From Dicyema japonicum (taxonomy: Eukaryota > Animalia > Dicyemida): a DNA stretch of 64,000 nt. The DNA lies in the NCBI GenBank assembly GCA_011109175.1, contig RDEW01000019.1, forward strand, positions 127,229 to 191,228, in the 5' to 3' direction. Made by a program: the position numbers and the translations under genes. Below are positions 1 to 64,000 of this stretch, piece by piece. Below the pieces are notes generated by a model, which ran no database searches, was not told the origin of the DNA, and saw nothing but the letters and a program-made list of their open reading frames with translations. Numbering within the stretch: the first letter of the stretch is position 1; the number at the start of each line of letters is the position of its first letter.

Positions 1-643
1 AAAAAAAACTAGGATTCCTTCTCGGTGACACCGAAGATATTATACGAAGGAAGACACTAACTAATGTTGATTTCAAAAAATTGAAGAAGACCTGGCTTCT
101 GCACAAAGGACTTGACCCTAAAACTCGAATGAGACAATACAATGCCCTAGTGAGGCCAATCCTATTTTATAATGCCGGTACATGGGCATGTACAGGGCAG
201 GAACTCAAAAAATTGAATTTTTTCACAGAAATCATCTCCGAGCACTCCTTTCTTCCCGAAGCTTTTTCAAAATGCCGTCCGAAATCTTATACAAGAGAAC
301 AGGAACTGAGCCAATATCATGTGATATTACTGATTCAAAATGGAGGCTCTTTGGACACATACTCCGCCACGATATGGGGACCCCTGCCAACATAGCAATG
401 GGGGAGTATTTTGTCTTAGAGGCTTCGCGTTTCCGCAGCCGGCCGAGGATAACACTGTCGGTAATCCTAGATGAAGATCTCAGGAGGATTGGAAAGTGCC
501 TTAAAGATGGGGATGATCTAGATATGCTACGGAACATGGCAACGGATCGAAAAAGATGTGCGATATTAATTAGATTGTTCACCTTTCGTGTTGCACATGC
601 TTTGTCATGATCTTGGCATCGCGGACGTGCCTATAATAATAAT
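1..643 (+). mobile_element. RTE-clade LINE, 3' part of RT ORF with frameshift, 3' UTR and (TAA)n tail
   Basis: KKLGFLLGDTEDIIRRK, YNAGTW and WRLFGHILR...RPRITL motifs across two frames; the end (gttgcacatgctttgtca...ataataataat) matches the RTE at 17572-18622. Confidence 0.9.
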
Positions 644-1165
644 GTGTGACCATAAATGGAAACTCAGTCCCCACGACCAACTTGGTCAAGATACTGGGAG
701 TAACATACGACCCACTCTTGACCTTCAGCAACCACATCGACGACGTCATCTCCTCGGCACAACGAAAGCTTAATTTTGTTAAAACACTCCTTGGACAATA
801 TAATGGGTGTTTCAACTCAAATTTGGACTCGCTCTACGTGCAGTATATTCAACCTTCTCTAACTTAGGGGTGTGCTGCATGGAAAACCAAACTATAGAAA
901 AAATCAACACATTCCAAAAATGGCTAGTAAGGCTCTGCAAAGGTTTTCCCAGTCACCTCTAAGCCCTACACCATTTGAGGAATTAGTGAGGAAAACTGGA
1001 GCCTTACAAATCCCCAAAAAGTTAGAAACCCTTGCCCAATCCGGAAATGTGTTGGAACCCGGGAGGAACACCGAGCAAGAATGGGATGGCTAGTCGAGGC
1101 GGCCGGAATCACCTGACGGCTATGTAGTTATTTTATTTGTCGGTGATTTTTGGTTTTAATAAATA
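644..1165 (+). mobile_element. 5'-truncated APE-type LINE (I/Ingi/Jockey-like), RT thumb to 3' end
   Basis: INGNSVP...KILGVTYDPLLTFSNHI...RKLNFVKTL; the 3' end ggaatcacctga...ggttttaataaat is shared with other copies (1925-2830, 37120-37450). Confidence 0.75.
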
Positions 1166-1924
1166 AGAGTTTGTTAGTCATTGATTTCGTTTATCTTAGA
1201 TTAGTGGTTATTGCTGTCTCCACAAAATCAAAACGATACATCATTTTCGGCAATTACTTTTTGTGATAAACTAAGAATATTTGCTGAAAGAAGACACAAT
1301 GCTGAAAATAATGGAAGAGATCGATTAATATCTGTGTTGATGGTCTTAGAAGTCATGAGAAATCAGCCACAAATCTGGAATGTATGAAAGACGCAAAATG
1401 TCATGATGGATACTAAGGCTGTCGATACCTATAGTCTTAGAGGATCGTGGTAGAAATGTCATGAAATATGATGTCTTGAAGAGAAAGAGGATCGTGAGCT
1501 CGGTGCACACAAAACTTTTCGAAGTTTGAGTCACTTGGGAGGGGACTTATTTAGATTTCCCTAAAGTGAATGCAGGCTGTATCAGTTCCTCGCCGATCTT
1601 TAGGGAAAAAAAATATTTCCGTAAGAAAAACAGTGAGTCAGTTTGAAAAAATGATTGAAATGTGACTTAAAAAATATGAACTTTTAAGACCTGGAAAATT
1701 AAATATGACTTTAAATATGAACTTTTAAGTTCATGCAGTTAATGTGTGTTAACTCAATTTTGTAAAATTTATTGAAATAAAGCATCAAATAATTTTTAAA
1801 ATTTTCATCATTAAATTTCTATCCTTTTCGAAAGAAGTTTTATTTATCATGAAAAACTTCTTTCTACCAAAATAGTCAGGAAATGCGTTCTCAGTTATGA
1901 GAGCAATCAGCAGTTGTCAACTGT

Positions 1925-2830
1925 TTATTTTATTTATTTAACACCCAAGACCACGGTAAAACCAAACTAGCTATCACGTGATCCCGATGTGTTCCACCAA
2001 AATCCTCATCCTTTTCCGGTGCTCCTCCCTCGTGCCAACACAAGCTCGTACTGGGCGGCTGACTGTATTTCCAGAACCACCTTCCCGCATGCCGGAATTT
2101 AGTTTTATGAGGGCCTCCAGAGTAGTTAGTCCGGTTCTGTGTCTCCCACAAGTCCATCGCTCCGTGACTCTAAAAGCCTTCTTTTGAACGTTTTCGATTT
2201 TTTTAGTATTCGTCCATAATAATGAAGGTCCACACGAAGCACATGCGTACGAGAAGCATGGTTTAATGTATTGTTTGCAAATATTCATCAAGACCGGGTG
2301 GGTACCTGTCTTCCATATTCCAGATAAACATTTCAATACATTGATTTTCTCCTCGCACTTCAGAACAATGTTTGTCACGTGTGGTGACAAACATAAGTGC
2401 GTATCCAGTGTCACACCTAGGATCTTCTGACATTTGCTGAAGGGGATTTTAAGGTGACAGTCTTCTTCCCCAACAATTTGTCTGAAGTAAACATAGACGT
2501 TACTGACTTTCTGGAATTTACCGTGAGTCGGTTCTTCATTACCCAGGCGTTGAGTCGGTCCAGGTTAATTTGTAGTCTTTCTGTAGCATTTTGGATATCC
2601 CGATCACACGAGGCCAAAACAATGTCATACGCATACAAGAGTAGAACATCATTATTGGATTCTGGTGTCAGGGGGTCGGCCAGGTATAAATTGAATAAAG
2701 CGGGGGATAAAGAAGATCCTTGGGGGACACCGTTTGGGAGAAGACGCGAGACTGATTTCAGTCCTCCGAGGCATACACGTCCCCTTTGTCCACTTAAGAA
2801 ATTTGTTGTCCAAAGTTTAAGCTTCCCGGG
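1925..2830 (-). mobile_element. APE-type LINE RT C-terminal half, degraded, with (AAAT)n-like tail
   Basis: GVPQGSSLSPALFNLY, LYAYDIVLAS (YADD), TLDTHLCLSPHV...KINVLKCLSG...CKQYIKPCFSYA; ORF ends EHIGIT*. Confidence 0.85.
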
Positions 2831-3074
2831 ATCTCCGACTGGAAAATTTTCTTTGATAATATTTTTCTCGAAACTGTTAGTTTTTGCTTTAAATAATTTG
2901 GTTTATTAAAAAAAAGTAGTTGTTCCAGGACACTTCAAAAAGTTTGCAAAAAATTTCGGACAAAACTCTTAATTTCGAATTTTTGATATCTTGGCTTTTT
3001 TTCAAAATATAATTTGATATCACACGATCCTGCTCAAATTTGATTGAATAATGATAAAAAATAGCTGTGCTTAT

Positions 3075-3240
3075 TTTTTTATTTCATTTTTATTTTTAAG
3101 ACCACGGTAAAACCAAACTAATTATTAAGTGATTCCTATGTGCTCTACTGGAGACCTCATTTCGGCCCTGTGTTCCTCCTTCGTGTCGGCGCATGACCGT
3201 ACGATCGTATCGAAAGTTATTCTGGATTCTTTCAAGTGAG
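3075..3240 (-). mobile_element. Short 3'-end copy of the same APE-type LINE
   Basis: accacggtaaaaccaaacta and the EHIGIT* end match 1950-2050. Confidence 0.8.
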
Positions 3241-3357
3241 CGATGACTGTCAAGTCAAAGCATCTTAGATGCGTAAAACCTTCAGCCTGAATGCACAGCG
3301 GCGAGATTAGAACCAAGGGACTTCAGGCCTTTTGTCCGGCACTTATTACAGTCTGCC
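3241..3357 (-). mobile_element. tRNA-derived SINE, head plus partial body
   Basis: Minus strand reads agtgccggacaaaaggcctga...ggttctaatctcgccgctg...gaaggttttacgcatctaagatgc, homologous to copies at 48930-49130 and 58949-59235. Confidence 0.75.
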
Positions 3358-3514
3358 ATTGTGTGGAAGGTATGGAATCAAAAAGTCAGCGGTTGAAAAA
3401 AGGATTTTAACTATATACTTAGAGCAGGGGTTCCCAATCAGGAAAACTCTATTTCTCTTTGAACAAGAGAAATATCTCAAAGGAAACATTTAAAGAATTT
3501 ACAGTGGATCAGTT

Positions 3515-4070
3515 CTCCACCTGATATTAGTTTAGTAGTCAGTTAATGCACGTCCGCGTTGCCAGTAAGCAGTGTTTATGGTTTCGCTTGTACCATGTTT
3601 TCGACTATTCGTACCGTTAGCCTTCTCCATCCCATTCGTCGTCTTGCTTGCCTCCTGAATTCGTCCAGATCGTCTGCATCTATCAATCGACCCCCAATCA
3701 CAACATAACCCTCCGGAAGTGTCTTGGGAAGACAACCTCTTGGATGTAGAAAATTTAGTATGGCCGAATAATTCTTCCATGGCGTCATAGCAGGGTGTTT
3801 CTCAACTCATCCGTAGAATATGTCCAAAAAGGCGCCTGCGGGCTTCAAGTACGCTCAGACTTATTGGTCCACAATCAGTCAGTATAATTTATTATTTGAG
3901 ATTTTCTTTGGCCAAGAATATCCAAGGAGTTTTCTTAGTTGGCCTCTGTGAAGTAAGTCGAGTTGTTCCATATCTTTCTGTGATGCTCCCCAAGTAACTG
4001 CTTTGCACATCTCCTCCTGATATGGTAAGGAAATCTTGTCGCGTAAGCTAAATAAGAGATATTAATTGCC
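3515..4070 (-). mobile_element. RTE-clade LINE 3' fragment, degraded
   Basis: TWGASQKDMEQLDLLHRGQLRKLLGYSWPKKISN, RLFGHILR, DADDLDEFRRQARRRMGWRRL. Confidence 0.75.
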
Positions 4071-4649
4071 AATGAGTGCCACGTATCGGATATTAAAAAA
4101 CCACAGTCGAGATTAAACCTTAAGAATAGCTATAATTTATGATTCCATGTTTCTGGAGTCATCATTAAATTCATTCTTGATGATGGCTGTCCTATTTTGA
4201 ATAAATAAAATTTTTTGACATTCTCTAGATTAAGGACTAATCCTTCCTTGACCCAAACTTTATTTATTTAAAACCTATTTTGGAAAATACAAATTTTCGG
4301 TCTCTTCTATTTTGGGACTAATCCTTCTTTGTCCGTTACTTATATTTATTCGAAAAAAATCATTTTTACTTCATAACAGAGATTTATTAGAAATCTTTAC
4401 CCCGGCAAACTAACAATGACCCTTATAGTTTCATGGGAGAATGATGATATTTGATTATGTTTGGTTGAGTACTAACTGTTAATAGGACAGTTCCCGGAAA
4501 AGCACCGTGTAAAGCTGAGGCACTACCGGTTTGCGTTGGTATCACTTAGTCACGGTTTAACAGTGATCTCAGTTTATTAATAATAAACCCCTATGAATGC
4601 GAACAAACGTCTTCAACTTACGAACTGAGTCCTTAGCATTTCTTACCCA

Positions 4650-4870
4650 CAAGTATATCCTTCAATACACCAACAAGCTCTCTTTAGTATGTTTTACCCA
4701 ACAACAACCCTATCCTAAAAACCTACGTCAGGGGAGAGATGACGGACGCCTTTCTTTAAGATATCCGACTAAGGATCGCTTCGAAGAGAACCCCGCGAAG
4801 GATTTGGACTGAAACTCGAAATGGCAGTGATCAGAGGGAACACTCACAATCTTGGTCTCTTAGTCGTTAA
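4650..4870 (+). mobile_element. CRE-clade element 3'-end remnant
   Basis: ...EMAVIRGNTH corresponds to LAVVRGNSH at the end of the CRE copy at 51100-53095. Confidence 0.5.
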
Positions 4871-4998
4871 TTTCAATATTTTACATAAAACAACCCTTTC
4901 TCAAAAGAATAGAGTGACCAATTGGTTGACCCCATAACCACATTCATTTTGTAAATTCTTTTATTAATCTCAATAAAAACCAAAAAGTAGAATCTTAA

Positions 4999-5625
4999 CT
5001 AATTCTTTTGATAAGTGAACTCTTCCACTTTGACATCTCGGTTCACCAACGAATACTTATAAATGGTGACCACCGAATGCTGAATGTCCAATAAAAGAAA
5101 TGTGGGAATCGGAGATCTAATAAATAGCCATAACTACATATTGAGAAGACTAAAGGCTCCAGTAAAAGTCCCCGGATTAATGAATAGTTTGCCATCCATT
5201 TGATCAATCTGGGGACTATGGGTATGACCACTTATCAAGATATCAACTCCTAATTTTCGTTGCATGAATAGTAAATTTCCCTTATCCCCCCATGGAGGAA
5301 GCTACCTATGGATAAAACTAATAAATCTACCTGATGTCCATGCCACATTCCAATCCTAAAGTTTGAGACTGTACAGACCACGTGGTCAGGAAGACTCTGA
5401 TTGTCGTCAAAATCACCCCGTGAAATGTAAAGTTCATTACTTATGCTTCTGAGGTACTCCAATGTGGTTTGCGAACATAGATTTCCCGTGCAATACACAT
5501 TTTTTATTTTTCCTGTTCCTATAAGTTTTTTGAAGGGACCAGGGACCTCACCAGATCTGAAAGGAATGAATACGTCTCCAATTACTAAACTTAACTGCGA
5601 TATTAAATAACACAAAAACATTCAT
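4999..5625 (-). CDS. VPS29: Vacuolar protein sorting 29 (retromer subunit); introns 5595-5619 (25 nt), 5302-5330 (29 nt), 5117-5137 (21 nt)
   Basis: Spliced product MNLSLVIGDVFIP...GKIKNVYCTGNLC...RGDFD...HGHQLPPWGD...DILISGHTH...FINPGTFTGAFS...PTFLLLDIQ...VKVEEFTYQKN* matches the VPS29 phosphoesterase-fold sequence; all introns GT-AG. Confidence 0.95.
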
Positions 5626-5849
5626 TACGAAATCAATATTTAAATCAGTTATTTTATTGTTATATTATTTATTTTATTAAATTTACTTTATTTAATAAAT
5701 TTTATCATCTTATGTCCCTAACGGGAACACCCAAGTGGTGGGGAAAAGTTGATGACATTTTTCATTTATTTTCGGAATGGGCGACACCTTTTCGGGTGAG
5801 CCACTAGGCATCACGCTATGCACATGTGATTATTCTCTCAAGGATGAGA

Positions 5850-6000
5850 GAAGGCTCTTTCGTGACGATATTATGGAAATTGTTTACGCCGATAATGTTG
5901 ACTTAGTCTCAAGTAACAAAGATCACTAAGACGTTTCATGGAGGTAGCACCAGACCACCCGTCTAAATGGTCTTTATTAATGAACGCTCCTAAGACTGCC
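5850..6000 (+). mobile_element. RTE RT fragment
   Basis: EIVYADNVDLVSSNK matches IAYADDVDFTSNDK of the RTE at 17.8 kb. Confidence 0.5.
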
Positions 6001-6344
6001 AAATAGTAATATTTTCCTATGAACCTTGATCTCCAAATTCATGGAAGAACTTTTGGATCATTCGTTGAGATTAGACACTGCGTGTTGGGGATGCACGTTA
6101 CCTGAATGCGATCAAACGTTGATGGGGAAGCCGAAGTATTTTAGATTACGAACAGTTATGCTTTGAGAGTGAAGAAATATTCTAATCATTATCCTCGACT
6201 GCTTATTTAGGACTGTCTATTGAATTCATGTAGCGGTCACAGAAAGGATGCACTACCTTGGGGCTGGGTTCAACTCAAAGCCTAGCTTTCTGGAACACTC
6301 TGTCCTCATCAAAAGACAGAATATGCAGCTTAGCAGAAATGTCT

Positions 6345-6562
6345 GAGTAAGGTGTAATTTGTTTAGTATCGTAAAGGAATTCAAAATACCATTATTATTT
6401 AATAATAATAAAGATGGGGACCAAATTAAATAGGATAATAAAATAAAAAACTCGAGTAAGGTGTAATTTGTTTAGCATCGTAAAGGAATTCAAACTACCA
6501 TTATTATTTAATAATAATAAAGATGGGGACCAAATTAAATAGGATAATAAAATAAAAAACTC
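6345..6562 (+). repeat. 109-bp tandem duplication, two mismatches
   Basis: gagtaaggtgtaatttg...aaaactc occurs at 6345 and 6454. Confidence 0.9.
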
Positions 6563-7314
6563 CTAAAAAATTTCAGAAGTTTAAAATTCTCACTCAGTAA
6601 AAACAGAATCGACTTCCACCCTGGCAGTCTCCCCCAGGAAATCAAACACAAGGTAATCTTTGAAGATAAGTGGTCAAAACATATTCAGTTACGGTACTAA
6701 CGAAAAGAAGTTCTGAAACAATAGGCTCTGGAGGTCTACGCTCCAAGATCTTGTTGTCTTCAAGGATTCGTGTGGTGCGAGTAGACACAAAGTCGTGTAT
6801 ACTCTTGCTCCGTGTTTTGTCGTTATAGCTCTCAATGATGAGTTTTTACTTGTGCAGGAAGGAAAGTGATATGTACGGAATCCAGCTTGGTAAGCCATAA
6901 CTTCATCTTTATGAATTGTTTGTACGCGCTATACATTTTTTATTAGTCGTTTGAGTACACAGCTGATATAAGGACATTTGATTTTTTTTTCTTTAGTGCA
7001 AAATGATATACATGTTTGTCAACGCAGAGAGGTGGACCAAAGACGACTCTGAATATTTTAGGATGTTTGTCTACTGAAAGTAATTCAGGGATAAAATAGT
7101 CATTAAAGATTTTGATGGATTCCATAGAGTAGGAAAAATCCAGTTTGAGATGATAAGTAGGAATAGATTTCAAAAAATTGTACATTTTCTGAGGCACTTA
7201 GGACGTTTCTATTTCTTTATGCAATTATGAGATCCTCTGTGTAGGTAGAAGTCCGAAAACAAATTCATCTCTACTTCCAACAAACTTGTGGAACTAATAT
7301 GTGATTATACGGTT

Positions 7315-7560
7315 ATACAAACTAGCTAATCATGTGATCCTAGCACGCTCTAGCAGGGAACTCATCTATGCCCGATGCTCATCCTTCGGCCCCACACAAG
7401 CAAGTATCGGTCGAGTGACTGGAGCTTCGCAGGCACTGCGGCGTGTTCCGTAATTCATTCGTATCAAGGTTTCAAGTGGTAATAGTGGCTAAAACTCTCC
7501 AGCGTTCCGTAATTTTGGAGGCTCTTTTCCGGCTAACCTCGATCTTCAAGACATTTGTCC
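7315..7560 (-). mobile_element. APE-type LINE 3'-end copy
   Basis: TLETLIRMN...RPILACVGPKDEH...ERARIT* parallels TLEALIKLN...RPVRACVGTREEH...EHIGIT*. Confidence 0.7.
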
Positions 7561-7758
7561 AAGAGATGAATGGATTCCATATACCACATACATAAGAGAT
7601 GCATGGTTCAATGATTTGTTTATATATAGTGCTAAAAACAGAATGCTGTGAGGCATATGGATAAGTAGATATATCTTTAATTTATAGTTTAATTATTAAT
7701 TAATTTGATAATAATAAAATTTAGAAATTTAAATTTTGAACGTACCTTGTGGTATTTC

Positions 7759-8601
7759 ATGGGGAATAAGAAACCAAAGCAGCCAAAAAGGAAGACAGTG
7801 CTATTACATCCCTACAAAACCTACGAGACTAAATCAGAATGCGAAAAAGACCTTCAGATTTTCACAGAAAGAAAAATACTGAATATATTGAAAGAGTAAG
7901 CCAATTATATTCAAACTACTCCCAATTATCTATTTTCTACTTGTAGGATGATAACAAATAACAATCTGGCTTTTCCTAAACTTATAGATTGGAAGGGGAA
8001 GGACAAAATTCAGCGACACGAAGAACTCCAGCACCTGCATTCCCAAGAACCCTCCAAAGTGAGGAAAATGAGGTTACTAAGGCTTTAAAATGGTTTCAGA
8101 GATATCTTCTGTTTTGGATTTAACGCTGTCTCAAAAATGCTGGAAGGAAATAAACTGCAGGTGGTCATGATTGATCCCCGCTCCGATTTTACCACAGCTA
8201 CAAAGCATTTGTACGACCTCGCCTTGACATCCCCGAATTGCAGGGTTACATTTGTCGCGGATATGTCGAAGGAACTTGCCCCCCTTCTCAGATTTAAATC
8301 CCTTTTGGCACTCGGGGTCTTTTGGAGTGTAAGGATTTACCTTAATGTGTGATAGGCCGACTGTGAGGACGTTGAGCTGAAGGAATTCATGGGGTCTGTT
8401 AGACATGTCCGAGAACTTATTGGTGAAGTTAATAGGAGTGATGCAATGGACTCTTCTCTTGCTTTTCTTCCACCGACGGCAGATGGACTTATTTCCAGTG
8501 TTTTATCATCAATTGTGTATCATAAAACGAAAACCGGATTTATGAAGTTTAACCCACAAAGGAAGAAATTAAATAATCGAAATACAGTCAACCCCCATTA
8601 A
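7759..8601 (+). CDS. RPP38: L7Ae-family protein, RNase P/MRP subunit p38-like; introns 7896-7946 (51), 8073-8099 (27), 8329-8355 (27)
   Basis: GFNAVSKMLEGNKLQVVMI...KHLYDLAL...MSKELAPLLRFKSLLALG aligns by eye with the RPP38 L7Ae core (GVNEVTRALE...SHLIQLS...LSERIAPVIGLKCVLAL); basic C-terminus; introns GT-AG. Confidence 0.8.
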
Positions 8602-8701
8602 TCTGATCAAAAAAATTGGGAGCTATTCGGATTGTGAAGGCAATAAATATACTAATTTCGTTGTAATTAATATTTGTGTTTTTATATATCATAATAAAAA
8701 A

Positions 8702-9177
8702 NNNNNNNNNNNNNNNNNNNNNNNNNNNNNNNNNNNNNNNNNNNNNNNNNNNNNNNNNNNNNNNNNNNNNNNNNNNNNNNNNNNNNNNNNNNNNNNNNNN
8801 NNNNNNNNNNNNNNNNNNNNNNNNNNNNNNNNNNNNNNNNNNNNNNNNNNNNNNNNNNNNNNNNNNNNNNNNNNNNNNNNNNNNNNNNNNNNNNNNNNNN
8901 NNNNNNNNNNNNNNNNNNNNNNNNNNNNNNNNNNNNNNNNNNNNNNNNNNNNNNNNNNNNNNNNNNNNNNNNNNNNNNNNNNNNNNNNNNNNNNNNNNNN
9001 NNNNNNNNNNNNNNNNNNNNNNNNNNNNNNNNNNNNNNNNNNNNNNNNNNNNNNNNNNNNNNNNNNNNNNNNNNNNNNNNNNNNNNNNNNNNNNNNNNNN
9101 NNNNNNNNNNNNNNNNNNNNNNNNNNNNNNNNNNNNNNNNNNNNNNNNNNNNNNNNNNNNNNNNNNNNNNNNNNNNN
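8702..9177. other. Assembly gap (476 N)
   Basis: Run of N. Confidence 1.
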
Positions 9178-9390
9178 TCATTCCGTGGCAGGCCTAGAGT
9201 GACGTTGCCTTCAGTACTATATGATGACCTAATCCGAATAAACAAAACTCTACGAAATAATGAAGACCTTGACTCACTACGAGCAATGGCCCGGAACAGG
9301 GGAACATGGAAGAGGATGTGTGGGAGGATACTGATGGGAACTTAATTAATCTAATTAATTTTTAATTTCCCGGGAGTGCTTAAAAAAAAT
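9178..9390 (+). mobile_element. RTE-clade LINE 3' end
   Basis: FRGRPRVTLPSVLYDDL...EDLDSLRAMARNRGTWKRM; the downstream sequence matches the reverse complement of 26505-26605. Confidence 0.8.
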
Positions 9391-9502
9391 TTTTTAAACT
9401 ACACAAAACAGCATATTACAATTTATGGATAAAAATTACTAAATTAATTTTTTATCAAAATAACAGTATCTTATCAAATATGCTCTTTTATATTAAAAAA
9501 TG

Positions 9503-10415
9503 TCAAAAATGACCTGTTTTTTTTGCCAACTCGCAAGTGATTGTAACTTTCTCTTTTTGAGGATTTTCCCACGATGCACCATCATAGTAAAATAAATATG
9601 ATATGTCCACATCATGTATTATATAAACCCCTCCACCAAAAGCACCAATTTCACGGTGGTTAGTGCCAACAAAAAAAATTGAATTCTTCCATTCGGAATT
9701 TTGGTTTGATAGTCCATCAACTCCAACGAGGCTGTATATTTTCCAATGTGAAGATTGGTGGAAATCATATTTAAGGTAAAAGTCATAATTAACCGAACTC
9801 ACATGCATTACATCAAAAATCATTTTTGATTGACCAAAGTTCACTCCAAAAAGTAAGGAGGTTCCTAAATTCGTTAAAATCAAGAAAACCCAGGATATAT
9901 AAAATAATCAGAATACCAGTCATCATAAACTGCTCCTTTCTGTAAAACAATTTAAGTTCGTGATTTCTGTTTTTGAAGATTATGGGTTTGGGGGAGGAAT
10001 TAATCTTTTGATTTTCCCTCGAACGATTTTTGTTTAGCTGGAAAGGCAGGATTGGGTGTGGATACTTTGGATTAGTTCGACCTATCACTCTAACCTCGAC
10101 TTTGTGAGTTTCCCTCGAACGATTTTTGTTTAGCTGGAAAGGCAGGATTGGGTGAGGATACTTTGGATTGGTTCGACCTATCACTCTAACCTCGACTTGG
10201 TCGTTGAAACAAAGTTTGAAAGTCCTGTGGGGGATGTATTCTTCGGCAGCATTCAGTTGGGAAACGTAAAAATGAGTTGTGGCTATTGGAAGTGTATTTA
10301 TCGCTTCTTCAGAGTTTACATCCTGAAAACTGCTGGATGATTCAGTATAAGAGTCAGATGATTCACTAAATATACTGTGGATTTCAAAATCATCATCTTT
10401 GTACATTTCAAACAA
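9503..10415 (-). CDS. Orphan coding region: acidic Ser-rich N-terminus, in-frame 96-bp internal duplication; exon structure unresolved
   Basis: 200-aa and 126-aa overlapping ORFs; the 5' part is repeated at about 10520-10745; no family recognised. Confidence 0.45.
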
Positions 10416-11045
10416 AAAACGTGTTGTATTATTTATTAATTTTTATATCTATTTTTGACGATAACATTTGAAGACAAATTTAGAATTTTGTCAAATAACG
10501 TTTCTGCATTAAACAGGACTTTAAANATGTATTCTTCGGCAGCGTTCAGTTGGGAGACGTAAAAATGAGTTGTGGCTATTGGAAGTGTGTTTATCGCTTC
10601 TTCAGAGTTTATATCCTGAAAACTGCTGGATGAATCTTCAGTATAAGAGTCGGGTGATTCACTGGATATACTGTCAATTTCAAAATCATCTTCGTACATT
10701 TCAGGCAAAAAGCGTGTTGTGTTATTTATAATTTTTTGTATCTATTTTTGACGATAATAATTTGATTGACATTTGAAGACAAATTTAGAATTTCATTAAA
10801 TTTCGTTTATTTCCCTACGGGCGTTGAGCAAGAAATGGGAGTCACCCCTTATGATCGCAANATTTCAAAATCATCTTCGTACATTTCAGGCAAAAAGCGT
10901 GTTGTGTTATTTATCATTTTTTGTATCTATTTTTGACGATAATAATTTGATTGACATTTGAAGACAAATTTAGAATTTCATTAAATAACGTTTATTTCCC
11001 TACGGGCGTTGAGCAAGAAATGGGAGTCACCCCTTATGATCGCGA
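10225..11045. repeat. Nested near-identical tandem blocks (10225-10440 vs 10520-10745; 10678-10857 vs 10862-11043) with single Ns at the junctions
   Basis: Direct sequence identity; N at 10526 and 10861. Confidence 0.85.
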
Positions 11046-11280
11046 GTCCTGGAAGAGCCATCGTCTCATTCTAGGCTCTCCCTTCATTAGTCCTGCAAGC
11101 CGTCCGATCAACCTGCTTACTGAGACGTAGCTGAGCCAGGCACACAGACGTCATAACAGAGATCGGTTGGATTGTGAACCGATCTCCAATGTCGCAGTAC
11201 TTCCTCCTTTTCGAATCTTCAGCAATATTTGCTGGGGGACCAACGTAACGATGACTTGAACAGTTTCGCATTGGAGAATG
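11015..11280 (-). mobile_element. CRE-clade 3' fragment
   Basis: KRRKYCDIGDRFTIQPIS...RWLFQ..LAIIRGDSH. Confidence 0.7.
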
Positions 11281-11559
11281 TGTTACTTACTGTCGGAGAT
11301 AATTTATAAGTATTTTTAACATCCTCGGATATATCTGAAAGAGGTTTTATACAGTTCCCATGGTCGGAATGGAACGCATCCTTTCCATTGCGGTAACCCC
11401 TCCACTTGAGTAGGAAGAGAAGGATTCTTTTTTGATGGATCCATGACAGATCCTATCCCATAACCCCTCTTAAAAATTGAAGAAGGAATAAAGCTAAGAA
11501 GAATCCTAACTCTTAATGACTGGGTTTGAGGGGTTAGTTATCGCCATTCCGAACTAAGT

Positions 11560-11940
11560 CTCACCGGGAATTGAAGGATGACGTTTTTACAGCAATCGAT
11601 TACGACATATCTTAAGCTAGATTGGCTCAAATAGCCAGCAGCGTTCATGGCGATCTTCTGTTCGGGTAGAAATCCGATTCTGTGGATGACTCAGGAATTC
11701 TAACCTCGCAGACTCAAGGACACCAGACTTTACGACCACTAGCGGAACAAACAGAAAATCCTCCATTGTACATTGGAAGATTATTGTTTGCAATTGTTAC
11801 ACAGATCCACAGTTTTTTAATATTCCATACCACCTCCTCATGTACAATAGCTTAAAGAACATTCTAAAGTTGGAATGAGCAGACTTCCCCCATCTAAATG
11901 TGGCTGCAGTTCCTGATGATGCAACCGAAAGGACCAATTT
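11560..11940 (-). mobile_element. CRE-clade 3' fragment
   Basis: DFLFVPLVVVKSGVL...EDRHERCWLFEPI. Confidence 0.6.
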
Positions 11941-14329
11941 TCTCTTAATTATATTAAATGTTTTTTAATTATTTCTCTTTGCAGTATACAAACTATGTGA
12001 ATCATCCCTTCCAAACAGTAAACATTTGGGAGTCGACGATTGATTTCGTTACTCGATCTTCACATTATATAATTTCGTATTATTCCTTGTTCATAACTCA
12101 ACGACGTGGTAGACACAAGTGCACGCTATATTTTATTTTACTGGCATTTTGAATTTAATGTAAAATTATTAATAAAACTTCATATTCGATTTTTAATAAA
12201 CTAATCGACAAATTTTTAGTAAATTTGGTTGTAGTCCAGACTTATCATTAGCCCTAGGCGGACCTAGTGAAATTGATTTTAAGATATGGTTGCTCAAAAA
12301 ACTGCACTTATACGCAGAGCCATGTTAGCTATAGCTCCGCTCCGGTTACTCACAATGCCAAAAAATTCAAAAAGTTCATATTTATATTCCTTAGATAGTA
12401 ACTAACCTACCAATAATCAGTAAATCAGGTTGCAGTGGAGACTCACCATTGGACATATTGTATTCCATATTAATGTCTGCATGACTCGTAGTTCAATATC
12501 TTTGCATAAATTTTCTGTAAAATTATCCCATAATTTCTTTGGGTTTGGACAGATAGCGATCATAAATATGAAAGGTAAATGTAATTTCTTAAAATATATA
12601 TCAAGTCTCGATTAAAGTTTGATTCCAATACTAATAATCTACTGATCGGCAAGTGGAGTTATTATGAATTGAAAACCCGAATTCCGTGTAGCTATTGTAT
12701 ATACCTTCCATGTTGATATTTTTTGATTTCGTCTTTGAGATTGCTTAACCAGTTACATATTTGGACTAGCTCTACAATACCTTTTCAGTCATCTTTGATC
12801 CTTGTAGATTCTCTAATGTTAAAGTTAGTGATCAGTTTTAATGCTTATCAGAGTTTCAAATTCCATCTCATAATCTACTTGGATCCATATTTACAGAGTC
12901 TCAGTCCCTCCCCCGCTATACATACTCCACCCTGTGGTCGTTCATATCGGAGATCCAAGTTTTGGGCACTACATTGTTTATAGGAGTCCCCAGTGCAACC
13001 ATCAGATAGGTTATTTAGCAACCCAAGTGGCTTAAATTTGACGATAAAACTGTGTGGTGGTGCGACGAGGCTGACGTTATTGACGGAAATTTAGGAGTTA
13101 CACGGACTACCATGTGGAATTCTATTGCTTATATGCTAGGGTTTCAGAGATTGGTTTATATATTCAGGAATAGAGATTCTGTTGATGGGAGCTTCTACTA
13201 AAGATTCGTAACCGTCCCCTGTGATGCTACTATTCAGAAACTGACTTCAACTGTCCTCATCCCGCTATCCGATTGTGGCCTGTCTTTTTGGACTTTTCAT
13301 TTGTATACGATTTAAGCACTTTCTGAGCTATTGTACGGGGGATCTACTAACATACTTGGTCAGTCACGTTGGTCTCAACTCCTTTGTTGCAATGAGGAAC
13401 CCTGGTCTGTTTAATGAATTTATTCCGAATTGTTTGTTTAGAAATTATTAAGAAAATTGTTGTATTTTTGTGAAATACTTTGAAGATAACGAATATGCCG
13501 GGTTTTGTTGTAAGAGAGTATTGGCTCTTATGCGGACTTTACTACCAAAATGAAGTCATCTGTACGAAACGGGCAAATACTCCAAGGGGGAGTTAATGTA
13601 TAATTTTTTATTCCAATGATTAGAGCTTCACTATTTCTATTTTATGATACTACAACCCTCAAGTCCTGAAGTTCTCATCAAATAGACAAGTCCTAGGAAT
13701 ATGATAAGATCTCGAATGTGTGGGCTTCTGGAAAATTAGGACGAGAGTCTCCAAATCTACTTCCATTCAAAGTATAAACTATTTACTGTAGTCTGCTAAC
13801 ACTGACAGACATTGAATTTAGCAAAGTCATTAGTCTGATCGTTTCTGAAAGATGACTGCTGTTCTTTAACTACAGAGTAGTCTTCTCGGATGAATGTGAT
13901 GGTTATGTGGAGGAACTCAGACTCCACAAAGATATGGTGGTAATTGTTAACCTTAGTGAACCTTTATGCTAATCATTTGAAGGACTGCGAGATAGATAAT
14001 TTAGGGTCAATTCTTTTACAATTTTTGCACAACCATCAGAATGACTGAGAAAATAAAGAATATTCCTCACACAGATGGTTGCTATTACTGTGACGAACTT
14101 ACCTCCTTTGATGATGTCACATGGCCGACTGGTTAAGCATGGGCAGAAGGTTACATTTTTTTACCTAGAAAAGGTCAAATCAAATATCTTTGATTACCAG
14201 AATTTTATTTTTATGGTGGCAACCCTAAATTTCTATCGTGATATTTTTATAGGTTTTGTGAAAGACACCTTTCGCTGGAGAAACTATAGTTCACATCCCA
14301 TGTAGTGATTCCTGCTAAAGAGGGAGAAC

Positions 14330-15075
14330 ATAGGGTTAAATCAGGAGAGGTTCAGCTATCAGTGCTCCTTAAAGGGGTTCTTGTGTGTAATTTAGGGTCA
14401 TTCAGGATAAACATATCAATAGGACCATTTGCGATGAACTCGCCTCGGGTGTCAGAGGACTGTGAAGCTAGCCAAACGGAGTGTCGGGCATTTAGGTCAC
14501 CGCATATTAGAGCGTTCTTTAGTACTGAGAGGCAGGGTATATTTGGGGTGTAGGATTTTGGGCAGGATCCTTGTGGTGGAATAAATAGGTTAATCAAGTT
14601 GATCCAAAAAGATGAGTACAGCTCCATTTTGATGGTGATCTGCTCCATGGTATCGTCTGAGTCCAAAAGTTCTGAGATCCGTCGACTCACGTCAATGAAA
14701 GGTATACCGTTTTTTATAATTGTGAGTAGTCCTCCACCTGGTCTTCCCTGACGGTCCTTACGGATTACTGTGTATTCAAGGAATGAGGGTGTTTGCGTGG
14801 AGGATGAAAACTTGGATTCCTAAATGAGAGCAAGTTAAGCTCGAGTTGCGGAGAGGAGAGCTTGAAGTTCCAGGATCTTCCTTTTAATCCCATTTGTATT
14901 TAGTTGTAGAATTATTAAATCTCCGCGTAGACCCGGGTTTTTTCCAATGTCGCCACAACACAAGACAGAGGCACATAGCTTGCGGGAACCCCCATGAAGT
15001 GGAGAGAAGTTATTGCCTCTTTTGTTCCTTTCCGGAATGGGTGACACCTTATCTGGTGAGCCACAAGACAGCACG
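14330..15075 (-). mobile_element. 5' part of an APE-type LINE: leader, 2A-like peptide and AP endonuclease
   Basis: LIILQLNTNGIKRK, IRKDRQGRPGGGLLTII, LICGDLNARHSVW and ILNDPKLHTR are APE motifs; CGDIGKNPGL directly precedes them. Confidence 0.85.
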
Positions 15076-15159
15076 TTAACCAAATCAAAATGTAATTTAT
15101 GACCCAAACTATATGCNTTTTAATTTTTTTATACAAAAATTTTAACAATTAAACAAATG

Positions 15160-15440
15160 TCAGTTGAGGAAGCCTGCTGCGTGGATTGCAAACGAGTTCC
15201 CTCGGAGTATGGCTATTCCAATCTTTTGTCTTAGCCATAACCCTTCTCGTTGATCCCTTTTCTTTCTGGCAAGCAATCCTCCGAGTTCTCGCAAAAACTC
15301 AGCCGTCAATGGACCAACGGCTCCCGATGATTCGGTCGCAACAGGAGTAAATCAGTAGCGATCCCCGAGGCAAGAATATTTCTTGATTTTTAGGTTCTCC
15401 GCAGTCGAAGCAGCTGCTCCAGGTGTCTGAACCGATTTAA
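15160..15440 (-). mobile_element. CRE-clade 3' fragment
   Basis: AASTAENLKIKKYSCLGDRY.FTPVATESSGAVGP...WLRQKIGIAILRGNS. Confidence 0.8.
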
Positions 15441-16344
15441 AAATGTTCGTGCTTGAATTGAAAAATACATGTGTAATTAAGAGTATTTTGACATGTGTTT
15501 ATTAAAAATTGAATACACGTAACATGAAACATTTTTGAACATGTGTTTATCTAATTTCTTGGCCAATTTTCAAGACCCATCGACGACGTTTCTTCTCAAG
15601 ACCTGTTACGAAGACAAACTGGATGAGTCATTACGTTTCGTAGTCATCATGTTTCTGAGCGAAGTGATACATAAATATAAAATGGCTAATCATTCAAACA
15701 AATAATATAACCTCTTTGGAATACTATAGTACCTCCTTTACGGTTAATCAGAAAAAGTCATTTATCTTCTCAAAATATTTGATGATTATATTAATATTTT
15801 AAACTAATAGTGTATGTCACACGGGAAAGGTTAAATTAACGTTTGACCGCATAGCCCCATGTGGTAAAATGTGTCAAGTTGGTCAAAAATTATCTCCTTC
15901 CCTCCGATGGCGTCATTGGATCCATTTTACTGAGAAGACGCCTAATGCTTGGACGGCATTAAAACAATCCAACTATTCTGTCCCCGGGGACAATGTCGTT
16001 ACCTCAAGACAAGTTCTGGAACGAGTCAGGATCAAGAAGTTAGTTAGTTTGGTTACCCTTGATCTTCGGAATAATTTTTATTTTTAATTAATTCTATAAG
16101 GTCTCAAAGTGAAGACATATTTGTAAACCTTGATGCCAAGATTGCCATAAGGTGTAGCCAATAATTATCAAGGATTGGTGTGAAAACCGTGATTTGTGAA
16201 TATTACTTGTAGACTGATTTACTGAAACTGAAGATATTTGATTTCGAGATAACTCACATGTGCTATGTTGGGTTTAAAGCTAAAATAGAGTAAGTTGATC
16301 CGAACATTAAAATATTCATGTGTGCATTATTCACAAGATTCTTA

Positions 16345-16632
16345 AATTTTTCTTTGGGTAGAGATTGGTAAAATTCGATAAGAGAAGTGTTGTTAAATAA
16401 AGCGTTCACCTGTAGAATTCAGTCAATGGCTTCACGTGCTTTGCAATAAGATGAATTCTTGTTGAAGCCATTGAGATTCAATGTTCTAAATTTTTCTTTG
16501 GGTAGAGATTGGTAAAATTCGATAAGAGAAGTGTTGTTAAATAAAGCGTTCACCTGTAGAATTCAGTCAATGGCTTCACGTGCTTTGCAATAAGATGAAT
16601 TCTTGTTGAAGCCATTGAGATTCAATGTTCAT
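16345..16632 (+). repeat. 144-bp tandem duplication
   Basis: gagattggtaaaattcg at 16361 and 16505. Confidence 0.9.
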
Positions 16633-16699
16633 GAAACTCCATCTAATGGGAATTTGCTCTACTTTTTGTTTTGGATTATGTAGGTTTTTTATTACAAAA

Positions 16700-17075
16700 A
16701 CAATTAATTAAGTAACAAGACAATCAAAAAAATCCAGCTAATGAGATAGAATGGCTATTTCCCCTGACAAGTGTCAAAGAACTTCTTTGAAACAGCCATT
16801 CGTTTTCCCGACGTTCATTGCTCATTTTAGAAAATATTGAATAAAGCGATCTTAGAAGGAGACCATCTTGGACCCGAAGACTCCGCTCGATTCACGACTA
16901 GAATGGCTATTTCCCCTGACAAGTGTCAAAGAACTTCTTTGAAACAGCCATTCGTTTTCCCGACGTTCATTGCTCATTTTCGAAATTATTGAATAAAGCG
17001 ATCTTAGAAGGAGACCATCTTGGACCCGAAGACTCCGCTCGATTCACGACAACGGCCTGTACGTGGAATCTGGTG
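16700..17075 (-). mobile_element. CRE-clade 3' fragment containing a 152-bp tandem duplication
   Basis: SSGVFGSK...RENEWLFQRSSLTLVRGNSH; tagaatggctatttcccc at 16747 and 16899. Confidence 0.8.
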
Positions 17076-17571
17076 GAGACTTTTATGCCACAATAAAACA
17101 TCTGCATACAGATAAATTCACTCATCATGATCGTCAATCCAGAGACATATCTGAATCTGCTAGTGAAGTCTGAAATTATGTCCACGACGTCGACACCCTG
17201 CATCTGGTTCAGCAAGTAGAGGAAAAAAGTTAGTATCCGACAGTCAACTGTTAAAATTAAACCTCAAAAGAGGCACAAAAATTAGATATTCATTGATATC
17301 CCTACACACGGAAATCTTTAGTAAAAGGCGAAAGATTTATGCGTTATGTGTAGAAAACAGAACAAAATTTTATGTCAAGAATCGAGCAGAATTTGTATTA
17401 CATTATGATTTTATATATGATTACTGGATGCTTTAAGAATATAATATTTATAATAAAACTCATTTTGAATAAATAATATTTTATTAGTTATGGTAAATAA
17501 TTATTTTAAATAATGAATCAATTTAATTCATTAATAATAATAATAATATTCCCAACTTCATCAACATGTAC

Positions 17572-18622
17572 ACTCCACAGGGTTACCCATTATCACCTAT
17601 ATTTTTTGTCATATACCTTGAAGCTGCTTTACGGAAGTCAAAACCGATAATGGGTGAAAAGACAAACATTATTGCGTATGCTGACGACGTGTACACTCCA
17701 CAGGGTTACCCATTATCACCTATACTTTTTGTCATATACCTTGAAGCTGCTTTACGGAAGTCAAAACCGATAATGGGTGAAAAGACAAACATTATTGCGT
17801 ATGCTGACGACGTAGACTTTACTTCAAATGACAAAATACCGCTCACCCGCTTGATGGAAGAAGTGTCTGGAAGACTAGCCGAATGGTTCCTAACAGTAAA
17901 TCCGGACAAGACTGACGTAACTGAACTCAAGAGGGAAGAAACAAGGACAGAGGAGTACTGGCGCAAATGCAAAAAGCTTGGCTCCCTCCTAGGAGACCAT
18001 GAAGAAATTACGAGAAGGAAAACCCTAGCACAAACTGCCCTCTCCAGATTAAAGAACATCTGGCTTCACAAAACGGGCCTTGACATTATAACAAAAACTC
18101 GATTATACAACTCGCTAGTGAATCCCATACTACTATATAACGTTGGTACCTGGGCCTGCTCAAGAAATGAACTGAAGAGGCTTAATGCGTTTCATAGAGA
18201 CCAACTACGGCATATGATGTTCGAAAGAAGTGATACGAGGATGTCATCTAATCTTCTCTATAAGAGGACGAAGACCTCAGAAATTTCTAATGAGATTCTG
18301 GATACACGATGGAGGCTTTTCGGCCATATTCTGCGACTGGACCTAGATGCCCCCGCGAACGTAGCCATGGAGGATTACTTCATGTTGGAGGCCCCCCGTT
18401 TCCGTGGTCGCCCAAGGACGACACTGGCAGTCGTTCTCGACGAGGACCTTAAAGAAATGGGACGGCATCTTGCAAGTGGAGAGGATCTGGACTGGTTGCG
18501 CGCTGCGGCTTTGAATAGGAGGAAGTGGATGAAACTAACCAGTGATTTGCTAACTCGTGTTGCACATGCTTTGTCAAGTCCTATGACATAGCGATAAGTG
18601 CTTATAATAATAATAATAATAA
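17572..18622 (+). mobile_element. 5'-truncated RTE LINE with open RT ORF, (TAA)n tail, 11-bp TSD and a 123-bp internal duplication
   Basis: PQG.PLSP.LF.IYLE, YADD, LGSLLGD and WRLFGH motifs; flanked by tcaacatgtac (17561-17571) and tcagcatgtac (18623-18633). Confidence 0.93.
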
Positions 18623-18633
18623 TCAGCATGTAC

Positions 18634-19215
18634 GAAGCTGGTGACTGAAGCTATAATGGTATTCCAACTCATAGCATTCACGAGATCCTCTGGAATGTAA
18701 TATTCCGATGGAAATGTGATATTCAGAAACCATGGTGATTTTCAATTTTATCTGATCCTATTTGATCACTGATTTTGGAGTCAACTAATCTCACACGGAG
18801 TGATGGCAAACGCCCCAACGGGATGACAACATTCCTTTTTGCTAATCGTCGGAACCTGGTTTGGGATGCTACATGTGTTGATACGTATTCTCCGACGAAA
18901 TGCTCACTTCAGTCTCAGATCCAAGTCATACTTTTATGGAAGCTGAGGATCAGAAGTGGAAAAAGTACTGAAGCATTTCGGAGGATCATTGTGTATCTCA
19001 TTCGCTGTTGATACATCAGGAATCCTCGACCCACAAGTGGGCGATCTCTTCCATCGGATGGGCTCAATTATCAAATAAATCACCAAGGATCTAAATGAGA
19101 TTGGATGGTTTCGAGAGCGTATCTCGATAGCCATTGTCAGAGGTAATAGTAAGCAATCAGGAGATGTATTGGATTTAGAAAACTGAGTAGATCGTCAGAG
19201 AAGGTACTTTTCATT
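18634..19215 (+). mobile_element. CRE-clade REL endonuclease region, degraded
   Basis: RSDGKRPNG..F...RNLVWDATCVDTYS; WFRERISIAIVRGNS. Confidence 0.85.
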
Positions 19216-19555
19216 AAGGTTGTCACAATGGAGTTCTTATAAATACTTGTATTCAAACGGTCTAAGTTGGCCTATCTCCCCCCTTTCGAACCAAAATCTT
19301 ACGTTCATCCAACACTTCTTTTTGCATAAATCCGAATTTCCAAGGACAAGAGTTATCATCTAATAAAGTGATCCAGGAGTCCATATCAGTTTTTTTCCTG
19401 CGGTTAGTTTTGGAATCCTGGATTAATCTCCACAATGGGAAAGGTTTCCTCTCGTATCTCGGGTATTCTTCCAGATACAATGTGATGTATGGCCAGAGAG
19501 AATGATCAGGATTTCGTACAACAAATATACGTAGCCACCACAACATTCCGTCCAA

Positions 19556-21130
19556 TTATTATTATTACTTCCAGGATCACTGGGTCAAAGAGAAAGAAAT
19601 AGAAGGTTCTCAACTAACTAACTGATCCCAGACCGACAAGGGAGAGGACAAGTCCGGTGGAGTCAAGAATCCTTAACAGCTCTTCTCATTGGACATGACA
19701 TCGGCTCATAATTTCTGTATGACTGTAGATATTTCGGAATAGAGAGCAGCTCGGTAAACTAGCCTCCTTTAAGAGTTTCCGTTGAAATTCGATTAAGAGA
19801 TTTTCTATGGGCTGGATTTTTTGGTCTGGTCCAATTATCCATATTGCGGTCTCCTCGAATGCGGATAGTTTCAATGAGGAGGATCGTAAAATCTGCATTG
19901 CCCACGAAGGACTTGCATAAGTCATCGTGGGTCGGATAAATTGTTCATAAATCGTGGCAAGGCCACCAGTTTGGTTTCTAAGTGTTTTTGAGAGCACTTT
20001 TAAAATTCTCATTTTCCTCAGTGCAGAAGTACTATGTTCTCAACATGTCGGATAAAGGTGAGTCCCTGATCGAAGGTGACTCCCAAAATCTTTGCTGTTT
20101 TTTAATAGGAATAGCCTCGTTCTTCATATAGATTTTTGGTTCGACACATAACTGTCTTTTGTAAGTGGTAAACAACGTGACAGAGGACTTTGTTGCTGAT
20201 GCGTCGAGTCTCAGCTTTGAGAGCCATAGTTCCAGCTTGTCAAGCATTTGTTGAGCGGACTGAGTCTCTGATTGAATGGTTCTGTCCTTGGAGGCAAGAA
20301 TAATATCGTCGGCATAGGAGAAGATTAAGCAGTTTTCATTATAGGTTTGTGGCATGTCGTTTATGTAGAGATTGAAGAGGGCAGGTGATAGTGGGGATCC
20401 TTAATGGACTCCATTTGGTATGAGACGGGATTTTAACTTTATGTTATTGAAAATCACTTGCCCATGTCTCCCACTTAAGAAGTTGGCATTTTATTGTTTT
20501 ATGTTTGGGTGGATGCATGTTTCGTAAATTTTCTCAGTAAGGAGTTTTCTTGAGACTGCGTCGAAAGCCTTTGTTATATCAACAGAGACCAAGTATGGAG
20601 TGACTTTCGATAATTTGATCTTTTTTTAATTTGTAAAATGATCGGATTATGATCACAGTTTCGTATTTCACTCTCCATAAAATTTGAAGAAGCCAGAAGG
20701 GGAGAAGCGATTGAAACGTCAGGGGATGATGGCTTATCATTTTGTCTTGAGGAGGTTCTTGTGTGAAAGCTAGAGTCACTTAGGATGCAAAAGGTTCCCA
20801 AGTCTTTGATTAGCATGTCTCCCCGCCTGTTTGACGTCTGACTTCTCAACCAGAGCAGGTGTTTTGTATTTAGGTCACCGCAAAGAAGAACGTTCCTTAG
20901 TGAACTGATCGACGAAAGTTTTGGGCAAGTGGCTGATGATGAAGGAGGTAGATATGAATTGATCAGAATTAGACGTAACCCTGGGAGTTAGATTTTTGTG
21001 GCCAGAATTTCGTTACTTTTAGGGTTTTGGAGACGGTTGTAGACGTATTTGGTGATATCTTCATAAGGGATCCCGTTTCGTATGATAGTTAGTAAGCCTC
21101 CCCCAAGTTTTCCACATCAATCTCTGCGGA
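19556..21130 (-). mobile_element. APE-type LINE with APE and RT remnants, internal deletion and (TAA)n tail
   Basis: GGGLLTIIRNGIPY, LLCGDLN, DHNPII, KAFDAV, FSYADDIILAS, YEQFIRPTMTYASPSW. Confidence 0.85.
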
Positions 21131-21214
21131 TAACTGATTAAAAATATAAACTATTTTTAAACTAAAATAACCTTATTTCTACTAAAATAACCTTTTTTAT
21201 ATAAAAAAATGTAG

Positions 21215-21420
21215 TGCAAACAAGAAAATCAAAATAATCCACAAGATAGAATGGAATGGCTGTTTCTCCTGATAACTGCCAGAAAAATCCTTTGGAACAA
21301 CCATTCGATTTCCCGATGCTCATTACTACTTTCGAAATCATTGACCCAAGCGATCTTAGAAAAGAGATCATATTGGCCCATATCAGAGGCATCACGAGCT
21401 AGCTTCCCTGGCGAAGGCCG
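21215..21420 (-). mobile_element. CRE-clade 3' end
   Basis: REIEWLFQRIFLAVIRRNSH in the reverse complement. Confidence 0.75.
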
Positions 21421-23549
21421 AGGAGACAGATATAATAAAAAAATTTAATTCCATTATTGGACAAAGATGTGTCCTCAAAAATGTTAGTGTCTTTCATTTA
21501 ATTATTAGAAAGTAATTTTGAATTCAGACATTAATGAATGTTCTTTGGGGCATTCAACATGTATCAAAACAAATTAAATATAAATTTATACAAAGTTTTA
21601 ATAAAAATTTGATGAGATATCTATCAGAAAATTCTACTAGGAATTAGAAACAATTCTTAAAATAACTTTTACGTACAACACAACAGCACATGCTACAACC
21701 AATGAAACGGCGTTCGAAAAATTCGAGACGCTTATTTTGCAATCAACCGAAGGGATGGACGTTGAAGATAATTCAAATGTGCATGGTACATTTTCCTTAA
21801 ACTATGTTAGAAATAACGAATAACGTTGACCTAACTTTCTGTCCACCATACCTTAATTCATCCTATTTCAAAAAAATGAATAAAAATGTATGTTCATCAG
21901 TCAAAATATGGCTTAAAATAAGAGATAAAATATTTTTATAATTAATTTTTTGGTTCGCATGGTAAAGGATTATGGAACCCGTCATTAAGACTTAACCGTT
22001 TATGAACCAGCTTAAATTACTAATATTTTATAATCGCCTGTAAATATTAATAATTTATATACTCAAAGAACCTTACTTTTCAGTATCAGACGAGCCCACG
22101 CTTCGAAGAAATGAAACCTCAGCTTTAGTTGAGCAAGAGAATCGAAATGGCAACAAATGATATTACTAAAAATACAGTAAACATTTTGAATCTGCCATTT
22201 TTGGACTTTTTTGAGTATTCAAGTTAGCGGAGAAAATTGATTTTTAATTTAATAAGTTTTCTGTATTTGAGAATATAAGTAAATCAAATAAATAACATAG
22301 TAAGCCTAAGAGTTCCAGTTAGCCGCCGGGTTCCTTCAATTAAAAAGACCGAAAAAGCGATTTGGAACCTAGAATCCCCGAAGTTTCGATGAGAACATAC
22401 TTAAAACGAACTTTCATCCAAGGTTATCTTTAAGGGTTTCGGCCTTAGTTGAGCCCGATCCTGGGTGATTAGATAATTGAAATTAAAGAGGAGGATCACT
22501 TATTTGTCTCATTTGCTGTGGAGACGTCTCCTCGCCCCACAAAACCTAGTCCTTTGGATCAGTTCAGTGATCAAAAAGGTCACCAAGGATCCACGCGAGA
22601 CGGGTGGCTTCGAGAGCGTGTCTTGATATCTATCGTCAGGAAGAATTAGTTTGGGGTAATTATCAAGATTAAAAAAGATATTGGATTAAAATTCTTGTAA
22701 TTGAAAAATTATTTGAATCAGTATTTAATCTTCTATTAAACCCAAATAGTAATAAAATGAACAACATTAACAATCACATGCCCAACGTTAAAATTTACTC
22801 ATTTCACAGCGACAATTCTTTGTGAGGATGCATCTTCAAACTAAACTGCAATTAGAAAAGGCTTTAAAAATCATTAAGTACTCATAAAACTCATAGACAA
22901 GCTTAGGCATATTTAAGAGGATGTCTAGGAAAACTTGATTGTCTCAGAGACTCATTAATTGGTAAGAAACATTAGCAATTTCAGAATACATTAATTAGCC
23001 AAATTGAGTGAACTATGATTGTGAAACAATAGCAACACAATGGACCAATTCACAATGGAATAATTAATGGTTCTTTAGTCTACAAATTCAGCAAAAATGA
23101 AAGTTTATATGAACCACACTTTAAGACAGTTTGAAATGAGTAGGATTTATTATTCAACAGAACCACGACTGACTGGATTTATTTTAAAATTGATTAGTAA
23201 AGTGGAGAAAATCGTTTAAATCATATTAGTCCTGTCTGAACATGTTAATTAAAAGTTGATTTGAAAAAAAGTTAATAAAAATTTTATGATTAATTTATTT
23301 AAATTTAAATTAAAAAATTAATTTATTAATAATAATTATAAAGCGGAGAACCCATTAACAATAAAATATGGTTGCTTGGATCAATCTCCAAACGGTAACA
23401 GTATCTATCAACAATATCTATGCAACTATTTCTATGTTACTTAATTATTTTATCGCCTCAACAGCATAGTAATTTGTCCGCAATACAAAAGCGTGAAATT
23501 TATTTTTTTGAAAATCATGATTATTACAGGTTAAAAAAGACCCGCCACC

Positions 23550-25585
23550 ATGCAACCAAATATGTCGAATTTATCGATAGTAACTTAGATGGTAAATGTG
23601 TAGGGAAGATCAACCCCCAAATTTGTGAAATCAAACTACCCACGTGATCGTTAGTCATTCCAACATTCCGAAATCCATTACATAAAACAATGTACAACTC
23701 GCATGCTTATTTATCAGTAACAACGTCTCCGATGGATAGTAAACAAAATTATTCCAAAGTGGATTTTTTCCCAGACAAAGGGTTTGAAATAAAATTATTT
23801 AGAATTTCATTCGGCCAACCAATGATTTACTCAAACCCATTGTATCAACAGGTAATTAATATTTTGGATATTCAGGACACATTCTACAATTTTCACAGTG
23901 AAATGCGCTACACACAAAGTCCAAGTTTGCAATACGACGACAACTACCAACGTTATTCCTCCTTATATTCACATTCCTTAATAGAAACGGTCTTTATGAG
24001 TAAATTATTTCAGGCCAATTGGCTTCTTGAAATCTACAAAACAGCTGAAGGAGTCAGTCTACCACGATGCTTTCTTTACTCCAACTACAGAGGATTCTGC
24101 ACTGAAAGCTATCATCCTCAAATGAATCAAGCATCGTTCGGAAAACTAATTCGTACAGTTTTTCCATTATTAAAAACGAAGAGACTTGGAACGAGGTTTT
24201 ATGAGTTTAGTATTGCAAGGGACACTCCAAATACCATTATTACGGAATAAAAATAAAAATTGGGTCAAAATTAAACAGGATAAAGGACGAATTTCAAACT
24301 CCTCAAAGACTTCAAGCATTTAAGATTCTCACTCAGTTGTTTATGTAAAATTTTTTAGGCCGAACTACAAGAACCCCTTTTTAAAAAAAGTTATTTTATT
24401 CGGAAAATCTGGATCGAATTTTTTGAACAAAAATACCGCCATGACAAGAAGAGTTTCAGGAGTTTCAACGGAAATGCCACCTTTCGGGCAAATTGACGTT
24501 AGAAAAATAACCGTAAATATTAACAAACTCCACGAACTCGTGAATATTTTTCAGAATCTCTACAGAAAACACTGCAATGTAAAAATACATGAAAATCTCT
24601 AGGAAATCAAAGAAGCAGTGAATCAATTTAATTTCAAACTCGTGCCAACGTTTTGGACGGATTTTTGGGGAAATTTTGTAAAGAAAAGGTATTTTGCTGT
24701 TAATATTAGAAATTCCTTCGAAAACATGATAGAACTTGTAAATTCTGATGAGGTTGTGGATTATATATTCACTTCCGATTGAATTTTATACCAGCATCTC
24801 GTTTCCTTACTGATTCCTGACATTTTAGAAGAAGCCCCATGTAGCTTTCGGAATTAAATTTTAGTTTCTCAAACCCAAAATATCAGAACATTTTCCAAAT
24901 CTCTGGAGATCAAGCTATCCTCCGCCTGACGTCATGTGAGTTTAGCGAAAGACCTGTTTCTAAAAAGGTTGTCTTTTCCGAAGATTTTTAGATCAATGTG
25001 GTTTCTGGGTTTGGCAAAACGCTAAAAAGATATACTAAGCTTCAACACCTTTTTCAATCTACACAGGAGATTTTCAGTGATCAATCACTGCTCAGTGAAA
25101 TGTGCTCAGACATCTCAAAAATTGACCTCGGAGAAATTCAGGTTATTACATTTTTTTATTGCAGGATCAATTGTACTGGATTTCAAACTGCAAGGCTGAT
25201 TTGTACAGAAAATCCAAACTGATTTTATTACTGGACTTTCCCAAATCTCAAAATCGACCAATGGACCACGTGGTTGGAAGATGTTGTCAACATTGTTCTC
25301 GTACCATTCACATCAGAAATTGAGTTTTAAAAAGCGGGGGAGCAACTAATGCTCAAATAGTCGGCCCACATGTAATTGTTAACATAAGTTAAGGTTCATA
25401 ATTATTTGGGATTTGACCTTACGATCTTGTCTCACCTTTGGGTCCCTTCATTTGATGAGGTTATTTTTCGACGACTACATAAAATATTTGGTCGAGAGCA
25501 AAATCGCAGAGATCAGGAAAACAACACTCATTGAGTTTATTACAGAAAATAGACAAATATTTTCATTCATTTATGTTAGATAAAT
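23550..25585 (+). pseudogene. RFX: RFX-family transcription factor gene (DBD plus dimerisation domains) with nonsense codons and single-base deletions; 5' boundary uncertain
   Basis: WLLEIYKTAEGVSLPR...ASFGKLIRTVFPLLKTKRLGTR/GHSKYHYYGI; LYRKHC, ILYQHLVSLLIPDIL, TLKRYTKLQHL, DLTLRSCLTFGSLHLMR; about ten 21-24 nt GT-AG introns; stops at 24780, 25328, 25358. Confidence 0.85.
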
Positions 25586-26109
25586 TTAAATAATGAAAGT
25601 GGCCAAGGATCTCTTGAAATTGACCAAAATATTTGATAAAAATATGTAATTCATTTTTTTCTTAACTTTCTTAATCAGTTTTTTACAGTAAACACTAAAC
25701 TCTCTTAAATAGATTGATAAGTTGCGGGACAAATAATTTTGTAACGTAACGCTTGGTTGCTGTGGATAACCGCTACTCTCTAAGCATATGTAAATATCCT
25801 CTATTCTGTATAATAGAAACGTAAGAACCTTGGAGGACGAAGGATATTGTTTCAAGCTTTTTTGAAATCCGATTCCTTAGATGACCCAGGAATTCGAGGT
25901 GTAAGGGGACTGGATGTTCGAATTCCAGCTGAACAAACAAAACATCCCCGAGTATTAACCGTTCTTGTATAGATTGTCACTTATCGTTTGACGTTAAGCA
26001 GACTTATCCTTATAACGCAATATTTCGACTTTTTGGGCAATCGTAAGTCATGTGTAATATCAACAGAAGCAGTCCAACCCATGCATGTTTGTAATTATTT
26101 TATTATTTT

Positions 26110-26425
26110 TTAAAATTAAAATTGCCGCTGTTCGGACTGTGTGTACTATTTTTAGCCAAATTATTTGCTCGCCTGAAACAGTTTCTTTTCTGAAGAAAAA
26201 ACACCCTCTTATGTTAGACGATAAACACCCTCTTATGCCATGTGTGCCGATCCTTTTCAGGGGGACGTTTCTTCTGACGATCTCCGTGGTGCCCTACGAT
26301 CATTCCGCAAAAGTAGTAGTGAGGGAGTTGATAAGCTTAAGCCAGGACATCTCATGGGCCTTCTATCTCAATCTGTCGGCCAGCCAGCTATAATTATGGA
26401 TTTTATGAACGCCTTGTTTTCTTGA
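26110..26425 (+). mobile_element. CRE-clade pre-RT fragment
   Basis: AAVRTV...LKKKHP; VSSDDLRGALRSFRKSSSEGVDKLKPGHL. Confidence 0.65.
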
Positions 26426-26504
26426 AAAATCTCTGATTTTAGCCGAAAACTCTTTTTTTCTGAAAACTGCGTTGTGGAAAAAAGACAGGAATTTGTCCTA
26501 TTTT

Positions 26505-29100
26505 TTTAAGCACTCCCGGGAAATCAAAAATTAATTAGATTAATTAAGTTCCCCTTGTGCCACGTCCAGTATCCTCCCACACATCCTCTTCCATGTTCCA
26601 TGTCCCACAGTTGTATGTCAGGACTGGAACCACGAATGTTTTATACAATTTTAGCTTTGTATTCGTAGTTATGCTCTTCTTAGAACGCCAGATAGTTAAG
26701 AATTTTTTATATGCAGCAGTGGAAAGGATTTTTCTGTGGGTAACATCTTCTGAGTCTCCAAGTAGTGAACCAACTTTTTTATGCCTTCTCCATGATTCAT
26801 CGTAAGTGCGTACAACTCGTACAAGTTTTGTATATTCAGTTTTTTCTTGGTTGACAACTAAGAACCATTTAGAAAAGACATTTGGTAAGTTCTTGAGAAC
26901 GTGATGAAGAATTTCAACATCTTCAGAAACAAAGTCAAGATCGTCTGCATATATTAACTCGATTATTTTGTTGTTCTCAATTAAAGGCCTGAAATCTCTC
27001 AGTGCAGCCTCCAGGTAGATTATGAATAGAACTGGTGACAAAGAGTCTCCTTGCGGAATTCCACGTGAAGTATAAAAGAATTCTGAAGTAGTTTTTCCGA
27101 GTTTGGTTGCTAGTTGCGTATTCTGCAGTAGTTTTTGTATAATTTTGACATCATCCGTTGTTAGGAAGCTTGTGAGTACTTCAAGAAGTTTGCCTCTATG
27201 AACCGAGTCAAACGCTCTGGACATGTCTATTCCGAGAACATCTATGCACTTTTTATATTTTTGGCATAGAGCACTTGACCATCTGTGTGTCCAAATGACA
27301 TCGGCAGTGGATCTGCCTGACCGGAAACCACTTTGTCCTGGTGACAGAAAATACTCCACCTTGTCTTTGATTCTTTCCAATGTAATAATTGACAAGATTT
27401 TTCGCAGCGTAGTTAGTAGGATGATTGGTCTTAGGTTGGAAAGGGGCCCTTTGGGTTTTCCCGGTTATTGCAGTGGAATTAACCAACCCTTGCCAATGTC
27501 TAACGTAGTGTTTTCTTCAAATATTTTGTTGAGTATATTGGTAATGATTGTTACCAACTTCACTGTGGCATACTTTATAAGTTCGGCTGGGATATTCTCT
27601 GGTTTTGCCGATCTGTCATTTTTCAATTTTTTAATTGCATCCAGTGTTTCTTGTGTATTTATTGGGATGTCCAAACTATGGTTGACTTGTGCACCAAATT
27701 TATAGCCTATTTCGTTGTCCCAGTTGAGCATATGATAGTAATAAGCAGATATAGTAGCTGCTTTGTCCTTTTTATCGATAATTATTCTGCCAAAGATGTC
27801 ATTGATTATTATGGGGCTTGCACTCTTTTTCTTATTAATTAATTGAATAGCTTTGAACATTTTCACTCCATCTTTATATTTTTCAATGTCTTCAATTTGT
27901 TTTTCTATTTCTTTAGCCGTTAGGGATTTCTGAGTTTGCTTGATTTTTAATAATGTTCGGTTTCGTTGTTGCCGAAGTTCCTTGGCCTTTTCTGGAGACC
28001 TTGAGTTTTCTATCTTCAATCTCAAGGCTTTCTGGTTTTCTGATAGGACGCAAATATCATGATTGTAAAATTTACGGGGTTTTGTAATACTTCCCAACAC
28101 ATCACATGCTGTACCTTTTATCGACTTTGTGACTTTGTCCCAAATAATATGAACAGGTTTAGTTTCGTCGATATCATTAAGTTCAAGATTTAGTTGATAC
28201 GCATATTTCTGTTGAGTTGACTTGTCATGTAATAATTGGATATCATATTGCTCCTGCTTTTTATTGGAAGGTGTTTTCATTTGGTTATGGACTTTGTATA
28301 GTCCAATGCGAGTATGATCACTATTTGTCTCTAATCCTCCATATGACCTGGAGTCTACGAGGAGATGTTTGTGACCTCGTCTGCATAGTATGTAGTCAAT
28401 TTGATTATATATTTTTATGTAATTTCCTTGCAAATCCTTCCTAGTTCCAGTCCACGTCGTCTTGTGTCTCGCTTGGTGACAAAATGCCGTATTGCACAAA
28501 AACAGATCCAAGGAAGTGCAAAAGTGGATTAATGCCATTCCGGGCGTGTTTCGCCGATTTCTTCCATGAGATCCGATACAAGTTTCTCCAGATCTGGCTT
28601 TCCCTGCTTTGGCATTCCAGTCCCCGGCAATTAAGCAAAAATATGAAGAACTGATAGTGTTGTAAACCCTTATGAGGGCGGAGTAGAATTCGTCTAGTTC
28701 TTCTGGATTGGCAGATGCCCTGATTCCAGTCGGGGCGTATATGTTGATGATTGTCACTGTAGAGTTTGGTTTGCTTCCCCACCAAAATTGCAGTACCGCA
28801 ATCCTGTCTGTAACGACCCACATCCGAGATATACGACTATACAATGTGTGATGAATAGCAAATCCAAGTCCATAATGACGACACGTTGTTGGAAGGGTAA
28901 TCAAATGATAATTTCCCACCCGCATGCATGTGTTGTCAGTTATTTTTGTTTCCTGTAGGCAGCATACTGATACCTTATAGTGATCCAAATCAAGTTTCTT
29001 GTATGTTGGATTGAGTGCTCTTACATTCAGGGTACCCACAGAAAAAGGGCAGTTAGATATTAGACGTGAGAAAGACATATGTGCTATAGAGGGACGTCAC
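26505..29100 (-). mobile_element. Near full-length RTE-clade LINE (APE + RT), one frameshift near 27480, C-terminal internal deletion
   Basis: GTLNVR, LQETK, INIYAPT, IAGDWNAK, NQIDYI and SDH APE motifs; QSGFRSGRST, DMSRAFDSV, GIPQGDSLSP and YADD RT motifs. Confidence 0.95.
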
Positions 29101-29199
29101 CACCTCAACCAAAAAAAATTTCTCCTATTGTAGCTGGAAACGTTTTCCGCCGCCTTTCTGGAAAGATTGAAAGTATTTCGCCCACTTGTGTCCATTAGA

Positions 29200-30010
29200 G
29201 CTGGGGTTTTCCGCCGCCTTATTCAACTTGCACTAAGCGATATTCCAACCAATTCCAAAAAACTTCTCCTATTGTATGCGGATGATTTGATTATTGGCTT
29301 TTAAGATATAGACGTCAACGAAGCAACGAATGATGTTCAGAACCACTCAAACACTCTTGAAAGAGTGGCTTGGAGAAAACCACCTATCCCCCTTACCATA
29401 GAAATCCACCATCACTGTATTCACGTCAAATCCCAGCCAACAAGATTTTCAACCAATTTTAACAATTAATGGACAAACACTCCCCGTTACGAAACATCTC
29501 AAATTTTTGGAGTTATTTATGACCACTACTAACTTTTTCTAAATATGTGGAGGAACAATGTACAAAGACCTCTCGCAAGATCAACATACTTAAAGCTGTG
29601 TCAGGCCATTCCTTAGGCCAAAGCAAAGAAGCCCTAACCATCATATGTAAACAATTCATTCGAACAACTATTAACTATGCAAGTCCTTGCTGGTCAATCT
29701 CTGCCTCTCTTACTTCTATTGACAAACTACAAAAAGTCTCATATCAACTCCTGTTGATCATCTACATTGGGAATCAAATATCTTCCCAATTGGGGACCAT
29801 CTGGAAATGAGAGCCCTGCAGTTCATCTCCCAAGCCTACAGCCTAGACATCCTTGCCACTCTATGCAAACCGCAAAGCAAAGAAAAATTATCATGACAAC
29901 CAGTGACCGGTCTGGCTGAGGCAACGAAGTGGTATCGCAGTTGTCTGCGGAAACGCTTACTCCGTGATGTCAGCAGCCGCTCTCCCCATAGTTAATAAAT
30001 AATATTTTAT
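29200..30010 (+). mobile_element. APE-type LINE RT 3' half, degraded
   Basis: LLLYADDL, INGQTLP, KINILKAVSGHSLGQSKEAL...KQFIRTTINYASPCW. Confidence 0.8.
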
Positions 30011-30755
30011 TGTTAATAATTTTTCACATTAAAAAAAACCAGTGACCTATCTCGAATGTTATTATCCATCCCTTCCAGCCACAATGATAGGAGTCGTCTG
30101 AAACAGATACACGATTTCGTTTCTACATCTGCTGCGTCTACTTAATAGGCTGCTGGCCTCCTACAGTTAGTGAAGCTGGGGTTACTTAACTAACTAAGCT
30201 GGAGTGGATGTAGAGGGATGCAAGTGGGGGTCCATGTAGTTAGAAATTCGCAGGCTATCATCTGAAGCTGAGGATAGCGCCATTTCAAGTTGGATCTGCG
30301 CAACGCTTTCAACCGCCACTCAATTTAAATAACACGCCCTCTTTCATAAAGTCTGGCTTTTCTGCCACTCTCAGTTCAGCCGAACAACAATCCGACAATT
30401 CAGAGAAATTCCAAATTCTGCAAATCTAATCTGAATGAAATATGATTTATAAAGGGGTGTATTGCCAACTAAATCAAAATATAGATCCACATTGTGACGC
30501 TGGAATTTCTGTGTCCGTCTGGGGAATCGGGTTTCAGGACGTACAGGGGATCCCCGTAAGCGCTGCCGGTTATCTGAGAAAATCTCTCCTGCCATCCTGT
30601 AAAGAGATAGCCACGGAGTCAGTGCGGCCGCTGTGTGACCATTTTGTTAATTTTATTTTGACAATAAAAAAGATATAATTCGGAATATTTTTTGTGAGAC
30701 ACATCAGAGATAAGGCGTCAGATTCCTCATATTTTGTTTTTATTTCAGTCGAAAC

Positions 30756-30845
30756 TCCACGTATCTACGATGCTTCTGGGATTAACAAGTGACGCCGTCA
30801 TTAGTGATTAATCTGCGTAACCGGGTTGTGGTCAGGGACTCAAAA
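30756..30845 (+). mobile_element. SINE body fragment
   Basis: ccacgtatctacgatgc...agtgacgccgtcattagtg matches the 43877-44183 copy. Confidence 0.6.
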
Positions 30846-31299
30846 GAAAAGAACAAAGAGTCAATGATCCTTGATTTCGATTTCCTCATTGGATTCTTCT
30901 GTTCCTTCTTTTTTTGTTCTAAATAAATCATTTCCCCCCCACTCTATTGAAGAGATTCCCACAAGTCTAAAAACTGGACTTTGTTCCGCCGACATTAAGT
31001 TGACTTATGATAGTGGATGGTCTGTTTCCGCGACCGTGGAATGTGTGATAAAACAGCTAATAAAACAAAACTTAAAAAAAAATTAAACAGATAAAGTTAA
31101 ATATGGCACGTGGCGGTCGAAGTTAGTGTGATGCTGTGAATTAAAGATTATACGTGGCGTCGAAGTTGTGTGATGCTGTGATACATAAATATGATTCTTC
31201 TGTTCCTCCCCTATTGGTTGCAGGAGCTTGAATTGCTAGCGTGCGTTATGTGGTTCACCATCCCTGGTGGCAACAGATATAATTCTAAATTATATGCAA

Positions 31300-31465
31300 A
31301 AAGGACCATTAGTCAACACCATCCAGAAGAGTTCCCTTGGACGGCACTTCCTTAAAGTCCAAGCATGCCTTTATCCTTCAAGTCAAAGACTGCTGAGGGA
31401 GGCCGGGATCACCAGAATTTTTTCATTCTGGCTATGACGGTGTTTTTTGGTTCAATAAATTTAAA
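31300..31465 (+). mobile_element. APE-type LINE 3' end
   Basis: ggaggccgggatcacc...ttggttcaataaat is shared with the reverse complement of 37120-37200. Confidence 0.55.
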
Positions 31466-31689
31466 TTTAAAAATTTAAAGTAATTTATTTTAATTTTAAA
31501 ACAAACAAAAGGAGTTAGTTAACAACAAATTCCATTTTCATTTTGACAAGTTTAAAAACTAATCTCCGATTTTCAAACACTCTGACATGAAAACGTGACC
31601 GCCCAAAACGCATTCCATCGTTTTTTTTGATTGCCACCGTAGGCTCCTATTGGGCATTCCAATTTAAATAACTTAAGTGTGTTTATAGT

Positions 31690-32027
31690 ATTTGCTCACA
31701 ACTCCATCCCAAGTAAGGACTATTGGGACCACATGCACTTTCGCTTTGTGTATTATACCCAGCTCACTTGCGAGAAGATCGTACTTGCGGTCTTTCTACA
31801 CTTCGACATGTTTCAAAGAATCCTGGGAGGTTATTCCCACCTCTATTAGCGTTATTATGTTCTTGATTTTGTCATACACGATTATATCCGGCTTGTCATT
31901 CTCTATTCTCGTATCAGTAACTATTGTTGCATCAACGCGAATTTCCACAAATTCAGTTACAACCGTTGATTGTACTGAATGAGTCTTTAGTTTTTTCGTT
32001 TTCTTTATTCCATACTGTTTGCACATG
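31690..32027 (-). mobile_element. R4/Dong-like restriction-like endonuclease fragment
   Basis: IRVDATIVTDTRIENDKPDIIVYDK...ITLIEVGITSQDSL..VE..RKYDLLASELG...VPIVLTWDGVVSKY, a PD-(D/E)xK REL signature distinct from the CRE copies. Confidence 0.75.
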
Positions 32028-32935
32028 TTAATGAAAAGTACCTTCTCTGACGATCTACTCAGTTTTCTAAATCCAATACATCTTGATTGCTTACTATTAC
32101 TTCTGACAATGGCTATCGAGATACGCTCTCGAAACCATCCAATCTCATTTAGATCCTTAGTGATTTATTTGATAATTGAGCCCATCCGATGGAAGAGATC
32201 GCCCACTTGTGGGTCGAGGATTCCTGATGTATCAACAGCGAATGAGATACACAATGATCCTCCGAAATGCTTCAGTACTTCCACTTCTGATCCTCAGCTT
32301 CCATAAAAGAATGACTTGGGTCTGAGACTAAAGTGAGCATTTCGTCGGAGAATACGTATCAACACATGTAGCATCCCAAACCAGGTTCCGACGATTAGCA
32401 AAAAGGAATGTTGTCATCCCGTTGGGGCGTTTGCCATCACTCCGTGTGAGATTAGTTGACTCCAAAGTCAGTGATCAAATAGGATCAGATAAAATTGAAA
32501 ATCACCATGGTTTCTGAATATCACATTCCCATCGGAATATCACATTCCAGAGGATCTCGTAAATGCTATGAGTTGGAATACTATTATAGCTTCAGTCACC
32601 AGCTTCGTACATGTTGATGAAGTTTGGAATATTATTATTATTAATGAATTCAATTGATTCATTATTTAAAATAATTATTTACCATAACTAATAAAATATT
32701 ATTTATTCAAAATGAGTTTTATTATAAATATTATATTCTTAAAGCATCTAGTATTCTTATATAAAATCTTAATGTAATGTAAATTCTGCTCGATTCTTGA
32801 AATAAAAATTTCGTTCTGTTTTCTACACATAACGCATAAATCTTTCGCCTTTTACTAAAGATTTCCGTGTGTAGGGATATCAATGAATAACTTATTTTTG
32901 TGCCTCTTTTGAGGTTTAATTTTAACAATTGACTG
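32028..32935 (-). repeat. Inverted near-identical copy of 17241-19216 lacking the RTE insertion
   Basis: Reverse complement matches 17241-17571 and 18623-19216; single copy of the target gtacatgttga at 32607-32617. Confidence 0.92.
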
Positions 32936-33344
32936 TATTAATTTGACACTCGTTTTAGATGAGTTTGATTGATTACTCATTCTTATGTTTAAACTACTTT
33001 ATCTATACCGTGGAGATCAGTATATCGAACAGAACTGTTATGTCCATTTATTGTGTTCTATGTCATACACTATTACACTTGTGCATTCAACCTGCGCACC
33101 TAAACGTCGTGGAGACTAATGTGATAAAGTCTATTTATGCAGAAGTGGAAAATAGTATTATGAATCTTATGAAGACTATACTGAATAGTGTTAACTTCTT
33201 CAAGGAAATCAATGAGCATGCGACTTCCTCACATAATTATTATATAGGACTCGATGGAAAGCGATTTGGGCGTTCACGTTTGCATGTCGGAGTACTTGTC
33301 AAAATGAAAATGGAATTTGATGTTTATTTATTAACCCCGGATAC

Positions 33345-33660
33345 ACCGAGAAAGAAGTTAAAGTAAACAACTAATTAAGTGTATCCAGTTTCCACTTCTA
33401 CAAAAACAGAGTCCATCAGGAATTAGCATAAAGGGTAAGACGTCATTACATGCAGTTGTGGAAACCCCTCCAGTGGAGTGGGAAGAGCAAATGATCCTTT
33501 TTCATGCCGGCCTGGCACTGGGCGTCACCTAGACAGGTGGATCACATGACGCCACTCTATTAGGAAGAGAGAGGAGGAACAGACAAGCAAGCAGAAAAAT
33601 TAAACCAATTAACCACGCAGCACCACATGGCGCCACGTGGCAAAAATGATTTAAATAAAC
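33345..33660 (+). mobile_element. APE-type LINE 3' end and UTR (subfamily with CACATG/CACGTG motifs)
   Basis: Matches the reverse complement of 42725-43030 and 55218-55290; frame ends DRWIT*. Confidence 0.7.
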
Positions 33661-34039
33661 TACTTTAATTTTATATATTTTAATTTTTCATAATCTAAAA
33701 CTTAATTTGATAGTAAATATTGGGGAAAAAATAAACCATCAAAATTAGTTGAGTCAGCATAAAATAGAATTTTTTTAATTTTCGCACTAAAATAAAGAAA
33801 AGTAGTAATTGCCTATAAAAATTCTGCTATTTTGTCTTTTTCTGACTTGTTGTAAGCCATGAGGGTCGACTTCAATGAGATTCTTTATATCCGTTCACAA
33901 AAAACATTTAAAAAATATACATTTCCCACGATTTCTGGAATAATTAAATCGGGAACCTCGGAAAAGTCTCAATTCGTCAGATAAATTGTAGGATCTCCCA
34001 CAAATGATCAATCATTGCAGTATTTGCTCCAAGTGGAGT

Positions 34040-34480
34040 ATTTTCAAGTGCCAAAAGTAACTCGTTGTATTTTCATGACAGTTTTGATGTCTTGTGCTTC
34101 CATAAGAGTTTCCAGAGTAGTCGGTCCGGTTCCGATTGTTTCGGTAGTATCACCATCCCCAATAAGTTTCTTTACCATCGAAGAGATGTCTCTGCATTTC
34201 AGGTTCTTTTTGAATAAAGTGAGTAGGCCTCCATCTCTTCTCTTTTTACGGTCCACCCAAATAGTCTTGTATCAAGGAATGAGGGAGTGTGGCCATTTAA
34301 AGTTAGTTTGGTCTCTTAAATCATAACCACGTTTTTCATGTGAATTTCCAGTAGTAGAGTTCCCTGACCTCTCCTTTAATCCCGTTGATATTCAATTGAA
34401 GAACAGTGAAGTTACTTTCTCTTAGCTGGGCTGAGGATTTCCTATACGAAACACGTCGCCTGGGATGAGAATGTCAAGAG
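34040..34480 (-). mobile_element. APE-type LINE 5' fragment
   Basis: FTVLQLNINGIKGEVREL; RMDRKKRRDGGLLTLFKK. Confidence 0.7.
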
Positions 34481-34559
34481 AGGAGAATTCTGTGAAGAGT
34501 AACGAACTTGAAGGATATTTTAGTGAAATTCTATTCACAGAACAATTACTTCCTCAATA

Positions 34560-34975
34560 AAATATGCGGAACTCTCCTAGTCTTGGATGAAACCAAGATG
34601 TTGGGATTTAACTTTATGACTTACAGAAATTGAAAAAAGCATTAGACACCATAAGGAAACTTAATCCTGCAGTCCCGATATGATACCAACTGTTGTAAAG
34701 AGATCGTCCTTTGGGGAACAAAACTAGGAGAACAAAATCGAAAAGCATAGTAATCGTTCAAGAGCCACCTTGTCTTGTTACAAAATAACCAGCCTTATGA
34801 CACTGGCAACCCCTTTCGAGACCCTTATCTGGAGACCGTCGGCACTAGGATCTCACACGGAAAATCCCCTGAACAGCGTACTAATGTATAGAGTGTAGGA
34901 CAAAGGGAGGAACAACAGGAGAGGATTAGGACGCTTTTGGAGATGCTGAATCACATGACGGGTCTTTTTACAATT
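34560..34975 (+). mobile_element. APE-type LINE 3' fragment
   Basis: FETLIW...RIRTLLE and the gaatcacatga end motif. Confidence 0.45.
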
Positions 34976-35055
34976 AACTGACTTTATGTATTTTCCAGGC
35001 AAAAAATGTCATAATCATCCTACGAAAACTTTTGTCTTCCGTAATTCAAAGATAT

Positions 35056-36511
35056 CTAATTTACTAAAATATTAGATTGACGTGACACTAAATTTGTCAT
35101 AAAACAACTATAAAACAAAAATTTATACGTTAAGAGAGCACACAAGTGAACAGTAAGGACGTTGGTAGAGTCAAGATCCCGTGACCCCAGAGCTGATTGG
35201 TTAGCCAGTATTCGTATATCTGCTCTAGTAATCGGTCTCCAATATCTCATACTCAAAATAGGTTGGCCACACTGACAGGAAGAAGCAGTCAGCAAATACA
35301 TCCTCGTAATAAGGGGACCAGCCGAGTCGGAGTTATTCAGCAAAAAATCACGGATTCTTTGCACAACGGGGGACATTTTCCCCTTCAATTTAGTCGCAGA
35401 ATACTGACTGATAAAGTAACTCCTCAAAATAGCGCGACCACAAAAATCCTTGAGCGAAACTATGGACTCGGAAACGGGGGGTTCTCTGCTTTGAGTTTGA
35501 ATGGTCACTCGTTCGTATATGGCAGTAATAGGCTGGGATAAAGGTTCCATGACGAACGTGGGGAGTTGGACGATGGGATTGGAACTAAAATCCAGCTTCC
35601 TAAAAATCCAAAATGCAGTAACCTAAGATTTCTTAGATGATAAAGCGAGTCGGGGATAAATTGGAGGGAATTTTCTGATAGGTTGAGCTCCACGAGGTCA
35701 ATAAACAGAAAAAAGTGGGGTTCAATCAGTTTAATATTATTCCTGCAGATTTCCAGGGATTTCAAAGATTTTTGAAAGTTGCCTAGAATACAAAAAAAAC
35801 TTGACCTCGGCATACCAGTCCCGGGAGTACAGTAATACAGTTGTCACTCAAAATCAGGTGCTGAAGAGACAGGACACTAAGACTGGCTGGAAATTTAGTC
35901 AAGTTGTTGTTGGAGAGATCACAAAACTACAAATAAGAGGGAAAAAACTGTCAGGTTGACGACGGAATTAACAAATCGGTTAATAAAGTCATAGTCCGAA
36001 TGGGAAATAGTCAATCTGGAGATATTCTTCAAGTCTTGTTCACTGTACAAGGCAGGAACATTTCCACGGGATATCTTGAGCTCGCAGTTAACCCGCCTCA
36101 GCTAGAAATGATCAAAGTCAAAGACCTTTGCCGGCATGGTGAATTCTGGGACATCAGAATGGGGACGCTTCCCAGATGCTTCATTGCAGTAACGAACAAG
36201 TGTGGCCGCATCTTCAGGAGTTGCCTGAAATTGTTTAAAATGCAAACATTTCTGATCAGAACTGTCCGTCCTGGATTTGAGAAGGATAAAGTAGCCTTTC
36301 CTTGACTGGTGAAGTTCCCGTGAACGGATGCTATGTTTTCCTACATAATGAGAAATATTCATACCAAGGGGAAGATATATTTTTTAGAGTTTATGTGATT
36401 TACGACTATGAATTCCCGTTCTCCCTTAGTTCTTAAGGAAACTGTCGATTTCTTAAATCTGTAAATTGACGTCCTTAGTCCTGGTTCGACCACCGCCACC
36501 TCGCACTCCAT
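35056..36511 (-). CDS. LRR1: Leucine-rich repeat protein 1 (CUL2 substrate receptor); introns 36341-36364, 36225-36247, 36102-36125, 35927-35948, 35783-35805, 35600-35622 (22-24 nt)
   Basis: MECEVAV...ENIASVHGNFTSQGKATLSF (LRR1 N-terminal domain), DLSNNNLTKFP, LVCRGNFQKSLKSLEICRNNIK (cf. LCHSTLQKSLRSLDLSKNKIK) and C-terminal ASSCQCG; six GT-AG introns restore one frame. Confidence 0.88.
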
Positions 36512-37119
36512 TTTTTTAATGAATAAATTTTTATTTTTTAAATTAAAAAATTATTAAATATTAAAAAATTAAATAACTTTCCAACTGTTCCAGAGACAAC
36601 TGTATTCAAAAAATGATCTCCTGAGTCAGTATGAAGTTACTTCAACTCATCAATAAACTCACTCTACACTTAACACATACAACACACGGTCAGCTATGGA
36701 TGCGCTGCGTGTGGTACGGTTTATCTTAAACGAATCTAAAGTAGATCTTCGATTTCTTAGTAACAGTTAAAATAACCATCGACGTTTCTCGACAATCTTA
36801 TTCGGCCGACGCCATTCAGATCTTTCTGGAGGGAATGGGCGCTCAAGTGATACCCCCGAAGCACCGGTGTGTTAAATAAAAATAAAGCCACATGAAAAAT
36901 TGGTTGTCATTTTACTCCCCTATGACCTTCAGACAACACGTGAGCATCATGCTGCCTTTTTGTCAAAGAAAACACAACATCCTAAAGCGACTCCTTGAGA
37001 AAATTTGACTCCGACCTTACCCTTTTCGAGACCAAAGTGAGGAGAAAGAACAAGCGCTTCATCTCGCGTAAACGTCTGCTAGTAACGTAAGCCTACAGAA
37101 AGTACGTGATCTACTGTTA

Positions 37120-37450
37120 GGATTTATTTTATTTATTTAAAACCAAGAATCACCAACAAAATAAAATAAAGCGGGGGCTGTCAGGTGATCCCGGCCTCCT
37201 TAACCAGCGAGGATTACATACCGAAAATGAATTATTGAAAACACCCAGGATCACACTATGGCCACGTTTTCGTTTTCTTAAGCTTCCATAGCATTGTTTG
37301 CCGGAACTGCTTGATCCATTCTTAAGATATTCCAAATAACTTCTACCTCTTCCTTTAGGCCGTCAGTTCAATTGAATTCTATATTCCGTAAAGTTCTTTG
37401 TTACAAATCTTTTCTGGAATCTTAGCTGACCTTAGCTGATTTCTGTGTGT
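37120..37450 (-). mobile_element. APE-type LINE 3' end with (AAAT)n tail
   Basis: gccgggatcacctga end motif plus tail. Confidence 0.6.
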
Positions 37451-37699
37451 AAGTTTATTTTTCCAGTGTGACTGATTGACGCCCCATGTTCCAGAATTTT
37501 ACAGAAACCCAGCGAGGCAATTTTGTCTTCAATGATGCATGAGGACTACTCATCCATCTGGACTTCCTCACTCTTCTCAATGTTTTTTTCAGTTGACTGG
37601 CCTTCTTTTTTCATTTTTGTCCGTTTTTTCGATATTCATTTTCGATGACAATTTGTAGAATATTTAGGGTATTACGGAACTCGACCTTAGTTTCTTTTA

Positions 37700-38960
37700 A
37701 AGAACATTGAATTTTACAATTTTTCTGACAGCATCGCAAAGAAACTTCCCCCGATACAAATAGACCACATTGATGTTGTCTGATTCAGCAGTTTTCCCAC
37801 ATCAATTATCTCAGAGAATTCAGTTGTTAGTAAAATTTGTACTTACGTAACTCAAGGTGATGGTCAACAGCCTCTCCAATCCAGGAGGCGTTGGTGTCCC
37901 TCACTGCATTGAGGCCACCAACCATTCGACGTGAAACGAACTGACTCTTGGATCCCTTTTCCTTAACTATTTACTAAGTTATTCAGAAGATCTTGGCTCC
38001 GTTAAATATATGGTCCAAGACGATGGAACAATCAGGGAGACGTTCGATTATCGAGCCTCTAAAATCCGCTATTTCCACTTTACCAGTACTTAGCCTACTA
38101 ATAAACACGCAGATGCAGAGATTATATATGTTAGCTTTCCACTAAACGAGTTCGCCTTCTAAAAGAACTTAGAGTCCTTGTTTTAATTTATGCACGTATA
38201 GTCGATATTATCTCTCATATTTTTAATAAAAAACTATAGGAAACTAGTTGAGCCACAGTTGAGCTGCATGAGCTTGATCCCCATACTAAGTTCCTCTCCT
38301 TTCTACCTCTTTCCGGAAAACCTGGAGAATTCAACAATCATATCGCCAAGGCTATTGAAGAAAATGAAGGTCAACTTCGATAGTATTGGATGATTCAAGC
38401 ATTCTTACCCGTCAGATTTGGGGGCTTCTGTTGTGGACGTTTTTAGTCTTCCTTCCTGTCCTCTTTATCGAGCAAAAAATTTCTATCCGGACTGTTCTTC
38501 CAGATTTCTGCAAATCCACTCTGGACGACAAACTTGCTGATGGGCTGAAGAGTTAGTCGGGGGCCTTTGAAAAAAACCCCTCTCGATCCACACAGATTGA
38601 GGAACTGGACTAACATTCGTACAAGACTACTCAATCGACCATTTTGGAAACGGACGACTTGCACCGTCAGGCTTGCTTTCAATCATCCTCTTCCCCCCGC
38701 AGCGGTGCTGCTGAACGTGTTTGGTTCCCTTCTGGAACAGGACCTCTTCCGAAATTTTATATCGATTCGTCTTAGGATCGACCTGTGCCAACCTCATCAG
38801 TGCCGTTTTGGATCCGTTATGGATTGCAAAGGAGTTCACCAGCTTTCTTGACGTCTCAGAAATGCCCGGTTCCCAGGTATGCCGGTTGTGAAACACTATC
38901 TTGAGGCAGCTGGATTCCCGTCATCTCTGGATCGTGGAGATGGAAAGCATCATGACGGGA
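37700..38960 (+). mobile_element. Degraded CRE-clade element (RT to REL)
   Basis: GVGVPHCIEA; SIRLRIDLCQPHQCRFGSVMDCKGVHQLS; RGDGKH.DG. Confidence 0.7.
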
Positions 38961-39059
38961 TAAATGACGCCACTACCCCCCTTTAGCAGATCTCATAAGA
39001 TCCTAGGCGATTTTTGACATGCGCATATGCTCCTCGCCTCGAATTGAAACTGTTGTGAC

Positions 39060-39860
39060 AAAATGGTGGAAGACCAATGTATTGAACAATCTTGGTTATG
39101 GAATATTGGAAATCACCATATTCTAAAAACTCTCTACAAACAGTAATTTGGACCATGTTCTATTACCTATACACGTGGGCTCGAAAAACGAACATTGGAC
39201 CATGATATGGTGATATGAGTGAAATTTTCACTAAATTTCACTTTGAAAGACTGGGAGATTGATATGAACACGTTGAGCCGCAAAATATAAATATCCTAAC
39301 AAAACGAGGTCATTCTACGGAAAGCTTCTCATAACTATGTAAGGTGCCACTCAGCATATCGTGAGAGTGTTGTACGAGCATTATATCAAAACATGCACTC
39401 CTTATGCATACATCAAATATAGAAAAGACAACAGATATACAAAACATAGAGTGACGGGAAAGAGAATCACTTGCGAGCGAAAAGATTGCCTTCAAACACT
39501 CTGGAATTCTTAGCTTAAGCAGTGCAGGATGGCTGTTGATCCATGACCAAACAGTTCTATGTACATCACGAACTTTTTGGGGCTCAAAGGAGAAACATCG
39601 AGCAAAGTTGAGGGTTTTAGTAGAACATGTCAGGATCACATTCATTTGATTCCCATAAGGAGAACCTCTCCAAAAAGAAGCCAATGTAATGGATACAGCA
39701 AATGACAATTTTTCGAGTCACCATGGCATTGAAGGCCACGTGAGACGGGTGGATCACATGACGCCAAATTGATAGAAGAGCTATAGATAATGAGCCATGG
39801 TAAGTAAGAGGAAGTTTCGACTAAGCAGATAGTGGAGAAATTAAACCCATTGGACATAAT
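39060..39860 (+). mobile_element. Two adjacent APE-type LINE 3' fragments
   Basis: GSKEKHRAKLRVLVEHVRIT near 39640; gggtggatcacatgacgcc at about 39750. Confidence 0.6.
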
Positions 39861-40329
39861 TTATTTACATAACCGGAAAATAGCAAATTATAAAAAATCG
39901 CAAAAAAGCATTTTTTTCATTTTTTCATCTAAAATTAAAAAAGTGTATATAAAAAATAATTTAATTAAGTAATTTTTATTAACCTAGTGGCCACGTGGTG
40001 TCATGTGGCTATTTGATTTAAGATTTATCTTACTCAGGAGACACCCAATGCCTGGTCAGCATTCAAAAGGATCCGTCTATTCATTCCACTTGGAGACAAT
40101 TTTGTTTCCTGCGACGAGTTCTGGAATCGATCTAAGCTCCCCTAACAACGCTATCTGGATAACTGTGGTTAGTTGAGGATTGGAACTAGTCAGTATCAGA
40201 AAATTGGTTAGTAATGATTTACCCTGGACTTTGGAATAATTTAATTAATACCAAAATAAATGTTGAAAAGCATGTTAGTTAATAAAGCTAACTTTTAAAA
40301 GACGTTGTAAACATATTCCGTTATTTTCT

Positions 40330-41260
40330 AAAGTAAAAAACATAAAAACCTTCCCAGATTCATCATACAACCGTGATCGTGAGGATCATGTTTGACATTT
40401 TCGGCTAAATGAGTATTCCCTTCATCTTCTTTATAAAGAGCGATCTTAAACAAAGAGTGCCCTTTGATCATGATGTTATCGAATGTATGCTCAAAAAAGT
40501 GGTTGTCGTAAATATTTTCCACATATTTCCAATTTTTATCGTCACATCCTTACACATCATCAGTTAGTCTACATTTCCGAGATTTTCCAGTAGAATTTAG
40601 CCGAAATGAGAACCCTCGATATTTATTTGAATTTGTTTAATCGCCTTGGAGTACTCGTCTTCCCACAAATCTCTTTGAACAGCATTTATTTTTGCAAGTT
40701 GATTTTTATAATCTTGAATTTTCTAAATATTTACGAATTTTGGCATAACATTCTCGTGAGCAGCTAATAAAAATTTTAGTTAATCTCTGAATTTATTGTT
40801 TTTGTCACAAATATTAAATTTTCTCAGTTGTTCTCGCGTAAACTTCTAAAATTAAGCAGATTTCCACATCTTTGAGTTCCGAGAGAATTTTGTTTAAAAT
40901 TTTTATTTTGGCCTGATCCATCTTGTTTTTTTCGTCAATCAGGCAAATCCTCTGTTTTAACGTGCCTATTTTTATTTCCTTCGAACACTTCTTCTACGTT
41001 CAAAATTATTTGGTAGTTTTTGCTTTCAACGTCTTTTTCTAACAAATCAAGCCTAATTTCAGAATATTAGACTCTCTCGGTGATTAACGACAAAATATCT
41101 TCATCTAACCTTTTCTGCTTAGCATTTTGATTCTAATCTCCTCACAAGCGTTGATCAGTTCATTGGTTTGGGAGATTTCGGATACGTAAATATGCTTCAC
41201 GTTTGATGTCTCGGTGTTTAGAAATTCTCTCAAAATTGTCAATTTTTGCAACATTTGGTA
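40330..41260 (-). pseudogene. Possible interrupted coiled-coil coding region, unresolved
   Basis: Heptad-like K/E/L-rich stretches in shifting frames (TILREFLN...EEIRIK; KEIKIGTLKQRICLIDEK...ILSELKDVE) with candidate tiny introns; no clean frame found. Confidence 0.3.
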
Positions 41261-42724
41261 ATATTTGAAACAGTTGTCGAAGGGGTCCTCCTACCGTCCC
41301 CTCCCAACTCAATTGCTGAAGATTAACTTGAAACCTCTTCTCCTAAGAATAAAGTGATGTCCGCGATGGTAGGACGTGTGGTGAAAATGGAAGAGGTATA
41401 TTTCTCCACTTTTCTTCTGAAGTGAAAGACTTTAATAGAATATTTGGGGTGGAGTTAGTCGGGACAAGCAGACGTTCTCCCTTGGGTTCTTTCCTTGACT
41501 TAATTAGTTGTGACTATTTGTGCTGGGTGGTTAAGGTGGTGAGGTACCTTTATGCACGAAATATCTTCATCTCAAGATATATAAACTTATTTCACTTCTT
41601 TTGTAAATATTTAAAATGATGGACTCAAAAGACAGTGGATATGCAAAGTTAGAACAGCGAAGCGCTAAATACTAGGAAGGTTTAAATCCCGTAAGGAAAA
41701 AAATTGGGGGAACTTGGAAAAATCTACCTTGAGAAGGAACGAGACAATTCCCGAATGTTCTATATTCTATAAACGCACGAATTATACCGGAGGGGTTGGG
41801 ACAGTGACGTCCCCCTATAACACATTGTGTTAAATGAACGCTTGAAAAAAGGAACTTTCGCTCGGTTGTGTGGACAGTGGAGGACCACAGACGTTGGATG
41901 GCGCACTGGGATCACCTAACTGTTTGACGTTATTTCTATCTTTCTTTCCCAGCGATCTCGGTACTAATAATAAATAGACGCTTGTCTATTCTAACGACTT
42001 TTCATTCTAACCTTAACGCCAAAGGATTAGATGACCATTAAAGAGAAGCTTAGAAAATATTGAATTTAATGTGTTATCTTCTGAGCCAAAAATCAGAGAT
42101 AGACTAAATGAATTTAATATTGAAAGTATCGCCAATATCAAGTTCACTGATATCGAATTGATATAAGCATTCCTATTCGTCAGATTTAGGGCATCGCTTC
42201 ATCACTGCTGTGCACATTTCTTTACCATCCTACCTGTTTTCATTATCATGCAACACACATTCATTCAGTTTTTCTTCCTGATTACAGCAGGGTTGAGGAG
42301 TAGGTCTATGACATATGAAGAGACCCCCATATCAGATCCACACAAATCGATCAACATGCCAACATAAATTACAAGATCCTTTTGGAAGCAAACGACCCAC
42401 AGCGTCGGTCATGCATTCTGTCAGCTTCTTCTCTCTACAGCGATACCTTGCAAAATGAATTCCCTTCCTCGTCAATTGGATGCCTTTTGGATCAAGAAGC
42501 CTTTGAGTAGGTCTTTCTGTCCGGCTTGGAGTCATCCCTGTCGATGTGGATCGGTTTTGACCGCAAATGGCTTCATCCCTTTCTTATCGACACAACAGTT
42601 CTATTACAAAAATACTTAATTAAAAATATGTATATTGACTAAAATAACAAAGTTAGGAAACATTTAATATTTTTGATTCTAAAAACTATTTAAATTAATT
42701 AAATTTAATAGAAGATAGAATATA

Positions 42725-43030
42725 ATTGGAATGTCACGTGGCGTCATGTGGTTGCGAATTAGTTAAATATTTCTGTTCGCTTGTCGGTTACTCCTCTTCC
42801 CCTTCCTACTAGAATGGTGTCACGTGACCTACCTGTCTCAGTTGGCTGCCATTGCCAGGCTGGAATGACAAAGGATCATTTGTTCTTTTTCACTCTAATC
42901 GAGGGGTTTCCACAACTGCAAGGAATGGACGTCTTTTACCTTTTATGCTGGTTCCGGATGGACTTGTGAGACGATGAAGGACTCTGTTTCTGATACATTG
43001 GAAACTGGATGCGCTTAATTGGTTGATAAC
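42725..43030 (-). mobile_element. APE-type LINE 3' end and UTR, inverted homologue of 33370-33645
   Basis: Shares tgcagttgtggaaacccctc, aaatgatcc and ccacatgacgccacgtg. Confidence 0.75.
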
Positions 43031-43224
43031 TGTTAACTTATTTCTCATCAAGTCTTCCAAAATAATGTTCCCTCCATCATTGAAAATACACTAGAATGGC
43101 CAATAATTGAAAATGACTCGTGTGATCGTTGCATCGTCAAGTGATTATGTGCCAAATTAAGGCCGTTTGGTTTGAGTTGCTTTTAATATTTAAGAACTTT
43201 CTGACAAATTTAGACTGTCCATAT

Positions 43225-43300
43225 TAATTCTTTTGGTTGCGCGTGAGTCCCTGATACAATCCAATTCTGTAGTAGTGAGTCACTGATGATTAGGGCGATT
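43225..43300 (-). mobile_element. SINE body fragment
   Basis: gagtccctgatacaatccaattctg...agtgagtcactgatga resembles 44015-44065. Confidence 0.45.
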
Positions 43301-43876
43301 TTTATTTTGACTTTAAAATTCAATAATTTGACCTTTTGTGACTTTATGGAAAATTTATCTAGAAAAAAAAATTTTTAATATGAAAAAAACTAATCTAAAT
43401 ATTAATAATTAAAAACTATTTCAGGTTAAAAATTTCGGTTTTCAGATAATAATTTTATCAATAATAAAAATCTTTTCTATAATAATAACGATGTGGAAGG
43501 ATATTTTTCAAATAGCCGTATATGAACTGAGAAATTTGTTGTTTTTCCATTTTTTAATAGAAAAAACTTATTAACAGAAAATTTAGATTCCAGATACTTC
43601 CTAATTTTGTATAAATTGTTACTGAAATACAATTTTTGAATATGCTTGCTGCGTCTTTTACTGTGAAGTAAGTTTTCCCTGTCATCTTTATCAATTTATA
43701 ATCCAATATTGACATAATATAGCTAATAAATTGCTCCGTAGTTCATTTTAATAGATTACTTCCAAGCATCTTTATATTAAAATTCCATTTCCATCAAAAT
43801 TGTTTTTATTTTTTACCCCAATAAAATTTTTACAATAATATTTACAATTCCAAGACAATTTCCACTTTTTTAAAGA

Positions 43877-44183
43877 CTTTTCACGAGAGCCATAATATGT
43901 ATAGCTCCGCATAGGCAGGACACACACTTTATTTAAGTAAAGAACAGTTAATTTTAACTAGTCGTAGAACCAAGGAATGATCTTCACTTCTTTTTTTCTT
44001 TTTCTTGTGTGAGTGTCCTTTCTAGACAATCCAGTTCCGCAGTGAGTATCCACTGATGACGGCGTCACTCGTCCAAACCCTTTTAGCATCGTAGATGCGT
44101 GGAACCTTCCACCAGGTGAACAGCAGCGAGAATCGAACCCGTAACCTAAGTCACTTTAGCCTGACATCTAACCACTACCCGGC
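43877..44183 (-). mobile_element. Full-length tRNA-derived SINE with RTE-derived 3' tail
   Basis: Head gccgggtagtggttag...gggttcgattctc (A/B-box like); tail matches the RTE 3' UTR at 54544-54584; candidate TSD atttccactt / atttcccctt. Confidence 0.85.
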
Positions 44184-44899
44184 TATTTCCCCTTCTGATC
44201 AGAATTATTTTGAAAAGATAGCCAATTTCAGTAAAATTTTCTATTTTTTATGCAAGAAATTTATTAGTGGATTCATATATATTTATATGGATCCCGTAGA
44301 TCAAACCAACTTTTCAAAATCTATAATAAATACATTTAAAAAACTCAAAAATAGCTTCGGTCAAGTTACCTTTGCATAAGTTTTCTACACTTTAACATAA
44401 AAGTAAAACGATATCCTAATACCCTCAAACAAGTTTTGTAAAATTTACTGTTCAACTTATGCAAGGAAAATCATATTCGACTAAGCATTAGTGACCTCAT
44501 AGAGTCAGTGAATGGAATGAGAAAATCAAATATTTTTACAGTGGCACCTGTGAAATACTAATAAAAATGATAAACTTGTTAGTTTGAAATGTTTTTTAGA
44601 CAAAAAAACATAATAAAAAGCTGTTGCTAGAAAATTCGTGAGTTGATAGAAAATTCACAGGATGTTTTCTAATAACAGTCTCAATCTTTTCAATGACCGT
44701 CCTGATTTGAATTCGGCATAACAGTTGCCACGCTATTATTTTATTCAAAAACTCTAAAAATTAATAAATAAAAAATAAAAACAATAAAAATTTTGACTTT
44801 ATTGACCTAAAAAATTAAATTTTGACTATTTTTGACTTTATAAGTTTTAAATTATATAATATTTTTCGGTTTTACAAAAAGACCTGGTCAATATCAAAA

Positions 44900-45050
44900 G
44901 AAATCTAAAAAACGCCGACGACCTGGACAACATGAGAGCCTTGGCTAGGAACAGGGGCATGGAAAAGTATGACAACTAACCTTGTTTATTTTGCTGCACA
45001 TGCGGGGCTATAATTAGTATGGCTCTCGTGAAGTGCTTAAATAATAATAT
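44900..45050 (+). mobile_element. RTE 3' end (type with gctgcacatgcggggctata UTR)
   Basis: DDLDNMRALARNRG; UTR near-identical to 54535-54600. Confidence 0.8.
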
Positions 45051-47249
45051 AATATTTTTTGATAAAAATCACATTTTTATAAGTTTTAGGCAATTTTAAA
45101 GAACATATAAATTTTTGACTTTATTGACAAAAATCTCCCTACTGATGATCAATCCCAGATTCATCGTAAATGACAGTAGCGAGATCGACCCTAGACCATC
45201 TGGATTTGGTCCGGGACTCATTACATTGCGCCATCCGATCGTTATCTTAAGATAAAGTGAAACTCATCTTTAAGGAAGAGGTCGAAAATAAGCAATTCCG
45301 TGGCTTCAAAAGTACAGATAATCTCATCCAAAAAACCAGTTTGTCTTACTTGGAGGTTCTCTCTTCTGTACTACCCTTTGAACCTGTTGGTATCGATTAT
45401 TTCTAAAGATATCAAACAAAATCCTTGATCATCATTCAACTATTCATAATAATCAGAAACCTTCTGAAGCAGTACTACGTCGACATGTGTCTCCAACAGG
45501 AGACGAAAGTTCACATTCTTCCCACAAACTGACATTTCCAGAATATTCAGTTATCAGAAAGTATCGATCCTCTTGCCTTGAAGTAAAAATCATTACCCTC
45601 GTCAAAGGAAAATTTGTTGCAAGATAACGCCTTGCCATTACGAACCCCCATCCCCCGTAGAATATCTCGGGATTTCCATAGATACAAATATTACAATGGT
45701 AACGTGCGTATCCCCCTGCCAGTTCTTGTCCAATGGATTGTATTTCATCAGACCTGACCCTTGCCTCCTTTAATATCGCCACATTTATGCTTTCCGACTT
45801 TTGGGATTCTCACAATCCTATCATCCAGGCACGTTCACCTCTGAAAAGAAATAAAACACTTTCTGTATTACAAAAACGTTAATTGGGACATTTTAACCGA
45901 AAAATTCAGATGGCAATGAAACTTCAGATTGCTTTTCAGAATCAATTGGATGTGGGGAAGTTGAGGACGCCCCATTGGAATGAATCTTTTGCGAGCTTGG
46001 AGTATAATTTCATGAGGTTTCTGACGGCGGCGTCGATCGAACAGAAATATCCGGAAATCTTGAAGGATGTGAATTCGGGCCACGCTGGACGTGAGAAGTT
46101 GACAATGACTCTTTCTGGAGTGACTCCAAAATTGTCACCGAATCATCGATAATGCTATGATTTATGAGTTGGTTGACGATCCCCGTAGTAGATAAAGAAG
46201 GCAATTCGTGAGTACAAAAATAAAGAAGAACTCAAAGTCAACGAAATGTTTGTGGTGGGTTTGTGTAAAGGTGCTGCCGCCAAGACAGTTATATACTCAA
46301 TGGAGGTGAAAAAGACAAGATTGTATTTAACAATCTCCACAATCTTTCAATTTGGCAGTCAGATATTGGAAAGAGAGGAATGAGATCGTTTCATCGATGA
46401 TATATTTCCAAACTTATTGGTATTCTTCATATGGGGGGACTAAGTTGGCTTTGTATTATGTTTTTGATTGGTAGAACTTCAAAGAATAGCGATAAAGAAT
46501 TGTGCAAGTGGAGAATCAGGATTGGGTTCTCCAGCATATGGGATGCTAGTTCAACATGTGGAAAGCTTCTGAGATATCCATAGCTTAGAAAGACTAAATT
46601 GCAGGCGATAGGTTGTTATGATTTTTTAAGGATCATCAAAGAAAAGTGGAAACTAGTATTTTTGCTGAGACTATAAAACGGAAGAATTAACGGATTACCA
46701 AGAAGGTTAAACTCACTAATTAGGTGATCCCAGACTTTGTTATGGCGGTCAGTATCAACGTGAAATGGAAAGTACTATTATGACCATTCAATTTGGTGTT
46801 TATTTATTATTTCGGCACTCAAACCCAGATATTTCAACACATATAGATGAGTTGCAGAGAGAGCCATTAACCAGGACGTTCTTAAGATTATGCCTACCAT
46901 AAGGAATTCAATCAACCACTACGAACCGTGTGATAGAAGAGAAATCTTCAATCGAGTACCCAAATAGTATCAAATGGCACCACGTGGTCAATTTAATTAA
47001 CCTTTAATAAGCTAACAATATAAATTTTAATTATTTGAATTTTTATTTTATTTATTGTCACTGGTGGTCTATTGAATCCGTGAAGCAGCATTAAAATAGA
47101 ACACATTTCCCTGCTATCTCCCTTACCATCATAAATTAATTTCCCATTTAGTATTTTGCTCATAAGAAGCTTCAGTATTCGGCCGGCTTACTGAAAGTAG
47201 ACATATGCTGCGGTATATTTGATACAATTTTTTTTCAAAGAACATAAAC

Positions 47250-48000
47250 CAAAACTTAAAAGAATTAAAAATATCATAACTTTTTGACCCGCCTCATATG
47301 TATGGTGTTAATTTCTTTATCTTCATCTAGAATTCTGACCATTTCTTCTTCGTGTTCGTTACTGTATATTTTTCGTAAAAATTTGGGCGTATAAGGGGTA
47401 TTTTCTATTAGCGTCTTTGCGTCCCCATCGTTACTTATTAAAATTTCATCACCGTCTTAAATTTCGTCGTAGAATGTACTAATACTGCCTCGTTTTCATT
47501 TTGGACGTCAAAATCTAGTAGCGCTTCTTCTTTTTTTTTTCATATTTTTTAGAAAGATTCAAATGGTCTTTGTTTTGTTGTATCGTGGACAGCATGGTTA
47601 TGATCGCTAACAATGTCTTTTATCAAATTGATATAGCATCCAAAATTGCCTCTCGATGCACTCGCCGATGAGATTCATCATTTTATTGATTAAATCTATT
47701 GACATTAAACAAAAAATACCGTTCGACTTGTCCCTGTATCCATGGAGCTCGTGGTCGTCCCGAAACGTGGGACATATTGTTGTTCCATATGGGAATTTTT
47801 GAATTCCCTTCCATTATCTGTATGGAGAATAATTGGAGATCAATTATGCAAAAAATTCCATTCAGGATTCGGCGAATCTCATTTGCAGATTTGCCAACGG
47901 CACCTTCTACCACACCAAATTTTTAACTAGAATTGAGAGAATTAATAATTTTACCTGACAATAAACACGTTTAGAAACCTCAGTTAGCCACTTCACTACG
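47250..48000 (-). mobile_element. DDE integrase remnant (Ginger/Gypsy-like), frameshifted
   Basis: KSANEI...IFCII(G)SPIILHTDNGREFKN, HVSGRPRAPWIQGQVER, HNHAVHDTTKQRPFE. Confidence 0.75.
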
Positions 48001-48929
48001 TCTTGCAACGTAAATGGTAAGTGACAGTAAACTATATAATTTATCACGTCCAAAGTGATTTAGATTATGTTGAGCCTAATTTAAATCAACAAATATACAA
48101 TTTCAATGTATTTTAGTTTTAATTCAGCTTCCTCAATACAAAAGAATCGCAACTCTCGACCATTTTAAGTGATGTAGGCTGCGGATTCCTTGAAACTTAA
48201 ACTTCAAGCATATTGCTTGATATTTGCCCTTTCTCTCCTGTCAATGGATTTATCGAGTTAGTCCCGATTCTTCGTGTTAATTCCACCAGAACCATATTTT
48301 ATAATTGATATTTTTTAAAAAATACTATATATAAGTTTTATTTTTTATTATTAATAATTTCTTCCAATGAAATGTTTTCTGAAAAAAAATATTTTTTTCG
48401 TATTTTGAGCATTGACTGGCTGGTCTGGACTGTGACAAAATATTCAAAAAATTAAGACTTGTCAATTGAATAAGACCGTTCCTGAAACGTCAGATTAAAA
48501 GGAAAGGTATAGGATACGATCCCTCTCAAAAAATATCACGTTTGAGGAGTCTGACGTGTACATGTACATGGGAAATAAAAAATCACTGTTCTACCCTATT
48601 GAAGAGATCAAATTGAACATAGAAATGATTGAGGTTTCTACATTAACTGACAAACATAAGCTCAGCAGTTTAAATCATTTTGGTCGTGAAAGATATAGTT
48701 TGCTAAAAAAACAAAATTTAAGCCATCACGAGAAATGATGTCTATAATATCATATCCAAGTCTCTTTTTGCCAGGTTTAACTGCTTTAATAAGTGTAGTC
48801 TTTGCGTTTGATGCCCACTAAACTACAATTACACCAATAATAGCATATGCGCCGCGTGATTGATATCTTGTTGACTTAAGGAGACATTCGGAACTTGAGG
48901 AGTACTCTCGGGTCTAATTTCATAACAAA

Positions 48930-49130
48930 TCGTAGAGGGAGAACCAAGGAATGCTCTTCATTTCTATAGACGATCTGGTTCCGCAGTGAAATGCTTACTG
49001 ATGACTGCGTCACTCGTCAAGCCAAAGCATTGTAGATGCGTGAAACCTTCAAAAGGAATATACAGCAGCGAGATTCGAATAATGGGCCATCAGGCCTTTT
49101 GCCCGGCACTCGTTACACTGCTCCACCCGG
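48930..49130 (-). mobile_element. tRNA-derived SINE, 3'-truncated
   Basis: ccgggtggagcagtgtaacgagtgccgggc...attcgaatctcgctgctg head plus conserved body. Confidence 0.85.
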
Positions 49131-49449
49131 AAGAATTCATCACCAAATAGATTTTCGGTCGTCTAAGAGCATCTGAGTACAGAGGAAAGTAGAGTGGTTG
49201 TATATAACTATTTTTTGGTTTAACCAATCGATAGAGGTGGATATCGGTGGCACTCCGCAAATACAACACGGAGCATGTCAAAATTCTCAAAAATAGAGGC
49301 CACTCATTCAAACCGCAAAATGATCTAAAACTGTGTCATGGGAAATACAGTCTACGTAGGCAGCATATAGCACTTCATTTATAAAAATAGTCCTCAGATC
49401 CCTCAGTTCCGCTTAGAGATAGACTAACACAGGGTATAGTGAGTCGCTT

Positions 49450-50810
49450 TGAGGTGTTCTAATAGTTGTTCTGAATTATCTTGACTCTGTGGTTCCAATA
49501 CAGCTGTGTGGTTCCATTACCTGACTGTGAGGTTCCAAATAAGTGTCGGCAACCAGCACACAAACCATCCTAACATAGTCGTAGTCCACGATTGTTTGAA
49601 GTTTTCCATTATTTTGTCTCTAAAAATTTTATCAAATACGCGACTCATGCCAATGCCAAATATGGTGGTCGCAATTTTGAATCTCTTAGATATGGCACAG
49701 AGCCCCCTATGCACTCATTACATCTGCAGTTGATCTTCCTGGCTTGAATCAACTTTGGGTAGCCGACGGAAGCTTCAATGAGTCCTAACATTGCCAGAGA
49801 GAAAATTTTCTTTAGCGTATCCAAGAGAATAATTGAACGGTTATTTGGCGGTTTAAGCAACGATTCCCTTTCTCAAACGGCTCTACCGTTGAACTTTCTT
49901 TCGAAGTAGTCGCCACTATTTCAGTTTGCCTTACAATTGTTTCCTAGCTTCGTCTGCATAAAGTTAGTCGATGGAGTAATCTAATAATCGTGTATATTTT
50001 TGCCCACATCTCAGGTCCTCGAGTTATAATATACGAGAGATTGTGAACGTTTCTTCAAAATATTCCAGTTTTTTGGATCTTAACATGTCTCCACTTCTGG
50101 CAGGTTTTCTCCGATACCCATGGAATAGTCACCCTCGTAATCTCTGAGGGAATCAACTTTTCGACTGAACATCTCATGGTTGAATTCATTCTATCTGCAA
50201 ATAGTCTTTCCGGATAACCTTTTTAGTACTAGTCGGGCGACATTGACCTTGTGGTCGCTGAATTTACGTTCCCAACCATAAGAACTGGTGTCCACTGGTC
50301 GACGTTTTCCTTCCTGTAGGAAAATAATATGATCGATTTGGTTGTCAAGATCGACGTATCCCCCATTTTCGTTTCTTCTACCTCCAATCCACGTCGTTTT
50401 AAGACGCGTTGCATAATGGAAGATTGTATTGGATATTACGAGTGAATATACTCCCAAAGTTGTTGGCATGTCATCGGGAGATTTCTTTTCCTCCTCCCTG
50501 ATTTCCCACTCACAGCTCTTCACCACGGCATTTGCATGTTTTGGCATTCCAGTCCTCGGTAAGTAATACAAGAAAAGATGGTTTTGTGCTCATGTAGGTC
50601 ATTGACAACATGTGGTAAGAGTCTAACTTGTCCACTTTATTTCAGCCTTCCACTTGGTGGAGCGTAGACATTGATGATGCTTATTATTCGATCCAGGTGA
50701 GTCACATTGTCGTGCTCTAGCTGTAATATGGACATCCGGTCCTCACATGCTAGTGCATGTATATTACATTCCAAATCCCAGGTGAATGCCGAACAAGTTC
50801 ACATATAGTG
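49450..50810 (-). mobile_element. Heavily deleted RTE LINE (APE and RT pieces)
   Basis: ISIINVYAPP, NQIDHII, SDH and IILLDTLKKIFSL motifs. Confidence 0.7.
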
Positions 50811-51099
50811 TGATTCTGATGGAAGGAGGATTCTGTAATCGTTATTTATCTCAAAGTCCGCTCTTGATTTTCGTCCCGTGAAAGCATTCATCGTGAGTAT
50901 TCAGTACTTAATTAAGATTTCTCGTTTGGAAATATCATTCAAACCACTAACATTGAACGATAGCTCGATGATTAAGAGTTCTTGAAAATGAGCTACGTCA
51001 TTTTCTAACAACCTCATATGTGAGTAAGACTTCGTGCAATTTAGTTACGTCAAAAACTCAACCAAAAAACACCAAAAACTATGACCTAAGCACCAGGAT

Positions 51100-53095
51100 A
51101 TAAATTAAAAAAATCCGTCATATTATGTTTTCCGCCAAGTTAATTGCCTTTGATAAATGTGGAGGAGGAATTCGTCCTATTGCTGTTGGGTTTGTTTTTC
51201 GTCGACTGGCTTCTAAACTTGCTAGCAGAGCAATCCTTCCGATGCTTGTCAAACAACTGCGACCAACCCAAGTAGGGGTCGGTACTCCTGGTGGATGTGA
51301 GGCGGCGGTTCATGCCGTTCGGATGTTTACTGGAAACAGAACGAACATGCCTTGTGTGGTCCTCAAGATTGACATAAAAAACGCCTTCAATACCATACGG
51401 CGCGATGTAATTTTGGAAGATTGTCTTACCCATTACCCGTCTATATATAATTATGTTCATTGTTCGTATGGAAAACCGTCCAGTCTTGTACATGGGAAAT
51501 ACTTCATTCCCTCGTCGTGTGGAGTTCAGCAAGGAGACCCACTAGGACCGGCATTGTTCTGCCTCGGTGTCGACCGTGTCATGAGATGCCTTACTACTCC
51601 GCTGAACGTGTGGTATTTGGATGATTGCACCCTGGGAGGTCATCCTAACAATGTATATGACTGTCTACAGAGATTACTAACCCAATTGGATACGCTTGGT
51701 TTAAAGCTAAACGCATCCAAATGCGAAATTGTTAATTATGGATTCTCCCGATATGAATGGAATCGAATCCTATTAATGTTTCGGGGATTATTCCTAAAAT
51801 ATCGGAAATCGAGCCGGATTATTTGGAAATACTTGGATGCTTTCTGGCTGAAACTGGAATTAACGACACTCTGTTGGCTAAAGAACAGCAACTAAGAAAA
51901 ACTTTTTTACGCCTTGGGATGCTGGATGCACATACCTCTCTTTTTCTCATAAAAAACGCTTTATTCACGCAGAAATTAAATTACGTCCTTCGAGGAGCTC
52001 CATGTTACCTGAAAATGCAACAACTCGGGGCGATTGACTCCCTATTCCGGTCTACGACCGAACGTATTACTAATGTCGAATTCGACGAACAAGGATGGGA
52101 ACAAGCAACCTTGCCCGTTCGCTTTGGTGGACTCGGAATTCTCTCACCATCTGATTTACACCCGGCATATCAATCCTCATTGGACTCCAATCAGAATTTG
52201 ATCATGATGATTCTCCAGCTCCCATCAGAGTCGTCAAAGATCGAAGATTTGGTACACCCTAAAGTCAAACAACTCGGGCAGAGAGACCTTTATGAGTCTG
52301 TTTGCGAGGATAAATACGAGAGGCTTTTGAAAATATCTAACCAACACCGACGAGCCTGTCTTTTAACTGCAAGATGCGAGTGGAGCGGGGCTTGGATCAA
52401 TGCCCTACCCATTGGAAACGTGGGAACTCACCTAGACGATGAAACGGTCCGCACCGGAGTCTCCATCAGACTTGGATTGAAAGTTTGTCAACCCCATGAG
52501 TGCCGATGCGGCCGGAAGGTCGACTGCTATGGACATCATGCCCTTTCTTGTCGAAAAAGCGCAGGTCGATTCGCTAGACACAAGGCTATAAATGAAGTGG
52601 TGAAGCGCGCCCTCGAGTTGGCGGGATACCCATCCATTCTAGAGCCAACGGGCTTGAGTAGGGATGATGGGAAGCGACCCGATGGAATTACTGTCTTCCC
52701 CTTCTCTCGGGGCAAATGCTTAATTTGGGATGCTGCCTGTACTGACAGCTTTTCCCAGTCGAAACTTTTGAGGTCGGCAATGAAAGCGGGAGAGGCGCCC
52801 GTTTATATGAAAACTCAAAAATAAAGAAATACAGCAGCCTCCTAAACCGTTTCCATGTACAGCCAGTGGTCGTCGAGACGAGCGGAGTCTTTGGCCCCAA
52901 GACGGTCTCTTTCCTTAGAGCACTTGGGTGTCTATTGACCAAAGCCTCGAGGGAGCGTCGGGAAACCGAGTGGCTTTTCCAAAGGATATCCCTGGCAGTA
53001 GTCAGAGGTAACAGCCACTCGATCATATCCGCTGGACTTTAGAACGATTTTATTGTTATAAATAAATTTAAAGTAATTAAAAAAAAAAAAAAAAA
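51100..53095 (+). mobile_element. 5'-truncated CRE-clade retrotransposon: RT, CCHC knuckle, REL endonuclease, poly(A) tail; two frameshifts
   Basis: GGIRPIAVG, QVGVGTPGGCEAAVH, KIDIKNAFN, GVQQGDPLGP, WYLDD; CRCGRKVDCYGHHALSC; DGKRPDG...IWDAAC; A-run 53079-53095. Confidence 0.93.
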
Positions 53096-53234
53096 TTAAA
53101 AAATATTTTTTAAATAAAAAAATAAAATTTTTAATTTACTATTATCTGTAAATAATCTATTGTTTTATTAAATTATAATAATTATTCTCCCTTTTTGAAA
53201 AAATCGCTACACTACTAAATGAAATGTTTTCAAC

Positions 53235-54601
53235 TAACTCAACCTTGCCCTGGGTACGGGATTACTAATACCTATACAAAAACCCAATAAACCCGAAAGG
53301 ACCGGTTGAAAACTTACGACCTATTATATTATCAAATTCTCTACGGAAAGTCTTAGCTAACATTGTATTGGAACGAATAAAAGGACCTGCCTATGAATAC
53401 CTACCCGAAAGTCAAAGTGGGTTCAGAGAAGGAAGATCAACAGCTGATGCAGTCTGGAGTCACAGATGGAGATGTGCAACACATCAAAGATATTGCAATG
53501 CCATCCACATTCTGGGAATAGATCTATCGAAAGCCTTTGACTCGGTTAACAGAAAAAAATTGATGACAGTGCTGGAAGGGTTTATTGACGAATCGAGTCT
53601 AAGAATAATCCTTCTATCTAACACAGAGCTCCTTGTGAGAGTTGGAAAAACCTACTCAAGAAAATTTGAAACAAACACAGGCACTCCTCAAGAGACTCCC
53701 TCTCTCCCCTACTATTCACAATATACTTGGAGGCCTCTATGAGGGAACTGAGACCATTATATCAAGGAAAAATAGAAGAAGTGATTTATGCTGATGATGT
53801 TGACCTAATTTCTGAAGACAAAGAACTCCTGGAGCATGTACTAGAAAAAGTACCAGATATACTTGAGAAATGGTTTCTCACCATGAACAGGGAAAAAACA
53901 GAACGGACAGAGATAAGAAGAATGAACAACTCACTCGAAGAAAAATGGAGACACATAAAGAAACTTGGCTCACTACTAGGAGATAGCGAAGACATCATAC
54001 GGAGAAAAACATTGGCAAATGCGGCATTACAAAGGCTTAAAATCTTGGCTAAAACGGAAAGGGTACAACATAAAACAAAGGATTATGTTATACGACACTT
54101 TCATCAAACCAATTCTACTATACAACTCTGGGACCTGGGCCACCTCTAAAGAGGAATTGGAAAGGCTAGACTCATTTCACAGGAATCATCTAAGAAACAT
54201 AACTGGAATGTCCTGGCCATCCAAGATCTCGCGGAATGGACTGTACAATAAATGTGACTGTATACCATTAAGTCACGAGATCATTAGCTCTCTTTGGAGA
54301 CTTTTTGGACACGTCCTGAGGTTGGACCCGATATCCCCTCCGAACATCGCAATGGAAGATTACTACTCCTCCAATGTAAAACGCTTCCTTGAAGGACGGA
54401 GAACTACCCTCCCGGTCTTTTACAAAACGATCTGAAAGCCGTGAAGAAAACATTGGCATCTCGTGACGATCTGGACTCACTGAGGGACCTAGCAAAGAAC
54501 AGAAGAGCTTGGAGCAACCTAACTAATTCTCTTATATTTTTTGCTGCACATGCGGGGCTATAAATATTATGGCTCTCGTGAAAGTGATAATAATAATAAT
54601 A
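53235..54601 (+). mobile_element. 5'-truncated RTE LINE with frameshifts and (TAA)n tail
   Basis: LRPIILSNSLRK, QSGFREGRST, DLSKAFDSV, YADD, LGSLLGDSED, WRLFGHVLR. Confidence 0.93.
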
Positions 54602-54899
54602 AACAATTTATTATTAAACAAGAAAAACAATTTATTACGCGGTCCTACCCAAGGATTCTTTGTTTGTTCCACTTGCCGTTGAGACGTCTCGTGCGTTTCC
54701 AAGAGTGCCGAATGAGTATTTTTGTACAAAATGTTTGAAGATCAGATTTCAATGTCAAAAATATTACTAACTAACTAAAAATATGATATTTCAATGTCAA
54801 TATATTCGTACAGTAACGAGACTGAGCCATGTGAATACTCTAAGTACATCATAATGTCTGCACTTACAAATATGAATTCCAGTCCCAACAAATAGCAAA

Positions 54900-55130
54900 G
54901 AAAAGCTGGTTTTATGGTCAGAATGTTGACAATCGTTGAGATAATGTGGTAAGTGAGTCTAACTCGCTCACATTATTTCAGCCAACCACTTGGTGGAGTG
55001 TAAACATTGATAATGCTTATTATTCTATCCTGGTGTGTCAGTTTCGTATTTTAGTTGCAATATGGATATCCGGTCTCACATGTAGTCACTGTAAATTGCA
55101 TTCCAAAACACTTGTGAAGAGCGAATAAAA
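54900..55130 (-). mobile_element. RTE APE fragment homologous to 50595-50800
   Basis: Direct DNA similarity; ISIINVY motif. Confidence 0.65.
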
Positions 55131-56381
55131 ATTTAATTTTTATTTTTTAGAATTTTTTATCTACGAACATTCCACGTTCTGATTACCGTTTATGCGGAAA
55201 CAACTTAATTTATTTATTAACCCGGATACACCGAGATTGAAGTTAAAGCAAACAACTAGTTAAGTGTATCCAGTTTCCACTTGTACAGTCGATGGTCGTA
55301 GAAACAGACAAAATGTTTTTTATAAGCAAAAAATAATTATGGACAATTATTCACCCAGCATTGGATTTTTGATGGAATTTTCAGGTAAACTAAAGAATGT
55401 TTCCTAATGGAAATTCTAGGTCGCAAATGGAAACACTTAAAAAAGCAATAATCGAAAATGTGACACTTGGCTGAACACTTATATCTGACTATTTACGAGG
55501 ATATTCGACCAACAGTCTTCAGATATAGGCTTAGTACACGGTCAGTCATTGTTATAGCGTTATTGACTCGAGTACTTCTCTTCATACTCATCATATGGAA
55601 AGGTTCTAATCTCATTAAAATTATTGCAGAATCAGGGGTAGTGCTAAATGGGGAAAGAAAAGGGAAAGAAAGGGGCGAATTAAATATTTTCTTTTTAACT
55701 AAAAATACCATATATTTATTTTGTTGCAGGAAAGTAGTAGCCACTTTCTAAAGAAAAACCGAGTCAATCCAATAGTGTGTTCAGTTCTCAGGCTGGATAT
55801 TTATAGCATCCTCAATTATTTATGTGTCCTTTACCAATTCTTGACAGCCATAGAATCCCACTAACTCGAATACTTTTCGAACAAACTCATCCTTGTCCTA
55901 ATTTATCCACGTTTTGAGGGGAATATGATTAATATCCGGACATTTGTTTATCAAGACTCCAGTCTCCCATATCACCTGCCATCTGGTATATGCACACTAG
56001 AAGATCTGGGATTGCAACAGTGACGGAGAAATCAGGCATTCAATCCAATTGATTGTCCTCAAATACAGGGAGAAACAACACAGCAGAAAAAATTAGTTGA
56101 CTGTATCAAGTTCCAGTTGTTGGATGGAGACATTCCCCCCTCACCAAAGGGAAGAAAAGTCTCGCAGTTGAACATACCCCAATAACTAAAATTAAACTTA
56201 TAAAAATAAAAAAAATTGATTTTTTATTAAAAATTGAAAACTTTACTAACAACACTGATTAAAATGATACTTAAATCGGCAAGCATGATCGATTAGTGAA
56301 ATTTTAAATGGCTTTCGTCAATAAAGCAGTAAATACAATTCCATAACAAAATAACGATATATTATTGAAAATACAAAAGAA

Positions 56382-57065
56382 TTAGCAATTGAACCTATTA
56401 AATATAATCTCTCTATGTTTCGGATTGAGAATAGGACTAATAATGCTCTCCAAACTGATAATTCTATGGTTAAACCTTGCAATGTCGAATAGTTTCCAAT
56501 CAAATCGGTCCTCGTCATTGTCATCAAACAAGAGAAACTCAACGATTGGAGAGAAGGCAATCTTTTTAACGTCACAATTCTTCCTCTCTTTGCATACGTC
56601 GCAGACAACACGAACAGAAGTACAAGACTGCTCGCAGACGCACTCCTTGTCCTTATGTTTGTCCAACAAGGTGTTTATGGCCGTATATGAATATTCAATG
56701 TTGGGGTTTTCGTTGTTTAGCGTCAAAATAGATCGGTAGTAGTTCTTGCACGTGTGATTGTTGACTGAAGGGGTTGAGTCAATAAAATTCAACTCTTGGG
56801 AGGAGTCCATAGAAACCAAGTCGTGGTTTTCAAATTTCAAGTCATCAAAGGGGTCTGTATTCTTTATTTGGTTAGATATCACTGTGGGTTTCAGGACATT
56901 TGAGAAAACAACGACGAGGCCACTGTCATCGTCCTCCTCCTCATTTTCTTGACAAGTTGGAATAAGAAGTGAGTCATTGGAACCCCAGGAACTCAACTCC
57001 AAGGAATCAAGGGGAATATCATACAAGGATGATTCTGAATCTGAAGCCATATTACAAACACACAA
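56382..57065 (-). CDS. PPP1R15: PPP1R15/GADD34-family eIF2alpha phosphatase regulatory subunit, intronless (likely start MASDSE)
   Basis: C-terminal KKIAFSPIVE...DEDRFDW..DIARFNHRIISLESIISPILNPKHREIIFNR matches the PP1-binding core (RVxF; EDR.GPW; D..RF..RI...E..I...L..EHR) shared by GADD34/CReP, HSV ICP34.5 and ASFV DP71L; acidic N-terminus. Confidence 0.82.
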   Translation of the reverse strand: MCVCNMASDSESSLYDIPLDSLELSSWGSNDSLLIPTCQENEEEDDDSGLVVVFSNVLKPTVISNQIKNTDPFDDLKFENHDLVSMDSSQELNFIDSTPSVNNHTCKNYYRSILTLNNENPNIEYSYTAINTLLDKHKDKECVCEQSCTSVRVVCDVCKERKNCDVKKIAFSPIVEFLLFDDNDEDRFDWKLFDIARFNHRIISLESIISPILNPKHREIIFNRFNC

Positions 57066-58024
57066 TGATGAAATAATATTATTATTTTATTAATTATGAA
57101 AATTAAATATTTATATTTAAAAATTATTAATTTTTAATAATATTAAATATTCTCGGAATTCATTCTCATTTATTTACGATTTTTTATTCCGTTTTCAAGG
57201 CAACAAATTTTTGTTCTATTATTAATTGCTTTGTCGTTAAAAATCAGAAAATTCAAAGAGAAAATTTTTCTTAGAATTATATTTTTCATAATTGAACAAC
57301 TTTAGAAGTTAGAAGCATTGGTAAAGGAAATCGGGAATCCAACTAGACGCGATTCGATAGATGGTTTTCGCAACGCTTGGGAATTGCCATCGTCCGTCAA
57401 TGTCCTCATGAATCCTTTTTGTGCCAATATCATTGAATAAATTTTAGTTAAAATTTAATCGATATATTTTCTAATTATAAAACACAAAAAACACGTGGGT
57501 AATAATTTATGGGAAATTATTATGGAATTGATTTATTTGGAATTTCCAACTTCCACTTTCATTGATTTATTTTTTTCTGCTTATTATAATGGACAAGTCT
57601 GTTGCACTCAAATGAAGTAGAACTTTGAAGGGAATCCAATTAATCGAGTAACCTCCATTGTTTGAGACCTTCCAATGTCACCAGAACCAGTGAAATGGAG
57701 AAATATCCATTGTAGTTCGTGAACCCTCCAATGGAGTGGGGGGAAGCGAAGCTCCTTTTGTGTGCTATCTAGGTGTCGCCTGTGGATCGCATGAAAGAAG
57801 AGAAGATTGATGATGGAAGATAAGATAGAGTAATAAACTTTCTGCCTGGTCGGTAGAGCATGAACCCTGTTATTTAAGTATTTGAAGTGACTCGATCTGT
57901 TTACTATGGACTTTAAAGACAATTTAGTAATCTCTTATTTTCGAGGTTCACGTGTTTACATTAATTTATTCCTCATATTGAATGAACAGTTCGAAAATAA
58001 TGTAATAATCCTTCACATATTTCT

Positions 58025-58212
58025 TCTGGGCTGACGAGTGAGCTATCATCAGTGTTTCATCACTGCGGAACCAGATTGTCTTCTGGGACTCCACACAAGC
58101 AAAATAGATAAGAACGACAAGTAAAAAACATTGTCAATGTCTTGGATATGCCTTGGCTTAATTAGCAAGACTGTTCTTACTTCTCAAACAAAGTGTAGTT
58201 CTGCCTATGCAA
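58025..58212 (+). mobile_element. 5'-truncated SINE
   Basis: gacgagtga..tcatcagtg..cactgcggaaccag; actgttcttact...tctgcctatgc. Confidence 0.7.
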
Positions 58213-58948
58213 TGGAAACATTACTACTCCTTCCGGAAGAGCTATCTTTACTCCACTGGTCCATTGAGTCTCTAGGTCACTGATTTGAAATAAAGGCCTT
58301 TCGGACATATTTGAGATTGAAAATGGGATACCCAGCTAATCTAGCGATTAAGGAGTACTTAGTTGAGACTGGATAATTCTCTACTTGCTTCCATCATTTG
58401 AACAGACCTAATCCCATAATAACCGATGATTTTTAATTTCAAAAAAATTTAAAGTATTCTATATTTCTTTTCTCGGTGTATCCTAAGTTAATAAAATTAT
58501 AAAAAGAAGTAGTTGGTCGAAGGACGAGAAGTGACTTCCTTCTATATTCCGAGAAACATTTACAATTTAATTTACTTCCTTCCATAGAAAGTATGCAATG
58601 AGTTTATGTATCATTGTCTGAAAATAGATTTCATCATTGTCGGGAACAGAACAGGGTCGAGAGCTCAGGAGAGGTATCCAAATGTTCAGGACATACAGCA
58701 CATTGGGTGTGTCAACCTTGGTCGTTCAAAATCATCAAATCCGGAATATCCTGTTTATTTTGAAGGCTGTGCCTATCGAACTTGTGGAGGACACAAGGTA
58801 GAATGGTGGGCGATAAAATCACCGTTTAGAATATGTTAAATTGAAAAGGGGGAAGTAATCAGTTTGAATCTATTACACTTAGTTACGAATCTGAGAATAA
58901 TTTTTTTAAATCAACAATTATTTTTTTATTATTAAAATAACAAAAAAT

Positions 58949-59235
58949 GCCGGGTGGCACAGTGTAACGAGTGTCGGGCGAAGGTCTGATGGCCCCTTGC
59001 TTTCGCTGATGTACATTCCAGCTGAAGGTTTCACGGATCTAAGATGCTTTAACTTGACGAGTGACGTCATCATCAGTGAACATCTCACTGCGGAACCAGA
59101 ACGTCTACAAAGGGACTCACATCTAACATAAAGAAAAAAGAAGTGAAAAGCATTTCATGGTTCTCCCACATCGATTAGTTATGGTAACTGTTCTTTACTT
59201 AAAATAATGTGTGTCCTGCCTGGGAGGAGCTATAG
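58949..59235 (+). mobile_element. tRNA-derived SINE, near full-length
   Basis: gccgggtggcacagtgtaac head, body, and ...gtgtgtcctgcctgggaggagctata tail. Confidence 0.85.
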
Positions 59236-59284
59236 CTAACTTGCAAACGAGATGGCAGATGCTTGGTTGCAAGGTCCTCGTTAT

Positions 59285-59590
59285 TCAAATAGTAATGACG
59301 TGGGAGGAATTGCAACACAGTACCACAAGAGTTATCTGAAGCAATTGGTGGTAGATAGGAAGCTCCAGGTCTATCTACAGTCCACTGTATTAAAGCGGAC
59401 CCTAGAGAGCCTGACACTGGAGTATAGGAGGCAGAGCCCGGAGATGCCATATGGGCAGAGGGTTCAATTGGACAAGGCGCTCTCGGAGTTGTTTCAGCAA
59501 CCAGAATCGAACCTGCATGAGGAGACTGGCGAAAGCAGGCGAGGAAGGTTGTTGATTATTAAATATTAGTTTTTTATTGTTTGTTAAATA
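59285..59590 (+). mobile_element. Extreme C-terminus of an R4/Dong-like element
   Basis: MTW.GIATQYHKSYLKQL...YLQSTVLKRTLESL continues the LTWDGVVSKY motif seen at 31.7 kb. Confidence 0.6.
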
Positions 59591-60139
59591 AAGTGGGATT
59601 ATTTTTAGTAAAATAAAATAAATTTTATATATTGACTGTGTTATAGTGTTTTTTCGTTACACATCTTTAAGTCGCAATCAGAAACAAGAAATCACTACAA
59701 GTGAAAATGGACATTCTTTATGTGGAACTGTTAAGGTGCTCAGATAAAAGATCATCTTATATCTCATAAAGCTCAATTTGTGCTAAGATGTCGACATTTA
59801 ATCACTTTTCTATGAATTTCTAAAAATTTCATAAATTATTCCGACAGTGACATATATAATCTTGATGAGACTCCTTACTCGACTTACTCAAGAGACGCCC
59901 TATGCCCGGACGACATTCCGTATTTGCAGACTAAGAACTCTTGGATATAAACATTTCAAAGACTATCATCAGTGAAAATTGACGCCGAATTAGATGACAT
60001 TTAAAAAACTTTTACGAAAACAGAACTAATTGAAAAACAACGTAACGATGATCACTTCTGTAAGAAGGTGATAGCAAGGGATCGTAAAGGAGATAAAAGA
60101 TTTGGCAGATGTCATATGTCATTTTTGATAAAAATTAAT

Positions 60140-61400
60140 CAATACTTAAGGGTGTGTCAAGCTATCCCAAACCGTAGCGAGCGCGCTTGGAATATGGCAT
60201 TTCCAGTCATGCCTTGGACTATGCAGGAGGTTCCCCGTATCCGCGCCACTGTTGACTCTCCCGTTAATTACCCATCAACCACCACAAAACATTCCTACGT
60301 CTCATCTATGAGCGACGTTCTTCACGGAATATCCCTGTGAAGACTATCGTCCGGTAGCGAGGCACTCCACGTCCTGTCGCCGCGGATGCCCTTTCCAGTA
60401 CGGTCGAAGATGCCTTCCGCACGAACGCAATACAGGACTGGGTGCGCTAATCAGTTTTGCGCTTTCCGCACTGGGACCTGATCGAGATGGTCAGGGAAAC
60501 AAGTGTCTCGCTACCGCTTTGAGGACCAATATTCATTCTCTTATGGAAGAAACACATATCCCCAGTTGGCCCACATTTTCTAATCATACTCGGAATACAC
60601 GTGGTCCGAACTTCCCGAAGTAATCTTTCACGTCCTGTTTTCCGCCAATTTGATAGCCTTCGATAGAAGGGCGGCGGAGTACAACCGGTTAAGGTCGAGT
60701 TTGTCTTCAGGAGAATGGCTGCTAAGATTGCCTCCAGATTTCTATTCCACTCGTCACACAACTCTTCAACCCACCTCAAGTAGGCGTCGGTGTGTGCCTG
60801 GAATGTGAGACAGCTGTCCATTAAGTGAGAACATTCCTAAACCGCAGTATAGAAAATTCATCCTTACTTTAAGGGGACTCTTCAATTCCGGAGTGCAACA
60901 AGGAAATCCCCTTAGACCCCTGTTGTTCTGTCTTACAATCGAGAAGATCCCCAATCATCATGCGTTCAATGGGGAGGGCTATTCGAGAAAACGTGTCTAC
61001 TTGACGTACAGCTTCAACGTACAAGGCTTGCATATGTCCTGAGAACTGCCCCCTATTTTACCCAATGTGACCAACTCGCACAAATTTACGGGATTTTGCG
61101 TTAGACAGAGCAGCGTATCTTAAACGTCCGGTTTGAAGAATACTCATGGAAGCAGACCACACTGCAGATGAGACTCGGAGGGCTTGGAATTCACAACCCT
61201 GTAGACATTTATCTCCCTGCATATCTCTCGTCACTGATGACCTGTAATAACCTTGTCAAGAGGATTCCACACTCCTCCATGAATTCTCTATGACCAGGAT
61301 GCAGGTCATTCTCGTGAGTCTGGAGCCGTACCTATTAGTTTTCCCAACCTTCCATGTTCTCTCAACGGGGTCTGGACAATGCCGTATGCCGGAAGTTTTT
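60140..61400 (+). mobile_element. Degraded CRE-clade element with internal deletions
   Basis: KGGGVQPVKVEFVFRRMAAK, QVGVGV..CETAVH, SGVQQGNPLRPLLFCL. Confidence 0.75.
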
Positions 61401-61558
61401 TAAAGATCTGCTAGTATCACTTAACCAACCATTTTTTCGAGGACATGGAAATTTAGAAAACAGATAAATTTAATAAAAAATTAATCGTCAAAAAATTATA
61501 TATTTTTAATTTTATAATAAAATTAGCGCATTATTTTATTCTTACCTAGTGTCTTGTT

Positions 61559-63915
61559 ATGGATTATTCCCTGGCCTCCACACCTATTAAAAAACCTCGC
61601 GACCCAGCTGCAGCTAAGGTAAAACACTAAATAACCCTTTAGCTGCTAAAATCGAAACTGAAATTTTATAGTTCACTTCTTGAAGAGAAAAAAATTAATA
61701 AAATTAGATTCGAAGGAGAGATTCGTAGCAAAATCGTGGAAGAGATCAAAGAATCCGGAATCCTTTCAAAAAAGAGGTTTTCTTGTCTCGTAAAATCCAT
61801 AGTCAAGTCTTAGACGATGATTTCAACAACGCCCTTAACACAACTCGTGGAGAAATAATTCGCCTCGTAGAAAGCGTTCGTCAACCAGAAACCGATAAAG
61901 TAAAACATGTTAACTTATTTTAGACAGAAAATCAAATTTTGGAAGCAAATCTGTAGTTTTGATGATTTATTTATAGGAAAAAATGCGAAGAAGAGATGAA
62001 TGAGGTTAAACGGAAACTCAGTTTGACCGAATTTGAGCTTTTTGAAATGAAAATGTCGAGAAAATCTCAGGCCTGCAACGAAGTTTTTAATTGTCTTTAG
62101 CTTAGCCTTTTCCTCAGCGAATTTTACGTCAGCTTAAACAGCTAAGAAAAGAAAACGCAGAAAACCGTGAATTTATCGCTAATCTCCACACTACTTTTAC
62201 TGCTTTTAAGGACATTATAGCAATCCCCGACGCTAATGAAATCCTCCACCATAAGATACCAGTTGTCAAGAGCCCCCTAAAAGCGGAAAATCAGCAGAAT
62301 ACTCCGAATTTACAATTTTCCTATCGAAGTTCAGATATTTTCTCTTCGCGTGGTGAAATGGATATTGATTTGGGAGATAAACCCGAAACTACTGGGGAAA
62401 ATTCACCTATTCCGCTTTTTAAAAGAATACGCGAAAATTCTGGAATATATTCCGCCGGAAAATGCAACCGAAATGATTCGGGTATGCTCTTCTACACTGC
62501 TGGGACTTCCATAAGCTACAGAACGTGTCAAATGTGACATCAATAATTAAGGATTCTATAATCATCCAAAAGATTATCGACGTGAAGAAACTGAGACAAA
62601 CTGTGAAAAAAAGACGGCTTGGATCAACCTAAAAATAATTCTGGGATATTTTCCATGGGAAAAAATCATCAAATTGATACTGATGTGTTATCATGCATCT
62701 CTGAGGTTCCTCATAGTCAGAATGTTGAGCTACAGAACGCCTCATTAAGACCAATAATCGAAGAATCTCAAATCATCCGTGATGGCTACCAAGGTTGGGG
62801 AACACAGGCAAATAATGACGACTTGTATCAATCCATACGTGATAATTCTGCTATATGTTCCGCGATAAAAAGTTCCACCATTGATTCGATTTTGTTGTCC
62901 CACACAGCTGAGGCATCTCAGAGGCCAAATTCAGAGTTACTGAACCCCTCATGTTTAATGCCAATGGTTGATGATGCTCTAATCGTCAATCAAAATCAGA
63001 GTGGGATGAATGAGACAGACAAAGATGGAAGTGACAGTATGAAAGATCATTCGCCTGTCTTTGTGAGTAAAACAAGAAATTTTGGTCAAACTCTTTCACC
63101 CTCGTGTGACTTTATGGCAAAGAAGTCATTTTTTGAATCCTTCGTGAGTCCTAAACCTTCGGAAAATGAAGATATTTGTTCCACAAAGTCGATGGATTTT
63201 GGTATTATTAACGACATGGAACCCTCAGGTATTTCCATCAAGTCTTTACTTTTAGTTCATAGCCCCAGAGTTGGTGACGTTTTTGATGGCGTTCATCTTT
63301 CCGAGATTTCTGTTCCTGCTGGATGTCAGTCAGAACAGTGTTTTGATGCGACTACACATGCAAATAATCCCCCAAATGTGCAAACACCATCAAAATCAGT
63401 TAATTCTCTTCGTGAAATGAAAATGACTACGTTTCCTGTGCATTCTCCCGCCAACAATAATTCACAGGAGAGCTGTGCTACACGTCATGATGCACTGGAA
63501 TCCCGTCTTTCTGCTCTTACTTGTGATTTTGAGACGCTCAAACGACGATTCGAAGATTTCTTAGTACGATATGAGACTGAAAAGGAATCACAGAGAGACG
63601 TTGAAGTGTCCAGGAAGCAGCATTCGTTAACTCCCTTACCCAAACGTTTCTGTTCTCCTAAAGACGATACAGTACACTTTGATTCGTCTAATCAACATTC
63701 CACTCATGAATTTCGTGAACTGCTCACAGGTCTTCTTCAAGAAGAGTTCCTTAAATGAACCTAAAGAGAGTTCACTTCAGCATACAATCACAAATCCTGA
63801 TTTGACCTTGGCAAATCAGAGTTCTGCTAATGTTGAATGTACTGGGTCTCCCATTAAATCAAATTACTCTAAAAATAGTGCTACATTCAGGAGTAATTCC
63901 GTTTATTTATGTTAG
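61559..63915 (+). CDS. Orphan multi-exon gene: coiled-coil N-terminus, Ser-rich C-terminal region; middle frame unresolved, 3' end uncertain
   Basis: ATG at 61559, GT-AG intron 61619-61642 and further candidates of about 23-26 nt give MDYSLAST...LLEEKKINK...; 379-codon open frame 62619-63758. Confidence 0.55.
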
Positions 63916-64000
63916 GAATCCCTTCTTCAACACTAAATTCCTCGGAAAAACCCAAAAAAGAGTTTATTTGAAGGTGGTGTATGGTTTTATGATAGATGAC

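Follow-up and report, generated by a model that had tools for sequence, protein, structure and literature searches.

The RFX locus at positions 23550-25585 of the window (by which we mean the whole 64,000-nucleotide stretch of Dicyema japonicum DNA that was analyzed) is best explained as a non-processed, that is DNA-duplicated, pseudogene of the RFX1-3 type, an old duplicate that was long under selection and was disabled fairly recently; a rough probability of 0.85 is attached to this reading. When the assembly sequences are compared by codon alignment, the window copy is found to have four premature stop codons and four 1-nt deletions relative to a paralogue elsewhere in the genome, on C356. 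In this ciliated animal the C356 paralogue presumably supplies the RFX function, perhaps together with a third, divergent RFX gene on C46. A first-pass annotation, made from the letters of the window, had described a gene in the course of decay, and the stops and deletions bear this out; a dead duplicate was one of the alternatives that it listed, and it is the one favored by the existence of the C356 paralogue with shared introns and by the location of the lesions on the window copy.

The gene model of the window copy was set by coordinates, with the splice dinucleotides checked by assertion at every intron, and consists of 14 exons with about 584 codons, together with 13 introns, 21-26 nt long, that all have GT...AG ends. 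The RFX parts of the gene, in the DNA-binding domain (DBD) and in the B, C, and dimerization domains (BCD), can be recognized with Pfam profiles. The first part of the DBD scores 70.8-71.5 bits with PF02257 (RFX_DNA_binding), for which the curated cut-off is 27 bits, and it ends at the conserved intron position LGTR/G (the slash marking the intron), where the RFX fragments used as outgroups also end; the sequence for the remainder of the domain follows in a shifted frame. The BCD profile, PF25340, matches at C124:151777-152205, 152220-152600, and 152629-152739 with scores of 60.5, 61.3, and 37.9 bits, respectively, covering profile positions 1-269 and broken by stops. The B, C, and dimerization domains are typical of RFX1-4, 6, and 8, and the locus would belong to the RFX1-3-type subfamily, an assignment made from the DBD and BCD matches and not by a tree. 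The first-pass annotation was right both in recognizing an RFX gene by its domains and in stating that the tiny introns keep their GT-AG ends. A working member of the family would have a full-length open reading frame, but that of the window copy is closed by a stop at codon 27, so that the transcript, spliced as assembled, would encode a peptide of 26 residues at most.

The lesions (Table 1) were called by codon alignment of the window copy with the C356 paralogue over 584 columns, using the assembly sequence. Each of the four stops is one base away from the sense codon of the paralogue. Three of them, the TGA at 24780, the TAA at 25328, and the TAG at 25358, had been placed exactly by the first-pass annotation, and the paralogue has a sense codon at each; its list was incomplete in lacking the TAG at 23652. 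The four single-base deletions that it had suspected are also confirmed, its positions being right to within about 10 nt (25210 becomes 25199/25200 and 25244 becomes 25249/25250), but its statement that all of them lie in homopolymers holds clearly only for those at 24220 (a G run) and 25249 (an A run) and not for those at 24926, where one T stands against two, and 25199. In frameshift 1 the 5' end of exon 7 is one base short, the G run being 3 in the window copy versus 5 in the paralogue, and the wing of the DBD (GHSKYHYYG) is consequently out of frame with exon 6. A 20-nt intron 6 with GT..TG ends in the window copy, reasoned from sequence, would mend this frameshift only and was rejected because seven other lesions remain. 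The codon alignment also shows an R to W replacement in the conserved IRDLTLRS motif of the window copy, and there are four in-frame length differences between the two copies, all in unconserved parts.

Table 1. Positions of features of the RFX locus and of other elements (window coordinates unless another stretch is named)
Feature	Position	Strand	Basis or remark
5' flank in common with the C356 copy (promoter/5'UTR)	22930-23549	+	BLASTN, windowed identity
RFX1-3-type gene, probable pseudogene	23550-25585	+	natural stop TAA 25583-25585; codon alignment to C356 paralogue
Exon 1	23550-23579	+	coordinate model
Exon 2	23604-23691	+	coordinate model
Exon 3	23718-23781	+	coordinate model
Exon 4	23803-23851	+	coordinate model
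Exon 5	23876-23989	+	coordinate model
Exon 6	24014-24195	+	coordinate model
Exon 7	24220-24335	+	coordinate model
Exon 8	24359-24578	+	coordinate model
Exon 9	24603-24688	+	coordinate model
Exon 10	24710-24840	+	coordinate model
Exon 11	24865-24967	+	coordinate model
Exon 12	24992-25141	+	coordinate model
Exon 13	25165-25371	+	coordinate model
Exon 14	25394-25585	+	coordinate model
RFX winged-helix DBD, first part (exon 6)	24008-24196	+	PF02257, 70.8-71.5 bits, profile positions 3-65
RFX B, C, and dimerization domains (exons 8-14)	24549-25511	+	PF25340 BCD_RFX, exon by exon
Premature TAG, exon 2 (codon 27)	23652-23654	+	paralogue CAG
Premature TGA, exon 10 (C domain)	24780-24782	+	paralogue TGC (Cys)
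Premature TAA, exon 13	25328-25330	+	paralogue CAA
Premature TAG at conserved Trp of LKWS, dimerization domain	25358-25360	+	paralogue TGG
Intron 6 (24196-24219) and frameshift 1 at exon 6/7 junction (24195/24220)	24195-24222	+	
Frameshift 2, exon 11, 1-nt deletion	24926-24927	+	one T versus TT in paralogue
Frameshift 3, exon 13, 1-nt deletion	25199-25200	+	C lost, outside any homopolymer
Frameshift 4, exon 13, 1-nt deletion	25249-25250	+	A run 4 versus 5
Two tandem degenerate fragments, 3' part of RFX intron 6 and exon 7 (DBD wing)	6350-6438, 6459-6598	+	
Assembly gap, 476 N	8702-9177		
Single N's	10526, 10861, 15117		
LINE piece (reverse transcriptase, endonuclease)	17566-18591	+	
LINE piece (reverse transcriptase, endonuclease)	26544-29078	-	
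LINE piece (reverse transcriptase, endonuclease)	51125-51895	+	
LINE piece (reverse transcriptase, endonuclease)	L005 530-862	-	
Palindrome repeat, examples	201-214 of each of L013, L017, L019, L021, L022, L027-L029		

The paralogue lies at C356:1570167-1572088 and is 82-84% identical to the window gene, a DNA search with the whole gene as query giving 82% over the full length. The block shared by the two loci in BLASTN extends over window positions 22930-25628 and positions 8926-6121 of L005, a stretch of C356, and includes about 620 nt of 5' flank as well as the gene, ending just past the stop codon; in the flank there are patches (22971-23070 and 23395-23492) in which windowed identity reaches 87-89%. 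The C356 copy has 13 introns of 22-26 nt, all of them GT-AG and all at positions identical to those of the window copy (13/13). The introns common to both copies indicate that the duplication occurred at the level of DNA and not by retroposition; a processed pseudogene was considered for the window copy and rejected, as all 13 introns are retained. At the sites of the four stops the C356 copy has sense codons, and at none of the four deletion sites does it have a gap. Its PF02257 score is 101.8 bits, versus 70.8-71.5 for the window copy, and in the BCD the Pfam scores per exon are 42.6 versus 37.3 bits for exon 12 and 51.1 versus 42.3 for exon 14. The C356 DBD can be aligned to that of human RFX1 (PDB 1DP7) with an E value of 2.8e-26 (1e-9 for RFX5), and the 8-residue insert in the alignment with 1DP7 corresponds to an in-frame 24-nt intron at the conserved LGTR/G position. 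The C356 copy is presumably functional. The first-pass annotation had reckoned with two cases, a sole copy and an intact, near-identical paralogue elsewhere in the genome; the near-intact C356 paralogue and the third RFX locus on C46 speak against the former, whereas the latter is in essence what was found, the C356 copy being largely intact but having one -1 shift.

The search for other RFX loci that the first-pass annotation had proposed was conducted with PF02257 on 67,542,437 bases in 377 pieces and gave three loci above the cut-off, those on C356 (102 bits), in the window (C124), and on C46 (69.5 bits). The published genome of D. japonicum comprises 377 scaffolds totalling 67.5 Mb, and its introns are tiny, 38 bp on average (PMC6736024). 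The third RFX gene, at about 7800-9200 of L006 (C46:265.8-267.2 kb), is very divergent; it has the same LGTR/G intron and B/C/D-like motifs in its translation, but its match to the BCD profile is weak (E = 0.4). In addition, the two exon-7 pieces at window positions 6350-6598, 17 kb upstream of the pseudogene, are orphan remnants of an additional partial duplication. Their identity is 74-79% to the window copy and about 84% to the C356 copy, and they have a 6-nt gap at the site of the C356 shift and so give no polarity for it. A search beside the pseudogene for conserved host genes by which to gauge the local rate of indel errors found none, the neighbors being LINE pieces at both loci. Both RFX copies are flanked by LINE pieces, and the window is rich in repeats. 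When the 186-aa N-terminal/DBD frame was used in a protein word search of a database with no Dicyema protein, the best match had 55% identity, and the matches served only as outgroups; searches of the literature and of supplements for RFX in dicyemids found nothing.

A pairwise Nei-Gojobori comparison of the window and C356 copies over 568 codons, with bootstrap ranges, gives a dS of 0.57 (0.46-0.71), a dN of 0.10, and a dN/dS of 0.18 (0.13-0.23), although it should be recognized that pairwise dN/dS alone cannot tell which of the two branches has been relaxed. The values indicate an old duplication after which purifying selection acted on both copies for most of their history, and the ratio of 0.21 in the N-terminal exons 1-5 supports these exons being coding. 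The direction of change was examined with ten RFX DBD fragments of other animals as outgroups, so that the polarity test is limited to the DBD. There, 13 amino acid differences separate the copies and 7 can be polarized; in all 7 the derived state is on the window copy (two-sided sign test, p ~0.016). About 5.1% of random base changes in the coding sequence produce a stop, and the four stops would correspond to ~0.045 (0.012-0.115) neutral changes per site, a small fraction of the dS per branch of ~0.29; by this rough estimate, the window copy appears to have lost constraint in about the last sixth of its history. In the proposed course of events, a block of about 2.7 kb containing the promoter and the whole 14-exon gene would have been duplicated, purifying selection would have maintained both copies over most of the period that followed, and the window copy would then have lost constraint, gaining the four nonsense substitutions, the four 1-nt deletions, and replacements of conserved DNA-binding residues. 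We infer this order and timing from the comparison of the two copies.

The state of the C356 copy bears on a different reading, which we regard as unlikely, in which both RFX1-3-type copies are dying or disabled, that on C356 by a real, unbypassed, and fresh shift just past the DBD. The spliced frame of the C356 copy stays open over 222 codons from the ATG. It is then broken by a single -1 shift in exon 7, located in a CCC run at L005 7450/7451 (C356:1571449-1571450), where an unconserved linker joins the DBD to the B domain. With intron 7 at its canonical 24 nt, the reading frame beyond the shift is wrong and meets a stop at aa 250; the third-position pattern past the shift shows that the old frame is the coding one, and both observations are in keeping with a true lesion. 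However, acceptors 29 or 32 nt further downstream, which would give an intron 7 of 53 or 56 nt, produce a complete frame of 578-579 aa, so that a shift in a short run of an unconserved linker could be bypassed. Moreover, exons 8-14 of the C356 copy (~1.1 kb) contain no stops and no shifts, compared with six lesions in the same span of the window copy, and the polarizable changes in the DBD are all on the window branch. The C356 shift may have arisen as an error in the consensus, or it may be a true lesion, either bypassed or very recent. If both copies were in fact disabled, a multiciliated animal would make its cilia in the absence of a canonical RFX1-3 factor, depending on the divergent C46 RFX or on a truncated protein consisting of the DBD only.

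It also seems very unlikely that the window copy is a working gene whose lesions are errors of assembly or consensus. The assembly of D. japonicum merged Platanus (Illumina) and Falcon (PacBio) contigs, with no polishing step named (PMC6736024), so the single-base deletions might be errors of the consensus; two or three of the four lie in or beside short runs, and the C356 copy has one such shift as well. On the other side, the window contains single N's and a 476-N gap, as is typical when short reads are scaffolded and gaps closed, which would make errors of the PacBio type less likely here, and the frameshifts are probably real. An indel-prone consensus does not explain four independent substitutions that create stops, nor does this reading account for the 7:0 distribution of derived replacements in the DBD or the R to W change in IRDLTLRS. 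As the stop substitutions and the 7:0 asymmetry are independent of indels, the pseudogene call holds even if all of the frameshifts were errors. Repair of the message at the RNA level, by A-to-I editing or recoding, had been offered by the first-pass annotation as an alternative and is highly improbable: editing of the TAG at 25358 to TGG would give back the conserved Trp, but this is the one stop of the four at which the paralogue residue is restored, since Trp would replace the paralogue's Cys at the TGA of 24780 and its Gln at the TAG of 23652, two edits would be required to convert the TAA at 25328 to Trp, again in place of a Gln, and the four frameshifts are beyond editing.

The interpretation that the first-pass annotation had placed foremost, that the sole RFX gene of a myxozoan lacking cilia is decaying and so records regulatory loss following cilium loss, has the lesions themselves in its favor and nothing further, and we give it almost no credence. 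The organism is a dicyemid, D. japonicum, an animal with cilia on its epidermal cells and larvae (PMC6736024), and its genome contains two further RFX loci. The survey of IFT, BBS, and axonemal genes that had been recommended found IFT57, IFT46, IFT20, IFT81, BBS5, and several tektin loci, contrary to a history of cilium loss; with these genes and three RFX loci present, a unitary pseudogene was likewise rejected. X-box-like 14-mers precede the likely start codons of IFT46 (L011 2066-2079, on C2) and IFT57 (L007 947-960, on C135) by about 10-20 nt, which also argues against the decay of a regulator after cilium loss. A degenerate X-box pattern has 3 matches in the 24 kb of seven ciliary loci versus 0 in 84 kb of other DNA, a suggestive enrichment with p ~0.01 by a hand estimate on a small sample. 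These sites suggest that a link between RFX, the X-box, and the ciliary genes may still be alive in D. japonicum.

A genome-wide excess of X-boxes was also considered as a sign of a live regulon. The strict palindrome GTTNCCATGGNAAC has 60 matches in the genome versus 4 for the reversed control, but 15 of the 20 sites that were fetched belong to one repeat family; the excess is thus no evidence of regulation, and the regulon interpretation was rejected. The repeat, which is dispersed and has a perfect X-box-like palindrome (GTTACCATGGAAAC) in a constant position, is the source of most of the 60 matches; its right flank is common to the copies, and its left flank is of two kinds. It may represent an RFX site carried by a transposon, or a promoter present in repeated form.

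If the duplicated-pseudogene reading is correct, the reduced genome of D. japonicum, with 5,012 predicted genes, long kept two RFX1-3-type paralogues and is now losing one of them. This would be a snapshot of ongoing gene loss in a parasite and has little import beyond annotation. The analysis does correct a misidentification, the animal being a dicyemid and not a myxozoan, and it removes a tempting but wrong account in which a regulator decays after the loss of cilia. Possibly more useful to specialists are the number of RFX genes in a dicyemid, the X-box-like sites at IFT46 and IFT57, and the repeat with an X-box-like palindrome.

The window copy resembles RFX1/2/3-type factors (human RFX1-3, DAF-19 of Caenorhabditis elegans, and dRfx of Drosophila) in having the winged-helix DBD, the BCD, and the LGTR/G intron, but it differs from them in being a non-working copy and in that the protein would have about 580 aa, with no recognizable activation domain, and be encoded by a gene with introns of 21-26 nt. 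Like other non-processed pseudogenes, it has copied introns and 5' flank, disabling substitutions and small deletions, and a functional-looking parent or sister gene elsewhere in the genome. Rather than being dead on arrival, the window copy is old (dS ~0.57), was long selected (dN/dS 0.18), and was lost later. Unitary pseudogenes that mark the loss of a trait share with it a recognizable gene and fresh-looking lesions, but in those cases no paralogue is left and the trait has disappeared, in contrast to the ciliated D. japonicum with its surviving paralogue.
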